From positions 124,001-188,000 of the forward strand of contig JALMLS010000369.1 in assembly GCA_038496445.1 (NCBI GenBank): a stretch of DNA of 64,000 nucleotides. Reading direction: 5' to 3'. This DNA is from Trichosphaerium sp. ATCC 40318 (Eukaryota; Protista; Tubulinea). A model generated the notes under the pieces. The model was not told where the DNA came from. It saw only the letters and a list, made by a program, of their open reading frames with translations, and ran no database searches. The position numbers and the translations under genes were made by a program. This document shows, in pieces, positions 1 to 64,000 of the stretch; the stretch's first letter is position 1; the number at the start of each line of letters is the position of its first letter.

Positions 1-1056
1 TAGAAAAGAAAAAAAGAAGATTACGCACACTATCAAATAGCTCTTTCAGGTTTTTTTGTGTTAAAGCGGAACACTCAACGTATTTAGCCATACCAAGTGC
101 TTTGGCTTTGTCTTGTGCTTCCTTGATTGCTATAATTTCTGTTATTGTCTTAATGATTCAACAAAATCTTAAAGACACATTGAGTACGTACAAACAGTCC
201 TCTCTGCAGCTAAATCTGAATAACAATGGTGAGTATTTATAGGTAAAACTCAGGTAAAGGTTATTTATATTACCTTCTTTGAATCCTGCTAGAACTAATG
301 CAGCTTCAGGAGCACCTTTTTTAGCTACATCAACCCACTAAGGTTTATTAATATTATGTTGTTTCAGTTTTAATAAATTCAGGAATCCATACAACACCAA
401 CATCATTGAAACTCTCCTCGTCTGTGATTGAAAAACAAACAGCAAATACATTTGTTTGTGGGAATGATAGCGCAGTAAGCTGAAGAAAAAGTGAGTTCAA
501 AACGATCAACTTTTTTGTTCGGATTTCTTGTCTGTCTTTAGTTGCTTTTTATTTAGCCTCCGAGATTCCATTTACGCTCGTTTGCTGGAACGTATAACGT
601 GGCGATTTAAAAACACTTTTTCGTGATTTCGAAAATCAGAATCACGTGCACTCGAAAAAAGTAAACCGTACACGCAACATTTGTTCGTCTTTGCTTCCGA
701 ACGTATCTACGATTGTCAGCGGTTTACAGAGAAGGAGAAAACAAAAATGGTTTTTTATTTTACCCCACAAGCCTAAATTAACAGGATGGCCATTAGACAT
801 AATGTTAACGCTGTAATTATCACTGATAAAGGCGTTAATGAAGTGTTACGCCGTTTAGACTGTAGTACATTGTTTTTGGAACGTATGATGGAAAAGCTTC
901 TGTCGAATAGCTAATTATACAACCTTAAGGTGTTTTAGGATAGTTTTGTACGTTTCTAATTCTTACATGTTTTGCCAACCTTGTTTGCGCCCACGAATAC
1001 ACTATCACAGTTAACATATGCGTAAATAATGCTACTAACCATTTAATAGACTTCAT
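1..1056 (-). CDS. Atypical Rac/Rho-family small GTPase, multi-exon, 3' end runs off the window
   Basis: Manual splicing gives [85 protein letters not shown]...YVECSALTQKNLKELFD, colinear with Rac1 motifs. Confidence 0.9.
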
Positions 1057-1410
1057 ATTTAACGTTCGTTAGCCTAATTGACATCCTCCTTCTTTCCGAC
1101 TTAACTTATCCGACTTATCGATCCTTATATATGCGCAACCTCTAGCCTCCTTAGGGCCACGCCAACGAATTTGAGATGGCTGTTCTTGTATTTAGGGTTG
1201 GTTCTAGCCTCATTGTCGTGAGTTAGGCAACCAAGATTTCTATGGACTTGCGACACACTTTTTTTTCATACTGCCTCGAAAGTCACCCAGATTGTAGCTG
1301 TTTGGATTAGCAGTGTACCTACCTATTGTGGTCTAGACTCCGCATTTGGAAATACCTGTTTTTGGTTTTTTTGAAGCTATCAACAAACCAAGAAGCGTCT
1401 ACGCTTAAAC

Positions 1411-4113
1411 ATGCTTAGTATATCCTCTCTAGTGTATATCACAGTTTTAGCGGCTATTGTAGGCTGCGAATGCGAGGTCTACTACATGAGGCCTAATGGA
1501 ACCGGTAATGGTACCACAGAGGATTTGTACGCCTTTTTTTCGCTATACGAATGTTTTTCTTCGTAATTTTACTCCAAGAGCTGCAGGAAAGTTCAATTCA
1601 ATAAGCGGATTAAAAGGAGGTGATACTGTGCTTGTATCTGGTGGCAACTATACGACTTTTTATAAATGCGAGTATAACGTCTCAACAAGGCACCCTTTGT
1701 TGGCTTCGTTTCAAGGTTCAACAGGAAATCACATCATTATTAAAAACAAACCAGGTACGCAAGGCCAGACAACTGTTAGTATTTGGTGTTAATGTTGTCT
1801 TTTAGGCGAAGAGCCTTGGTTTTTTCTAGATTTTGAAGACGGTTGCACAATTACTCCTAACGAGTACAATGAGAAAAATGTTTGGGTGTGGTCAGCGTTA
1901 CCTTTTGACTCTCTACGTCATGTGACTTTCGAAGGCATAAATGTTGGGTCTGGTATAAGTACGTCTGACTGTCTGGAGTGGAAGAATCACGGTGTAAGGT
2001 TTTTTTATCTAACTTTCTTTTAAGCCAGAGGATTTGGATGTGATAGATGTGTTGACGTTTCATTCACGAAAGCAACATTGCGTGATTGTGGTGGACAATG
2101 TGTATTTATAGCGACTAATTCTGTTAATGTTACAGTAAAGGATTTAGATATAATACCAGGAAAAGGTAAACTTCAAAAAAATAGTGGCCATCAAGCGTGA
2201 TATGTTCGCTAATTTGTGGCCTTAGATATCGGAATAGATGGACTAACATATGGAGGTACGATATAGATATCCATCTATCTAGTACAGGTATTAATTGCAG
2301 TTAGGTGTCAACATTTTTGATAATTGTACCGGTACAATAGTATCAAACGTAACAATTACAAATGCCAATGGAGATGGTGACTTTGGCATCTGGATTACTG
2401 ACTCCTATGAAACAGTAAGTAGAAATAGTAACGTGATAAATCAGCTCTTGTTGCATGTTGTGGCTTTGTTCATGTTGTGTTATGTAGTCGAATGGCATTG
2501 TTTTTTGACTGTTACGCTTAAAGACATGTTTTTTTTAACTTAGTACTAGGTGTTGCAGGGTAATAAGCTTGTTTCCAATACAAATCAGATTATGTTATCT
2601 CAAGGCACTTCTGATACAATTATAACCAGGTACCACCTTTCGTTTAACCACCAACAACGAAAAAAAAGTGAAATTTCGGGTTATTTTAACTTTTTTTTTG
2701 GGATTCTTTTTGAGTTGGTGTTTATTTTCATGTTTAGAAATGTGATATCTGGTGGGAACTATGGTATATTCCAATTTTGTCCTCCTTGGAAAAATGATTG
2801 TGTCAATTTAGTCGAATTTTTTACAGAGAATACTCTGGTTTCAAACAATTTGTTTATCAATATAGCCAACCTCTCCAATCATCTTGTAAAGCCTATTGGA
2901 GGTGGATTTTATTATAATGTATTCCACAACATCTATGATCATAACGGTCTATTCCCTGGGTTTTCTACATGCGTTCAAATAAGGAACAATATCTTATCAG
3001 GGTACTTGTTTTATCTACCAATGTTATCTGCACTAACACCCTGTAGCGAAACTGTAACCCCGGGTCGAGAGATTATATATCTTAGTGATTGTAGTGATGA
3101 AATGAGTCACAATAACTTTCACAGGGAAGGCACAGGCGGTCAATACGGCTTTAGTCTTCATGGCAACTTTAATGTTGATTCAAAATTTAAAACTGAAATC
3201 ACAGATGATCCTGAGAGTACAAGACTTAGTTCGTTATCATCTTTACTATTTTATGGTATAAGCGTTGGTGAACAAGAAGATTATCACAAAGACTCACGAA
3301 GAGATGGCAATACAACACTTGGTATGACTATTCTTTTCTGAGACTTTTTAGTTGTTTTACAAATATGGTTTAGGTCTCTTCAGAGAGTGTTTTGATATCG
3401 GAGATAATGATACCTGTACTAAAGTAGGTTCATTTAATATTGAAAGAAGAATTAGACCAATCGGTGGAGCATTTATAAATGGTACTAGGAAGTGATCTGT
3501 CTATTTATTTACTCTTTCTATTAGGAACTATCATTGTTAATAATGATGCAACACTTTCGTTCAATGGTTCCACAATATATGCATTTACAAATAGCTGCGT
3601 TTCAGTACAAGGTAAACCCGAACAGTTGAGGGTACCATGCTCACTATTGTAGGATCTTTCCTTGTGAGTGTCGAAACCTTCAGCAATAACTTTACTGAAA
3701 ACTCCAACTATACTCTTCTCGAATTTCCTGATACTTGCACTCCAAGTGTAGAGAACATAACAATCAGTGGTGGTGGCCCTTGTAATGAGCCCCGTCTTAA
3801 TGTTGTTGGCACGTATTTTATTGTTTTGCGTTGATGCAGGGCATTCTAAAATATCACTTTGCCTAACTTGTCTTTAGGATCATCAATTATAGTTGTTTTC
3901 CTGTTTAGCTGCCAAGAATCTGCAAATGCAAGCAACTTAGTGTACATAATATCCGGATCAGTTGTTGGTGTTATACTGGTTCTTGTTGTGATGATTATTG
4001 TCATTGCTGTAATATGGCAACCTGAATTTCTATTCCCCCACAGCAGGAAAAACAGGAAGAAAAAAACAGTCATAGGTCGCAACGCAAATGTATCAGTACC
4101 GTTAGAGTGTTAA
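1411..4113 (+). CDS. Single-pass membrane protein with probable right-handed parallel beta-helix (pectin-lyase-like) ectodomain
   Basis: Signal peptide MLSISSLVYITVLAAIVGCEC; 'LKGGDTVLVSGGNY', Asn/Ile-rich beta-helix-like exons; TM segment IISGSVVGVILVLVVMIIVIAVIW followed by basic RKNRKKK. Confidence 0.6.
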
Positions 4114-4597
4114 TAAACACAAGTTAGAATAGTTGCAATGCCTATTTTTGTTGGCTGTGTACTTGCGCTTTTGAACAAATCGTGTTTAGAAAATTCTACA
4201 CATTTCGACGATTTTTCTCGAAGGCTTGATTTCCACTAGTAGTGGCCACTTATGTTTACAGTGTGACATAGAACTTGACTTTACAATATTAATTCTGTAT
4301 CGTAATACCTCTGATTTCACGTGCAACAATATTTGATCATTAAAAAAAAACCAATACATAAATCAAACACTAGCAATGCTAAATCAAATAAATGCCTTCA
4401 AATAAAAATTTTGCCAAATACCCGGCTGTATTTAATAGCCAACTAATTTACATGTGCTACAAGTATATTATGTACCAAGTACTTACAATTAGCACAACAG
4501 AATATAATCCCCATTATTTTTTTGTTGTCATAACTTCGAAGACTTTGAAAGTCTTCGTGTTTCAACGGCAAAAAAAAACTAGGTAAAAATAATCCTC

Positions 4598-7044
4598 CTA
4601 ATCTTCAGCATCAAAGAACTCATCGTCGCTCTCGTCATCACCGCCTTTATCTTGTAGTGTAACAGCATCTGTTTTTTCTGTAATTTCTTGTACATCATCT
4701 GCGTCAGAAGGAGAAGATCCACTACCACTGAGTTTGCTAAACTCTGGCTTTAGGTTCCAAACACCATCCTCATCTTTTGTGAAAAATTGTCTTGGCTTTT
4801 CTTTGAATCCCTCACTAAAACAAGCAATAAGTATAAGATAGTTTACGTACTTTCAAGACGATAGAGCCGAAATAAAAATAAAAGAAAAAAAAAATTGAAA
4901 TATTTCAATTTACCTTATTCTGTCACGTTGAGCTTGCTCAATTGTAGTCTTTGCATCATCTGCCTTTTGAAGATCTCCGCCCAATACATTACGTGTTACA
5001 TCAGCCCAAATCCTTTGATCCATTAGATAAAGGAGGGAAAGAGAAAAAACAACGAGGAACGAAATCCTTCATTTTTTGCATAAAAAAAGTCCAACGCTAA
5101 GATTGAGCGTTTGTGCTAACACCATTTTTTTGAAAATATATAGTACATACTTTGTAGAATCCCAATCATTTTTATCTTCCCATTTAGGATACAACATCTT
5201 GGCTTGTTTTGGGTTATCCTTCTCATCACTGGAAACTATAATTGTTTTATTAGGGTACTTCTCCTCTTCTCCCTCAGGCGCTGCAGGTACGACTTTTACA
5301 AGGCTAATGACTTCTAAATAGAAGAAATACAATCAGTTAAATGTTGGTTTAAAAATAACGTGATTTGCACGTGATAACTTGCCTTTTTTACCCCAAAATC
5401 CTTCAAGCTTGTAAGTAGGTTTATCGTTATCTAAGTCCTCTTTTCCGACGTATATTCCTCCTGTAACTTCAGTTTTACGGTTTTTATCAGCGTAATTCGT
5501 TTTTGCGAATATTTGGGTTTCTACGCAGAAAAAATCAAGTTTATCCATCCACGTGTGATAACGTGTTCCCCATAATACGTTTTTAATTGCCAAACTTGGG
5601 ATACACTAAACAGAAAGTCAAGGTTTTTCGATTGAAATAAAAAAGATTCATTGAAAAAAAAAAAGGATCTCAAGTAGCGTGAACGGTGCTCTGAATCTTT
5701 TTGATGATGCGATTTTAAATGTTAAATATTTTATGACGTACATCAACAGCAACGTATGTTTCATTAAAATTGTGATAGGTAATTTCTAATACTCCATTTT
5801 CTAACAAACAAGTGTTAAAAATAAGGTACAAAAAAATGGAAAAAATATTTTACACATTGACTATTTTTTTGACGTACGAGTCAAGCTGACCCAAGTGCCA
5901 TGGTACTATTTAATTATTAGTATAATCAACAAAATATAAAATATAAATTTTCGCTTTAAAAAGTCGAAGAGGGTCTCCTACAATCGAAACAATTTTCAAA
6001 AAAATATTTTTTCACTTTTTTGTTGGTAAAAAAAGCCGAGTTTGTTCCCAGAGACAGTCGCACTAGGACGTGCTAGATAGACCCGTAAATATAATAAAAA
6101 GCACTAAAGGAGGCCCTCTACTAAATGATCCGGGTACAGTCTTTGACACCAACCGTTTGTTATGAAAGTCTTTATCAACGTACTTTTACTGCAAACTCAA
6201 CATTGCATTTTATGGTGATGTTTTGTTTTACATCCTCAATAACAAATGCGCCCATAGGTGGATGATGAGACACTTGTTCTGCCGTAAAATAAGTTTCATT
6301 ATCATCTGTTTTTAGGAAGCATTCATGGCACTCTCCGAGAACAGGATTGTAAGGTTTCTTTTGAAACTAAAGCGAATTGATTAGCTACACGAAGAGCAGA
6401 GTTATTTGAAAAAAGAAAAAACAATAAACTTATAAAAACACTATCAGTTGTTATTATCAAGGCAAATGACCTGTTGTGGTACCAGTACGGAAAAAAACAA
6501 CCCAACATGATTTTGCTCAAAGTCTGTAGTTGTAATTTAACCGCGTATAGCACTAAAAAGGTAATGAGAGTATTTTGAACATACGTAGGAGCGTTTAAAG
6601 GCAGCGTAAACATAATTCATGACTATCGCCATTCTCTCAACTGGGGACTTTGTGTTGTTCCCGCTACGCCATGTTATACACTGTTGGCGAGTTATTGTAA
6701 GAAACAAACGTACGCGTTCAAAACGGGAAACCAACCAAGACAGCGTGAAGCACATAGCTCCAGGGCAGAGTAGGGTTCACAAAAGCCAGCCGGAAGGCCT
6801 GTATTAATAATTATTTGGAGACTATTGTAGTACACTTCTACGTACCCACTTTTGTGACATCGCCACCATTCAGGCGCAATTTATTTACGACCATCTTCGC
6901 TACAGCCCAAATTCCAAGCTTTCTGGCTCTCCAAGGACCAATGGAGTGTACGTAAGAAAACCCCTCTACGTATTCTTCAATCCACTCCTCGCCTTCCTCG
7001 CGAAATGGCACATTTGCCTCTGCACCACCCAAAAACATTGACAT
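4598..7044 (-). CDS. Oxysterol-binding protein-related (ORP), short form, with C-terminal FFAT motif
   Basis: Spliced product has [20 protein letters not shown], the ORP signature AEQVSHHPP, and IKNVLWG; it ends [13 protein letters not shown]. Confidence 0.9.
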
Positions 7045-7578
7045 TACGTATACGCGCTCTAAATAGTTTGTGATTACGTCAATGTGTATGTAGGACCACG
7101 TTGACGCCTTTGACAGTCACTTAACAAAAAAAGACGAGTTTTGACCACTCAGTGTTATTATGCCGTTCAACTTGCGGAGCGTTTCTGAGCGACGATAACA
7201 AATTGGTTCTTTCGCGAAAATACAAAAACAAAGACCGGCTAGTTACTGCTCCTAGCACCCTCGATAAAGCGAGTGATGGTATCAATAATTTCGACACGTT
7301 CGCTACCTTCACTGTAAAATATCCAACAATCCGAGTACCCTTTACATGCGTGTACGCCATCAAACACCTTTTGAAACTGTCGGGGAAAGAAATAATCGAA
7401 AATATCGAAAAATATCGTAAACCCTATGAAGCAAAAAAAACCAAATGCAGCAATGGCGAAAATTAGTTCATTTACAAATTGATCGAAAATTTTGGCTTTT
7501 TGGGAGTACTAACTACAGAAGGGGGTTCGTCATCACCTAATATTACAACATTAACAACAAGCCCATGCTAAACAAGTG

Positions 7579-9393
7579 TTATTCAGCAAACGTACTGGAG
7601 CTGCTGCTTGAAGCCGACAAGTCATAGTCATCTGAATCACTACTTGATTCATTATGTCTCCGCCTGGTAATTGGTGGCGGTGTACAATCGGCTAAAAAGT
7701 AGTGTGAGATAAACAGAAAACAGCCTTTTTTATGATGGTACCATTGTAGTGAGAGCGTGAAGTTTGGCACGACTCCATAGGGGATATTGGTGCTTGGGGC
7801 CGAGGACTAGCAGGGAGAGTCTTGAGATGCGTATTAGGTGGTACAGTTCCCCGTTTGTTCTTTTCATGATGTGTATTTTTTTCTCGGTTTGATAAATGCT
7901 GTGATAGCACGTCCCATTGCTTCTGTCCATCAAGGACTTTTTGAACAGCTGGCTGCTCTAATCCAATATTGCGGAATGTCAAAGAAAGATGCACTATAGT
8001 GCCCATGTACTGAGTCTCAGTATTAAGTTTATGCCTAAATGTTTGTTGTCAACTAATGATTATCTTGTTTTTGACGCATACCTATTAATAAAAGATTCTA
8101 TTAAGCGTGAAATAAGATTGCCACTTGTCATGATGGCTACTACGTCCTTTGCAGAAGCGGAGCGAATACAGTGTATAATTATACCTTCAACAAGGTGATG
8201 TACGAAACTATTTGTTTCATGTTTAAACAGTAAGTCCTTGAGAAAAAAAAACCATTTAGATACATCGCAACTAGGAAGAAATAAAAGAGTAGAATTACCA
8301 ATAAACGAGCCATTAAATCAAGTTCCATTATTGCTGGAATAACGCAAGGATATGTTTTTCCCAAAGCACATACGCTCTCTAGTACCTCCAGGATCTACAC
8401 AAGACGTTTTAGAATGCAAAGGAACAAAGCAAATCCGAATTGAGCGAAAAAAGTAAAGGCAGGAAAATAAAATAGTTTATGCGTTTCCTGACCTTGGTTC
8501 GCGCAAGTCCAAACATTGGAACAACTGATCCATTTGCAGCTTTCCTCTGTAGTGGTTTCCATTGTTTTGGAGGAGCAAATAACAGTTTGTTCAAAATAGG
8601 AAGTGAACGTATAAATGTTACGAGCCACTTTGGTGCGTTTGATGGTATCTTCATTATTTGTTGAGCAACTTCCTACGGAAATAAAAAAATTAAATAAATA
8701 GTAAAGGAAAAAAAAGAAAAAATATTAATTGACCCTTTTACAGCGTTAAAGTCGTACCTCACAATCTCTTGATTGTAGCATTGTATCAATGAGTACAATA
8801 AAAATCTCTAGACCAAGGCCAAAGTTGATTTTGCTCACCTAAGCGTTGTGAGTGCTGTCAACAAAAAAAAAAGAGTGCAAAAATTTACCGTTGGCGCTGT
8901 TATAGCGGCTAGCAATTTCTCATAGTTGGAAGTTTCGTCCATAGCCTGATACACAGCTTGTTGAAGATGTGAATTATCTAGAATATCAATAAACGCTTGA
9001 CAAGCGTTAACAGTCTCCTAGCGATTAGTTTTAGCAATAAAAGGGTAGAGTGCGAGCTGGTTTTGGTATTATTGCGAGTATTTATACCTGTTTCTCGAAT
9101 TTAGCATCAAACATCAGCAAAAGCTTTGGTATTATCAATTTGATTAATTTACACCATCTGGTGTTTACGTCTTCATCGTCAGGGATAGTAACTTCATTTA
9201 CTAAGCCCTCAATAAACTCCTGGGTCTGTACATCAGGGGAGAAGCTTTGCAAAAACGATTCTAGGGAATCAGGCCCTGTAGAGCTATCTTCTACGCTGTC
9301 GGTGACCATAGGCTGTACTTCGCCCAATAGGCCAGTAGGTGATAATGGTACTGAAATAAAATCGGTAAGCGTTTGCGTTGGTGTGTTTAGCAT
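7579..9393 (-). CDS. Uncharacterised multi-exon protein (boundaries approximate)
   Basis: Chain of minus-strand exons with GT-AG boundaries from ATG 9393 to a Ser/Asp-rich tail ending at 7579; no family recognised. Confidence 0.5.
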
Positions 9394-9817
9394 AGCTTAC
9401 ATTCCTCTGTCATGATGGAAAGGCGTCAAATTAACAATCGCTTCGTGCGCCTGCACGGGTTTCAGTTGAAAGGCTCTAACGTGCCTGTACGGGGTTAAAA
9501 ACACCGTATGTAAATAAAGAAGTTCGAGTCTTCTTTGCCAAAAGTGCTGACCGTGTAGATGGTAGTATATCTACTAGCGTGTAGCCTTACCTCCGATGAC
9601 TAGAGTGCCTGTTCTAAAATTACAGTATATTGCTTAGAGAAGCTAAGTTCGCTCTGCTCCTCTAATATTGGTTGGTAAGCGACTCACCACAATCTTTAGC
9701 GCAAGTGAAAGAAAGGTAAACTAACGACCCAAGCCACCAATAAGCCAAAACTGCCTTAATGCGTATTTCTATTATTTTTCCGTTGTGCTCTGTGTTTATC
9801 ATAATCAAATACCTACA

Positions 9818-10998
9818 ATGAGCAAAAGACACAAGACGCCACAAAATTTCAAAGTTCTCACGAATGTTGCTGTAGTACGACTTAAGAAAGGAGGAAAGCG
9901 TTTCGAAATTGCTTGTTACCCCAACAAAGTTCAGGAATGGCGTAAAAATATGTATGTTAGGGCTGTTTTATTCAGTGTAATTGTTTTGTAGAGAAACAGA
10001 CATTGATGAAGTTCTTCAGTCCGAGGAGATATTCGTCAACGTTGCTCAAGGCGAATTGGCCAATAACAAAATGTTAAAACGCGTATTTAAATCAACCAAT
10101 CGAAGCAAATTGTGTTTAGAGGTGCGTTTGCGTAATAACGCATTGTAAAAAACGTCACTGACATCTGTACTAGATTTTAAACAACGGGCAACTCCAACTT
10201 GCTACAAAGGAGCGTAAGGATCAACAAAAGAAGATATTTAATGAGATAGCCACAATTGTACGCTCAAATCGTTTACCTGAACTCTTATTCTTTTTTCAGG
10301 TTTCTGAAAAATGTATTGACACAACAACAAACAGGTTTGTGATGGAGTGTCATAGTCTTAACTAACCTCAATATTAGACCAGTAACTGTAGGACTTATTG
10401 AGCGTACAATGAAAGAAATTCACTTTGCTGTTAACCCTACAAGATCAGCAAAGCAACAAGTACAAATTTTTTTTGATTTGTTCCAGTTTTTTTGTCTTAT
10501 ATTTATTCTAGGCACTAGCAGTTATAAAAGATCTTCAAACAAAGCTTCCAATTGAGCGTGCAAAGATGAGATTGACGTTAAATTTTGAATTATCAGAAAC
10601 GTTAACTCCAGAGTCTATAAATGATGCCTTGAAGTCTTACATTTCTTACGAATTAATAAGAAAAGTAGAAAACAAATTAACAATTGTATGTTTCTAACAT
10701 TTGCATGGCCAGTATGCTTACTAAAACAATGTAGCAATGTTTAATGATTCCAAGAGACTATAGGGCTGTTAATAAGGCCACTACTGATATGAAGGGAAAG
10801 ATGGATATTACGGTAAGATAACATAACGATTTCACTTTTTTTTGACCTGTCATTGACACATTCCAGGTTCACAATTTGATACCAGCAGAAGACGAGTTTC
10901 TTGAACAGTATGAAGATGCTACATTACCTATTTTTGTTGGATTACCTGCGTTTGCTGTAGAAGAAGCAGAAGAAACACAAGAGAACAAAGAGGAGTGA
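9818..10998 (+). CDS. SBDS: Ribosome maturation protein SBDS/Sdo1
   Basis: [25 protein letters not shown]; [15 protein letters not shown]; [23 protein letters not shown]; IERAKMRL. Confidence 0.95.
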
Positions 10999-11077
10999 GG
11001 TGTTCCGGAATTTTTTGTAAATAAAACACAAAGTTACTTAACATAAAATGAGAGATTTACAAACATAAGATTGGTAA

Positions 11078-13215
11078 ATGCACAATGTGGTTTGGTGTCG
11101 CACTCTCGTTGTCAAAAACGGCACCGGTACGTCATGACCACTTAATTTCGGAGCCCTAGTACTCATAGCGTTAATTCTGGAGTTGATTGACTTTTTCTCG
11201 TCAGAAAGGAGGCAAATACGCCAAGCTGGCACCGTGCGATCGCCCAAAGGCTTTTGGGATATACGTGACAATGTAGTTGAAGGGTTGGAAAAATATGCTC
11301 GTAGATTTCGCTTAAAAGTAATTTTTGAGCGTATATAACCTAATATTAAGGTTCTAGTAGGTTTTAGATGATTTTTACAAAACAGGAGTGGATGACGTTA
11401 GAGACGCTAAAATGGGCAAAATATTAAGCTGGTAATGCTATTGACGTTAAAAAAGTGCTTATAAATTAAAGCGGTGGTGATTCTCTATGCAAAGTGTTGC
11501 AACTCGCATATCCCAACCATGAATGGATACCATGGAACTTTCTGTACGTAATACATCTACCTGTCAAACATTGACACTTCCTAGATCATCACCACATCAC
11601 CAATGGTCATACGTAGAGAATCAGCGAGCAAAATTCGATGAACTCGCACAAGCGTTGAACTACAAGATCGTAGCAGACTTTTACAGTGTAAACTATACTC
11701 ACATGAAGGACTATGGATGTTTAGGTCTATTGAGAAGGTACTTTGACGCTAGAACCCTGCTGCTTGTTTCTTATTCTTACGTTTTGTTGCTTGAGAATAG
11801 ATATGGCAACAGTATTTTCATGGCATTGCAGACTATGTATCCTCAACAAAAATGGGATAGAACAAAGTTCATAAAGACGTATGTCCACTTCATAATACCA
11901 AGAAAAGAATTCCAGTTGAGCGCTTCTTCATTCGACTTGTGTTGGCCTAAAAAGAAATGTCATTTTTTTCAACCTTTTTTTAAACCTTTTGTCTCCGAAC
12001 CTGATTCAATAATTACACCATATTTTTGTGCTTTTTAGCTGATAATTTGGTGAAAATTTGGTGATGTTTCTATAGGGTTCATAAGCCAAGGAAGAAAGTG
12101 ATTCCTGTCGTGACTTCATCAGGTAACTTAACTTTGATACAAAATCAACGGGAGTATTTTGATGAGATGGGTCAACAGTTTGGTTACAAGACTCTTGATG
12201 ATTGGTATAAAGTCAAGCCATCTCAAATAAGTCGTGGTTATATACGACGTTTAGTAGAAAAGTACGTTGTTTGATTGTTAACGCTTTAAGAAAATAAGAG
12301 GAAAAAACCAAAATGCGCCAAACTTTAATCCTTTGTATTTAGATATTTTGACTCCTCTATCACCAAAGCTGTTGTCGCAGTTTATCCCGAGTACCCATGG
12401 GACAATGATTCATTCGTAGAGTACGCAAAAATTAGAGTTGTGTTGGTGACACTGGGCGTTCGATTGAACAAACAAAAAGTATCGTACTAATTTTATTTTT
12501 GTTTGTAGAACGAGTACTTTTTTGAAGCGAAGGGAAAAAGGCTTTTGGAAGAATAAGAGAAATGCTGTCAAGTATTTGCTTGAGTTAGAGAAGGAATTCA
12601 ACATCTCAGAGCCAACTGCTTGGTACATTTTGTATTTTTTGGGCTTAAAATATTCTTATTTTTTTCGTACCTTTTACTCTCTTCTCAATGCATATTTATT
12701 GGTATGTTTATGTGCTCCGTAAGAGAGGAAAATGTGCTCCATACATACGTCAAAACTCTACTTACAACACCCACTTCCAAACATACAGAGCTCCAAAACA
12801 ACTCTCATAACTTACTGAACACTTAGGTATCGTATTGGATATGATAGGATTGCTGAAATTGGTGGGAGAGGTTTTCGTATTTATCTATTAAAAACATTGA
12901 ATATTGTTTATCCTGATTACGACTGGGATAAGGGTACTTTTGCAAATATGAAAACAAACTCAAAGCAATGGTACCAACAAGAACTACAACTTTTTTTTTT
13001 TGTATTTATTTTCAAAACAACTTGGACTTACGAGAGGTAGGGTATTGTTGAAATCTGCTAAAGATATATTTTTCATTAAGCAAACAGTGAAGTGATCGTT
13101 GGGAATGTAAAGAATGCGATAAAGCATCTCTTGATAAAGCAAACCTCAATACTGTGCATAGTGATGGCAATACCAGACATAGTATTGGATAGCATCAATA
13201 CGAAGGAACATAAAT
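11078..13215 (+). CDS. Trp/Gly helical-repeat protein, paralog of 24.9-27.5 kb; C-terminal nuclease not evident; ends approximate
   Basis: Repeats such as W..VENQRAKFDELAQALNY....DFY.V...YG..GLLRR|YGNSIFMALQTMYPQQKW and KGFWKNKRNAVKYLLELEKEFNISEPTAW|YR. Confidence 0.6.
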
Positions 13216-13788
13216 GAAACCAAGACAAACCACTGGCTCACAGAGCAGTAAGATGTATTAATAGTAAGAATAAACAAATGACGTTACATTATCGTTAGGC
13301 CATTGGAGTTGCTTGACTCTTTTATTGCTTAGATGGGACACCGTCACAAACACGCTATAGTAATGCTCAAATATGCGCATGTGATAGCGTTCACTACACG
13401 TGAAAAAATGTGACTTTTCTATCCACGCGTACCAGCGCAAAAAAAAACCATGAGGAGTGTTGTAACAGTTTTGATGGATAGAACCACAATAGCATGTAAA
13501 ATCACTAAATTTTTATTCTAGCTAGCATGCTATTTGTATCTGGGCAAGTGGCTTAACAGAAAGTCAATCTTAAGGTAGTTGCAAGCACTTAGACATGGAT
13601 ATGTACTTAGTCCTGTTTACGCTAACAAATAAATGGTTTGTAGTACGCTAAAGAGAGTTAATTTTTTTCAATTTTAAAAATACCAACCGCGATGGCCAAC
13701 TCGAGAAGTGTTAGCAATACATACATTTTTATAGAGAAACAATTGTTAGATGCTTATGTAAACAAATAGGCCATTACTATTAGTAAAC

Positions 13789-16700
13789 TCAAGTTTCTTT
13801 TGCATCATTAATGACAATATCCAAGTCCGTAAAAGTTGGTCTAGCAGAAGAAGAAAACGCCCAACAGTTTTCCATGATACTCTTCCATTGCTGATGAACG
13901 CGATCATCCAATTCAGGTGTATATCCTTTATCTCTGATACGAACAGCAAGATCAAACAAATCATCTACTTCTCCAAAAGGAATTGTCCTGTAAATGAGCT
14001 CATACATAACCATTCCAAATGACCAAACCTGCGAAACCATTAACAATATTGTTGGAAGTGCGTTTGGACTTACATCACTTTTAGGTTCATACAACTTTCT
14101 CATCGACTCTGGACTCATCCATCGTACTGGTCCAATATCGTTCTTTGTCTCTTGTGCTTTCCCTGAGATTGCTGATTTTCTAAACCAAATGACATTACTG
14201 TTAATCTACCATTAGAATACATACCTTGACATCCCGAAGTCACTTATTTTTAACTTATTGCCTTCTGATATCTAGTAACACAAGGTCAGTTTTGTTGGTT
14301 AATTGGAATTGTCTACCAAGATATTTCTGCATGCAAGATCCCTAAATAAATGTCATTATCCCAATCAATAAGTAATCTAAACGTACCTATGAACGATCAT
14401 ATTTTTATGAAGAAAAGTCATCCCTTCTACAATTGAACTTAAAAACGTTTTGATTTCATTGAATGTAAAGTCATCTTCCTTTGTGTTATACAATTCTTCC
14501 AGCGATCCATTAGCCATAAACTCCAATACCAACATTGGCTTTCCATCCAGGAAACAAAGTCCCAAAGTGCCAACAATATTTGGATGAGGTGCAAGACTCA
14601 TATTTACTTCAACCTTCAAACAAAACTCATTATTTCTCAAATTACATCTGCAGATGTAGTACCTCCTGTAGAAAGCTCTGATTTGCCTCGGGACCGAGAC
14701 TTGATATCTTTACAGCAACATCTATTCCTTTGTATTTAGCTTTCATAACGGACCCAAAACTCCCGTCACCTTGAACAAAGTTAAATACAACTAAAGTAAC
14801 ATTACTACAAACCAAGTTTGTCGCCAAATAAAAGCTCATCATATTGAATCCTAGCGGATCTCACAGCGTTTTCTCTAAATACTGATTGGTCTGGCACTGC
14901 AGAGTATGGGGATGGTTGCATTTTGATATCATTTTTTGAATTGATACTCTGCAATTCGTGTTCACTGCTAGGTATGTCACGTTTAGTATAGTTCCAAATC
15001 GCTAAACCAGCTATAAGGACTAACAGAAGTAGAACAGCCAAAACACTGATCACTATTATCACTAAACAAACATTAGCATGTCATAAGTAGTGTTGTTATG
15101 CCTATGTCAGTAGAAGCAATTGAAGGGGTTGAAAAAGTGCCACTGGATGAGTTTGCTACTACAGGAGACATCGTTGGAAGTACAGTTGGCGAGGTTGTCG
15201 GAGGTAGCGTTGTCGGACTATTTGTTGGTGATAAGGTCGTTGGAGGCATAGTTGTAGGTATGAGAGGGAGTATATCACTGAAACAATTTGGATCAGGTTC
15301 GTAGAGACATTCTGGATTGTAGAATGTTTGATTTGGAGCTTCAGGAATTTGAAATGGAGCCAAATGCCAACTTGTTATGTTCGGGTTGTATATCATACAT
15401 GGTGGTGTTTGTTCTTGGCATATCTAGAGTTATGGTTTGTGAAGATATAAAGTACATTAGCGTACATCTGACAGATTCACAGCTTTACACCCTGGAAACT
15501 TGTTAAATACAGGAAATTCGTTGGTAGTGTTTGTGTCACAATAATCCAATGTATGTGATCCTCCTTCTTCACAAACAAATGCAGGTGATCCAGGAACTCT
15601 TTTTTCAGTAACACAGTTTCTAGTTGAAATATCACAGTACGAAATGGTACATATATCTGAAGATACACAAGGAGGGAAGCACTCTGCAGCCATTAGAGCA
15701 CACTCTGGACCATTCATGTACTCGCATTCAATTGGCGCTTCAAGAGTGTTAAGCATGTTTAGTTGTAAAGAATTTGAACTTACCATTTGCACACAGGGCA
15801 AATGGTGCATGAAGTAAAGCATCTGGATTGCAAAATGAAGGTGAACCACCTATTTAAATTAGTGTTAACAGATGGATTCATATCACTGAAAACCGGTACA
15901 TTGTACACTAGTTGGTGAGCCAACGTTAGGGAAGATATCATTTAGTGGAAAATGACAACCTTCATCTGCACTCCTACATTCGTTTGCTGTACATGGATTT
16001 GTGTCGTCGCATGTAGCATTCTCGCAATTACATTCTTGTTTGCATGTACATTCTGCTTTGCATGTTGGGCCGCACAAACTTCGTACTTCTATGGAGGTAT
16101 CAGTATTAGAGTGTTAACTGTATATCTCCTTACCCTGACATATTTGAGGTGAAATAATCGGTAAAACACGTGATGACAGAAATATGGCGTTTGTGATATT
16201 GACGGTATTTGGAAGTGGTAGAAGATTGGAGTCTGTTGATCCGATTGAAATTGAGTGAATTGTAAATCCCTATTTTTTCTCAATACCATATAAATTATGT
16301 TGCTTTGATACCTCAGATTCGAGAGTGTTTGTGATATTGTCATTTGAATCAAAACCATCACATTTGGAACCATGATATTGATTGACAATCATTACTTTTT
16401 TATTTCGTCCATTTCTTCCATATTTATCGAAATGATCACGTGCAACCGACAATCCTGAAATCTTTTAGCGAACAAATTAACTATTTTAATTTATCTTTTG
16501 GCGGGTACCTGTTGTGACATCATGACAGCCTCCCATCACGTTGATACTTCGAATGGTATTAAGCTGATCAAGAAAGTAAGATTTGGAGTGACTCCCCAAA
16601 GGCAACACAACTTGAGCTGTATCTCGATACAACGTGATGCCAGTACGATATCCATACTCTCCAAGTTTGAGAGGTGTGATCACATCAATGATAAATAGGA

Positions 16701-17905
16701 AGTACAAGTCCCAGTTTAAGTAGAGGCAACATTCTTCGAATGATCTGTTGAAATGACCAAATCCTCCAGAAACTTGAAAACATTGGGAGTCTTGATTAAC
16801 TGTGTTAAAATATGTCTTAACAGTGTATATTCTGTACCTCCAGTACCACAAGTTACATCGTTCAAGGCATTTTGAGAAGCGTCGATTACTACAAATACAT
16901 GAGCTTGTCACGTGTTACAGAACACTTAACTTACCAAACATTAAATCTGCTGTATCTACACATAGAGCATCACTACAATCATTTGATATTGTTGGTGGCG
17001 AGTAACTCATCGTAGCTTTGAAGAGATCATTCAATTCAATAATAACTCCATCAGAAAGCACAATCCTAATAACAAAAAAGTTTTTAAGTGGTTTTTTTTT
17101 TGTGAACGCAGCTAGGGTTCTTCGTACCTTACTAAAGTGTCTTCTCCTAAAAAGAATAGTTCTTGGACATCAAAAAAAGTGTCTTGAACACCGGGCAGAG
17201 GCTGTCGTCGGTAGTGAGTCCTAAGGTTGTTAGTAAGTCGACTGTGCAAATATATGGTACATTATAAAAAGACCTTACGTGTTTATTAGTTTGTACGAAG
17301 GTTCGTTCGAAAAGCCTGGCGGAAGGAAGCCAGCTGGGAATTTTGTTCTATGCTTGATAGTCACATTGTGTTTTTCTTCTCTTTCAAGCCATGATGCAGG
17401 ATTGAACGGCTCCTCACTCATCTCGACATCAATCTTTACTCGTTTGACACATTCGTTCTCACATGCTATACGTTGTATTATCATATTCTAAACAAGTAAC
17501 ATTAATTCAATCACTGAATTTACACTTTACAAACGTTCTTTTACTTACCGACGTACTCTCATAACTATCCACATAGTGTTTCACGGTGTTTTCTTGAGTG
17601 AAATATGCATCCGCATTGATTATAGTGACGTCTTCAAAGTCCATTGAGTAGCCAAATTTACCATATTGTACAGCCTTTTTATAATTATAAATACCCTGTA
17701 ACTTGTTTTGACCGAAACTGTACTTACAATACTTGAATTATTTCCATATATAATTGCCTCTGATTCTAGTATTGCTACCCCTACGGCTGCGTTTACTAGA
17801 ACAACGCAAGTCGTAAAGACTAAAAGCAATATTCCTGATTTAACTAATCTATGTTTTAACTCCGCCACGTGATTAAAGGTGTAAAAACGTGCCTCGGGGA
17901 TACAT
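13789..17905 (-). CDS. Receptor tyrosine kinase copy 1: signal peptide, novel N-domain, VWA, Cys-rich (Dictyostelium CTDC-like) repeats, Thr/Pro stalk, TM, TK domain
   Basis: VWA: DLMF|VIDASQN...RTGITLY...GG...KKVMIV; CDDTNPCTANEC; TM IVISVLAVLLLLVLIAGLAIW; kinase GDGSFG, VAVK, HRDLACRN, SDFGMS, GPVRWMSPES, SDVWSFG. Confidence 0.9.
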
Positions 17906-18239
17906 AGTTACAGATAAAATATGATCCTTTTATTAATTAAACTCCAGAAACCAAGATAGCCTACAACCACGTGACGGTTGATTGTTTTCCAAAGTTTAAG
18001 ACGTTGTATCTTGAAAAGTAGATTTTTCTATTGAATTACTTGTTCTCGTTTTAAGGAAGGCTACTGGAATGTATATCCTGGCGTATCAAATAAAAATTAC
18101 TGTAACGTTTACCATCATAGCATATTAATTCCCAAAAAAGCACTTGGGTTTGCTAAACCCAACAAAGAAAATAATAAAAGAAATGTTATTTCAGTTTTAT
18201 GCTTTTCGGAACGTTGTACAGTAAACTATGACACCCTGT

Positions 18240-20850
18240 TTATAAAGGATTAGGAGCATTTATCATAAGCCTTCCAAGTTGACCTATGAGAGCAGATACT
18301 GTAATTGTTACAACAACATTTTTAAGTCCAGGCGTCAACTCAAATACTGAAAGCCTTGGTGGTGGCTCTAGCGATGTCATATAGAAAACAAACTCTTGCA
18401 TCAAGCTTGCAAGTTGTTTACCAGATGTAGGCACTTCATTTCCGCTATCCCTAAAACACATAAGTGAGTTTGATAGGTGTTTGAAAGAAATGTCGTTTTC
18501 TCCACGTGGAAAAAAGAATTTACAAAAATTGCTTTGAAAAAAACCATCACGTACTCTTGCTCTAATGACTCAAGTATGAGTTCTACCTTTTTATCAAGTA
18601 ATAATTCTTTATGTCTTTTAAATTCTGTACTTATACTGACACCTGATAGCATATTAGTTGGGTCTTACAAACAACAGTTATTCTCATATGTTACTTATAA
18701 ATACCTAGATCAATAGCAACAAAAATTTCTATCGAAATTACCACAAATTTAAACCAAATCATGCTCCTGTTAAGCGAGGGAAATGAGTAAGTTGCACAAC
18801 CTTTTAGAAAGAAATTCCTAACCTGTAATCATCGACAATGATATCTAAAACAGAAAAAGTCAGAAAAAACTGAGAAACTTTCTGGAGAAAAGAATATACC
18901 GAACAAGAGCTCATCAATGGCTAGAACGATCAAGCACATGGCCCATCCACCAAATTGAAAGAGGAGTACAAGAGATGCCTTGATAGCAAGGCAAAGTTAA
19001 AAATATTTATTGGTTTTCTGAAAACGTTGTCATACCTGGTTCCAATGTGGCAAAGCAGTTCTTCCAGACTGAACAGACAACTAGCAAATAAAAGTTTTAA
19101 TGTTACGAAATCTTGATGTAGAAAACAAACTGCCTGTGGAGGTAGTACTTCTCAACAAAAGTGGAAAAAAAGTACTGAAGTTGTCGTCAACAAATATCTT
19201 TCGGCTTAACGTACCAGTAGGTATTGTCTAGTCTTGTACCAAGTCACAAGACCTTCCCATGTATCTATATTTAAAAACCTTCCATAATCGCACCTACAAG
19301 ATTTAGGAGTCTTTAATACTACAACATTGAAAAAGATTTGTGCGTACTTAATATTCGACGAGTTTTCTGCTGTTACTAAAATAGCTTTTGTGTACTTTAC
19401 AACAATACGTCTGATTTCAACGATACTTGCCATCAAACCTTTACCAAAGAAAAAAGTTAGCTTGTCTTAAATCAAAGAAACACTGGTTTTTTAGATGATA
19501 ACATTCTAAATTTAGCGTTGCATGTACCGAGCCAAAGCCAGCTCTCTATGAATGCAATATAGAAAATGAATAGTCTGTCTATTACCAATTTGACAGTGTC
19601 ATGGCCTGTAATCCGGAATCCAAAAGGTATTGTAAAAAGCGGAACAACCTGTAGAGATAAAAAATCAAAGATGTGTATTAATGTTTTACCTTGTAACCAG
19701 GTACTGCTGCGATGAGCCCAGCTCCAACACAGAATAAAACAGATAAAGTCATCCAATACCAGCTTAAATGTGTACTTGCTGATTTCATCACCTATAAAGC
19801 ACGCTCAGATAAAGAATATGTAAAATGTTGTTTGAAACCTTCAATATTGGAAAGTCTTTTAGAAGATCTTCTTCAGGAATAAGCTATAATAAGAATTATG
19901 TTAATTATAGATTTAGAACATCAGTCACACGTGCATCTTCATGAAGCGTCTCCCAAAAATTAATAGCAGCTTCGCGTTGGGCAGCACTCTGAAGTAAATC
20001 CTCAAGTTCGCCTAGAACGTCACGTGTTACAACCTTAACATTGAAAGTCAGATACACAAAACGGAAAAACCGATCAATTACTGTATGTCTATTATTCAAG
20101 TCAGTACTGAACACCAAAATAAGTCCAACCTCTCCGATCGTGTACATGTAACTAACAACAAAAAAGTAAGCTGGTTTTTAATTTTTTTTCTACTTGCAAA
20201 ACAAAGCTTTCTCGTGGTACTACACCCCAAACAAGGATAACAACAGACATTAGAGATAAAGGACTAATAAATATTTAGTATACACATACATTGTAATTGC
20301 ACATACAATGTTAGTAGACCAAGTATCATTGTGTATTTTAAATGTTTTTCGCGATAGTAATCTATACAACAAATATATAACCCATAAAAGAATATGAATA
20401 AAGTCCAAAGAAACGGCACAGTAGCTCCTGGGAAAACAATAAGTAACACATGGTATACATGTCAAATATTGGCGTACCTATGACCAACATAACAGAGAAC
20501 CTGGCTATATTCCATGCCCACGCAGCTAAAAATTTCTGTCAACTAAAAAAACAAGCTCTGAATACGATTTCATTACGCACTATGTGTTTGGGTTGGCCTG
20601 ATAGTAGGCATAGAGACCTTAGAAAGACAATATCACAATGACATTAGAAATAACTATAAATTCGTACCCTTAGCCCTGTTTGTCGCTCCTTGGGCGCTCT
20701 ATCAACCAATCTAAAATCACGTGACCTAAAACGTGTACATCAGAACAATATCTCCTGAGATTATATGTGGAAAGCGTACCACACCCTTTTGGTCATTTGG
20801 CGAACTAATGGAGTCTTTTCATCAAGTTCTACGTACTCACTACCATAGCA
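18240..20850 (-). CDS. Multi-pass membrane protein, possibly PHTF/7TM-ion-channel (GRL)-like; start approximate
   Basis: Several hydrophobic exons; C-terminus EFVFYMTSLEPPPRLSVFELTPGLKNVVVTITVSALIGQLGRLM resembles my recollection of the PHTF-family final TM region. Confidence 0.4.
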
Positions 20851-20916
20851 ATCACAATATTAACGGTTAGGGTGTAAATACATATTAGCGTACGGTTTAC
20901 TGCCTCTTTCCATTAT

Positions 20917-21813
20917 CTAATAAACCGTGAGAGATAAGGTTGCGTAGGTTAAGTACAAGTAATAATTCTCGGGGCTTGTGCCGACTTTACCGTGTTTGAC
21001 TATAACAAAAGGCGTGATTCTAGGATGATACGCCACTAGTGACTTCTGTTCATGCTTGTACTTGCGGTTGTACTTGTGAACTAGCATTTTGAAAAAGGCC
21101 TGAAATAGTTTGTTTAATACACTGATTGGCCTTTGACTTTTATTTCGCGTGAGTAGTACGGGTAGAACTCGGATAAGTTGCCTTGAGAAAAAACCGCTTG
21201 AGGTGCCAGAAAGGTAAATGGTATGAACCCCCTCAAGTACTTTAATGCTGCTATCAGTCACTGCTGGCATGTCTAAAACGCTTATAGTATGAACTCCCTT
21301 TAGCGACTTGATGCCATCATCCTTCACGTTTGAACCAGATAGATAAATAGCATGAACACCAGCAAGGGCTTTGATACCTTCGTTTGTCACGTTTTTACAA
21401 TTGCACTACGTTTATCTCATAGACACCCGCAAGTGCTTTGATTCCAGCATTGATACTGACGTTCTAGTAAGGTTTATTGTATGAACACCGCTCAACGCCT
21501 TAATACCTTCATCTGTCACATGTGTACATCTGTTAAAGTTAATGGAAAGAACTCCAGCCAGCGCTTTGAGATCATTATCATTGATAGCACTACTTTTCAT
21601 CCACAAGGCAGTTGTGCGTCTAGTAAAGTCTGTATCAATATTTCGACATCCGGATAGCAACGAAAACAAGGTATTATTTTCTACATTAACAACAATAGCA
21701 GTGTTGTTCATGATACCTTTGTACTGTCTTATTTGTATGATATCTGTAATGTCATAGATGTATATCTTTTTGTATCCAACCACTTGGTGGATGATTGAAT
21801 CTAGATTTTGCAT
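20917..21813 (-). pseudogene. Intronless leucine-rich-repeat gene with apparent frameshifts
   Basis: Repeats VTDEGIKALSGVHTINL / IKALAGVHAIYLSG; the repeat register continues across two frame changes near 21400-21455. Confidence 0.65.
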
Positions 21814-22226
21814 TTGTATGCTTTAGAATGGTTGCAATAACCTCTGGAGGAAAATCATGTCCACCACTTTGTTTGTCAATTGCTGCCTTCTATATTTAGC
21901 CTTCAGAAAATTAAGATCTACAAGGTTTGTGCACGTACTGTTTTGTTTGCTTGGATTTGGGTAACTTTAACTGTTTATTACTCCATAGTTGACAAATAAC
22001 AAGAGATGTTGCGATTATGTAGAGAAAGGCATTTGCAATAGCCGATTATACTAAAAATTTGTGGCTCCACATCCCTTATTGTAAATACGTACTTCACATG
22101 TGCTGTACATCAATGGATTGAAAGGTATTTGGGAATCTAAGATAGACTTTTCCGAAGGATTTTGTGTCGCTTGACTGTTGTTGAACTCGAAACGTGCCCA
22201 TAATTCATTAACTGATTTCACAAAGC

Positions 22227-22523
22227 ATGGGAGAGGCTAAGGAGATAACATTTAACGATTTACTATGCCCTTTAAACAAAAGCTTTGATTCTGCTGGTCT
22301 AAACAGCTCATACGCTCTTGGATGGCAACGTGCCCATTACGACCTTGCGAAACATATTGATAATAACGACGCCAACGGAATTATATCATCACCGCAACCA
22401 AAATGCTCTGGACACTTTCATAAGGGTTGGAGCATGTCTAACGAATCTTGGCTTAGAGGGTGGAATGATTGTAAGACTAAAATGCTCTTGTACGTGATGC
22501 AAAGGAGAAATACCCCATTGTAA
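22227..22523 (+). CDS. Small intronless hypothetical protein (98 aa)
   Basis: Clean ATG-TAA ORF with AATAAA downstream; two similar motifs, YALGWQRA and WLRGWNDC. Confidence 0.5.
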   Translation: MGEAKEITFNDLLCPLNKSFDSAGLNSSYALGWQRAHYDLAKHIDNNDANGIISSPQPKCSGHFHKGWSMSNESWLRGWNDCKTKMLLYVMQRRNTPL

Positions 22524-23269
22524 CAAAATTAATAAATACTACGTGTCAACAGGCAAAGGAACACGTGGTAAAGATAGTTTTCCGTGAAAAGTAGTTTGGC
22601 CTAAACGGTGAAAGTATTTTAACTTTCTATTATTTTATCAACCCACATGGTTTGGTAAGTAAGTTGCCCACTTGCGTACCGTCGCATTAGACTCTACCGA
22701 ACTCCAACAAGGAGTGTGTTAATACACTTTTGGCATAGTGGTTTATAAGATGCGACAGTACCACATACGTATTGAGTGTGGAAAGTTCCTTTTTGGATTT
22801 ATTATTGTCACAAGTTCGTTTGGAAGAAAATTAACAAGAGATTGATAGCGCCAAACTTATTGGTACAATGTTTCCTTCAGCATCCTCAAAAGCCACTTGA
22901 ACAGCTTCAGTATTTATATAATGTGAGTCACGTGAAGGGTATAAAGGGTAGGGTGTAGCACTCTTTAGATAAATACCATCTATAGACCATGACAGTTTAA
23001 TAGATGTTCTACAAAACCCAAAGTTAACACAAGACGCACAAGAAGAAGACTAAAACCAAAAGAAAAAAAAAAAGGAGAAAAAAAAAACCCAAATCAAACT
23101 CACCGAAAAATCTCATTGATTCCAAACCAAAACCGAAGTTCTGTCTCTTCATCTCTTAATGTGGGCATAACACTACTAGATGAAATTGTTAGCAACAGGG
23201 TGATTTAATCATATTTGTTTTAATCACGTGCCAATGAAGACCACCAAAATAGAATTCAAAACATTTCCT

Positions 23270-24857
23270 TTCTTTTACGTCTTGTTTAGTAATTTCCTAA
23301 AAAAGATCATTTAGTTAGCAACCACTGCACAAATATAATATAGATTATCTATTACTAGTTGTTTACGTACAAATGTTCGTGAAAATTTATCGGGAACTTT
23401 AACATTTTTCTGTTTATTTCTTCTATGATTAAAGACGCTCTACGAAGATCATTAGAATACCGGCTCTCATTTTTTTCTCAGTGCAAAAACAAATGTTTGT
23501 AGACCAAACTACACGTACCTTTAACGCTTGAGCTGATAAATCACAAAAAAATCTTGGCATCAAGCTACAATGTCATTAGATCAAGGAATGTTGCTTTGGT
23601 AATTGACAAAGGTTCTAACGGTTTTTTTGAATCTCTTCATACCGTTGACAAATCTTGGAACAAGGTAACTTTGGTGTTGGTATATATGTTTCGTCTTTTT
23701 CTTCAAGGTAAGGTACCCACCAGTAGGGAGCTTTTGAATCCAGTTGCCAGAGATACCTAAAGTTGTAATGAGTTTGAAAAAAACGAAAAAACACAGCTGG
23801 TGATAGATCGTAACGCTGTGTCTACTTACTGTGAAAAAGCTGGAGGTAAGTATTCTATAATTTTATCCATAAGATCTTGATCTCCTGAGATATCTAAAAA
23901 GGTGTTCATTCAACAACAAGAAAGAAAGGAACGCTTTTTGAAATGAAACATACGTGCTAATATAAAGCAATCAGCACTTGAAGTTACAAGTTCTCTTTCT
24001 GTCAGGTATGAGCACCATATCTGTCTACATACTTCTTGTGGTAAACGTGATAAAGGTAAATCATCATCAAAGAGAGCTTGAGTAATAAAGTTTGCTGTAG
24101 AATGAAACAACTTTAAAAACTTGAAATAAAAAAAAGAGGAATCCAAGACCTCCACTTCACCCCAATCCAATATATGCCATGATAATACTGATAAGAAATT
24201 ACGCTTTCTTTTTGTTCTACGTAACATTTGATAAACCAACTGAGCTTGAAGTTTTTGCTCTAATACCTAAAAATCACGTGTTAAAAAAATGAGGTATTTC
24301 TGAAAAAAACAATAAAAATAATCTGTTCGAAAAAAGAAGACCTAGAAGACCTCTTCCTACCTGACCAAGCTTTGATACGACGCTATGGAGTGTCTTAATG
24401 TCTGACGAAGATTCTCTTATATCAGATGCATCAACAACATGTTGTACAGCCTTTTCTCTATCAAGAGCTGACATTATTTCAAGGAAAATTACTGCAGCGT
24501 CCACTGACTCTTGCTCCATTAACTCATAATGGAAATCGTTATCTAATGATTCTTTCATTCCATTTGTAAATGCTTTTTCAAAATACGCGCAACGAGCAAG
24601 AAGAAGCTTAGAAGAGCGTATAGAAGCTGCAGTTTCAGTTAATGGAAAGACGAAATAACTTGAGTGCTTTGCAGACCTTGTGGTACTGATTTTTCTTCTA
24701 CGATGATGTTTACGTCGCCCAACTCCATCAAGTGACTGAATGACTCATTTCCAAGCAGTCTAAGCTTTCTTTTCGGAATCTTGATAGAAGACTCCTTTTC
24801 TGCATTCGCTTGCTCTTCACAGCGTGACGCTGCATTTTCTACTGGTTTTGACGCCAT
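23270..24857 (-). CDS. BTB/POZ-domain protein (3' end approximate)
   Basis: GDVNIIVEEKSVP...LLLARCAYFEKAFTNGMKES is a typical BTB motif; helical BACK-like exons follow. Confidence 0.75.
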
Positions 24858-24880
24858 GCCTTGAATTCTACAAGCGTACT

Positions 24881-27482
24881 ATGTTATCTACACCCTGTAT
24901 TAGCTTATGGGTTGTACTATTGTACAGTACAATAAATACCAATAACGTTGTTGAGTCTGTTTTGGCGTAATTTGTAGCAAGACGCCTCCAACAGAATAAT
25001 CGACGTATGCCGCTTTGTACCAAAAAACAATTGTTGGCGCTCAAAGAAGGTCAACTGACTTAAACGTCGCAATGAGGTTAAAACGCCTTGCGCAAGCTCT
25101 TGCCAAGAGTGAAGGAACAGGTAATAAGCTAGCGAGCGATAACAATTTTTGTAACTGTAATAGAGCATAAAAATCGCACTTTGCACGCGCCGCGAGGATA
25201 TTGGGATGATGTAAACAATCAACGTGAATATTTCGATAACCTGGCGAGAAAACTTGGCGTAAGCGTATCAGAACTCCTTAAAAACATCACTTCAAAGGAT
25301 TTAAGGAAGCTTGGCGGCACAAGCATTTTGAAAAGGTGACACCTGCATAAAATAATTGTAGAATGACACTTACAAGGTATAATTCTGTGGGCAAAGCGGC
25401 CAGGGCCATTTACAACGAGAAAACTTGGAATCCAAACGAATTTCTGTGCGGGTACCATAGGTTAACACTACGCTGACACTTCACTTAGATGTGCCCCTAT
25501 GGGTTACTGGGATGATTTGAATAACCAAAAGAAACAGTTTGATGCTATTGGAATGGAACTAGATGTTATGGAACTAAGAGACTGGTACAGCATTTCTCCG
25601 TCCCAGATAAACAATTTGGGCGGTAAGTCTATACTATCCAAGTACTTGTAATCATCCTGCATCCGTATTCTTACTGGTAATCATCTAGATACAATAACTC
25701 TGTACCCAAAGCTTTGGGCAACATTTACCCATCGTTTAGATGGCATAAGATACTGTTTGAGATGAGTAAAAACAAAAACAAAGGAATACCATACCTTCTA
25801 AAATCAACAATAAGACGTAATCCTAATCGCCCAAATACAAGACCACAAAGAGAAAAAATTTCAATTATAAGCCAAGCCCTTGATATCAAGAGTTTATCAG
25901 AGTGGTATAACGTACCAATAGCAGAAGTTGTAAGATTAGGAGGCGCTTGGGTACTCAAAAAGTACGTCCAAATATACAAGACTTGATTTGCTTCGTTTTT
26001 ATGTTTAACTCACTTAGACATGACAATTCACTACCAATGACACTGAAAGAACTATACCCTGACTATCCTTGGATAGTTAACGCGTTCAGAAATGAAGCTG
26101 TGCATAAGGGACTATCACGGCTTCGTGGAAGGTTCGAAAGCGTTGGAGAAGCACTACAGATTAAGGAATTGAGCGAATGGTATTATATTACCAAAAATAA
26201 AATCATACAAAAAGGTGGAGCAATTCTCTTTAACAAGTAAGTAACGAATCAACTATAATACTTTCTAACTCATCCTCTAAGACCTTATTTCTTGAACCCT
26301 GAAGCTACATTAGCGGTACCACAACCCAAGCAGTACGTAGTGTAGACAAGCGAGTTGTTACAGAAGCCTTAACTATTTTTTGTTTTAGAGTTAACGAGAC
26401 CCTACACACAGCTTTATCCCTCTGCTATCCAGACTATGATTGGCAAGAGAAACTTTTCAGGTATTGATTATACATGCATAGCCAATAATCGTTGTTTAAC
26501 TTTACCTGCAGAAGACTTCAGTTACCTATTGATCGTACAAAGTCATGGACAGTTAGATTTTTAAAACAAGCTGAAAAGAAATTGAACATCTCACATCCTA
26601 CCTTCTGGTAAGCTTAACGTCTAAGCATAAGATATTTAACCCGATAATACTAGGTATCGTGTATCATGTGCGCAGCTATCACAAGTTGGTGGTTACAGTT
26701 TACTTAAAACCCTCCCAAATGCATTAAAGTCAATTTATCCAACTTTTAACTGGGACAAGTCCTTGTTTCCTATGGTCAAGAAAAAATCTATACAAGGGTA
26801 CCATACTATAGTTAATTTATTTTTTGATTCAATACAAAATAAGGACGCCTTCCTGGCTGTACTTTATCTAGAAACCAACACACTCATTTTTCTCGTTTTT
26901 TTCTTGTTTCAATTTGAGTTGATTTTTTGTTCTAATATTTATTGTAGAGTTTTATTGCATTGTATCAAAGAGTTATTTCCCGGAAGAACAGTGTTTGAAG
27001 AATACAGGACAGGCCTAAGGTATAAAAGCTCTGAAGAATGGATTGATTTGGACATTTTTGTTCCAAGTTTAAACCTTGCACTGGAGTATAACGGTGAGCA
27101 TCACTATACCGATAATAGAAGATTATTTGGTCCTTCTATATTACAAGAGAAAAGAGACTTATGGAAACTCGAAAGATGTCGAGAAAATGGTACTACCAAT
27201 CTGTTCTACAGTTATTTACCACTATCACTTTTCTGCTACTCATGATGGCTAACTTACTGATAACTCCTAGGAATTACTATCATTCCAATACCTTATTGGT
27301 GGAAATACGATATGCAGTCCCTAGTAGCAACTATAAAGCACTACAGGTAGAATTTATCTCAATTTTAAAATTTTTGTTGGAAGCTAACTTTTCCAAGGCC
27401 TGATATTGTTATGCGTGTTCCAGATGAAAATTACCCACCTCTCCTATCTAGAGATAACAATTCACCGTTAAAGTGCGATTAA
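24881..27482 (+). CDS. Helical-repeat protein with C-terminal PD-(D/E)XK-type (Vsr/DUF559-like) endonuclease domain; start approximate
   Basis: About 5-6 repeats of ~70-80 aa (e.g. GYWDDLNNQKKQFDAIGMELDVMELRDWYSISPSQINNLGGKSILSK|YNNSVPKALGNIYPSFRW), then LDIFVPSLNLALEYNGEHHY...RDLWKLERCRENG|ITIIPIPYWW. Confidence 0.75.
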
Positions 27483-28230
27483 GTGGTTTCACTAGCATAC
27501 TAAAGCGTACTAGGGACAAATTTGCAATACCATTCTCTGTGCCCGTGATGTAACAACTAGTTCAAGCTTGCTCAGAGTTTTACACTTATAGATTGGCATG
27601 ATGAAAGAAGTACTCGATAAGAGATGTGCACATGGGTAAGTTTCATGCCAAATCACCAAGAAACCTTGCCCATGCTTTGTTTGTGATAACTCATTGTTTA
27701 GAGCCAAGATGGAAGTCTGGTGATAAACTTCAATAGACTTGGATAACCGCACTAAGAGGTTTGGGTTGAATGGCAAAGACTAGGTAAACATTTTCAAATT
27801 CTATTTTCGCTAATTCCCTATCAATATAAGAGGATTTGATGTTAAATGGAGAAATACCGGTATTTCTTTGGTTACAGAATGTAAGGTGAACTTTGAAAAT
27901 ACCAAATTCAAGTATGATCCTTCAAAAGGCTACACAGCATGTAATAATGCGCCCGTAAAGGTTATGTCAAGCGGGAGTTGGTAAGGAACTAATGAATATC
28001 CGCTGTTATTGGGAGCCTCTCCAAAATAAAAATATCAAACGTTGACTTTAATGACACAGATAGCATCTGCTTTTTACTTCAGTCTGGTCAAATTAAGTAA
28101 CATCACGTAAGTGTTTGTATCAGTATATTTTCTTTGCTTGGTGGTGACGAACTAGTCATATTAACGAGACAAGCTAAAAGAGGTACCTCAAAAAGCCTAA
28201 AAAAAAAGGGCTAACTTGTTAAATACTTGT

Positions 28231-30692
28231 TTATTCACCAACTTGAAACTCGTTCAGGTCCTTTAGAGTACTCTCTAGATCAAAAGAATTAACAGGAAGA
28301 TCCATCATGTCAGCCAACTTATCCAGAGGTGTCACTTTCCTAAACGAACAACATTAGCAAAAGTATAACTTTAGAAAAAGAAAGCCTACTTTTCATCATC
28401 TTGCTTAACAGGTTCAGGCTCTGACGTATTATCAGAAAAGGAAAAGTTTGATAGATCTCCAATATCTCCTAACCCACTAACCAAGTCTAGAAACTAATTA
28501 CAAAGAGTATATTTAACACAGCGAATATACCTGCTATTTCAATGATGCCTATATGAAGGTTTAGTTTTTTTATACACAAGATTTTATTTCCATACCTGAT
28601 TCAGTTAATTCAAGCTCTGCACACGTATCCGCGTCAACAGTAAAAGAACTAGAACGGCCTCTTACAGTAAGTGAATTCGACCTACTTCGAGACACGCTCG
28701 AGCTTGTTGCGCCATAGTCTAGGAAAGTGCCTTTGATGATAAGCTCCTTGACAAACAATATTAGAATCATTCTGACACGTTTGAACAAGCTCATACTTTT
28801 ATGTTAGACAAATTAGTTGCTAGCCACTCGTCAGGGCTCGACACAGGTACAACAAGTGAACCAGATTTACAAGCTTTAATGACAGCCTAATGCAGATTTG
28901 GTTTTAGTTGCGCTGTAAATCTTATAAATCTAACATGCCTCTATCATAGTGCCTATGGGAGAATTACCGTATTCTTCTTCAGAACCTTTAAGGTTATAGT
29001 ATAATTCAGTCGCTAGTTCCAAGTCTGGCTATTGGTCACAAAGAAATTAGGTGCCACTCGATGTATTGATAAATTCAGGAACAGAGCTTTCTTGGTTGCT
29101 GTGACGTACGATTTGTATAATACATAAGATAGATTTAGAAAGGTGTATCCACTTGTTATCTTCTTCTTCTAAAAAAGAAAAGGATGAATAAAAACAAGTT
29201 GTTAGATTGTTTATACCTTTAGCCAATATTTTAAATGCTTCGCTTCGTGCTATCCACGTATTTCTTACAATTGACGCATTAGCCATAGACGCTACTCTAC
29301 CTCTTGGAGCCTTTATTTTGTATTGGTTAACTAATGAAGTATGTACTGTGACGTACTTCCGAGGCAACTTCTAAAGAAGTGTCAATACCGGTTGATACTA
29401 CTTCTAGATTGTGGTAAAGCTTCTTCAGTGATCGCTTGACCCATTTATCTCTGACGTCATTGGAGCACTGTTTATTTAAAGTATTAATTGACTTTGCATC
29501 TAGAGACATACAAGCTTCAATCAACGACTAATAACATTAAGAAAAACCTTTGAAGTGAAAGAAAAGATGAAAAAAAACAAGAACGGAAAACTACTTACTT
29601 TTGCGAACTTCTGCTGTAACGACGACTCGAAACTTGATCCAACAGCTTTTGAAAACCGTTCGCAACATTCACCAGCACGTATAAAACAAGGTAACTTGAG
29701 TTCCTAAAAAGAATAAAAAGTCAGAACAAAAACGCAGTTTGAATGCACGTGCCAGTAATAGACATATTATTGCCTTCAAATAAAGAAGATTTGCCTTGAA
29801 ACTAAACTTTTGTTCAACTAGTAATATATCGGTATTAGAAAGTAGTTACGTGATGATAAAAACTAAAGAAGCAAGTAGAAAAAAACCAAACTATGGTTTC
29901 TTAAATTATTCCTCTTTTACGACTTACTTTGTTTAAGAGCTTGCTCTTCGAATACCTTTGCTGCCAATTTATACTTTTTCATCGTAGGCAGACAACAAAG
30001 ATGTGATAAGTTCCTTAAACACTCTGAAGCTTCAAAATGACATCCAGCTTTTTTAAATAACTCCAAAGAAGCTTTAAACAATTCAATAGCTTCATCAGCT
30101 TCAAACCCAAGAAACATATTCGCTGCACAAAAATTGAACTTTGCAGCAAGTTTTGTGTTCCTCCCTACATCCTTAAATACCCGTAACCTTTTTAAAAAAA
30201 CGCACTACGCTATTGTATACTTACTATCAAGCCCAGCAGCCGCCTTACGGTATTGTTGAACATAACCTTTAATATTCTCTAAAAATCCGTTGAGGAATTT
30301 CTTAGCGTCCTTTGAAGCATGTGCGTACCCCATGTTGCTGTATGGGTCTTTAGAAACAGTGCATGTTCAAGGAATGTGTCGGCAATATCGGCAGAGCTAT
30401 GTACAGCGTGTGTATGGCAAGTAACCATCTCCTTTACACATTTATTAACCATATCGGCTTTATAAAGAATATTAAGGGTTAAAGTCTTTTAAATAACAAT
30501 TTAATTGCGTCACTTACTGTTTTTAGCTTTTAAGAACGCCTCAGCTGCACTTTTAAAGTGTTTTGCTGCTTGTTCATTCTGGATCCTATTCTTTGCCATA
30601 AACTTGGATACACCGCTTCCCATTAGCATTCTCTTTCTCTCTAATGCGATTTTGCGCCATTCTTCCCCTATTTGATCCCAACCACTACTCAT
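28231..30692 (-). CDS. Helical-repeat protein with SNAP (soluble NSF attachment protein)/TPR-like N-terminal region and Ser-rich C-terminus
   Basis: AAKHFKSAAEAFLKAK; EAIELFKASLELFKKAGCHFEASECLRNL; AAKVFEEQA. Confidence 0.5.
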
Positions 30693-30999
30693 AGAGGTAT
30701 ATTAAGTAAAACGTAAATCACGTGCGCGTGGATTACATCAATGGTTGTGTACAACAGTTTTTTATTTGGCGGTTAAGCGCTTTTTGCCTGTGAACTGTAG
30801 AACGTTATCACGTTCCCATTTTATTGTCTCGAAGTAGAGACCTTTGAAGACAACGACGGGTAAACTAAAGGAGCACAACCAATGTTTCATTTTTGGGTGT
30901 CAAAACCTGAGACAGCCAAAACCTATTTTAAACGAAAAAGTTTTGTTTTCTTCAACCACAGTGGAATCTATTAAAAATTTACTATTTGGTTCTCAAACC

Positions 31000-32354
31000 A
31001 TGGACGGTAGTTCTCTTACAGAATCTGATAAGATTCTGCAGCTCAGTGGGATGTTTGAAAAGGTTTGGGCAAAAAAAGAGCGTTAGCGTTTGTTAACGCG
31101 TTTTTTAGATACCTCCAGATACAATATATAACCAGTTGCAACGCTGTGGTGGAAATGTAACAAAAACAATAGATAAACTCCTCGCAGAGGAAGAAAAAAC
31201 CTCTAAACCTAAAGGACGTAAAAAACGTACGCCAAAGAAGCCAGTAACAAGAGCTTCTTCGGTACCACTACAGAATTCCACAAAAGTTGAGTCGCCGCAA
31301 CCTTCATCCCTTGACAACATCTCTATACTCCAAGATAAGCTAGAAACAGTATACAGCAAGTCTTTTGATGTGATGGAAAAGAAGCTAAAGGAGCAAGCAC
31401 AAGAAATACATGCTCTAAAGGCCGCTCTTAATAAACGAGACGAGACAATAAACAAACGAGATGAAGTTATAAACGTCTTAAATCGTAAACTTAGCGTACG
31501 TCAACTCCCAAGCAACAACAAACCATCTACTCTACGCTTTTATGAAACGCCATCAAAAAAATCAAAAATTGTACCAAGGAGGTTGCCTTCTTCAGGTACA
31601 ATTCTGATATAAGCCTACAATACCTCTAGAACCATTTTCAAGCATTGTCATTAAAAATAGACTGCCTTGATACTTTTTGTAGACTTCCGTCTGATCTTAA
31701 AATCTCGTGAGATTTTTTTTCTCGTGAACTTTCGTTTTCTTTTCTTCTCTTCTTTCCCTTCTGACTTTTTTTATCATTTTAGGAAGCCAATAATATTCCT
31801 CCTCTTGATGTTGAGTCTCTAGCGTCGAGCAATACAGCCGATATTCACAGTCTTATAAACGATGCTCTTCTACTTTCCTCCTCTACGTTCCCGTAAGCTT
31901 TAAAACATTGAAAAAGCCTTGTTAACTCTCTGTTGTAGGCGAGGCGGACAGCGTGAAGCATGCGATTTATTCTCTGCTCAACTTAAGCTTAATCTTGCTT
32001 TATCCTTCTTGGGTGATTACGCGCGTACAATTGATGATGTACAAGTAAAGGTGAGAAAAGAATTCCTTCGAACATTCATAGAAAATCTCAAAATCAGAGA
32101 ACAAAACTCGTGAACGCGTAGAGGTTTTTTTTTGCTGTTTTTCACAGTGTTGAAGTGGCTTGTTGTCGTTGACATTTCTGACTTTTTTTTTTAAGGCTCT
32201 ATTTCAAAGAACTATTGTATGGTTAAGGACTCAAGTGCGGGACTCTTCTTCCCCTATCAATACAGTTGATGAGAAAATGGGGGTATTCAATACAAGCGAA
32301 CCTGTACTTGTTGGTGGTCAGCTTGGATTGGAAAATGTAAATAAAGAAATGTAA
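31000..32354 (+). CDS. CUE (ubiquitin-binding) domain + coiled-coil protein
   Basis: LQLSGMFEK|IPPDTIYNQLQRCGGNVTKTIDKLL fits the CUE consensus (MFP...I...L....GNV...ID.LL); heptad-rich KKLKEQAQEIHALKAALNKRDE. Confidence 0.6.
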
Positions 32355-32614
32355 GGGTTTAAGTTCACAAAATGAGCAAAAACTAGTCTCCCACTGGGAG
32401 TTACTTAGAAATAAAAACGTTTGTACAAAGCACACTTGTTTTTCTGTAGATAATGCCGACGTTATATCATAAATCCCTGTCCTAGCTAGGTCTGTTACAA
32501 AAAAAGATACAACGTGTTCACTGACTTGGATCTTTTTATTTCTGGTTTTGAATTTTTTTTCTTTGCGTTATGTACAAAAGGTTGGTAGGTTTTTTATTAC
32601 GTTGATTGTTTATA

Positions 32615-35226
32615 TTACACGTTGTTTGTTCTTTGTCTACGATAACTCACCTCAACCGCTGGTAACCTACCAAAACAAATTAATCTAAATACAAGTGATT
32701 GTTACATACGTAGATCTACATATAGGGCATTCCATCTTATAGTTAAGCCAAGTTGATAGGCACTCTTCATGATACAAGTGATCACAAGGCGTAATCTGAA
32801 AACAAGTAAGAATAGTGACAGGTGTTCTCTTAAGCGTACCATGTAAGCTTGTCTGTGTGGTTCTATTTCTTGGTGGCATATGGAACATGGTTGTGACTCA
32901 CTAGTTGAACGGAAGTAGTTGTACTTTACTGGTAAAAACTAAACATAGTTAGAAGGTTTCCTTTGGTTTACTTTGGCGGTAAACATCGCACTTTGCTTGG
33001 AATAAAGAATCTCGCTCCAAATTGGTCTTGCAGCAGTAGCACAGCAGCTTGTAGAAACATAAAACTACCAAAGAATACACAAAGCCATAAGTTTGCTTCT
33101 GCATGTACAAAGTTGGATGGACAACCATAAAAGTCTGGCGCAGAGGTTAGTAGACATAGGAGAGCACAAAAAACTAAAAAGATATTTCTCCCAGTGAGAC
33201 TTGAACTCACAACCCCCTGCTCATAAGACAGATGCTCTAACCAATTGAGCTATGGGAGATTTTTCGTGGTAAATTAAGGATTCTGCAAGTTTCGGCGGAA
33301 AATGGCCTAACTGAGCGAGCAAGGGCTACAGCGAGTTGCGTACATAGAAGCACAAACGATCTTGTAATGCTTACGGTGATAACATACGCACTAGGCTAGC
33401 CATTAGCAAAAAAAAATAACATCACTTTGACTTACGGTTGTAGGGAGTGTGTAGTATCTTTAACTGCGTTTCTGAATATCTGAGGTACCCAAAAAGAGCA
33501 CATAACGAATAAAAACACGTTAAACAGAACATTCATGTAATAGAACAAGAAAAATCCCAACAAAAAGAATCCATCTACAAAAAACGGTTAACGGACATAC
33601 AAAACCGCATTTTACGTACAAAATCTGGCGTAAATCATTGATAAATCTCGGCGCACAGAGTTCCATCCAGTGAAGGCTTGCGGTCTAACAAACAAGTTTA
33701 GTTTCTTTAATAGATTGGAAATAACAAAGGTGTACCGCTGTGCACGCCATATGATGAGCAAGAAACGCATTTCAAAAATCGCAAAAGTAACAAACTTAAA
33801 AAAAGCAATTGTAGCGAATACATTGAATACTTTATCTGTAAATTAATGTAAGCATTGTGTGGCAGTAGAAAAAAAGCCATTGTAGTAAGTACCAGCAATG
33901 ATACCAGCTGTCAAGTGAATCAAGCAAAGGTACGAATCCAATATTGCTTGTTGTCCTATAGTCAAAAGTGAAATCTTTGCAGCAGCCTAAAATAAATGAC
34001 ACGTGAGTTGTCAAGCTTGAGACTTTTTTCTTTATCGTACTGTTTGTGTTTTTGTATTTTTCATTTGTTGGATCAAGGAGTATACAAGAATAGCTGATGT
34101 TATAATAACAAAGAACCCATAGCGTATACTCTTGTAATAATATACTTCCATCAATACTGACTTTGCACTGACGTTCAAGACAATACCACAATTGGGGCTT
34201 ACAAAAATACCGTCCATTTCAAGAAATGGATCATCGACAGTGAAATCTATTTGGCACTTCGTCAGAAATTTGACTTTTTTTTTCTTTTTTTTTTTGGGTT
34301 GTAGAAAAACTTACCTCCATTGTCTCGTAAACGTATGTCTGGTTGAGGCGGATCATCGTGGTAGTGTAGATACATCTTCCAGTAGCAATCCTTGATAGTA
34401 TTTGCACTATTCGTCGTATTTTTGAACGACATTTTCTCAACGTACAAAAATTTCTGAACAGCATTAAAAAAATCTGTCCATAAAAAAATAGACAATAAAT
34501 AAGTACCTCACGAAGAGCTAGATCTGTCAGGGACGTATTACTATCAATATCAAACGTAAAATCGTGAACAACAGCGTGACTACGTGGACAGTAAATGTCA
34601 AAAAAATGACACGTCGAAAAAAAAAATATCATTTCATTTCTTCATTTTGTTTATTCGTATTCATACGTACTTGACGGGATTAGCTATAAGCATAAGTGTT
34701 CCTACTTTACTAAAGTAAACACCTTCGACATCATACTTCTCATTAGGGTCAGTGCTGAAGTAACCATTTCGTAAGGTTATCTCGCCCTATGCAATAGATT
34801 TTTGAGTATTTTTTTTTGTAAAGCATTTTTGGGGTTTGTGAATACCTCAACGAGTTTTGCAACGTCAGATTCAGTGTCTGACATTGACAACTGTAGAATA
34901 AAGCCACCGTTGTCTCTTGTGAATCCCAAGACATTTTCAACGTTTTGGGTATCATTTACAGCCCAAGTACCTGTAAATGATGTTGGCAACAGTCTTATAT
35001 GCAAAGAACGCGCTAATAGTACCATTGAAAAAGTCTGTAACGTTAGAGGGCGGAATTGGATTTTCTCTTCCTAATAGCCGAGAAATGGAGTACGACGCAT
35101 CAAACTATCCATTAATAAGCTTAGTATTTAAATTGTAGAATAAACATTACAATGTACCTGTATCGCAATAACGCTTGTTGTAAGTAATCCTATCGATACT
35201 ATGAATATCAAAGGCAACAGGGACAT
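32615..35226 (-). CDS. Transmembrane RING-H2 E3 ubiquitin ligase (Tul1/FLY1-like)
   Basis: Signal peptide MSLLPLIFIVSIGLLTTSVIA; SPNCG, FWVPQI, FYGCPSNF, LQDQFGARFFIP; RING CSIC...TPCDHLYHEECLSTWLNYKMECPICR. Confidence 0.9.
33186..33259 (-). tRNA. tRNA-Ile (anticodon UAU), intronless, nested in an intron of the RING E3 gene
   Basis: TCTCCCA TAGCTCAATTGGTTAGAGC A TCTGT CT-TAT-GA GCAGG ... GTGAG TTCAAGT CTCAC TGGGAGA A forms a full cloverleaf; a T-run terminator follows. Confidence 0.9.
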
Positions 35227-35315
35227 GCATGGCAATTTGTACAAACGAAACACAAGACCAAAACAAAAGTCAAACGAAATCTTACTTTTTTTTTGTGTTT
35301 TTACAGCCTGCTTAT

Positions 35316-38300
35316 TTACATTACCAGCTGGTCGATATTTAACCTACCAGATACCTCCAAAGAGCGTCTTCTGATTTGTTTAGTGCGTTCTCCAATAACC
35401 TCCGTCATTGACATTACGAATAATTTTCTGTCATCTGCACCGTCCATTACAAGCTTTAAAGTACTAGTGCCTTCATTATCATTGTAGAGGACTTGTATCA
35501 ACGAGGGATCTACAAAAAAAGGAAATTATTAATAAATCGTCTCAAACCGCGTTGGCGTAGCTTGCTAGACGTACTTGCGGTAGATGGTATAACTCTTACA
35601 AGCTTACTACCAATGATAGATAAGTTGACCTTAAACTGTTTCTTCTTTTTTTCTGTAAGAAGAAACAGGTCGTCGAAAAGAAAGTATTGTAACTTTATGT
35701 TACTTCCTGTAGATGACTTTCTCTTTGCCATACCACGTCCAATCAAAACACCCTAAATGAATAAGAAATAGCTCTTACAAGGCACATGAGTGTTAACACC
35801 AATGAAACTTACCTCAGCAAGTAACCGTCGTTTGTTGTTGGACGGAAGCTAAAAAAAACCGTTAATCATTTATTTCTTACAAAACAAGAATGTACCTTTT
35901 TATACCCTACAATTGTCTTTGCTATCTGAGGTACTATATCCTCCTGTTCCTGTTTTCTTTTGGTCTCGTTTAAATCAGCAGTTAGATTTTCTAGTCGCCG
36001 CTGTACCATCCTACAATGCAACAAATTAGAATCGTTCTGTGTAAAACTTCAAATAGTACTCTAATATATGTGCATCTTCGTGTGTCACATGAGTGTATTT
36101 TTTGAGTTCTTTGAGGAGTAAGATATACCGTGGTATTCCTTTGCTAGAGTAAGATACGACAAGTGTTTAAATAATTCCATACGCTGTATAGGTTGTATAA
36201 TGATATCGAACAAATCGCAATAATGCATTCTTGGATTTTTGTACAAGTCCTATTTTATCGGGTAAATTGAAATGTATCTTCCACTTTTGGTGAACTTTTA
36301 GATACCTCTAGAAAGTGTTTGAACTTTGAATTGTTTTTCTTGTGTTCCAGAAATGAAGATATAGCACTACACGATGATAAGCTTCCATTTCAGAAAAAAA
36401 AAAAAAAGTACCTGTCGTAGTTGTTGATGTATGATTGGTATGCAGGCAGCAATTGGATCTAACGTACTATTAATACATTAGAAAGTAGATGTGATACGTA
36501 CTAGGTCAAGAAATAAATCTCCAAGTACAGTTTGACGCGTCCAATCTGCCATTCGTTTTTTAAGTTTGTCATAAAAGAATGCATTTATTTTTTGGATAAC
36601 TTCCAAACTATAAAAGACTACAACACACATCAACAAAAAAATAACTGTATAAAACAGAATGAATAGGCGCACTATTTCTAATAGATTCTCGATCCAAGAT
36701 AGGATGCTTACTGAACAAAGCCCGTTTAAGAGGTTGAACAGCATACTAAAAAAAAACTATTAAATACAACGACTCGAAACTTGAATATAGGCGTACTTTT
36801 ATAGCAACCTCCAAATTTTGTACATAAGTTTTCTCTAAACGAGCAAAGTCAATACAAAAAAACCAAAGCAGTGCACAACTAAGAAAACCTTTTTTTCATA
36901 CCTGTTTCCATAATCTCCATAGCAATCTTCAAACGACGTGTTTCCATAAACTGTGGTGTACAAGGTAATTTTTTACTAGTAGCACCAGCAGAAATACTCC
37001 GTGCTCTAGAGTACCCGTCCGTGTGAATGCTTGTTACAGCACGTACATCAACGCTGATAGGAGAAATCTGCGGCCTTCTATTACATTGAGCAATGGACAA
37101 TGATCTCATAGATCGCCTGCTGCTGGATACACCAGAACGTGGTGCGTTCAAGCTTCGAGTCTCTGATTGATCATAGTCAATACTAACCAACGCTTGTTCG
37201 ACCCAATCAGCAACTTCAGGTACCAAGCAAGTCATACTTGCTTTTCTTGATTTTGGTGTTAGTGGTCTTGGCGGACTCAAAATCGACATGGTATCGGATT
37301 TCTAAGAAAGGAAAAAAAGTGGTTAACAAAAAAAAACAGTAACAAATAACGGAAAGAAGTAATTGACTTACAGAATCTGCAGCACGTTCCCTCTGTGCTA
37401 TGACATCATGCATAGCTACTAACTCAGGAATAGAGTTCCTTGATCCTTGTTTAATCGCTGCAATATTATCTGCAAACACCACAGATCGCCTACGGCCTCT
37501 GACAGTATCATTTTTTTTAGACGATTCTTCAGCCTCCATTACTTTTTGTAATGACACTACATAAGATCTTATCTCTTTATCATCCTGAAAGTCATTCATA
37601 AGTGGCTGTAACGTTTTACCAGATCTAAAAAAAGAGTTATTCTCAACTTAATCAACATTGTATGCCGTACATAGTCTTTCTAGCCATTTTTCGTTTCTCA
37701 TGCTTCGAAAATATCTTTATACTCTTAGACCTCCGTCTAGGTGGAGTAGTCGCTGTATTTGGAGCACTTCTAGATCGTGACACCTTATCTGATTTTATTT
37801 CAGTTCGTATCTGAGGTCTAGGTTGAGGGTTCACTACGCATGGAGGTCAGAATATAATCACAATCAACCAAATAATCTACGTACTTTTTTTCGACAATCT
37901 TCTTATTCCTTTTGTGTCGGTTTGTGATTTAAGAAGGAATCCGAGATAGACACGCATTGCGCAATCGTCAGGGTTACTTACAACATCGTCTGCACACAGT
38001 ATTTTTGGTACACGTAGCTCTTCATAGGCGGCAGTTAGTGCGCGATCAATGTCATTATGAGCATTTCCTACAACGATATTAGTTTTCGGTTTAATACCTT
38101 GAATGACCTGTCAGAGACTCCATTGGACATATTCCCGGCTTTATGCTGTCCACGAGAGCTGTGAGAGCTGTAGCGTCCGCCCATCTTCAGAAAAATGTAA
38201 GTAAACGCGCTTTTGTTGATTAGCAGTAGTACGAGGAGTGTGCGCGTGGGGTTAGGACGTGATAGGTTTTTATCTGCTTTGAGACCCATTCGAACTCTCT

Positions 38301-39224
38301 ATTCAAGTGATAGTGGTTTATTAATGCCCTATGCGTGTTAAGAGTCAAAAAAGACAAAAAAAACCGTTAGTACCACAAGAAGTTTAAAATAATAGGTGTG
38401 TCGCCGTGTACAATATCTGCGGGTTCGCCTACACGATTTTAGGCGTCATTTTAGATTATTAGTAGCAGAAAGGCTGTAACGTACAAGAATACAACTGTAG
38501 TCCTTCAGCTGCTATGAAGTCGAACACCTGTTTACTAAGTTAGAAAAAATAACTGCCAGTGGAACGTCGAAAATATGTGTCTACGTAAAACCCTTCTACT
38601 CGTAGTTGACGCACCTTGCTCATGTTATCCAGAAAATCTTCTACTGTTCTTGGCGCTTTGTTGTGTTCTATCAGCGGTTTTTTAGACAGGACCTTTGTTT
38701 TTGCGTTAGACAACGATATGTGAATTCTAAAACGCTACCTGTATTAACCGTATGAGCAAAAGGCCATTTGAGAGGTCTGCTTCTAAATTATGAATATGTA
38801 ACTTTGCGTCCTTTAAATGCACATTGCACCAACCGGTAAACACCTTATTGGAGTTAAAACAAGGAGTTTTACGATTGAATCAAAAAAGGTAAAATTGGTA
38901 CCCTCTTTCGCGTAGCTGCATCAATTTTAGGTGAATTAGGGCGAATAGACATCGCCACTACCTTGGGTTGTTGCAAGTTAGGTAAGTTTCCTTTTAAGGC
39001 TCAATTTAGACTCAGTTGACCGAAACGACACCTATTTTAGGATACAACATATGTGGCTTTCTCAATTCGTAAAAAAGATGGCTGGGGTATACATAAGTTT
39101 GAAAGCGCGTTTTGTAATTATTTGCAATCGATAAACAATGCCGGTTCGTTTATCAGCGTTAAGACAAGTACTGGTAAGGCGATAAATACTTGGCATGTAG
39201 TTTTAACAACAAATGACGTTTCAT
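35316..39224 (-). CDS. RhoGEF with N-terminal filamin/actinin-type CH-CH actin-binding domain, DH and PH domains; start approximate
   Basis: CH1 VFTGWCNVHLK...LEADLSNGLLLIRLIQVLS...DIVHGD; CH2 WADATALTALVDSIKPGICP...LRVPKIL; DH RRLKIAMEIMETE..Y, IIQPIQRIPRYILLLKELKK; PH YFLFDDLFLL. Confidence 0.9.
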
Positions 39225-39419
39225 AGCGTTTTTATTGAGTTTATTCGAATGGTTGTCACTTCCACCCACAACTATGCCCTTGAGGTATAGCTACAAATAG
39301 GATACTGCACTATAAGTTCTTGTTACTGAAAAAAAAAAGGCGTCACTAAACATTTATCCAATTGTCTACGCAAACCAGGCCACGTAGTTATAACTACTGA
39401 AATATTTATTAAATACACT

Positions 39420-40085
39420 ACATCTATAGCCTTTGGGAATTCTGCGGGCTTGAACAATTAAAAATGTTTATCTACAATGTCCTAATGAACCGCGTGCTGG
39501 AATTGCCATTGGCCTTGACGAAACGTGAGGTGAAAACAAAGCTCGTGCTTTGTTCCCGCGAACTTGAGTGTCGTCGGATGATTCTACAATGCGATACGTA
39601 GGCGTCTTGGCTGCTTTTGGGAACATGTTAAAGCATATATGAACACCTGAAAGCGAGTAAGAAAAATGTCAAGTGGAATTTGTAGTTTTTGAGTGGCTAT
39701 ACGCGCCAAAGGTAGTTTCAGAGTAGAAAAGTATTCAAGAGTAAGCTATGTTCTGAAAAAAGTTTTAAGAGCGTCCGCTCGCTCGCTGGTTGTTTGAATA
39801 CCCCAAAACGTAGTTTTTACGCGTACGCGCGGGTTTTACGCTGCGGAAAATCTTATTTTGGCGCTCAGTAAAAAAAAGCGTACAGTGAGCAATTCTAGCG
39901 GTGCATTCGTGCCATTTACTGCTAACAAGCGAGCACGCTATCCACGTAGATGCGTAATCCGTATCGCTTACTTGTTTAGCGGATGACAACACTCTGCATA
40001 ATAAACGTGAGGTAAGCTTGTTAACAGGCCCTGGGGTATGCTCGAGGAAGAGGTGGAATTCAAGCTGTTTTCTTGGGGAACTCAT
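39420..40085 (-). CDS. Small protein with F-box-like N-terminus (3' end approximate)
   Basis: LTSRLLCRVLS...ACSLVSSKWHE resembles the F-box consensus LP.ELL..I....L...SLVCK.W. Confidence 0.4.
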
Positions 40086-40269
40086 GGCGTAGTGGTGTAT
40101 ACTGTAAGTATGTAGCGTGAAAGGGAAACGTGATCCTGTTGATGCGATAGTGGGGTGATGTTAGTAAATTAAAACCCAAACTGGGAAGGTGATGACTTCA
40201 ACAGCCAATCCGGACTTTAAAATATTGAGAGCAGATTTGTCGAGAATAGTTTGGTTTTTAATTGTAAGT

Positions 40270-41802
40270 TTAATAGTAACCTAGCAAGTTAGCAACATCC
40301 TCGCGAATGTGTAATACTTGAATGGTTGGCCTTCCTGAGAACCTAGCCATGAACGATCCTTGTACTGGTTGCATATCAGTTACAGTTACACTGCCTGAAC
40401 AGCGCCATAGTATTGTTGCTTTTTGATACATACTATTCCCTTCACAATTTACGGAAATTGTAGCAGATTGCGCCTTCCCTACTCCTGGCCAAAAAGGAAA
40501 CTTTGCATAATGAGAGCGAAATATTGTCTCTGATACTGCTGTTCTCGCTCCTTCTAAGCGTTGATCACTTCGAAATGTGTTAGTATCCTCAATTTTAAAG
40601 GAAAATCTTACTCGTTGATCTTGTTCAAGTACTCAGAGATTGCAGAACCATAGTCCTGCCACGTTTTAACATTGCCTTGGCCATTTACTTTGAGAGACAC
40701 TTTGGTCGTAATTTCGAACGCTTGCACGGCACCAGTTTTCTGGTACTTCTTGAGCGCGTTTTGGGCAGTTGTTATTGCAGTAGATGCTTTTTGGTTTTTG
40801 TTTGTTCGTGAAACCTCATCGTTCATTCGCTTCATAACTTTCTTTAGAGCTAATTTATCTGCCCGAGTGTATTTGAACACCAAGTTATTATATGGGTTTG
40901 CTACATCCAATATCAACGGTCTAAGGAGGTTAATACACAACAGCGAAAGAAGTGAGAAAAATAGAGTCTTTTAAAAAATCACGTGGCGTACTTTTTGGAC
41001 TTTAATGTTTTGGGAATATACTTTCTATAATTGCCATCCTTGTTCAAGATAATGTGAATGTTTTCAAAGTCTTCAACTGCCTCCAATGCGAGGTATGCTA
41101 ATGATTGAATATCTTTCGGATTATATTTCTCGTTCACGTGCAAAGTAATAAGCTCTAAAATATAAGCTCTAGGATTTCCTTTGTTATTATGTTCCTCGCG
41201 CTTTTTTTTTACTTTTCGGATGAATTCGCGGACGTGTGGTTTGCTGTTTCTCAATGCATCCCTCATGAACTGAACTGCTTTCTTAGCAAAGTGCGATGAG
41301 AACACATGCTTCCTACGCCAAGAAAACTGTTGTATCTCTTTCCAGACTAGAGGCCAATAGCTGTTACCATATTTTTGTACTAAACAAAAACAATGTTAGA
41401 TACGCTTTAGCCACCACAAAAGTTACCTTCGTGCGCTGCTGTGGGTAGCAAGTCAATTTTAACAGTTGTGCTGCCTCTAGTAGCTTCGAATTGAACAGCG
41501 TATGGAGTACAATGTAAATTACGTATGTTGAGATGACCCAAGTGCGTTTGTAGTACATTGGCTACCTTTTCGACAAGTTTTTTCATTAAAATCTCTGAGA
41601 GACTTTGTCTCTTTGTTTTGCTTAAATACAATACTAGATCATAGTCTGAGGATTCAATATCTGTTTTTTTACCTTTTGAACCCGCCTTTAATAAATCAGT
41701 AGCTATAACTCTTCATTTACTTACTTTAAACAGTTCCATAACTGAAAAGTGATGGCGGAGACCTTGACCAAGCTCGTGTATTATACTCCCTGCAGACGTC
41801 AT
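40270..41802 (-). CDS. 2'-5'-oligoadenylate synthetase-like (OAS/cGAS/CD-NTase superfamily) nucleotidyltransferase with an extra C-terminal domain
   Basis: Spliced: ...ELFK|AGSKGKKTDIESSDYDLVLY (GS + DxD), VKIDLLPT (third Asp), FIRKVK...PRAYILELIT, RPLILDVANPYNNL (OAS C-domain P.ILDPA.P.NN hallmark), then ~190 aa more to stop 40270. Confidence 0.85.
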
Positions 41803-41929
41803 GTGGTTTTATAACTGATGTTGGTAGTAAAAAGATACGACGAAAAAATCAGTGTAAAGAAGTTTGTCAAATTAGGTCAAAATGAAATGTGATGATATTT
41901 TCCGTGGTCTTTTTCATTTTATGGGAAAC

Positions 41930-43751
<1,822 letters not shown>

Positions 43752-44066
43752 TAAAGAAACTAGAGGTGTACTTATTGAATACATCACTTCCTTTGCTGTT
43801 ATAAAACAGTGTACGCCGGTAAATAAGATTTTGAATAAAATACGCGTTAGTGTCAATCTTTACTCAGGAGTTACAAATAACCCTATCTTAATCTCGTCCT
43901 ATCACAAAAACACATGTGACTTAATTTCAAGCTAAGCTGCGTACTCATACAACCCGAACTTCTTCGGAGAAGCAAACGCGAGTGTCACGTGACTCGTGAT
44001 TATTTCTACAAGGGATTTAGTATCTAAGGTTAATTTGATTAAAAATCGTTTAATTTGAAAATTACT

Positions 44067-47000
44067 ATGCATGCTGTAGGCACGTGTTTATTTTATTAAT
44101 ATATTGGCGGACTTTAACTAGGTTAGTTAAATCAGGAAATCTGTTGCTATTAGTCTTTGCGAATCTTTTTGTTGTAGCATACTCGGCTGCTACACAGTTT
44201 GAGAGAGCAGGAGAGGCTGTTATGTATGGAAACAGTTCAAGAATTGTAAGTTCAAGAGCGTAACCCAAACAGAAGCCTAATGTATCTACAGCCTGCGCAG
44301 TTTGGCTTTTTTGGAGCTACCTCAAGTACAGCTGACACTGTTCCTATATTTGTTCGTGCCTATTTCAGTAGGCAACAAGGTGTAAAGCACTTTTTGGATA
44401 GCTGGACCTCGTCTTCGGCAAGTAGTTTACCAAATTCAGTTTTAATCATTCGTAGAATGCGATAGAACAGCATACAGCCTGTGAAAGTGAGTGTCTCACA
44501 CGCGTGAAACCTGGTGTAATATTAACGGAGAGCCCGTTCAATACGGGAGGATGGTCTATTAAAGAAGAAACACATGGTGTGCTTATCAAACATCGAGGAA
44601 CATCATTCGAAATGTTAAACACGTACTAAAGTGATTGTTTTTTAGTTGCCTATGCTTACCAATAAAAGCACTCGATTTCGAAGACCACCTCACCCTGGCT
44701 TGTTTGGCACCTTTTTCGATGTTATAGAAATATACGTTATTGAAGGGACGCTTGCTATTGCCAGGTAAGCGAAATTACAGTTACTTATGGATTGTTGATC
44801 ACTGTTCAAAGGCTTGTATTCTCTGATGGTATAATTATTGATATGATTCAAGTGGAAGATTCGTTTGATATGCCGACAGTAGCTAATTGTAGTGGTGCTC
44901 TTTGCGTTGATACAACCGATTTAATGTTTGGTAAGTTAATGTTCCTATTATGAGGTGCATTTACGCTTTGTAGTTGTTGATGCTTCTCAAAATGTGTTGA
45001 GTGATGAAAATTGTGAGGAAAGAGGTAAACGCGGAAAAGTTATTGTATTAACTCAAATTCAAGGATCAATGTGTACTCAAGGGCCTGGTGGATATGGTTC
45101 TTTCAATAGAGCATCATACGAAGAGTGTTGCACACACTTAAACTGGGACTTGTACTTTCAATTTATGATTGATGTGATCACTCCACTCAAACTTGGAGAG
45201 TATGGATATCGTACTGGTATCACGTTGTATCGAGATACAGCTCAAGTTGTATTGCCTTTGGGGAGTCACTCCAAATCTTACTTTCTCGAGCAACTCAACA
45301 ATACTCGATCGGTAAACTTAGTAGGCGGATGCCACAATGTCACAACCGGTAAGCATGATTCCCAACTTATAAGTATTTTTGTGTAATGTTAAATGTTGTC
45401 AAGGCCTTTCGGTTGCACGTGATCATTTCGATAGCCACGGAAGAAATGGACGAAATAAAAAAGTGATGATTGTCAATCAATACCATGGTTCCAAATGTGC
45501 TGGTTTTGATTCAAATGACAATATCACAAACACTCTCGAATCTGAGGTATCAAAGCAACATAATTTATATGGTATTGAGAAAATATAGGGATTTACAATT
45601 CACTCAATTTCAATCGGATCAACAGACTCCAATCTTCTACCACTTCCAAATACCGTCAATATCACAAACGCCATATTTCTGTCATCACGTGTTTTACCAA
45701 TTATTTCACCTCAAATATGTAAACGTGAGTAGAAAGAAAGCGCTTCTTTGTCACTTCTTCATTTTAATACTCTCCATAGAAGTACGAAGTTTGTGCGGCT
45801 CAACATGCAAAGCAGAATGTACATGCAAACAAGAATGTACATGTCAGAATGCCGGATGCGATGACGCAAATATATGTACAGCAAACAAATGCCGAAGTCC
45901 AGACGAAGGATGTCATTATCCTCAAAATGATATCTTCCCAAACCTTGATGGGCCAAACATACAATGTACACTTTTAGTTTGTTGTAGTGTTTGACAATTT
46001 GTTTAGGTGGCTCACATTCTTTTTGTAATCCAGATTTTTCATTATTTTTTGTACCACTTAAGGACTGTCAAAGTCGTATGCATTTAACCCCGTACTTTGT
46101 TAGCTGCTAATTTTTTTAAAAGCACCAAACGAATGTTTTTATAGCCTTCCATTTGAGTGCAGTGACTCTATAGCAATCCCATGTGACAGTCCTTGTCCTT
46201 CTGGCGATATATGTAACCTATCGTACTGTGATATATCAACTGGAACCTGCGTTACTGAAAAAAGAGTTCCTGGATCACCTGCATTTGTTTGTGAAGAAGG
46301 AGGATCACATACATTGGATTATTGTGACACAAACACTACCAACGAGTTTCCTGTTTCTAATAAGTTTCCAGGGTGTAAAACTGTGAATCTGTCAGATGTA
46401 CGCTAATGTACTTTATATCTTCACAAACCATAACTCTAGATATGCCAAGAACAAACACCACCATGTATGATATACAACCCAAACATAACAAGTTGGCACT
46501 TGGCTCCATTTCAAATTCCAGAAGCTCCAAATCAAACATTCTACAATCCAGAATGCATCTACGAACCTGATCCAAATTGTTTCAGTGATATACTCCCTCT
46601 CGCACCCACAACAATACCTCCCACAACCTCATCACCTACAACTACTCCACCGACAACACTACCTCCGACAACAAGTGCACCACCGACTTCAGCAACTATT
46701 GCAACAACTATCCCTTCATCTGGCGCTGAGTCCTCGGGGTCGTCAGTTGTTGGTACGACAAGGCATCTGATGATTAAAATCTAATTAGATGTAGTGATAG
46801 TAGTTGCGTGCGTTGTAGTTTTTCTACTACTGTTTGTTGTTGTTGGCCTTTTCATTTGTAACTACCATGTTCGTGGAAAACGTAAAGGCCAACCACAAGT
46901 GACAAGTATGACATCTGCTTCCTTGAAAGCAGGAGAGGATGCTCAAGTGTCACCTTATGGTTTTCTACCGGAACGGCTTTCAACTGTAGACGTTAATCTA

Positions 47001-48080
47001 AAATCTGTGAATATTAACTACGAGGACTTGATATTTGGCAAACAACTTGGTTTGTTTTAAAAAGAATGTATATGCGCTTAAACTATTTTTTAGGTGAGGG
47101 CAGTTTTGGGACCGTTATGCAAGCCGAGTACAAAGGAAAGAATGTTGCTGTCAAGATATCAAGCCTTGGCGCTGAAGAGAATCAGAATTTTTTAAGAGAG
47201 GTTAGTGAGACTTTGTTATGCCATTAACTATTGTTCACAGGTTGAAGTAAATATGAGTCTTGATCCTCATCCAAATATTGTTGGCACTTTTGGACTTTGT
47301 TTCCTGGATGGAAAACCAATGTTGGTATTGGAGTTTATGGCAAATGGATCGCTGGAAGAATTGTATAACACAAAGGAAGATGACTTTACATTCAATGAAA
47401 TCAAAACGTTTTTAAGTTCAATTGCAGAAGGGATGACTTTTCTTCATAAAAATAAGATCATTCATCGGTACGTTTAGGTTGCTTATTGATTGGGTTAATG
47501 ACATTGATTTAGGGATCTTGCATGCAGAAATATCTTGGTAGACAATTCCAATTAACCAACAAAACTGACCTTGTGTTTCTAGATATCAGAAGATAACGTT
47601 CTCAAGATAAGTGATTTTGGAATGTCAAGGTAAATATTCCGAAGGTAAATATTAGCATTGTCACTAATTTGGTTCAGAAAATCAGCAATCTCAGGAAAAG
47701 CACAAGAGACGAAGAACGGTATTGGACCAATTCGATGGATGAGTCCAGAGTCCATGCGAAAGTTGTATGAACCTAAAAGTGATGTAAGTCCAAACGCACT
47801 TCCAACAATATTGTTAATGGTTTCGCAGGTTTGGTCATTTGGAATGGTGATGTATGAGCTCATTTACAGGACAATTCCTTTTGGAGAAGTAGATGATTTG
47901 TTCGATCTTGCTGTTCGTATCAGAGATAAAGGATATACACCTGAATTGGATGATCGTGTTCATCAGCAATGGAAGAGTATCATGGATAACTGCTGGGCAT
48001 TTTCTTCTTCTGATAGACCAACTTTCAATAAGTTAAAAACATCCATTAGTAACGCAACTCAGTTCGTAACTAATGAGTAG
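44067..48080 (+). CDS. Receptor tyrosine kinase copy 2 (same architecture as copy 1)
   Basis: Signal peptide, DLMF|VVDASQN VWA, CDDANICTANKC, PTT stalk, TM IVVACVVVFLLLFVVVGLFIC, kinase GEGSFG/HRDLACRN/DFG/GPIRWMSPES. Confidence 0.9.
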
Positions 48081-48162
48081 CTTTAACCTGTGGCAGAATA
48101 GTACTTTTACTTTTCTTTTGCTAAGGTACTGTACCTTGTTGCTTATGTTGTAACAGCCCTTA

Positions 48163-50781
48163 ATGAGCATCACGTGGTACTTGTATGTACTCACTATCGT
48201 GTTACTTTTCCCTCAAACGCTTCAGCAACGTTATGTAAATAAAATATCAAAATCAGTGCGAGTATGTTGCCTGTAGCCTTACTACGCTTAAATAACGATA
48301 AAAATAGGGATTTAAAGAGTCACAAGCTCTAAGTATATACAGCGCTTCTGAAAATCCGCTAGCAGTGCCTCAAGATGTTTTCTCGGCGATGTATGAAGAC
48401 AATATAGCGTTATGGGGAGATATGCCAAAGAAAGACGCTTACGTTAATTATATGCGAACACAAACTGGAAATGTTGATAGCGCGAGGTAACTAATCACGT
48501 GACATATCAAAAAAAATTTTGAGAATTCCACGTGTAACGAAAAGGTTAAAAATTTTTTTAGGTTGCTTTTGGAATTCGGCATGGTTCCTTCTGTGAAAGC
48601 TTCGCAGTCTCCACTGCATGTTGCCATTGCAAAGGAGAGTGTTGACACTGTTGAAGAAATCCTTGAACAAAGTACGTGTTTGCAAAATTCACGTGATTAA
48701 TTGTTATTCGAAGGCACAAGTGTAGTTGTTATAGATCAAGCGGAGGATGATGGTGTAACGCCGTTAATATCAGCTGTTATGGTTGGCAACGTTGAGGTTG
48801 TCAAATTACTGCTTGGAGAGGTTCGTCAAATCCCTTGAGGATACGTTTGTTTTAATTTAACTGTAGGGTTCAGATACAGAAGCAACTGCAAGAAATGGTA
48901 TGAACCCTTTATTAGTTGCAGCGTCTATGAATCATGTTGAAGTTATAGAAGCACTTCTAGGTACTAGCCCACATAACATTATAGTTATTTAATCCAAATG
49001 TAGACTATGGCGCGTATATTGATGCAAGGCATTCATTTGCTGGATCTCACGCTCTTCACTTCGCTGCAGAAATGGATTGTGCTGAAGGTATTAGTAACAT
49101 TAGCTTATATTCAATGTTGTTTCTTACATTTAGCCAGCAATTAAAGTGCTTTGCGAAAGGGGAGCAGACGTTGAAGCTGAGAAAATTCATGGAGGCACAG
49201 CTCTTCATATTGCAGCTGAATCGAATCACCCTAAGGTTGTAAAAGAATTAATCACAACATGTAAGGCGGATACAGAGAAAAAGCTATTGAATGACACAAC
49301 ACGTACGCTCAAACAAGATCTCTACCTCAATCTTACAACAAAAAAGCATTGTATCTTGCAGCTTCAAAAGGAAATGTTGAGGTTGTAAAAATCCTCTTAG
49401 AACATCAAGCTAATACCGACTTTGTCATGCCAGTTGGTACTACTCTTGTAAAACTGAATGGTTTTAATGATATTCGATTCAGGTGTAATGTCACGTGCTG
49501 TTACTGCTCCGAAAGAAAAGGCTAAAAAAAATAGCATGGAAGAGTACTTTGCTTCACTTCATAACCCAGGTTCTAGTCCTTCCAGTAACAGTTTTGAAGC
49601 TGGTAATGGCGCTACTGCACTTCACGCAGCAGTTGAGAATGGTCATATAAAGGTAGTGAAGTTACTGCTTGATCATGGCGCACGGCAGTTACAGTCTATG
49701 GAAGGTACAGCCAATTAAAAATCTATTATTCTGATCTTCTAACATAGGAGCGACTCCACTTCATATCGCTGCACAGTATAATAGGCCAAAAATTGCAAAA
49801 CTGTTGATTAATAGTGGTGCCCAACTAAATGCACAGAGTACTCGAGATGGATCAACTGCGATACATATGGCTATGAGATCAAGCAAGGCACTCGTTGTAT
49901 TTCTTGGTTTTTTCTGATTGTCTTTACTAGAGTGTTTTGAAAGTACTATTAGATTCTGGAGCGGAGGTGTCTGTCCCAACGTTTGAAGGAGTTACAGCGC
50001 TTCACATGGCATTACATAGATCGCAGGATCAATTGGCGATAAAGTTTATTAAAGCTGGGGCAAACTTGAATGCAATGACATTACAAGGATACACTCCCCT
50101 TCATCTTGCTGTTGAAAGATCCGATCCTGGATTGGTTAAAATGATGCTTTCAAAAGGAGCAGACACTGAAAAGGTAAAGAAAAGCTTAGAATAACAAAGC
50201 AAAGAAGTGAAGACTTCGAATTCATCTCTCATAGTATTGTCTACTAACTTTAAGTCAGAAAACAGAGCAAGGCTTAACGCCTTTGATAATGGCAGTACGA
50301 TCTAATAATCCAAAAACTTTGTTAGTATTGCTCAAGCACGGTGCCAACACCGAAACAAAAATTGGTATGAAAGCAACAGCACTTCATCTTGCTGTTCAAA
50401 AGAAATATGAGAGTATTGTAAGATTGCTTGTTAAGTACAATGCAAACATTAATGCGAGATTGACAACTGGCCAAACACCTCTTTTCATTGCTTCAGAAGA
50501 TGGATTAGTTAATGTCGTCAAGTTGCTTTTGAAGAAGGGAGTGCGAGCTATAGATGTAAGAAATTCAGCAGGGCTGACGCCATATATGATGGCAGTAGCA
50601 AACCGTACGCTTAGAGGTGAAATAACACGTGTACACTTACAATATTTCAGGTCATTTTGAAGTTGCTGATCTCTTACTTAAAGCTGGTGCTGATAGAAAT
50701 GCAGTGGATAAAAAGGGACGAAGCATTGAAGAATTAATAATGCGAAAAAACATAGTGAAGCGCAATAGTGTCAAAACCTAA
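48163..50781 (+). CDS. Ankyrin-repeat protein (>12 repeats) with predicted N-terminal signal peptide/anchor
   Basis: Many G.TPLH.A/G.TALH.A repeats; spliced N-terminus MSITWYLYVLTIVLLFPQTLQQRYV...|GFKESQ reads open into the ankyrin exons. Confidence 0.85.
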
Positions 50782-50825
50782 TAATCTATTTACTGTTCAC
50801 ATTTTTGTGGTTTGTTATCTTTTTT

Positions 50826-53055
50826 CTATCTCCACAATAGTTCTATGGCGAGCACACAAACCAATAAAATAAAATGTACACCTAGAGCTGTTAAATACAT
50901 TACGTTATATACACGTACCAACAGTCGAACAAGAAGACGGTGGACCTTTTGTTGGCGCGGTAGTAGATATCGGCGGTACAGTCATCGGTGACATAGTAGC
51001 AGGTGAAAGCGTTGTTGGAGATACAGTATTTTGAGAACCAGTTGGAGGTATTGTACCTACACATGTGTAAATAAACCATAGGTGTTGAAAGACGTACAAT
51101 TTAAGCTCAATGGGAAGATATCATTTTGTGGAAAGTAACATCCTTCGTCTGGACTTCGACATTCGTTTGCTGTACACGAATTTGTGTCGTCGCATCTAGC
51201 ATTCTGACATGTACATTCTTGATTGCAAGTGCATTCTGCTTTGCATGCTGGGCCACACAAACTTCGTACTTCTGTTCCTGTGTAGTGTTAACCAAACGGT
51301 GAATGGTATTTTTCGTTACCTTGACATAATTCACTTTTAAAGGCCCGTAAAACACTTGATATAATGCTAATACGTGCAATGTTAATGTTGAAAGAAAATG
51401 GTAACACTTTATTAATTCCAATTCCGATTGTCAGTGAGTAAAGTGCAAATCCCTATTTTTTCTCAATAAATAAAATTGTGTTGCTTTGATACCTCAGATT
51501 CGAGAGTGTTTGTGATATTGTCATTTGAATCAAAACCATCACATTTGGAACCACGATATTGATTGACAATCATCACTTTTTTATTTCGTCCATTTCTACC
51601 ATATTTATCGAAATGATCACGTGCAACCGAAAGACCTTGAAATACAAATATTAGATTCAACAACTCCGGTGAAATAACAAATCTACCTGTTGTAACATCA
51701 TCACATCCTCCCAGTAAGTTGATAGTACGAATGTTGTTGAGTTGTTCAAGAAAGTAAGATTTGGAGTGGCTCCCCAAAGGCAATACAACTTGAGCTGTAT
51801 CTCGATACAACGTGATACCAGTACGATATCCATACTCTCCAAGTTTGAGTGGAGTGATCACATCAATCATAAATTGAAAGTACAAGTCCCAGTTTAAGTG
51901 TGTGCAACACTCTTCGAGTGATGATCTATTGAAATAACCATATCCACCGCTAGGCCCTTGACTACACTCGGATGCTAATGTATTTTTGTTAAGTAACAAA
52001 TAAATAAGGCTCTATTTATACCTGCTGTACCACACGTCAAAGTGTGTAAGACATTTTGAGAAGCACCAACAACTACAAAGCGTAAACACACTTGTGGAGA
52101 TGAATAAGTTAAAAGTTGTAAGAACTGACCAAACATCAAATCTGTTGTATCAATGCAAAGGGCATCAGTACAATTATCCATTACTGGAAAGTTGCTGGAT
52201 GTTGGACTCCCAATATCAACAATAACATCATCTGAAAATACAATCCTATTTTCAAAAAATGAGTGACAACGAGACTAACACTTTATAATGCAATACGCTT
52301 CTCCTTACCTGGCTAGTTCCGTTGTTCCTTCAATGTAGTATAACTCTACAACATCTAAAAATGTACCAAATACACTTAGATCCCGTTCTCTTTGGAACCG
52401 AGTCCTTTAATAAGCAACAATTAGCATCACAATAATCCAAAATACCAAACTGTTGTACGTATTTACAACAATGTGAGAAGGTAATGTTGATCGATGCTTG
52501 ATTGTCACGTGGTGCGTTTCTTCTTTGTCAAGCCATGACATGGCATCAAATGGGTTCTCACTCAGACCGATATTGTCTTTCACTCGTCTGAGGCATTGAG
52601 TTTCGCATACTGTGTACTGTACAAGCGACCTCTAAGAACGATTAAAATAGAAGTTGTAATAAATAGTCGACATGCCGAAGAAGATGACCAGTTTTCTCCA
52701 AAGTACTTCTCAGTACTTTCTCTATTGAAGTAGACGTCTGCAGTTTCGATAGTATCATTTTGACTAAACACGTGATACCCAAAAGATCCATATTGTACAG
52801 CCTTGAAAGCACGTGTCAGTTGGTCAACGTTTAATGGATATTTAAAGCGCGCCGTAAAACTGTACGTACAATACTTGTATTTTTTCCATACATAACGGCT
52901 TCTGTGTCAAGATCATAGCTTGATGCGTCTACCATAAACTGTAACAAGACTGACAATATTATTATTTGTAAGGCACCTAATCAGCGGTATGTTATACTCA
53001 ACATGGATACAATCGTGGTTGTTCTACTTATACACAACGTACGTATCGAATACAT
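50826..53055 (-). CDS. Receptor-family copy 3: kinase-less short ectodomain (N-domain, VWA, one Cys repeat, stalk), predicted GPI anchor
   Basis: Signal peptide MYSIR|ALQIIILSVLLQFMVDAS; VWA paralogous to copies 1/2; ends PSSCSTV|GVHFILLVCVLAIELLWR* with no cytoplasmic domain. Confidence 0.8.
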
Positions 53056-53071
53056 GTGAACAATCTTTTTT

Positions 53072-53707
53072 ATGAATGAAGATGTGGAACATTTCAAGCG
53101 TTTGGTTGGACTGAACAAGACTGTCAATATCGAAGGACACAATAGGCAACAACAACAACAATGGCGAGTAGCAATCAAAACAACAACAGCAATGCAAAAA
53201 GACTTAAAGTGGTGGCATGATATGATGGACCTATGGAATGGTAAGGCAATTTTACTATGTCCATTACCATTATCAAAAGGTTTGTTTCAAACAGACGCTT
53301 CAAACATAGCAGCAGGCGCGTTTTTAAATGGTTCATGGCTTATCCATGTCTTTACAAAAGAAGAAAAAAAATGGCATATCAATGTTAAGGAGATGTATGC
53401 GGTGTGGATGGCAATAAAAGAATGGAAACACTTATTTGCCAATAAACTTATCAACAATTTATTAGTGGATAATACAGGAGTAGTTGCATCAGTCAACAGA
53501 CTGGTAATGCGCAATTCCAGAGCTATGAAGATGATATACGATCTGCATAAATGGTCGGCAGCATTCGGATTCCGGCTTACTGCAACTTGGATTCCCTCAG
53601 AAGAAAATACCCTTGCTGACGCTTTAAGTAGACTGCAAACACAACAATTTTATACCAAAGCAAATCAATTAGGCTTTTTTAATGTAACAGGACGTTTTAT
53701 TAAATAA
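53072..53707 (+). CDS. DIRS/Ngaro-type RNase H with upstream RT-RH tether
   Basis: DLKWW...WNG tether; FQTDAS, HINVKEM, VDNTG, WIPSEENTLADALSR (D-E-D-D catalytic set). Confidence 0.9.
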   Translation: MNEDVEHFKRLVGLNKTVNIEGHNRQQQQQWRVAIKTTTAMQKDLKWWHDMMDLWNGKAILLCPLPLSKGLFQTDASNIAAGAFLNGSWLIHVFTKEEKKWHINVKEMYAVWMAIKEWKHLFANKLINNLLVDNTGVVASVNRLVMRNSRAMKMIYDLHKWSAAFGFRLTATWIPSEENTLADALSRLQTQQFYTKANQLGFFNVTGRFIK

Positions 53708-53794
53708 ATTTATTTAGAATTCTTAACAGAAGTACAAAACAAACGTATTAGAATCCTGCGAGAGGCCTATCCCAGAAGTACAAGCAATAATAGA

Positions 53795-54775
53795 ATGTCA
53801 GCTATAAAAGCAGTAGTTATTGCACTGCTCAAGCTCAATATTCCACAAAGTCAATGGATGCCTTTGAGCTCTCAACACATGCAACTGGTAGTAGCATTGT
53901 GGGCAAAAGAATCAGCAGAGGAAGAGGGGTTAAAGCCTGACACTATCCGCGTATACTTCTCACATTGGGCATGGCTTTCGAAAAGATTAGGTTATGCTGA
54001 CCCAAGAGAAAATTGTGTATTATATCATGATATGTTAAGAGGCCTTAAAAGGAAGGTAGGAGATAGAGTAGACAGAAAACGACCTATGACAGCAGTGATG
54101 TTATTGAACATAAGAAAAAAAGTGGATTTGCGACAAAACAAGGATCTGGTTTATTGGACAGCAGCATTAATGGCATTTTGGGGAATGCTAAGGATAGGTA
54201 ACTTGGTTCCTCGTAAAGTAGCAGAATTTAGTGTCGATAGACACGTATCAAGGTCCAACATAGAGTTTGACGGTGATACTTGGTGGTTTACACTTAGACA
54301 AACAAAAACAATTCGATTCCGTGAGAGAAAACACGTAATACCGTTTCTGGATATGGAAGGTCACCCTTTATGCCCTACAACAGCGATAAACAGACTAATT
54401 AAACAGGTCAAACCCATACAAGGAAAATCCCTGTTTAGACACAAGAACAACGGAAGATGGTCACAAATAACATACTCTAAATTTGTAAAATGGACCAAAC
54501 TAATGGTTTCAAAGATGGTAAATAATACTAAAGAATATGCTGGACACTCATACAGGCGTGGCGGAGCAACACATGCAGCTGCAGCAGGAGTTCCTAATGA
54601 ATGGATAAAATATATTGGCGATTGGAGCTCAGATGCATATCAAATATACATTGTAAAAAACAAAGAAGACAGATTAATAGCACCAAAATTAATGTTTCAA
54701 TGGCTTAAACATGGCCTTGATCATACAGATCGCGCTGGGGAGGATGGTCAACCTCAACCATGGCTAGAGGATTGA
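53795..54775 (+). CDS. Tyrosine recombinase (DIRS-type)
   Basis: FWGMLRIGNL (R), RQTKT (K), LCP, HSYRRGGAT (HxxR), GDWSSDAYQIY (W, Y); the frame is open for another 29 codons upstream to 53708. Confidence 0.93.
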   Translation: MSAIKAVVIALLKLNIPQSQWMPLSSQHMQLVVALWAKESAEEEGLKPDTIRVYFSHWAWLSKRLGYADPRENCVLYHDMLRGLKRKVGDRVDRKRPMTAVMLLNIRKKVDLRQNKDLVYWTAALMAFWGMLRIGNLVPRKVAEFSVDRHVSRSNIEFDGDTWWFTLRQTKTIRFRERKHVIPFLDMEGHPLCPTTAINRLIKQVKPIQGKSLFRHKNNGRWSQITYSKFVKWTKLMVSKMVNNTKEYAGHSYRRGGATHAAAAGVPNEWIKYIGDWSSDAYQIYIVKNKEDRLIAPKLMFQWLKHGLDHTDRAGEDGQPQPWLED

Positions 54776-54780
54776 CGTGG

Positions 54781-55192
54781 GTAGAATAAATCCGCTCGTG
54801 TGGCTACGCTAGAGCCACCAAAGACTGAGCGTCTTTCCTCCCAAGCGCGTCTCCCTTATATTGACAACGTTGTCCAATCTAATGAATGAAGATGTGGAAC
54901 ATTTCAAGCGTTTGGTTGGACTGAACAAGACTGTCAATATCGAAGGACACAATAGGCAACAACAACAACAATGGCGAGTAGCAATCAAAACATCCCCTCA
55001 CCCTCCCTAAAATCCTTTTCTTTTTCTTGTAAAAATTTTTTCTTTATTTTTCCTTCAAACACATTTGCAATTCACACGAGTGTTCTTAAATGTAGAATAA
55101 ATCCGCTCGTGTGGCTACGCTAGAGCCACCAAAGACTGAGCGTCTTTCCTCCCAAGCGCGTCTCCCTTATATTGACAACGTTGTCCAATCTA
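54781..55192 (+). repeat. B1-A2-spacer-B2 split-direct-repeat terminus of the YR element
   Basis: 101-bp B copies and 111-bp A copies appear identical by eye; B carries AATAAA and the palindrome GACAACGTTGTC. Confidence 0.9.
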
Positions 55193-55588
55193 ATTGCAAG
55201 TTTTGCAGGGTACACAAAAAATACTGCAAAAAAAATGCAAATCTGAGTAAAAAGATGCTTTCAAACCTTGCTCGCTTTATATATCTATTTAATTATCGAT
55301 TCAAAATAATTTGAATGCGGATTGGTGTGTACTAAAATGTCGAAAAAATGTCAAAGTGATATTGAACTGTTCGCCACAAAGGGAGACAACTGGGTTATGG
55401 CGCTCAGTCGCCGCTAGGCTCTGCCCCCCCCAAACCCCCCCTGAAAGGGGGGCTTTCTAAATAGTTCCTATGGCATAATATAGGATAATTAGTGTGCCGA
55501 ATTTTCGACTTTTTTTTGACAAAGTTCTACATATTTGGGTTTCCCTGCGGATTAAGTCACCAAAACTAGGGGAAAAAACGGTTTGTTC

Positions 55589-55925
55589 TAGTACTGTTAA
55601 CGGTCCGACTCAACTCAACTCGACTTTTTTTGAGAAAACGGTCTGAGTCGACTCAAAAAAAAATCATCTGAAGGTATCTACATCATTTTTTTTCTGGAGT
55701 TTCACTGTCACAAGCATCCATGTGTGGCCACACACCTGATTTGGTGGAATACACCCTTTTAGCCATCAATCAGACACTGTGTGATTGCAACAATACGAGA
55801 AAAAGAACTTAAAACCAGGTTTTTACAATTTAGATGTGTTTTTTTAAGTCGACTCAACTCAGTCCGACTCGACTTTTTGTAAAATCAGTCCGACTCGACT
55901 TAAGACTGAGTCATTAACAGTACTA
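55589..55925. mobile_element. hAT-like MITE (337 bp)
   Basis: TIR TAGTACTGTTAA...TTAACAGTACTA; 8-bp TSD gtttgttc/gattgttc (1 mismatch); subterminal (C)GACTC motifs at both ends. Confidence 0.8.
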
Positions 55926-56109
55926 GATTGTTCGTTCAATCTACTCAAGTTGGAAGATGGTTTATTAATACTTTAGGAGAGGAGTGAGAACAATGAATGT
56001 AAAATTGCTAGGCTGACGCCATACCAGTAGCAAATAACATGCACACTAGTTCTTGAAGTTGTTCATCACCACGATATTTTTTATTTACTGTAAACATTTT
56101 ATTGTTTTC

Positions 56110-59100
56110 TTATCTCCATAATAGTTCTATTGCAAGTGCACTAATCGCTATAATAACATGCATTTCTAAATCTGTTACTAAGGGTGTACTGTTAGAAACA
56201 CGTACCAATAGCTGAACAAGACGATCGTGGACCATTCGTTGGTGCCGTAGTAGGTGTTGGCTGTACAGTGATAGGTGGTATAGTATCTGGAGAAATAGTT
56301 GTAGGGGTTGTAGGTATTGTTGTAGGCGCAAGAGTTGTTGGAGGCATTGTAGTTGGTACTAGAGGCAATATAGGCTCGAAACAACTTGGATCAGGTTCAT
56401 AGATGCATTCTGGATTGTAGAAAGTTTGATTTGGAGCTTCAGGAATTTGAAATGGAGCCAAGTGCCAACTTGTTAGACTTGAATCATATATCATACACGG
56501 AGGTGTCCGTGATGAGCAAATCTAAAAATTCTTAACCTTTTTTTTACAAGAAAATTCACGAATGACGTACATCTGAGAGTTGAACAGATACACAACCAAA
56601 AACAAATTCTTTGCTAGGATCACAATATTGTAAGACAAAGGAGTCTCCTTCTTCACAAATAAATGCAGGTGATCCAGGAACTCTTTTTTCGGTAATACAC
56701 GTGCCAGTTGTAACATCGCAGTAAGATATGTTGCATAAATCAGAAGATACACAATCAGGGGAGCATGGTATTTCGGTATTGGGAATACACTCTTCTCCAT
56801 TCTCATAGAAACATTGCAACGGCGCTAAAATTTTCAGATAGTAGAAAGTAAGTTGAAACATACGGGCTCTACAAAATGTTCTAGCAGAAGCGTTTGTTCT
56901 TTCAGGATTGCAAAAAGAAGGTGAACCGCCTGCGCATGATTGTTAAAAAACCACAGGGTTGCAAAGACGTACAATGTACGCTTATTGGAATAACAATGTT
57001 TGGGAAAATTTCATTTGGTGGGTAATGACATCCTTCGTCTGGACTTCGGCATTTGTTTGCTGTACAAGGGTTTGCATCATCGCATCCGGCATTATAACAT
57101 GTACATTCTTGATTGCACGTGCATTCTGCTTTGCATGATGAGCCACACAAACTTCGTACTTCTAAACAAGGTATTTGCTAAAGGTGAATGATATTCTTTG
57201 TTACCTTGACACAATTCACTTTTAAAGGCCCGCAGAACACTTGATATAGTGCCAATGCCTGCGATTCCGATGTTGAAAGAAATTGGTAACACTTCAGCAG
57301 ATGTTCCGATTGTCAGCGAGTAAAGTGCAAATCCCTATTTTTTCTCAATAAATAATATTGTGTTGGTTTGGATACCTCAGATTCGAGAGTGTTTGTAATA
57401 CTGTTATTAGGATCAAATTCACCACATTTGGGACCACGATATTGATTGACAATCATCACTTTTTTATTTCGTCCATTTCTACCATATGTATTGAAATGAT
57501 CACGAGCAACCGAAAGACCTTGAAATACAAATATTAGATTCAACAACTCCGGTGAAATAACAAATCTACCTGTTGTAACATCATCACATCCTCCCAGTAA
57601 GTTGATAGTACGAATGTTGTTGAGTTGTTCAAGAAAGTAAGATTTGGAGTGGCTCCCCAAAGGCAATACAACTTGAGCTGTATCTCGATACAACGTGATA
57701 CCAGTACGATATCCATACTCTCCAAGTTTGAGTGGAGTGATCACATCAATCATAAATTGAAAGTACAAGTCCCAGTTTAAGTGCGTGCAACACTCTTCGA
57801 ATGATGCTCTGTTGAAAGAACCATATCCACCGCTAGGTCCTTGAAGACACTCACGTGCTATTTTATTTCATTTAAGGGGGCACGCTGAGATGTGCAGAAA
57901 TTGTTCAAATCGGCTCAAATTTTCGTGCCTATATCTTTGACATGAGGGCTTTTGAAAAACCCAACTTTTAGCGTGTGCCTTTTTGTGACGTTTTTTTGTT
58001 GCAAAAGTTTTTTTTTTCAAAAAACGACTGCATTTTTTCAATCTTTCTGTTTAAAAGCACATTTGTTCAAAACTACGTTACCCATAGCATCTACACACGT
58101 AGTACATGCTATGGGTACACTTTCAATAAAAAGTCTCAATTTGAAAGCAAAAAAAATAACGAATTTGCTCTACACCACCTAAAATGCGTCTCCAAGTGGT
58201 GAAATAGCGGACGAATAGCTTTAAAAGTTGTTTCAAATCCGTGTAATTAAGGTCAAAAAGTTGAGAAAAAAAATGACATTTCGGGCTTTGAACTCAAGTA
58301 ATCAATCTACACAGTTCGCTATCCTATTTTTTCAGCGTTTTACGCGATTTTAGATGGGTTTAAAGCCCGAAGATGCCCGTGGGGCTAAGGTCATTTCATT
58401 CTCAGCGTGCCCCTTAAGTAACAAATAAATAAGGCTCTATTTATACCTGCTGTACCACACGTCCAAGTGTGTAAGACATTTTGAGAGGCACCAACAACTA
58501 CAAAGCGTAAACACACTTGTGGAGATGAATAAGTTAAAAGTTGTAAGAACTGACCAAACATCAAATCTGTTGTATCAACGCAAAGGGCATCAGTACAATT
58601 ATCCATTACTGGAAGGTTGCTGGATGTTGGACTCCCAATATCAACAATAACATCATCAGAAAATACAATCCTATTTAAAAAAGTGAATCACGTTACATTT
58701 AGCTTCTCCTTACCTGGCTAGTTCCGTTGTTCCTTCAATGTAGTACAACTCTACAACATCTAAAAATGTACCAAACACACTTAGATCCTGTTTTCTTTGG
58801 AACCGAGTCCTTTAATAAGCAACAATTAGCATCACAATAATCCAAAATACCAAACTGTTGTACGTGTTTAAAAACATGTGAGAAGGTAATGTTGATCGAT
58901 GCTTGATTGTCACGTGGTGCGTTTCTTCTTTGTCAAGCCATGACATGGCATCAAATGGGTTCTCACTCAGACCGATATTGTCTTTCACTCGTCTGAGGCA
59001 TTGAGTTTCGCATACTGTGTACTGTACAAGTGACCTCTACTAACGATTAAAATAGAAGTTGTAACATAAATTAATAGTCAACATGCCGAAGAAGATGACC

Positions 59101-59467
59101 AGTTTTCTCCAAAGTACTTCTCAGTACTTTCTCTATTGAAGTAGACGTCTGCAGTTTCGATAATGTCATTTTGACTAAACACGTAATAGCCAAAAGATCC
59201 ATATTGTACAGCCTTGAAAGCACGTGTCAGTTGGTCAACGTTTAATGGATATTTAAAGTGCACCCGTAAAACTGTACGTACAATACTTGTATTTTTTCCA
59301 TACATAACGGCTTCTGTGTCAAGATCATAGCTTGATGCGTCTACCATGAACTGTAACAGGACTGACAATATTATTATTTGTAAGGCACCTAATCAGCGGT
59401 ATGTTATACTCAACATGGGTACAATCGTGGATGTTCTACTTATACACAACGTACGTATCGAATACAT
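56110..59467 (-). CDS. Receptor-family copy 4: kinase-less full ectodomain, predicted GPI anchor; MITE in one intron
   Basis: Same N-terminus as copy 3; VWA; two Cys-rich modules; WHLAPFQIPEAPNQTFYNPEC block; PTT stalk; ends PRSSCSAI|EMHVIIAISALAIELLWR*. Confidence 0.8.
57876..58413. mobile_element. Non-autonomous TTAA-specific DNA transposon, Kolobok-like (538 bp)
   Basis: TTAA at 57872-57875 and 58414-58417; TIR GGGGCACGCTGAGA / TCTCAGCGTGCCCC; the paralogous intron in copy 3 (~51989) has a single TTAA; purine 5' termini favour Kolobok over piggyBac (CCY). Confidence 0.8.
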
Positions 59468-59764
59468 GTAAACAATCTGTTTTATTGCAAGTTTTACACG
59501 CTCTTTTAGTGCACAAAAACCAACGGAAAAAAACTTTGCTATTCAAAGAACGGTGACAGCAGTTGACTAAAGACTCATGACGGATTCAAAAGCTGGTATA
59601 CTATCGATAATCCCTGTGAGATGAGCGTGAACAGTTCCTAGTAGCTTAAGTTATACGTATTTGTGCTGATTGTCGTTTAGCGGTCAGCTTATCCATACAA
59701 TACTAGTGGCAAGGCAAAGCTCAATTTAAAAGATGAGCATTTATAATAACGTGACTAAACTGTT

Positions 59765-60716
59765 TTATTCTGTTCTTTCATTCGTGATAATTGGTTTTGA
59801 GCTCTCCTTTGCGTTATTTATATCAATCTCTAAATCCTTGAAGCTTGGCCTATCAGAACAAGAAAACGCCCAACATTGTGACATAATATGTTGCCAATGA
59901 GGGTGGACTAGATCACCGACCCCAGGTGTATATCCTTCTTCTCTGATCCGCATTGCAAGATCAAACAAGTCTGGTACTTGTCCAAATGGTCTTGTCTTGT
60001 AAACAAGCTCCCACATTAGCATTCCAAATGACCACACCTAAGTCCGTTTGTTTTCTCAATACAAGCTCAATATGTATTTAACTTACATCGCTTTTAGGTT
60101 CATACAACCTTTTTATTGACTCAGGACTCATCCATCTAATTGGTCAAAAGTTTGTTTTTGTTTTTTTAGCTGATCCTGAAAGTGTCGTTTTTCTGAACTT
60201 GATAAGCAAAGGTGATAAATATGTTTTTTATTGAGTACCTTGACATTCCGAAATCGCTTATTTTGATAACATCGTCTTCTGATATCTATCATTGCACTGT
60301 CAATCATGTATCAAAAAACAGAACACTACGTACCAATACATTTCTACATGCAAGATCTCTACAAACAATATTTAATTAGTTTCATAATGACAAGCTGCTA
60401 AACTACCGATGTATGATCATATTTTGATGAAGAAAAGTCATCCCTGATGCGATTGAACTTAAAAACGTTTTGATCTCATTGAATTTAAAATCATCGTTTT
60501 TGCTCTCATACAAGTCTTCCAGCGATCCATTTGCCATAAACTCCAATACCAACATTGGCTTAGCATCAGCGATACAAAGACCAACAGTACCAACAATATT
60601 CGGATGAGGATCGAGACTCATATTTACTTCAACCTGTGAGCAATAGTTAATAATAACACAACATAGCCTATCTGTCTCACCTCTCGTAAAAAGTTTTGAT
60701 TTGCTTCAGGGCCAAG
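59765..60716 (-). pseudogene. Kinase-domain fragment of a further receptor paralog (copy 5), 5'-truncated, with an in-frame stop
   Basis: SLGPEANQNFLRE...HRDLACRN...NF*PIRWMSPES (TGA at ~60144 where paralogs have GGA); breaks off at ~60716. Confidence 0.7.
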
Positions 60717-63700
60717 AGAACGGGATCTAAGTGTATTTGGTACATTTTTTAGATGTTGTAGAGTTATACTACATTGAAGGAACAACGGAACTAGCCAGGT
60801 AAGGAGAAGCGTATTGCATTATAAAGTGTTAGTCTCGTTGTCACTCATTTTTTGAAAATAGGATTGTATTTTCAGATGATGTTATTGTTGATATTGGAGT
60901 CCAACATCCCGAAGCCTTCCAGTAATGGATAATTGTACTGATGCCCTTTGCATTGATACAACAGATGTGATGTTTGGTCAGTTCTTACAACTTTTAACTT
61001 ATTCATCTCCACAAGTGTGTTTACGCTTTGTAGTTGTTGGTGCTTCTCAAAATGTCTTACACACTTTGACGTGTGGTACAGCAGGTATAATAGAGCCTTA
61101 TTTATTTGTTACTTAACAAAAATACATTAGCATCCGAGTGTAGTCAAGGGCCTAGCGGTGGATATGGTTATTTCAATAGAGCATCACTCGAAGAGTGTTG
61201 CACACACTTAAACTGGGACTTGTACTTTCAATTTATGATTGATGTGATCACTCCACTCAAACTTGGAGAGTATGGATATCGTACTGGTATCACGTTGTAT
61301 CGAGATACAGCTCAAGTTGTATTGCCTTTGGGGAGTCACTCCAAATCTTACTTTCTTGAGCAACTCAACAATATTCGATCTAAACTTAGTAGGGAGGATG
61401 TGAAATGTTACAACAGGTAGATTGTTATTTCAAGAGTTGTTGAATTAATATTTGTATTCAAGGCCTTTCGGTTGCACGTGATCATTTCAATAGCCACGGA
61501 AGAAATGGACGAAATAAAAAAGTGATGATTGTCAATCAATACCATGGTTCCAAATGTGCTGGTTTTGATTCAAATGATATCACAAACACTCTCGAATCTG
61601 AGGTATCAAAGCAAAATAATTTATATGGTATTGAGAAAATATAGGGATTTACAATTCACTCAATTTCAATCGGATCAACAGACTCCAATCTTCTACCACT
61701 TCCAAATACCGTCAATATCACAAACGCCATATTTCTGTCATCACGTGTTTTACCGATTATTTCACCTCAAATATGTAAACGTGAGTAGAAAGAAAGCGCT
61801 TCTTGTCATCTGCTTCATTTTAATACTCCATAGAAGTACGAAGTTTGTGCGGCTCAACATGCAAAGCAGAATGTACATGCAAACAAGAATGTACATGTCA
61901 GAATGCCGGATGCGATGACGCAAATATATGTACAGCAAACAAATGCCGAAGTCCAGACGAAGGATGTCATTATCCTCAAAATGATATCTTCCCAAACCTT
62001 GATGGGCCAAACATACAATGTACACTTTTAGTTTGTTGTAGTGTTTGACAATTTGTTTTTAGGTGGCTCACATTCTTTTTGTAACCCAGATTTTTCATTA
62101 TTTTTTGTACCACTTAAGGAATGTCATAGTCGTATGCATTTAACCTCGTACTTTGTTAGCTGCTAATTTTTTTAAAAGCACCAAACGAATGTTTTTATAG
62201 CCTTCCATTTGAGTGCAGTGACTCTATAGCAATCCCATGTGACAGTCCTTGTCCTTCTGGCGATATATGTAACCTATCGTACTGTGATATATCAACTGGA
62301 ACCTGCGTTACTGAAAAAAGAGTTCCTGGATCACCTGCATTTGTTTGTGAAGAAGGAGGAGCACATACATTGGATTATTGTGACACAAACACTACCAACG
62401 AATTTCCTGTATCTAACAAGTTTCCAGGGTGTAAAGCTGTGAATCTGTCAGATGTACGCTAATGTACTTTATATCTTCACAAACCATATCTCTAGATATG
62501 CAAAGAACAAACACCACCATGTATGATATACAACCCGAACATAACAAGTTGGCATTTGGCTCCATTTCAAATTCCTGAAGCTCCAAATCAAACATTCTAC
62601 AATCCAGAATGTCTCTACGAACCTGATCCAAGTTGTTTCAGTGATGTACTCCCTCTCGTACCCACAACAATACCTCCCACAACCTCATCACCTACAACTA
62701 CTCCACCTACAACACTACCTCCGACAACAAGTGCACCACCGACTTCAGCAACTATTGCAACAACTATCCCTTCATCTGGCGCTGAGTCCTCGGGGTCGTC
62801 AGTTGTTGGTACGACAAGGCATATGATGATAAAAATCTAATTAGATGCAGTGATAGTAGTTGCGTGCGTTGTAGCTTTTCTACTACTGTTTGTTGTTGCT
62901 GGACTTTTCATTTGTAACTACCATGTTCGTGGAAAACGTAAAGGCCAACCACAAGTGACAAGTATGACGTCTGCTTCCTTGAAAGCAGGAGAGGATGCTC
63001 AAGTGTCACCTTATGGTTTTCTACCTGAACGGCTTTCAACCGTAGACGTTAATCTAAAATCTGTGAATATTAACTACGAGGACTTGATATTTGGCAAACA
63101 ACTTGGTTTGTTTTAAAAAGAATGTATATGCGCTTAAACTATTTTTTAGGTGAGGGCAGTTTTGGGTCCGTTATGCAAGCCGAATACAAAGGAAAGAATG
63201 TTGCTGTCAAGATATCAAGCCTTGGCGCTGAAGAGAATCAGAATTTTTTAAGAGAGGTTAGTGAGACTTTGTTATGCCATTAACTATTGTTCACAGGTTG
63301 AAGTAAATATGAGTCTTGATCCTCATCCAAATATTGTTGGCACTTTTGGACTTTGTTTCCTGGATGGAAAGCCAATGTTGGTATTGGAGTTTATGGCAAA
63401 TGGATCGCTGGAAGACTTGTATAACACAAAGGAAGATGACTTTACATTCAATGAGACCAAAACGTTTTTAAGTTCAATCGCGGCAGGGATGACTTTTCTT
63501 CATAAAAATAAGATCATTCATAGGTACGTTTAGATTGCTTATGATTGGGAATGACATTGATTTAGGGATCTTGCATGCAGAAATATCTTGGTAGACAATT
63601 CCAATTAACCAACAAAACTGACCTTGTGTTTCTAGATATCAGAAGATAACGTTCTCAAGATAAGTGATTTTGGAATGTCAAGGTAAATATTCCGAAGGTA

Positions 63701-64000
63701 AATATAGCATAGTTGTCACTAATTTGGTTCAGAAAATCAGCAATCTCAGGAAAAGCACAAGAGACCAAGAACGGTATTGGACCAATTCGATGGATGAGTC
63801 CAGAGTCCATGCGAAAGTTGTATGAACCTAAAAGTGATGTAAGTCCAAACGCACTTCCAACAATATTGTTAATGGTTTCGCAGGTTTGGTCATTTGGAAT
63901 GGTGATGTATGAGCTCATTTACAGGACAATTCCTTTTGGAGAAGTAGATGATTTATTCGATCTTGCTGTTCGTATCAGAGATAAAGGATATACACCTGAA
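60717..64000 (+). pseudogene. Chimeric receptor-kinase copy 6 (copy-3-like 5' part joined to copy-2-like 3' part); 5'-truncated, frameshifted, runs off the window; possible assembly artefact
   Basis: 60717-61440 matches copy 3 including introns; from ~61460 it matches copy 2; small indels near 60897, 61380-61450 and 61575. Confidence 0.55.

Follow-up and report, generated by a model that had tools for sequence, protein, structure and literature searches.

In OASL, the OAS core is followed by two ubiquitin-like domains, and the catalytic residues have been lost. To our knowledge, no OAS-type enzyme of a protist has been characterized biochemically, and the non-animal members are known to us from sequence surveys. 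Published surveys use the OAS1_C domain as the criterion for the OAS superfamily; according to them, amoebozoans possess OAS-related proteins, as do 8 of 12 eukaryotic supergroups, and these proteins nest in bacterial clade C (PMC10400998, PMC10732462). The OAS-type enzyme class is already known in protists. A candidate member with a different architecture lies in the window, the whole stretch of 64,000 nucleotides from Trichosphaerium sp. ATCC 40318 that was analysed here. It combines an OAS core with an orphan, apparently α+β domain, an architecture that we have not found described and that occurs, so far, in one organism. The reading favored here, held with somewhat better than even confidence, is that of a 443-residue cytosolic OAS-superfamily enzyme that performs ligand-triggered NTP condensation and carries a lineage-specific C-terminal targeting or regulatory domain.

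The gene is expressed and spliced as modelled, with five exons and four GT..AG introns (Table 1). Transcript contigs of four public runs were placed on positions 40100–41950, three of the runs from one sample of a 2023 study (X1, X3, and X4) and one from a 2015 study (X2). Introns 2–4 are skipped exactly in the contigs of all four runs, which belong to two independent studies, and intron 1 is skipped in both contigs that reach that far. The 5' end of the cDNA is defined by a SMART-type template-switch oligo, present as the loose end of the X3 contig, and the 3' ends of the contigs fall at 40236–40249, approximately 25–35 nt beyond the stop codon. Retention of intron 4 would lead immediately to a stop in the frame (GAG TAA). 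The transcript contigs thereby bear out the splicing proposed in the earlier note, which had described an intron-containing OAS/cGAS-like gene in a protist-like genome.

Table 1. Features of the OAS-type gene and its transcript; positions are those of the window.
Feature	Position	Strand	Residues	Remarks
Transcript	40236..41850	(-)		contigs of four runs from two studies
Coding exons, joined	41802-41725, 41685-41427, 41379-40992, 40920-40612, 40567-40270	(-)		last exon with stop
Exon 1	41725..41802	(-)	1-26	start ATG 41802-41800
Intron 1	41686..41724	(-)		39 nt, GT..AG, phase 0, in-frame TGA; joint in X1 and X3
Exon 2	41427..41685	(-)	27-112 and one base	putative NTase catalytic lobe
Catalytic codons in exon 2	41682-41677; 41646-41644; 41640-41638; 41454-41452	(-)	G28-S29; D40; D42; D104	
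Intron 2	41380..41426	(-)		47 nt, GT..AG; joint in all four runs
Exon 3	40992..41379	(-)	113-242	boundary codons common to exons 2 and 4; putative helical lobe
Intron 3	40921..40991	(-)		71 nt, GT..AG; transcript contigs
Exon 4	40612..40920	(-)	242-345	boundary codons common to exons 3 and 5
Core end in exon 4	40919-40884; to 40770	(-)	243-254; to ~292	PLILDVANPYNN; last OAS-core helices, then start of orphan domain
Intron 4	40568..40611	(-)		44 nt, GT..AG; CTAAC branch-site-like box
Exon 5	40270..40567	(-)	345-443 and stop	beta-rich end of orphan domain
Orphan C-terminal domain	40273..40769	(-)	293-443	split by intron 4

A phmmer search with exon 3 recovered P0001, a public protein of 443 aa predicted from an MMETSP transcript, which is identical to the gene model exon by exon. 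The translations of the five exons sit in P0001 at residues 1–26, 27–112, 114–241, 243–344, and 346–443; they are contiguous, and where a junction is of phase 1 or phase 2, the two exons have a single codon in common. All full-length analyses used the P0001 record. Every motif quoted in the earlier note is present in the spliced protein, namely GSKGKK (residues 28–33), SDYDL (39–43), KIDLLP (102–107), and PLILDVANPYNN. The catalytic motif is not split by intron 1, as that note had proposed; the intron falls just before A27-G28-S29, after the preceding strand. The motif is indeed invisible in the track of open reading frames, for a cause other than the one given: it lies upstream of the first start codon of the open frame.

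Residues 1–292 comprise a complete two-lobe OAS/CD-NTase core, in which a G-S loop, an Asp-x-Asp pair, and a third Asp occur together with the OAS-type motifs of the C-lobe. Vertebrate OAS1 possesses the same two-lobe organization, and phmmer against solved structures returns the OAS1 chains 1px5, 4rwn, and 4ig8, the best at 24.6 bits with an E value of 1.7e-4, a faint similarity; the remaining rows are unrelated proteins with E values of 0.02 and weaker. The alignment pairs residues 13–255 with OAS1 residues 46–308 of 1px5 and covers both lobes. In the catalytic lobe, G28-S29 falls on the GS loop, and D40, D42, and D104 fall on the Asp triad, so aligned that AGSKGKKTDIESSDYDLVLYL is paired with an OAS1 catalytic-lobe stretch and the OAS1 EFDVLP is paired as well. 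In the helical lobe, encoded by exon 3, FIRKVKKK (residues 165–172) lies opposite LIRLVKHW, and AYILELIT (184–191) lies opposite QYALELLT. The pairs FIRKVK/LIRLVK, YILELIT/YALELLT, and PLILDVANP/PVILDPADP correspond to the motifs LIRxVK, YxLELLT, and P(V/L)ILDxxxP. The putative catalytic residues G28-S29, D40, D42, and D104 are all intact, and the core is strongly basic, with a computed pI of 9.9.

Among Pfam families, OAS1_C (PF10421) is the only one above threshold in the full-length protein, scoring 28.7 bits against a gathering cut-off of 19.9 bits over residues 135–283 (profile positions 20–176 of 188). Judged by the OAS1_C criterion, the protein belongs to the OAS-superfamily CD-NTases, which have been reported from amoebozoans before, and this predicted membership rests on profile scores of 25–47 bits. 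Scans of single exons all remain below threshold (OAS1_C, 15 bits; Polbeta, E 0.006), and a six-frame search of the genome with OAS1_C returned no match, so that this gene was missed as well. The Mab-21 family (PF03281) has no match in the full-length protein at E values up to 10; the designation OAS/cGAS-like, given in the earlier note, is therefore upheld for its OAS part, and its cGAS part appears valid at the level of the superfamily only. Phmmer with exon 3 against 1.84 billion representatives found no true relative besides P0001; the core is therefore very divergent. Two further proteins matched in that search, P0002 and P0003, are repetitive, match over short stretches, and are not counted as relatives.

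The strongest profile matches are not to OAS1_C but to models of bacterial CBASS cyclases of clade C (NF041116 and PADLOC PDLC00808). The NCBIfam model CBASS_cyclase_a scores 47.1 bits (E 1.7e-12) and places residues 7–292, almost the whole core, on profile positions 29–307 of 317. The PADLOC cyclase model gives an E value of 8.6e-11 on the full length and 5.6e-5 on exon 2 alone. Such matches would fit an enzyme that resembles a bacterial clade C CD-NTase, that makes a cyclic tri- or dinucleotide upon activation by a protein partner, and whose C-terminal domain serves as a docking site. The OAS superfamily itself nests in clade C, and the characterized clade C members make cAAA (PMC10732462). 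However, 47 bits is far under the equivalog cut-off of 200 bits, the scores of different profiles are not rankable against one another, and SMODS (PF18144), a family that the earlier note had proposed to search together with OAS1_C, has no Pfam match in the full-length protein, as is also the case for DZF and PAP_assoc. Furthermore, unlike the genes of bacterial CBASS cyclases, the amoeba gene is nuclear, contains four spliceosomal introns, and has no operon partners. On balance, this alternative, the main one, is considered unlikely but not negligible.

Compared with vertebrate OAS1, the protein is approximately 30–45 residues shorter at the N-terminus: residue 13 lies opposite OAS1 residue 46, the start corresponds approximately to OAS1 residue 34–46, and the N-terminal helical segment of OAS1 is absent. 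The start of the CBASS cyclase profile, approximately 20 positions, is likewise absent, with residue 7 opposite profile position 29. In addition, the OAS1 stretch RNRPTK, which we take to hold residues contacting dsRNA, lies opposite RNSKPH, and its basic residues are not kept. This loss also agrees with the clade C alternative. Owing to the shorter N-terminus and the loss of these presumed dsRNA-contact residues, the activator cannot be inferred from the alignment.

In the favored reading, that of an OAS-superfamily enzyme with a targeting or regulatory domain, the enzyme would bind a ligand that activates it, and by the example of OAS1 this ligand is most likely a nucleic acid. The ligand-bound enzyme would then condense NTPs into a 2'-5'-linked or cyclic oligonucleotide, as judged from its family, and this product may act on a separate receptor as a defence or stress signal. 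The C-terminal domain would direct localization, partner binding, or regulation, by analogy with the tail anchor of a paralog and with the prenylated form of OAS1. The gene does not represent a new system; its interest is that of a fully defined candidate for biochemistry that is both intact and expressed.

Two near-identical OAS-like paralogs are encoded in the same genome, on contigs C105 (L013, G000:C105:173500-178500) and C46 (L014, G000:C46:270500-275500). Both possess the same core and exon layout as the gene described here, including the PL(I/V)LD motif. Their identity to it amounts to 74% over the 23 residues at the start of exon 2, where the catalytic loop lies, and to 33–35% over the helical lobe. 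The C105 paralog is intact: its GS loop, Asp pair, and third Asp are all retained, and a hydrophobic tail forms its C-terminus. In the C46 paralog, the second half of exon 2 has no clean counterpart, and this copy looks degraded. The exon 3 search of 1.84 billion representatives retrieved neither paralog. The paralogs match the core only, up to PL(I/V)LD; beyond this motif, a hydrophobic tail anchor takes the place of the 150-residue domain. The C-terminal module thus varies within the family, being a hydrophobic tail in the C105 paralog and an orphan domain in the present protein. The paralog with the different module offers a natural comparison for the role of the tail module.

The orphan domain starts in exon 4 and fills exon 5. 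Its length is approximately 150 residues (293–443), because the profiles end at residues 283 (OAS1_C) and 292 (CBASS cyclase); the earlier note had counted approximately 190 extra residues. The domain is real coding sequence, since exon 5 is an open frame of 98 codons that is joined in frame in every transcript contig. The earlier note had called this part unrecognized, and it remains so: Pfam, PHROGs, NCBIfam, and PADLOC gave nothing significant with it. Weak responses of Phage_tube (12.6–16 bits), a T7SS effector family (18.8 bits), and phrog_31559 (approximately 18 bits) lie below threshold and are taken as chance. Relatives of the domain were sought by word searches, exon 3 being the query of the exhaustive phmmer search; queried with exon 5, with the full-length protein, and with the region 293–443, the word index returned P0001 itself or nothing. 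Likewise, the atlas feature search and the scans of viral and metagenome loci gave no match to the domain, no second copy was found in its own 70-Mb genome, and no internal repeat was found within it.

Predicted without an alignment, the AlphaFold model of the whole protein reaches a pLDDT of 35.8, and that of residues 300–443 reaches 51.2. The latter model begins with a strand, continues with three helices and then four strands, and closes with a short helix; residues 293–443 are taken as a putative lineage-specific α+β domain. Fold searches with it remain at noise (Foldseek TM <0.3, atlas TM <=0.46, VIA Z <=6.2), so that the structural comparison proposed in the earlier note yielded no confident fold. 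The rows for PP2C, proteasome, and gasdermin folds have scores within this noise, and nothing is drawn from them. For residues 368–443, the best phmmer matches among solved structures are constant domains of antibody light chains, with E values of 0.1–1. The best of these, to kappa light-chain constant domains at E 0.1, is not significant, although the pattern is suggestive, with a Cys and a Trp aligned at an Ig-like spacing (FxFxP...SVxC...W). No Pfam Ig profile responds, and the low-confidence model gives no Ig match. An Ig fold is therefore not assigned.

The failure to find relatives, a paralogous copy, a family, or a confident fold, together with the occurrence in one species so far, would also fit a core as described above that is followed by a fast-evolving, functionally neutral extension, such as a captured exon, that itself serves no purpose. 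However, an open frame of 98 codons in DNA of 38% G+C is estimated to arise by chance in only about 0.1% of cases, all transcript contigs join the exon in frame, and the secondary structure is predicted to be regular and to contain alternating strands, an indication of a folded domain. A roleless extension of this kind is thus regarded as distinctly unlikely.

For the preferred targeting or regulatory domain, the paralogs provide the closest comparison. Since the intact paralog has a membrane tail anchor at the same place, the domain is more likely to serve in targeting, partner binding, or regulation than to act as a second catalytic unit. The tail anchor suggests, by analogy, that this enzyme family places localization modules at the C-terminal end. 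A prenylated isoform of OAS1 exists and provides a second analogy for a C-terminal role in localization. Vertebrate OAS1 has no counterpart of the additional 150-residue domain. In the case of OASL, the OAS core is also followed by an added C-terminal module of approximately 150–165 residues, but the amoeba protein keeps the catalytic triad, and its module matches neither ubiquitin nor any other family in Pfam.

Elsewhere in the genome, on the minus strand of contig C150 (L012, G000:C150:22000-31000, approximately 4320–8890), a gene encodes TPR repeats, a basic linker, a kinase-like part, and a KEN/Ribonuc_2-5A domain, the last scoring 25.6 bits against a cut-off of 23.3. Its layout resembles that of RNase L, with TPR repeats instead of the ankyrin repeats of RNase L. 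A link between this ribonuclease and the OAS-like enzyme is speculation. The orphan domain might in principle be a new ligand-sensing or effector module on an OAS-type synthase that feeds a non-animal counterpart of the OAS–RNase L pathway, for example via the soluble TPR-pseudokinase-KEN ribonuclease of C150; such a reading is very improbable, and the domain would matter in its own right only if it were a true sensor or effector. Finally, it is scarcely credible that the protein is an RNA-modifying terminal nucleotidyltransferase of the poly(A) polymerase/TUTase type rather than a signal synthase: the N-lobe responds weakly to MTPAP-like_central (17 bits) and to Polbeta (14–17 bits), under their cut-offs (27 and 26.9 bits), as is expected of any NTase-fold N-lobe, a PAP_assoc or TUTase C-lobe is absent from the full-length protein in Pfam, the OAS-specific motifs accompany the OAS1_C match, and the profile scores do not group the protein with the PAP/TUTase, CCA-adding, or DZF families, a grouping that the earlier note had named as contrary to its proposal.

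In the X4 contig, exon 4 has two listed differences from the genome, at 40707 and 40789, of which one is synonymous (T313) and one is K286T; they are possibly allelic variants. No gene suggesting a partner was seen near the OAS-type gene, and its neighbor on the plus strand, which starts at 41921, encodes an unremarkable NADP-dependent oxidoreductase (ADH_N_2, 45 bits, 42332–42589). The divergent starts at 41850 and 41921, both marked by the template-switch oligo, are separated by a gap of 70 bp (41851–41920), which would constitute a very compact bidirectional promoter; the X1 contig nevertheless spans it.

Follow-up and report, generated by a model that had tools for sequence, protein, structure and literature searches.

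A close conceptual precedent for the gene cluster described here is the TMK/Igl family of Entamoeba histolytica, which, like the cluster, belongs to the Amoebozoa and uses one Cys-rich ectodomain type both in receptor kinases (EhTMK) and in a kinase-less, GPI-anchored protein. Many members of this family are truncated at the 5' or 3' end, some of them lacking a kinase (PMC2880585), and Igl, the intermediate subunit of the Gal/GalNAc lectin, is GPI-anchored (PMC11537071). While the concept of paired kinase and kinase-less ectodomains is already given by these Entamoeba proteins, their ectodomains consist of CXXC repeats without a VWA or N-domain, their kinases are of the TKL/dual type, and only in the present cluster are both forms linked. 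The resemblance is architectural only, with no homology seen in Pfam, and we regard it as nearer than that to Brassica SRK/SLG or Dictyostelium Tgr. A further reference point is provided by the lineage-specific receptor tyrosine kinase (RTK) radiations of Amoebozoa, whose members, like the kinase genes C1 and C2 of the cluster, are single-pass proteins joining a TK-type domain to adhesion or protein-interaction ectodomains; tyrosine kinases number 167 in Protostelium aurantium, 21 in Acanthamoeba and 4 in Physarum (PMC5804921, PMC4758236). The main texts of these two papers (PMC5804921, PMC4758236) do not mention a VWA plus N-domain ectodomain with linked kinase-less paralogs.

Plant RLK/RLP pairs, including Brassica SRK/SLG, also arose by duplication of an ectodomain into kinase and kinase-less genes at one locus, with the kinase-less member serving in plants as a co-receptor or modulator. 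The plant pairs differ from the cluster in their RLK/Pelle Ser/Thr kinases, their S-domain or LRR ectodomains, the secretion of SLG, and the fact that polymorphism and function have been demonstrated. Dictyostelium TgrB1/TgrC1 resemble the cluster in being neighbouring genes of an amoebozoan that encode surface proteins of the same family; however, the Tgr proteins carry IPT/TIG ectodomains without a kinase, and their assigned role rests on extreme allelic polymorphism. Both SRK/SLG and Tgr serve as analogies only. Extracellular VWA domains functioning in adhesion or ligand capture are found in single-pass, type I receptors such as Dictyostelium Sib, metazoan ANTXR1/2 and the integrin I-domain proteins, all of which have a complete MIDAS and no kinase domain. 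In the cluster, by contrast, the MIDAS reads D-A-S-Q-N at best and G-A-S-Q-N in the kinase-less genes C3 and C4, and C1 and C2 add a kinase. Finally, in the metazoan Ig-superfamily proteins Fc-gamma-RIIIA/B and NCAM, a GPI form derives from a transmembrane (TM) form that is cut short where the hydrophobic segment ends. C3 and C4 appear to be truncated at the equivalent point, although for Fc-gamma-RIIIA/B and NCAM anchoring was proven biochemically and here the GPI-type form is predicted from sequence.

If C3 and C4 are expressed, the cluster would represent a compact, sequence-defined case, outside animals and plants, of a TK receptor family yielding membrane-tethered kinase-less genes at the same locus. 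The site of truncation, the pattern of selection and a recombinant of the kinase and kinase-less forms can all be seen in it. It further extends the ectodomains known from protist RTKs by one of VWA type. We present it as a well-documented gene family with a putative function. Its members could be tested for roles in adhesion, prey sensing or kin recognition in an amoebozoan-like organism.

Organization of the gene cluster

The window, i.e. the whole 64-kb stretch of DNA that was analysed, contains a real, rearranging receptor family composed of two intact kinase genes, two intact kinase-less genes and two broken copies. C1 (13789-17905, minus strand) has 21 exons and encodes 1055 aa comprising a signal peptide, N-domain, VWA (DASQN), Cys-rich modules 1 and 2, a Thr/Pro stalk, a TM helix and a TK-type kinase. 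C2 (44067-48080, plus strand) is a receptor gene of 21 exons and 1041 aa, with its VWA at ~44900-45724, its TM exon at 46795-47049 and its kinase exons at 47094-48080. The kinase-less genes, both on the minus strand, are C3 (50826-53055; 13 exons, 539 aa; tail exon 50826-50887) and C4 (56110-59467; 15 exons, 711 aa; tail exon 56110-56177). Beyond C4 lie C6, a 3' kinase fragment (59777-60713, minus strand), and C5, a 5'-truncated, chimeric receptor copy that begins at 60714 on the plus strand and extends past the window end (64000+), both of them pseudogenes. The ATGs of C2 (44067) and C4 (59467) are the limits of the region singled out by the earlier note, and the ends it gave for the first copy match those of our C1 model exactly.

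Gene models were hand-built from a five-copy alignment and cross-checked, the splice models being inferred from sequence. The 20 introns of C2 measure 38-55 nt and all conform to GT/GC..AG. When transferred to C1, C3 and C4, the C2 exon boundaries give one unbroken ORF per gene; Protostelium introns are also short, with a median of 46-50 nt (PMC5804921, PMC4758236). Paralogy exceeds chance, as self-blastn of the window returned matches that reach E=0 over 0.8-3.1 kb, with 72-94% identity. In the alignment, all four genes share a signal peptide, an N-domain of ~190 aa, a divergent VWA, one or more Cys-rich modules and a Thr/Pro stalk. These results bear out the earlier description of four intact paralogs with one ectodomain layout, of which the first two run on into a TM segment and a tyrosine kinase with HRDLACRN. 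The Cys-rich repeats then ascribed to both kinase-less copies are present in C4 and only partly so in C3, where an in-frame deletion of ~2.5 exons has removed Cys-rich module 2 along with half the conserved pre-stalk and created a new usable acceptor.

The ectodomain

The VWA assignment was examined by two kinds of search. Contiguous exon pieces, the only parts submitted to Pfam, aligned with VWA (PF00092) over profile positions 15-73 and scored 19.1-19.8 bits (E ~1e-3), short of the curated threshold of 23.8. When 1.84 billion representatives were searched with phmmer, eight matches came back, making the family nearly absent from public proteins; seven of the eight are long proteins, each matched over 4-7 stretches (E 1.9e-11 to 4.6e-5), the three of these matched proteins that were checked carry 6-8 Pfam VWA domains each, and the remaining relative is one 107-aa metagenome fragment. 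An environmental contig shares the exon order and an intron position with the cluster at ~40-48% amino acid identity; a metagenome pattern scan based on the exon-8 alignment yielded no confirmed relative.

No copy has a complete MIDAS (DxSxS...T...D). The first motif reads DASQN in C1 and C2 and GASQN in C3, C4 and C5, an Asp-to-Gly change, and a candidate Thr is conserved as VTTG. The strand that usually bears the last MIDAS Asp would, as mapped by eye, read VMIVNQY. The N-domain had been reported as unrecognised, and this stands: exon pieces of the N-domain and of the Cys-rich modules matched no Pfam family at E<=1. A CLCA-like architecture (N-CLCA zincin plus VWA) was suggested only by ESM-Atlas, where 148 features were shared and the feature score was 0.89, values under the tool's own reliability marks; it was rejected, since HExxH is absent from all copies and Pfam gave no CLCA match at E<=1.

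The kinase domain

C1 and C2 carry the expected kinase motifs, namely GxGxxG as G(E/D)GSFG, VAVK, HRDLACRN, DFG and P(I/V)RWMSPE, and score 57-59 bits against Pfam PK_Tyr_Ser-Thr. The TK signatures HRDLAARN and P-x-x-W-x-A-P-E are each found with a one-residue departure (C for A and S for A, respectively), and the nearest PDB chains are tyrosine kinases (CSK, FAK, PTK7, FGFR, InsR, MET, JAK), followed by LIMK. On these motifs and matches, the domain is an intact TK-type core, predicted to be catalytically complete. The activation loop lacks tyrosine.

Truncation and tails of the kinase-less genes

The tail exon of C3 and C4 aligns to the TM exon of C1 and C2, of which it is a shortened version. 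Both genes stop at the membrane/cytosol boundary, where C1 and C2 carry basic stop-transfer residues, and their homology to one another extends ~30-40 bp 3' of the stop before it ends. Because the stop and 3' flank are common to both, the truncated form predates the duplication that separated C3 from C4. After the short last intron the tails of C3 and C4 read ...SSCSTV(G/ALG)VHFILLVCVLAIELLWR* and ...SSCSAI(E/VTDLE)MHVIIAISALAIELLWR*, in which SSCS is followed by a spacer of 5-9 aa and by 14-16 hydrophobic residues ending in WR*. By inspection and hydropathy, both proteins show the features of GPI proteins, with a signal peptide (N-terminus MYSIRALQIIILSVLLQFMVDASS), small residues at and near a putative omega site (expected ~8-12 residues upstream), a hydrophobic end and no cytosolic tail. 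The C-terminal hydrophobic 17-mer is weaker (KD 2.0-2.7) than the TM helices of C1 and C2 (3.7). The layout of small residues and a hydrophobic tail noted earlier as a GPI-signal pattern is supported by the tail exon and hydropathy, with a weak hydrophobic end, and the putative fate of the proteins is a GPI anchor, a short TM anchor or secretion.

It had also been considered that C3 and C4 might splice onward to TM or kinase exons. When this was checked in the DNA, a tblastn search turned up neither a TM nor a kinase exon on the same strand 3' of either gene, and onward splicing was rejected on that result. C6 is placed upstream of C4, and C2 runs convergently towards C3.

Selection and gene conversion

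Identity between copies is mosaic, ranging from 47 to 99% with introns included, and this indicates gene conversion. For all pairs of paralogs the ectodomain dN/dS is 0.26-0.43, and by region the values range from 0.05 to 0.7, apart from one 45-codon C-terminal VWA block at ~1.0 between the two subfamilies. The N-domain is highly diverged (dN ~0.45, dS saturated), and in the C3-C4 comparison its dN is 0.02. Substitutions private to C3 comprise 15 synonymous and 17 non-synonymous changes (p=0.004), and those private to C4 comprise 23 and 35 (p=0.006). As judged from these changes, both kinase-less lineages are under purifying selection, a signal that could be mimicked by gene conversion from unsampled functional paralogs. 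Counted against function of the two genes is their similar divergence in exons (9.0%) and introns (10.7%).

A model for the cluster and alternative explanations

The explanation that we favor, with a probability of roughly 0.6, is a birth-and-death cluster of lineage-restricted surface receptors in an intron-rich protist, in which the kinase-less C3 and C4 are kept as functional ectodomain forms. C1 and C2 are type I receptors, each with a signal peptide, the ~190-aa N-domain, a VWA with incomplete MIDAS, two Cys-rich modules, a conserved pre-stalk, a mucin-like Thr/Pro stalk, one TM helix and the kinase. A single ancestral event, introducing a stop at the cytosolic end of the TM exon together with a separate 3' end, may have produced a kinase-less gene, which was presumably duplicated into C3 and C4 and maintained by purifying selection. 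The diverged N-domain would act with the VWA to bind a ligand or a surface outside the cell. Signalling by C1 and C2 would then proceed through kinase activation, and C3 and C4 may display a like ectodomain on the surface, held there by GPI or by a minimal TM anchor, or may shed such an ectodomain, thereby modulating signalling as co-receptor or decoy or serving as pure adhesins. Conversion between copies probably keeps the VWA core, the Cys-rich blocks and the kinase blocks alike as divergence proceeds in the N-domain, stalk, TM and juxtamembrane parts, and unequal recombination and transposon insertions may account for the pseudogenes C5 and C6. The sequence itself shows the gene structures, the domains, the point of truncation, the pattern of selection and the mosaicism; transcription, anchoring mode, ligand and the decoy or co-receptor role of the cluster genes are inferred.

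C3 and C4 might instead be young, unexpressed, truncated duplicates that are decaying into pseudogenes and whose frames are still open owing to recent origin and conversion from functional receptors rather than to any independent function. A DIRS-like insertion ~22 bp upstream of the C3 ATG, the ~2.5-exon internal deletion in C3, the MITE in a C4 intron, the loss of the MIDAS Asp from both genes, the adjoining clear pseudogenes C5 and C6, and the 95-98% identity of the C3 and C4 5' halves, introns included, are all consistent with such decay. Yet the thirteen and fifteen exons are open with all splice sites intact, whereas C5 has already acquired three frameshifts at 95-100% identity to its donors; the C3 deletion is in frame with a usable acceptor; the private changes of both genes are enriched for synonymous substitutions; and the shared stop and 3' flank make the truncated form older than the C3/C4 duplication. 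We consider decay unlikely, if still a serious competitor. Less probable again is retention of the very short last intron, by which the proteins would end just past the stalk as secreted ectodomains. The unspliced frames do terminate as ...SSCSAIGTCF* and ...SSCSTVGTCI*, without a hydrophobic tail, and from the first acceptor the introns measure 28 and 31 nt, shorter than any of the other introns of the family (38-69 nt). The next in-frame acceptors, however, give introns of 37 and 40 nt, in the family range, and lead to the same tail, and the last residues of C3 and C4 are an identical ...LAIELLWR* even though the residues before them differ.

The earlier note had proposed the region as a candidate self/non-self recognition locus. 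In this reading the cluster would be a polymorphic kin or plasmodial-fusion locus, with receptor and kinase-less partner forming a matched receptor-ligand pair like TgrB1/C1 or SRK/SLG. The linkage of signalling and ectodomain-only genes, the very divergent N-domain and the dynamics of a cluster with conversion, chimeras and transposons would suit it, and the niche is open because the molecules of myxomycete allorecognition are unknown (PMC11445841). However, when the dN/dS check suggested at the time was run among the paralogs, selection was purifying everywhere measured, and the sought diversifying selection on a recognition surface did not appear: no region has a dN/dS clearly >1, in a paralog comparison that is a weak proxy for allelic tests, and only the 45-codon VWA block reaches ~1.0. 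Moreover, the N-domains of C3 and C4 barely differ, and amoebozoan genomes can hold very many RTKs with adhesive ectodomains (the 167 tyrosine kinases of P. aurantium; PMC5804921), so that membership of such a family is not specific to kin recognition. The proposal drew no direct support, and we judge it highly improbable. Marginally more doubtful still is a specific version for a plasmodial slime mould, a somatic-fusion system in which variable N-domain/VWA receptors would signal through a tyrosine kinase on meeting matching or non-matching tethered kinase-less partners of another individual, with conversion and recombination, as in C5, creating new specificities.

Broken copies and mobile elements

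The two fragments previously listed as further family members are indeed homologous copies, but both are pseudogenes. C5 is nearly full length apart from its 5' truncation and has frameshifts in exons 5, 6 and 8; it is a C3/C2 chimera, 96-99% C3-like over ~60714-61220 and 88-100% C2-like from ~61370. C6 consists of the end of exon 16 and exons 17-21, with ~60% amino acid identity to C1 and C2 and a TGA nonsense codon in the activation loop. A single split gene comprising C4 and C6 was rejected, since on the minus strand the kinase fragment comes before the ectodomain.

The DIRS-like element near C3 (53072-55194, plus strand) contains RNase H and tyrosine recombinase ORFs, the latter of which returned no record when its exact sequence was looked up. 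Its internal repeats are 100% identical, and it is very young and interrupts the C3 promoter region. The upstream flank that is uninterrupted at C4 (AAAACTTGCAAT) resumes from 55195, past the element, which points to a simple insertion and led us to reject the element's edge as a duplication boundary. The MITE (57877-58413, 537 bp, strand not applicable) lies in C4 intron 7, which with it measures 589 nt; it has perfect 14-nt terminal inverted repeats and TTAA-type flanks and is an insertion relative to all other copies. Finally, intron 14 of C1 can be read as GC-AG (40 nt) or as an alternative GT-AG (82 nt), and either keeps the frame.

Gene models and kinase domain

Four intact paralogs of one von Willebrand A (VWA) ectodomain family lie in the window, and the gene models and alignments confirm the proposal in the earlier note that two of them (C1 and C2) continue through a transmembrane (TM) segment into a kinase while two (C3 and C4) are kinase-less. 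Self-blastn of the window (~37% G+C, eukaryotic, 0 Ns) returned six related stretches, five of which were aligned; C2 was modelled exon by exon, its boundaries were projected onto the other copies, a few projected junctions were adjusted by eye, and all models were translated, with splice sites inferred from the sequence. The C2 model (44067-48080, plus strand; 21 exons, 1041 aa) has 20 introns of 38-55 nt, all GT..AG except one GC..AG. The splice assignments are strong because the C2 boundaries also give one continuous reading frame in each of three paralogs whose exons diverge from C2 by 20-30%, namely C1 (17905-13789, minus strand; 21 exons, 1055 aa), C3 (53055-50826, minus; 13 exons, 539 aa) and C4 (59467-56110, minus; 15 exons, 711 aa). 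At the protein level C1 and C2 are 71% identical and C3 and C4 86%, while members of different pairs share ~59-60% of residues.

All four genes open with a tiny ATG exon and then a signal-peptide exon, and share the order signal peptide, ~190-aa N-domain, VWA, Cys-rich module 1 and Thr/Pro stalk. Ahead of the stalk, C1, C2 and C4 also carry a second Cys-rich module (module 2) and a strongly conserved pre-stalk module. Of the Cys-rich repeats once attributed to all four copies, C3 keeps only module 1, an in-frame deletion having removed module 2 with half of the pre-stalk exon, a new acceptor holding the frame. The intron 3 donor is GC (GCAAGT or GCATGT) in C2 (44418), C3 (52675) and C4 (59086) and GTAAGT in C1 (17548); C1 intron 14 is possibly GC-AG too, and such introns seem tolerated in this genome. 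A GTCACGTG motif (at 43985 and 17970), which may be a promoter element, stands 65-85 bp upstream of the C2 and C1 start codons and was not seen at that distance in C3 or C4.

The C1/C2 kinase retains all catalytic motifs (G(E/D)GSFG, VAVK, HRDLACRN, DFG and P(I/V)RWMSPE), scores 57-59 bits against Pfam PK_Tyr_Ser-Thr, and has CSK, FAK, PTK7, FGFR, insulin receptor, MET and JAK as its nearest solved structures; the prediction "tyrosine-kinase-type" is justified.

A divergent ectodomain

Submitted only as pieces, the VWA region scored about 19-20 bits, just below the Pfam cut-off, and a HMMER pass over 1.84 billion representatives matched eight proteins, so few that public data can be said to contain almost no members of this family. 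Seven are long proteins, each aligned in 4-7 stretches, and all three that were checked have 6-8 Pfam VWA domains, because of which the domain is classed, from sequence, as a divergent VWA. Its metal site (MIDAS) looks incomplete in every copy; the first motif is DASQN in C1 and C2, and GASQN in C3, C4 and the broken copy C5. The eighth match, a 107-aa metagenome fragment with 46% identity, comes from a 988-bp contig (JGI metagenome 3300044452, positions 65-950, 38.6% G+C) that is the sole outside relative found, a pattern scan of metagenome contigs having yielded no others. In this contig VWA exon 8 is followed by an identically placed intron, then by exon 9 and Cys-rich module 1, with ~40-48% amino acid identity; a related organism therefore lives in the environment.

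The N-domain, searched as exon pieces, had no Pfam match. For the piece encoded by C4 exons 2-3 (59081-59392), the nearest ESM-Atlas clusters were CLCA N-terminal and other zincin-peptidase clusters, at a weak score of 0.89. In CLCA proteins a VWA domain adjoins the zincin-type N-domain; this weak Atlas resemblance is the sole lead on the fold, and the HExxH motif that a zincin would carry is absent here.

Kinase-less ends of C3 and C4

The stalk exon of C3 and C4 closes with ...SSCS(A/T)(I/V) and a phase-1 GTACG donor, as in C2. The last exon aligns to the C1/C2 TM exon and encodes 14-16 mostly hydrophobic residues, finishing with LAIELLWR and a stop where C1/C2 run on as WNYTKR/CNYHVRGKRKG. 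Because small residues precede this tail and no cytosolic extension follows, it has the predicted layout of a GPI signal, as originally suggested, and it is less hydrophobic than a real TM helix (KD 2.0-2.7 vs 3.7); a minimal TM anchor or secretion is also possible. With the first acceptor the last intron measures 28 and 31 nt, below every other intron of the family; splicing to the following in-frame acceptor lengthens it to 40 and 37 nt without altering the tail, and intron retention would end the proteins in ...GTCF or ...GTCI.

Homology between C3 and C4 extends ~30-40 bp beyond the shared stop and then ceases, so that truncation and the separate 3' end arose before the C3/C4 duplication. 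Onward splicing had been raised as a check on these ends; within the window, neither gene has a TM or kinase exon downstream of it on its own strand. C3 is followed by an opposite-strand ankyrin-repeat gene (coding exon 50283-50660, plus; Pfam Ank, E 3e-19) and then the convergent 3' end of C2, and C4 by 0.9 kb of unique sequence, a DIRS-like element and C3.

Selection, gene conversion and interpretation

Ectodomain dN/dS (Nei-Gojobori) is 0.34-0.43 in every pair and kinase dN/dS 0.24. Regional values run from 0.05 (pre-stalk) to about 0.7, except in the C-terminal VWA block, where dN/dS is about 1.0 between the C1/C2 and C3/C4 types. Divergence is greatest in the N-domain (dN about 0.45, dS saturated), which is nevertheless almost unchanged between C3 and C4. 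C1-C2 identity is a mosaic of about 50% alternating with 94-99%; because it takes in introns, gene conversion rather than protein-level constraint is indicated. Some 200 nt of VWA exon 8 (45154-45330 in C2) are near-identical in C1-C5, synonymous sites included, between flanks of 50-75%, and represent a conversion hot spot or nucleotide-level constraint.

We consider the cluster most likely (probability about 0.6) to be a receptor family prone to gene conversion that has retained a kinase-less subfamily, either tethered to the surface or secreted, whose members act as co-receptor, decoy or adhesin. That C3 and C4 are instead silent relics is rather unlikely in light of their private substitutions, at which one lineage changed while its sister and the other copies agree. 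Synonymous and non-synonymous counts are 15/17 in C3 (p=0.004) and 23/35 in C4 (p=0.006), and this excess over the ~24% synonymous changes expected without constraint argues for purifying selection on each gene, although conversion from unsampled paralogs could contribute. A kin-recognition locus seems very improbable: no molecules have yet been identified for allorecognition in myxomycetes (PMC11445841), which leaves room for such a role, but no feature of the window points specifically to it.

Amoebozoan genomes can hold large lineage-specific sets of receptor tyrosine kinases whose ectodomains are adhesive. In Protostelium aurantium there are 167 tyrosine kinases, and introns have a median length of 46-50 nt (PMC5804921). 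Physarum has four tyrosine kinases and a median intron of 231 nt (PMC4758236), at odds with the short introns of C1-C4. Entamoeba has about 90 transmembrane kinases (TMKs) with a Cys-rich ectodomain type common to Igl, one TMK family including many truncated members, some without a kinase (PMC2880585), and Igl is GPI-anchored (PMC11537071); there is therefore amoebozoan precedent for one ectodomain family used as both receptor kinase and GPI-type protein. The new elements of the present cluster are its VWA/N-domain architecture, its tyrosine-kinase-type domain, the tight linkage, and the visible truncation and chimera.

Insertions and broken copies

Upstream of C3, ~22 bp from its ATG, lies a DIRS-like element of 2.1 kb whose ORFs encode RNase H and a tyrosine recombinase (junctions 53050-53075 and 55190-55260). 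The insertion is clean, the flank AAAACTTGCAAT, uninterrupted upstream of C4, resuming beyond the element at C3, and very recent, because the internal repeats are 100% identical. Intron 7 of C4, normally 47 nt, hosts a non-autonomous 537-bp MITE (57877-58413) between TTAA-type flanks, whose terminal inverted repeats GGGGCACGCTGAGA match perfectly over 14 nt; the window holds no second copy of it.

Two fragments earlier counted as further members are indeed family-derived, and both are broken. C5 (60714-64000+, plus) begins inside exon 5, reaches the window end, and is a chimera, 96-99% C3-like to ~61220 and 88-100% C2-like from ~61370. It is frameshifted in exons 5, 6 and 8; two of the three frameshifts fall in short homopolymer runs and might conceivably be sequencing artefacts, but the truncation is a structural feature. 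C6 (59777-60713, minus) is reduced to exons 17-21 plus the end of exon 16, with a TGA in the activation loop. The two meet head-to-head at 60713/60714, within exon 16 of one and exon 5 of the other, at an inversion or recombination breakpoint.

Follow-up and report, generated by a model that had tools for sequence, protein, structure and literature searches.

The window (the whole 64,000-nucleotide stretch of DNA analysed, C119:124001-188000) contains a tyrosine-recombinase (YR) retroelement delimited by split direct repeats in the arrangement A1-...-B1A2-x-B2. The element extends from 53072 to 55194 (2123 bp), with the same start as in the original prediction (53072-55192, 2121 bp) and an end that lies 2 nt further downstream. 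The repeats, which had been described as complete and identical in appearance, proved to be 100% identical in both pairs, over 111 nt for A and 103 nt for B. B1 and A2 overlap by 2 nt, and the A repeat is 111 nt long in the window copy versus 112 nt in the full-length copies described below. Between A1 and B1 the element retains 1.6 kb of coding sequence. The features of the element, together with a paralogue of its insertion point, are the following:

53072..53182, plus strand: repeat A1, 111 nt, 100% identical to A2; 5' leader and first seven gag codons
53072..53707, plus strand: ORF1, a fusion of 211 aa; 37 N-terminal residues read from A in a frame other than that of gag, then 174 residues from the RNase H portion at the C terminus of pol
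53161..53220, plus strand: what is left of the true gag start; translation from the 53161 ATG gives 19 codons (MASSNQNNNSNAKRLKVVA), then a stop
53182..53183, plus strand: deletion junction; last-but-one base of A1 joined to mid-pol (residue ~354), no microhomology
53705..53794, plus strand: pol stop TAA and 29 open codons in the same frame, encoding a conserved N-terminal part of the YR upstream of the first YR ATG
53795..54775, plus strand: YR ORF2, 326 aa from the first ATG, catalytic set intact; Phage_integrase match, E 1.1e-5
54781..54883, plus strand: repeat B1, 103 nt, 100% identical to B2
54882..54992, plus strand: repeat A2, 111 nt, 100% identical to A1
54993..55091, plus strand: spacer x between A2 and B2; C-rich tract at its start, recurring in five of six families compared
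55092..55194, plus strand: repeat B2 and 3' end of the element, 103 nt, 100% identical to B1; termini compared in 28 copies
59436..59505, plus strand: empty-site paralogue of the insertion point, ...CTGTTTTAT|TGCAAGTTTT; precise insertion, shared A/AT

The original prediction had reported two uninterrupted ORFs with full catalytic sets and neither gag nor reverse transcriptase (RT), and both statements hold: all the RNase H and YR residues are in place, and no RT or gag was found in the window copy. In Pfam, ORF1 weakly matches reverse-transcriptase RNase H domains, and its residues 38-211 match residues 354-527 of the pol protein of a full-length copy. Catalytic residues were assessed in alignments of the window proteins with those of seven other copies from the genome, six or seven of which belong to diverged sister families. 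In these alignments of eight family members, no variation occurs at D75, E107, D133 or D183 of RNase H, nor at R133, K171, H251, R254, W277 or Y285 of the YR. Neither the YR nor the RNase H protein, used singly as a query against PDB sequences, gave anything useful; a profile of the eight YRs matches Cre recombinase (E 2.8e-8) across the LRI, GHSxR and GxW motifs.

Comparison with the empty-site paralogue reveals a precise insertion. The filled site reads ...CTTTTTT[ATGAATG...CCAATCTAAT]TGCAAGTTTT, target-site duplication is absent, and A or AT is common to the target and the B-A junction (CTAATGAATG). In the flanks of 28 copies, an A precedes TGAATG in 20, and the base after CTAA is C, T or A. 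A precise insertion without target duplication fits recombinase-mediated integration of a circular intermediate at the B-A junction, by which the element may have entered this site and which has been proposed for this class of elements (PMC7192593).

The surroundings of the element are themselves repetitive. The left flank (52072-53071) belongs to a five-copy segment, 94-97% identical, that lies in a cluster of paralogous genes and is also present at C119:192724 and at C139:4971 and 8134; its paralogue within the window (58497-59495) is 94% identical, with homology reaching 10 nt past the insertion point on the right. Just to the right of the element (55324-55546) lies a dispersed repeat of ~210 bp with at least 40 genomic copies at 86-98% identity, for which no tRNA or Rfam match was obtained. 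Rfam and tRNA scans of the interval 52500-56000 were likewise empty. Within the element, the middle of A (53106-53130) and the last 25 nt of B (54858-54882 and 55169-55193) display a 25-nt imperfect (76%) inverted complementarity, and the minus-strand fold of B1-A2-x-B2 has a modest z-score of -2.8, which offers no clear lead.

Full-length relatives and the deletion junction

The search for relatives covered the 70.3-Mb assembly in its 642 contigs. With the 2123-bp element as query, the only contiguous match from base 1 to base 2123 was the window copy itself, and five other places (one each on C77, C398 and C566, and two on C452) match from base 112 onwards at 99.5-99.9% identity. In four of these five sibling copies A1 is found ~2.8 kb further upstream; the C566 copy runs off the end of its contig before A1 is reached, and many 1-bp indels are present there. 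A search for further 2.1-kb copies and for a full-length partner thus left the window copy single and recovered full-length partners with the same A and B repeats.

The full-length copies measure ~4.93 kb and comprise A1, gag, TGA, RT/RNase H, TAA, YR, B1A2, x and B2, in that order. Their gag protein has 582 aa and a CX2CX4HX4C zinc knuckle at its end, their pol protein of 527 aa contains an RT domain (RVT_1, E 1.6e-17) followed by RNase H, and their YR matches Phage_integrase; these are the only three ORFs of at least 150 aa on either strand of the full-length element, and no further Pfam domain was detected in it. In the C398 copy (L032) gag, pol and YR are all open and lie in one common reading frame with single stops between them, the stop contexts being TGA CAA TCA after gag and TAA ATT TAT after pol. 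The C77 copy (L031) carries a private 10-bp insertion (AATATTATAT) in RT, at element positions 2411-2420, and its pol is split into two frames. The two C452 copies, which form an inverted pair, and the C566 copy have both flanks in common and therefore represent one insertion that was later duplicated, so that the full-length copies amount to three independent loci (C77, C398 and C452/C566). The members of the duplicated locus also have in common a 186-bp in-frame gag deletion, located away from any repeat boundary.

Other arrangements of the same repeats were also observed. The copies at C452:4196-8619 (minus strand), C452:11535-15966 (plus strand) and C566:10064-13834 (minus strand) have an A-gag-pol-YR-B form without A2-x-B2. 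Solo A-x-B units of 312 bp, 83-100% identical to A2-x-B2 of the window copy, occur at no fewer than 30 places on many contigs (L007-L030). The genome further harbors five sister families with the same layout and exact A and B repeats.

Aligned with its full-length siblings, the window copy differs by a single gap, corresponding to the loss of one contiguous block of 2811 bp relative to C77, or of 2801 bp relative to the copies that do not carry the private 10-bp insertion of C77. The missing block, which begins at the A1/gag boundary and ends in the RT-RNase H connection, includes gag and the whole RT domain. In the full-length copies the 5' breakpoint reads ...CAATCAAAACA|TTGGTG and the 3' breakpoint ...GTACACAAG|ACAACAGCAATG; both are blunt and have no bases in common. 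Splicing was rejected as the cause, given that the missing block starts with TTGGTG and not with GT, though it ends in AG. The lack of microhomology at the breakpoints likewise led us to reject a homology-driven deletion or assembly collapse, the nearby ACAACA(A/G)CAATG similarity lying 20 nt from the junction in A.

The junction is unique in the genome. A 100-mer spanning it (53133-53232) matches over its whole length only in the window, all 38 of its other matches breaking at position 50/51, and neither this 100-mer nor the 2123-bp element, used as queries, uncovered further insertions with the same junction. The deleted gag-RT block was found at only five genomic places, on C77, C398, C452 (twice) and C566. 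Furthermore, when the genome was searched with the protein sequences of the YR and of the RT portion of pol, 17 other YR loci of the same and related families were found, each with an RT 1-2 kb upstream, which leaves the locus of the window copy as the only RT-less one. The original prediction had named beforehand, as the outcome that would speak against a minimal family, a single copy with a plain internal deletion, and this is what the genome contains, with the deletion at 53182|53183.

A junction seen only once raises the question of an assembly artefact, in which the true locus would be a full-length 4.9-kb element and 2.8 kb would have been lost through the assembler or a chimeric read. 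The family does have several near-identical copies that are hard to assemble, and the C566 contig, with its many 1-bp indels, ends inside one of them. However, no repeat or microhomology is available at the breakpoints to drive a collapse, both ends of the element lie in one locus that precisely matches the empty-site paralogue, and the 3' side of the junction carries two substitutions private to the window copy. We therefore regard such an artefact as very unlikely.

The same two substitutions bear on the age of the copy. They are the only private differences from all five siblings across the ~1.7 kb from RNase H to B1, and A2-x-B2 shows none with respect to the two copies that carry this segment. 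The first, at 53263, is a synonymous CCG to CCA change in RNase H, and the second, at 54048, replaces R by K in a variable YR column. One synonymous and one conservative change in a single copy are compatible with selection on RNase H and YR as well as with its absence, and the open RNase H and YR frames appear best explained by the youth of the insertion (two private substitutions in ~2 kb and identical repeats), rather than by maintenance.

Repeat A and the route of expression

The gag ATG of the full-length copies (gag start, MASSNQNIGDTGKY) is located 23 nt upstream of the end of A, so that repeat A is an ordinary 5' leader followed by the seven initial codons of gag. Another ATG opens the element at its very first base, and in the window copy the frame that it sets in A (MNEDVEHFKRLVGL...) runs into RNase H; translation thus bore out the earlier statement that the ATG is the first base and that A is in frame with RNase H. 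This base-1 frame differs from the gag frame, and in the full-length copies it stops after 44 codons. The in-frame ATG is fortuitous and part of a short, non-gag leader frame. The further proposal that A resembles the tether between RT and RNase H had to be abandoned: BLASTP detected no significant similarity between the 37 A-derived residues and pol (best hit E 3.9), and the position of A in the full-length copies rules it out as well.

A conserved N-terminal block of the YR (KRIRILREAYPRSTSNNR, 53708-53794) is encoded directly after the pol stop, upstream of the first YR ATG, and its KR..IL..AYP..T..NRRSA pattern is preserved in the alignment of eight family YRs. Since gag, pol and YR all occupy the gag frame, and the YR is already conserved ahead of its ATG, pol would normally be made in this family by reading on from gag in one frame, and the YR probably likewise; translation of the YR would then start elsewhere than at its first ATG. 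Measured against intact copies, the length lost from the window copy is not divisible by three and the frame is shifted, so that the gag ATG yields only a 19-residue peptide. The gag-frame route is thereby broken in the window copy, and use of the base-1 ATG or of an internal ATG is possible.

These results bear directly on the second of two readings that had been offered for the locus, namely a distinct non-autonomous family that parasitizes the RT and gag of other elements, keeps its own RNase H and YR under selection and acquired its 5' repeat from coding sequence. The intact RNase H and YR ORFs with their full catalytic sets, the integrity of all the terminal repeats and the base-1 ATG in frame with RNase H are what such a family would present. 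Against it, the junction occurs once in 70 Mb and no other YR locus is devoid of RT, A is a leader common to the full-length copies, the fused frame is not that of gag, and with only two substitutions relative to its siblings the copy has had no time for selection to act. An amplifying non-autonomous lineage would be recognized by at least two loci sharing the junction, and one was found. The single-copy result largely rules out a distinct family, which we consider extremely improbable.

The first of the two readings, a simple deletion derivative of a Ngaro/PAT-type element, is the one that agrees with the data, in that full-length partners share A and B and differ by one plain deletion. Of the earlier interpretation as a whole, the part concerning a deletion derivative is thus retained and the part concerning a distinct family is not: A is a normal leader, its ATG is fortuitous, the reading frame is broken and there is no second copy. 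As read in the assembly, the element is very probably a single-copy, recently inserted and internally deleted (~2.8 kb) member of a young Ngaro family.

Origin of the deletion

The 5' breakpoint of the deletion falls 1 nt short of where the 112-nt A repeat ends, a placement expected by chance in about 3 of 4400 cases, and chance explains it poorly. Across the six families compared, the position at which A ends appears to be conserved as a landmark. In the five of them where the gag ATG could be located, A ends within ~23 nt of it, and in five of the six Ngaro families (including L036, L037, L039 and L041) a C-rich tract (CCCCTCACCCTCCC and similar; 54993-55007 in the window) directly follows A2.

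The coincidence of the 5' breakpoint with this conserved boundary suggests an origin linked to replication, in which a cDNA that stopped early in pol would have jumped to the A boundary during cDNA synthesis. The main alternative is a deletion that occurred in place, through double-strand break repair, after a full-length element had been inserted. The blunt junction without microhomology is compatible with end joining, and the 186-bp gag deletion of the C452/C566 copies, the only other internal deletion seen in this family, is not at a repeat boundary. However, the copy is extremely young, with identical repeats and two private substitutions, which leaves little time for a later event, and the 5' breakpoint lies within 1 nt of a landmark conserved in six families. 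On balance we lean modestly towards a replication-linked deletion and hold deletion in place to be a real, if less probable, alternative.

A more specific version of the replication-linked origin, which we put forward as a long shot, is that the junction records the step in which Ngaro elements normally restore A1 on the basis of A2. To our knowledge, the replication cycle of Ngaro elements has never been worked out. In such a step, minus-strand cDNA would run to the 5' end of the RNA, close to the A/gag boundary, and then jump onto the 3' edge of A2, beside the C-rich tract; a cDNA halted early in pol that made the same jump would yield exactly the window copy. Were this correct, the window copy would be a trapped replication error marking the transfer point of the Ngaro replication cycle. 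Among the copies read, no other deleted copy with a breakpoint at the end of A was found in this family, and none was recognizable in two sister families; one further A-only match lies at C17:511081-511195.

Class membership and relation to known elements

The absence of a methyltransferase separates Ngaro elements from DIRS1 and PAT elements. In the present family no methyltransferase domain was matched, and there is no room for one in a pol protein of 527 aa whose RNase H match extends to about residue 503; furthermore, the terminal repeats are direct and not inverted, so that neither a DIRS1-like nor a PAT-like assignment applies. Split direct repeats with internal repeats downstream of YR are present in the window copy, in the full-length copies and in the five sister families. 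The order gag-RT/RNase H-YR on one strand is seen in the full-length copies, the window copy having lost gag and RT. Instead of a DDE integrase the family encodes a YR in which the catalytic R, HxxR and Y are present, and target-site duplication is absent both in the comparison of empty and filled sites and in the flanks of 28 copies. By repeat layout, gene order, domains and mode of insertion, the family is thus classified as Ngaro-type.

Ngaro elements are the non-DIRS tyrosine-recombinase retrotransposons of Goodwin and Poulter 2004, as summarized in PMC4157794 and PMC8547959. The family resembles them in its A1-[ORFs]-B1A2-B2 layout, gene order, lack of a methyltransferase, YR with HxxR and Tyr, and insertion without target-site duplication. 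We list as differences that its genes lie in one frame with single stops and that the conserved YR start lies upstream of the first ATG; the window copy differs in addition by the absence of gag and RT, which is due to the deletion.

Deleted Ngaro elements with intact termini have been described before. In the type 2b and ORF1-less type 1 Ngaro elements of Cafeteria burkhardae, a ~2-kb deletion on the 5' side removes ORF1 (gag) and the terminal repeats stay (PMC8547959); those variants are multi-copy and keep RT, whereas the window copy is single and has lost RT as well. The solo A-x-B units of the window element's family are comparable to the solo AB repeats published for Ngaro elements of Cafeteria (PMC8547959) and to SIRE of Trypanosoma cruzi, which corresponds to the A2-B2 region of VIPER (PMC6681497). 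In contrast to SIRE and to solo AB repeats, the window element keeps coding sequence between A1 and B1.

A further parallel is offered by a Dictyostelium DIRS-1 element without coding capacity for GAG, RT and RNase H, which was mobilized in trans by endogenous proteins (PMC7192593). Like the window copy, that truncated test element had lost coding capacity and kept its terminal and internal repeats; unlike it, DIRS-1 has inverted terminal repeats and an internal complementary region. By analogy, and because A1, B1A2, x and B2 are intact, the window copy might in principle be copied and integrated by the proteins of its sister copies. There is no sign that it has moved again, no second copy being present in the genome.

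Defective, internally deleted copies are a common fate of retrotransposons, and with 5'-deleted Ngaro copies already published, the window copy matters little in itself. Its analysis removes the idea of a minimal retroelement made of RNase H and a recombinase, a tempting false lead. A further result is the description of a very young protist Ngaro family, represented by full-length copies at three independent loci, by a single deleted copy and by 30 or more solo A-x-B units. The conserved boundary of A, together with the C-rich tract that follows A2, may be of use for studying the replication of these elements, and the conserved YR start, which precedes the first ATG and shares the frame of pol, may be of similar use for studying how their recombinase is expressed.
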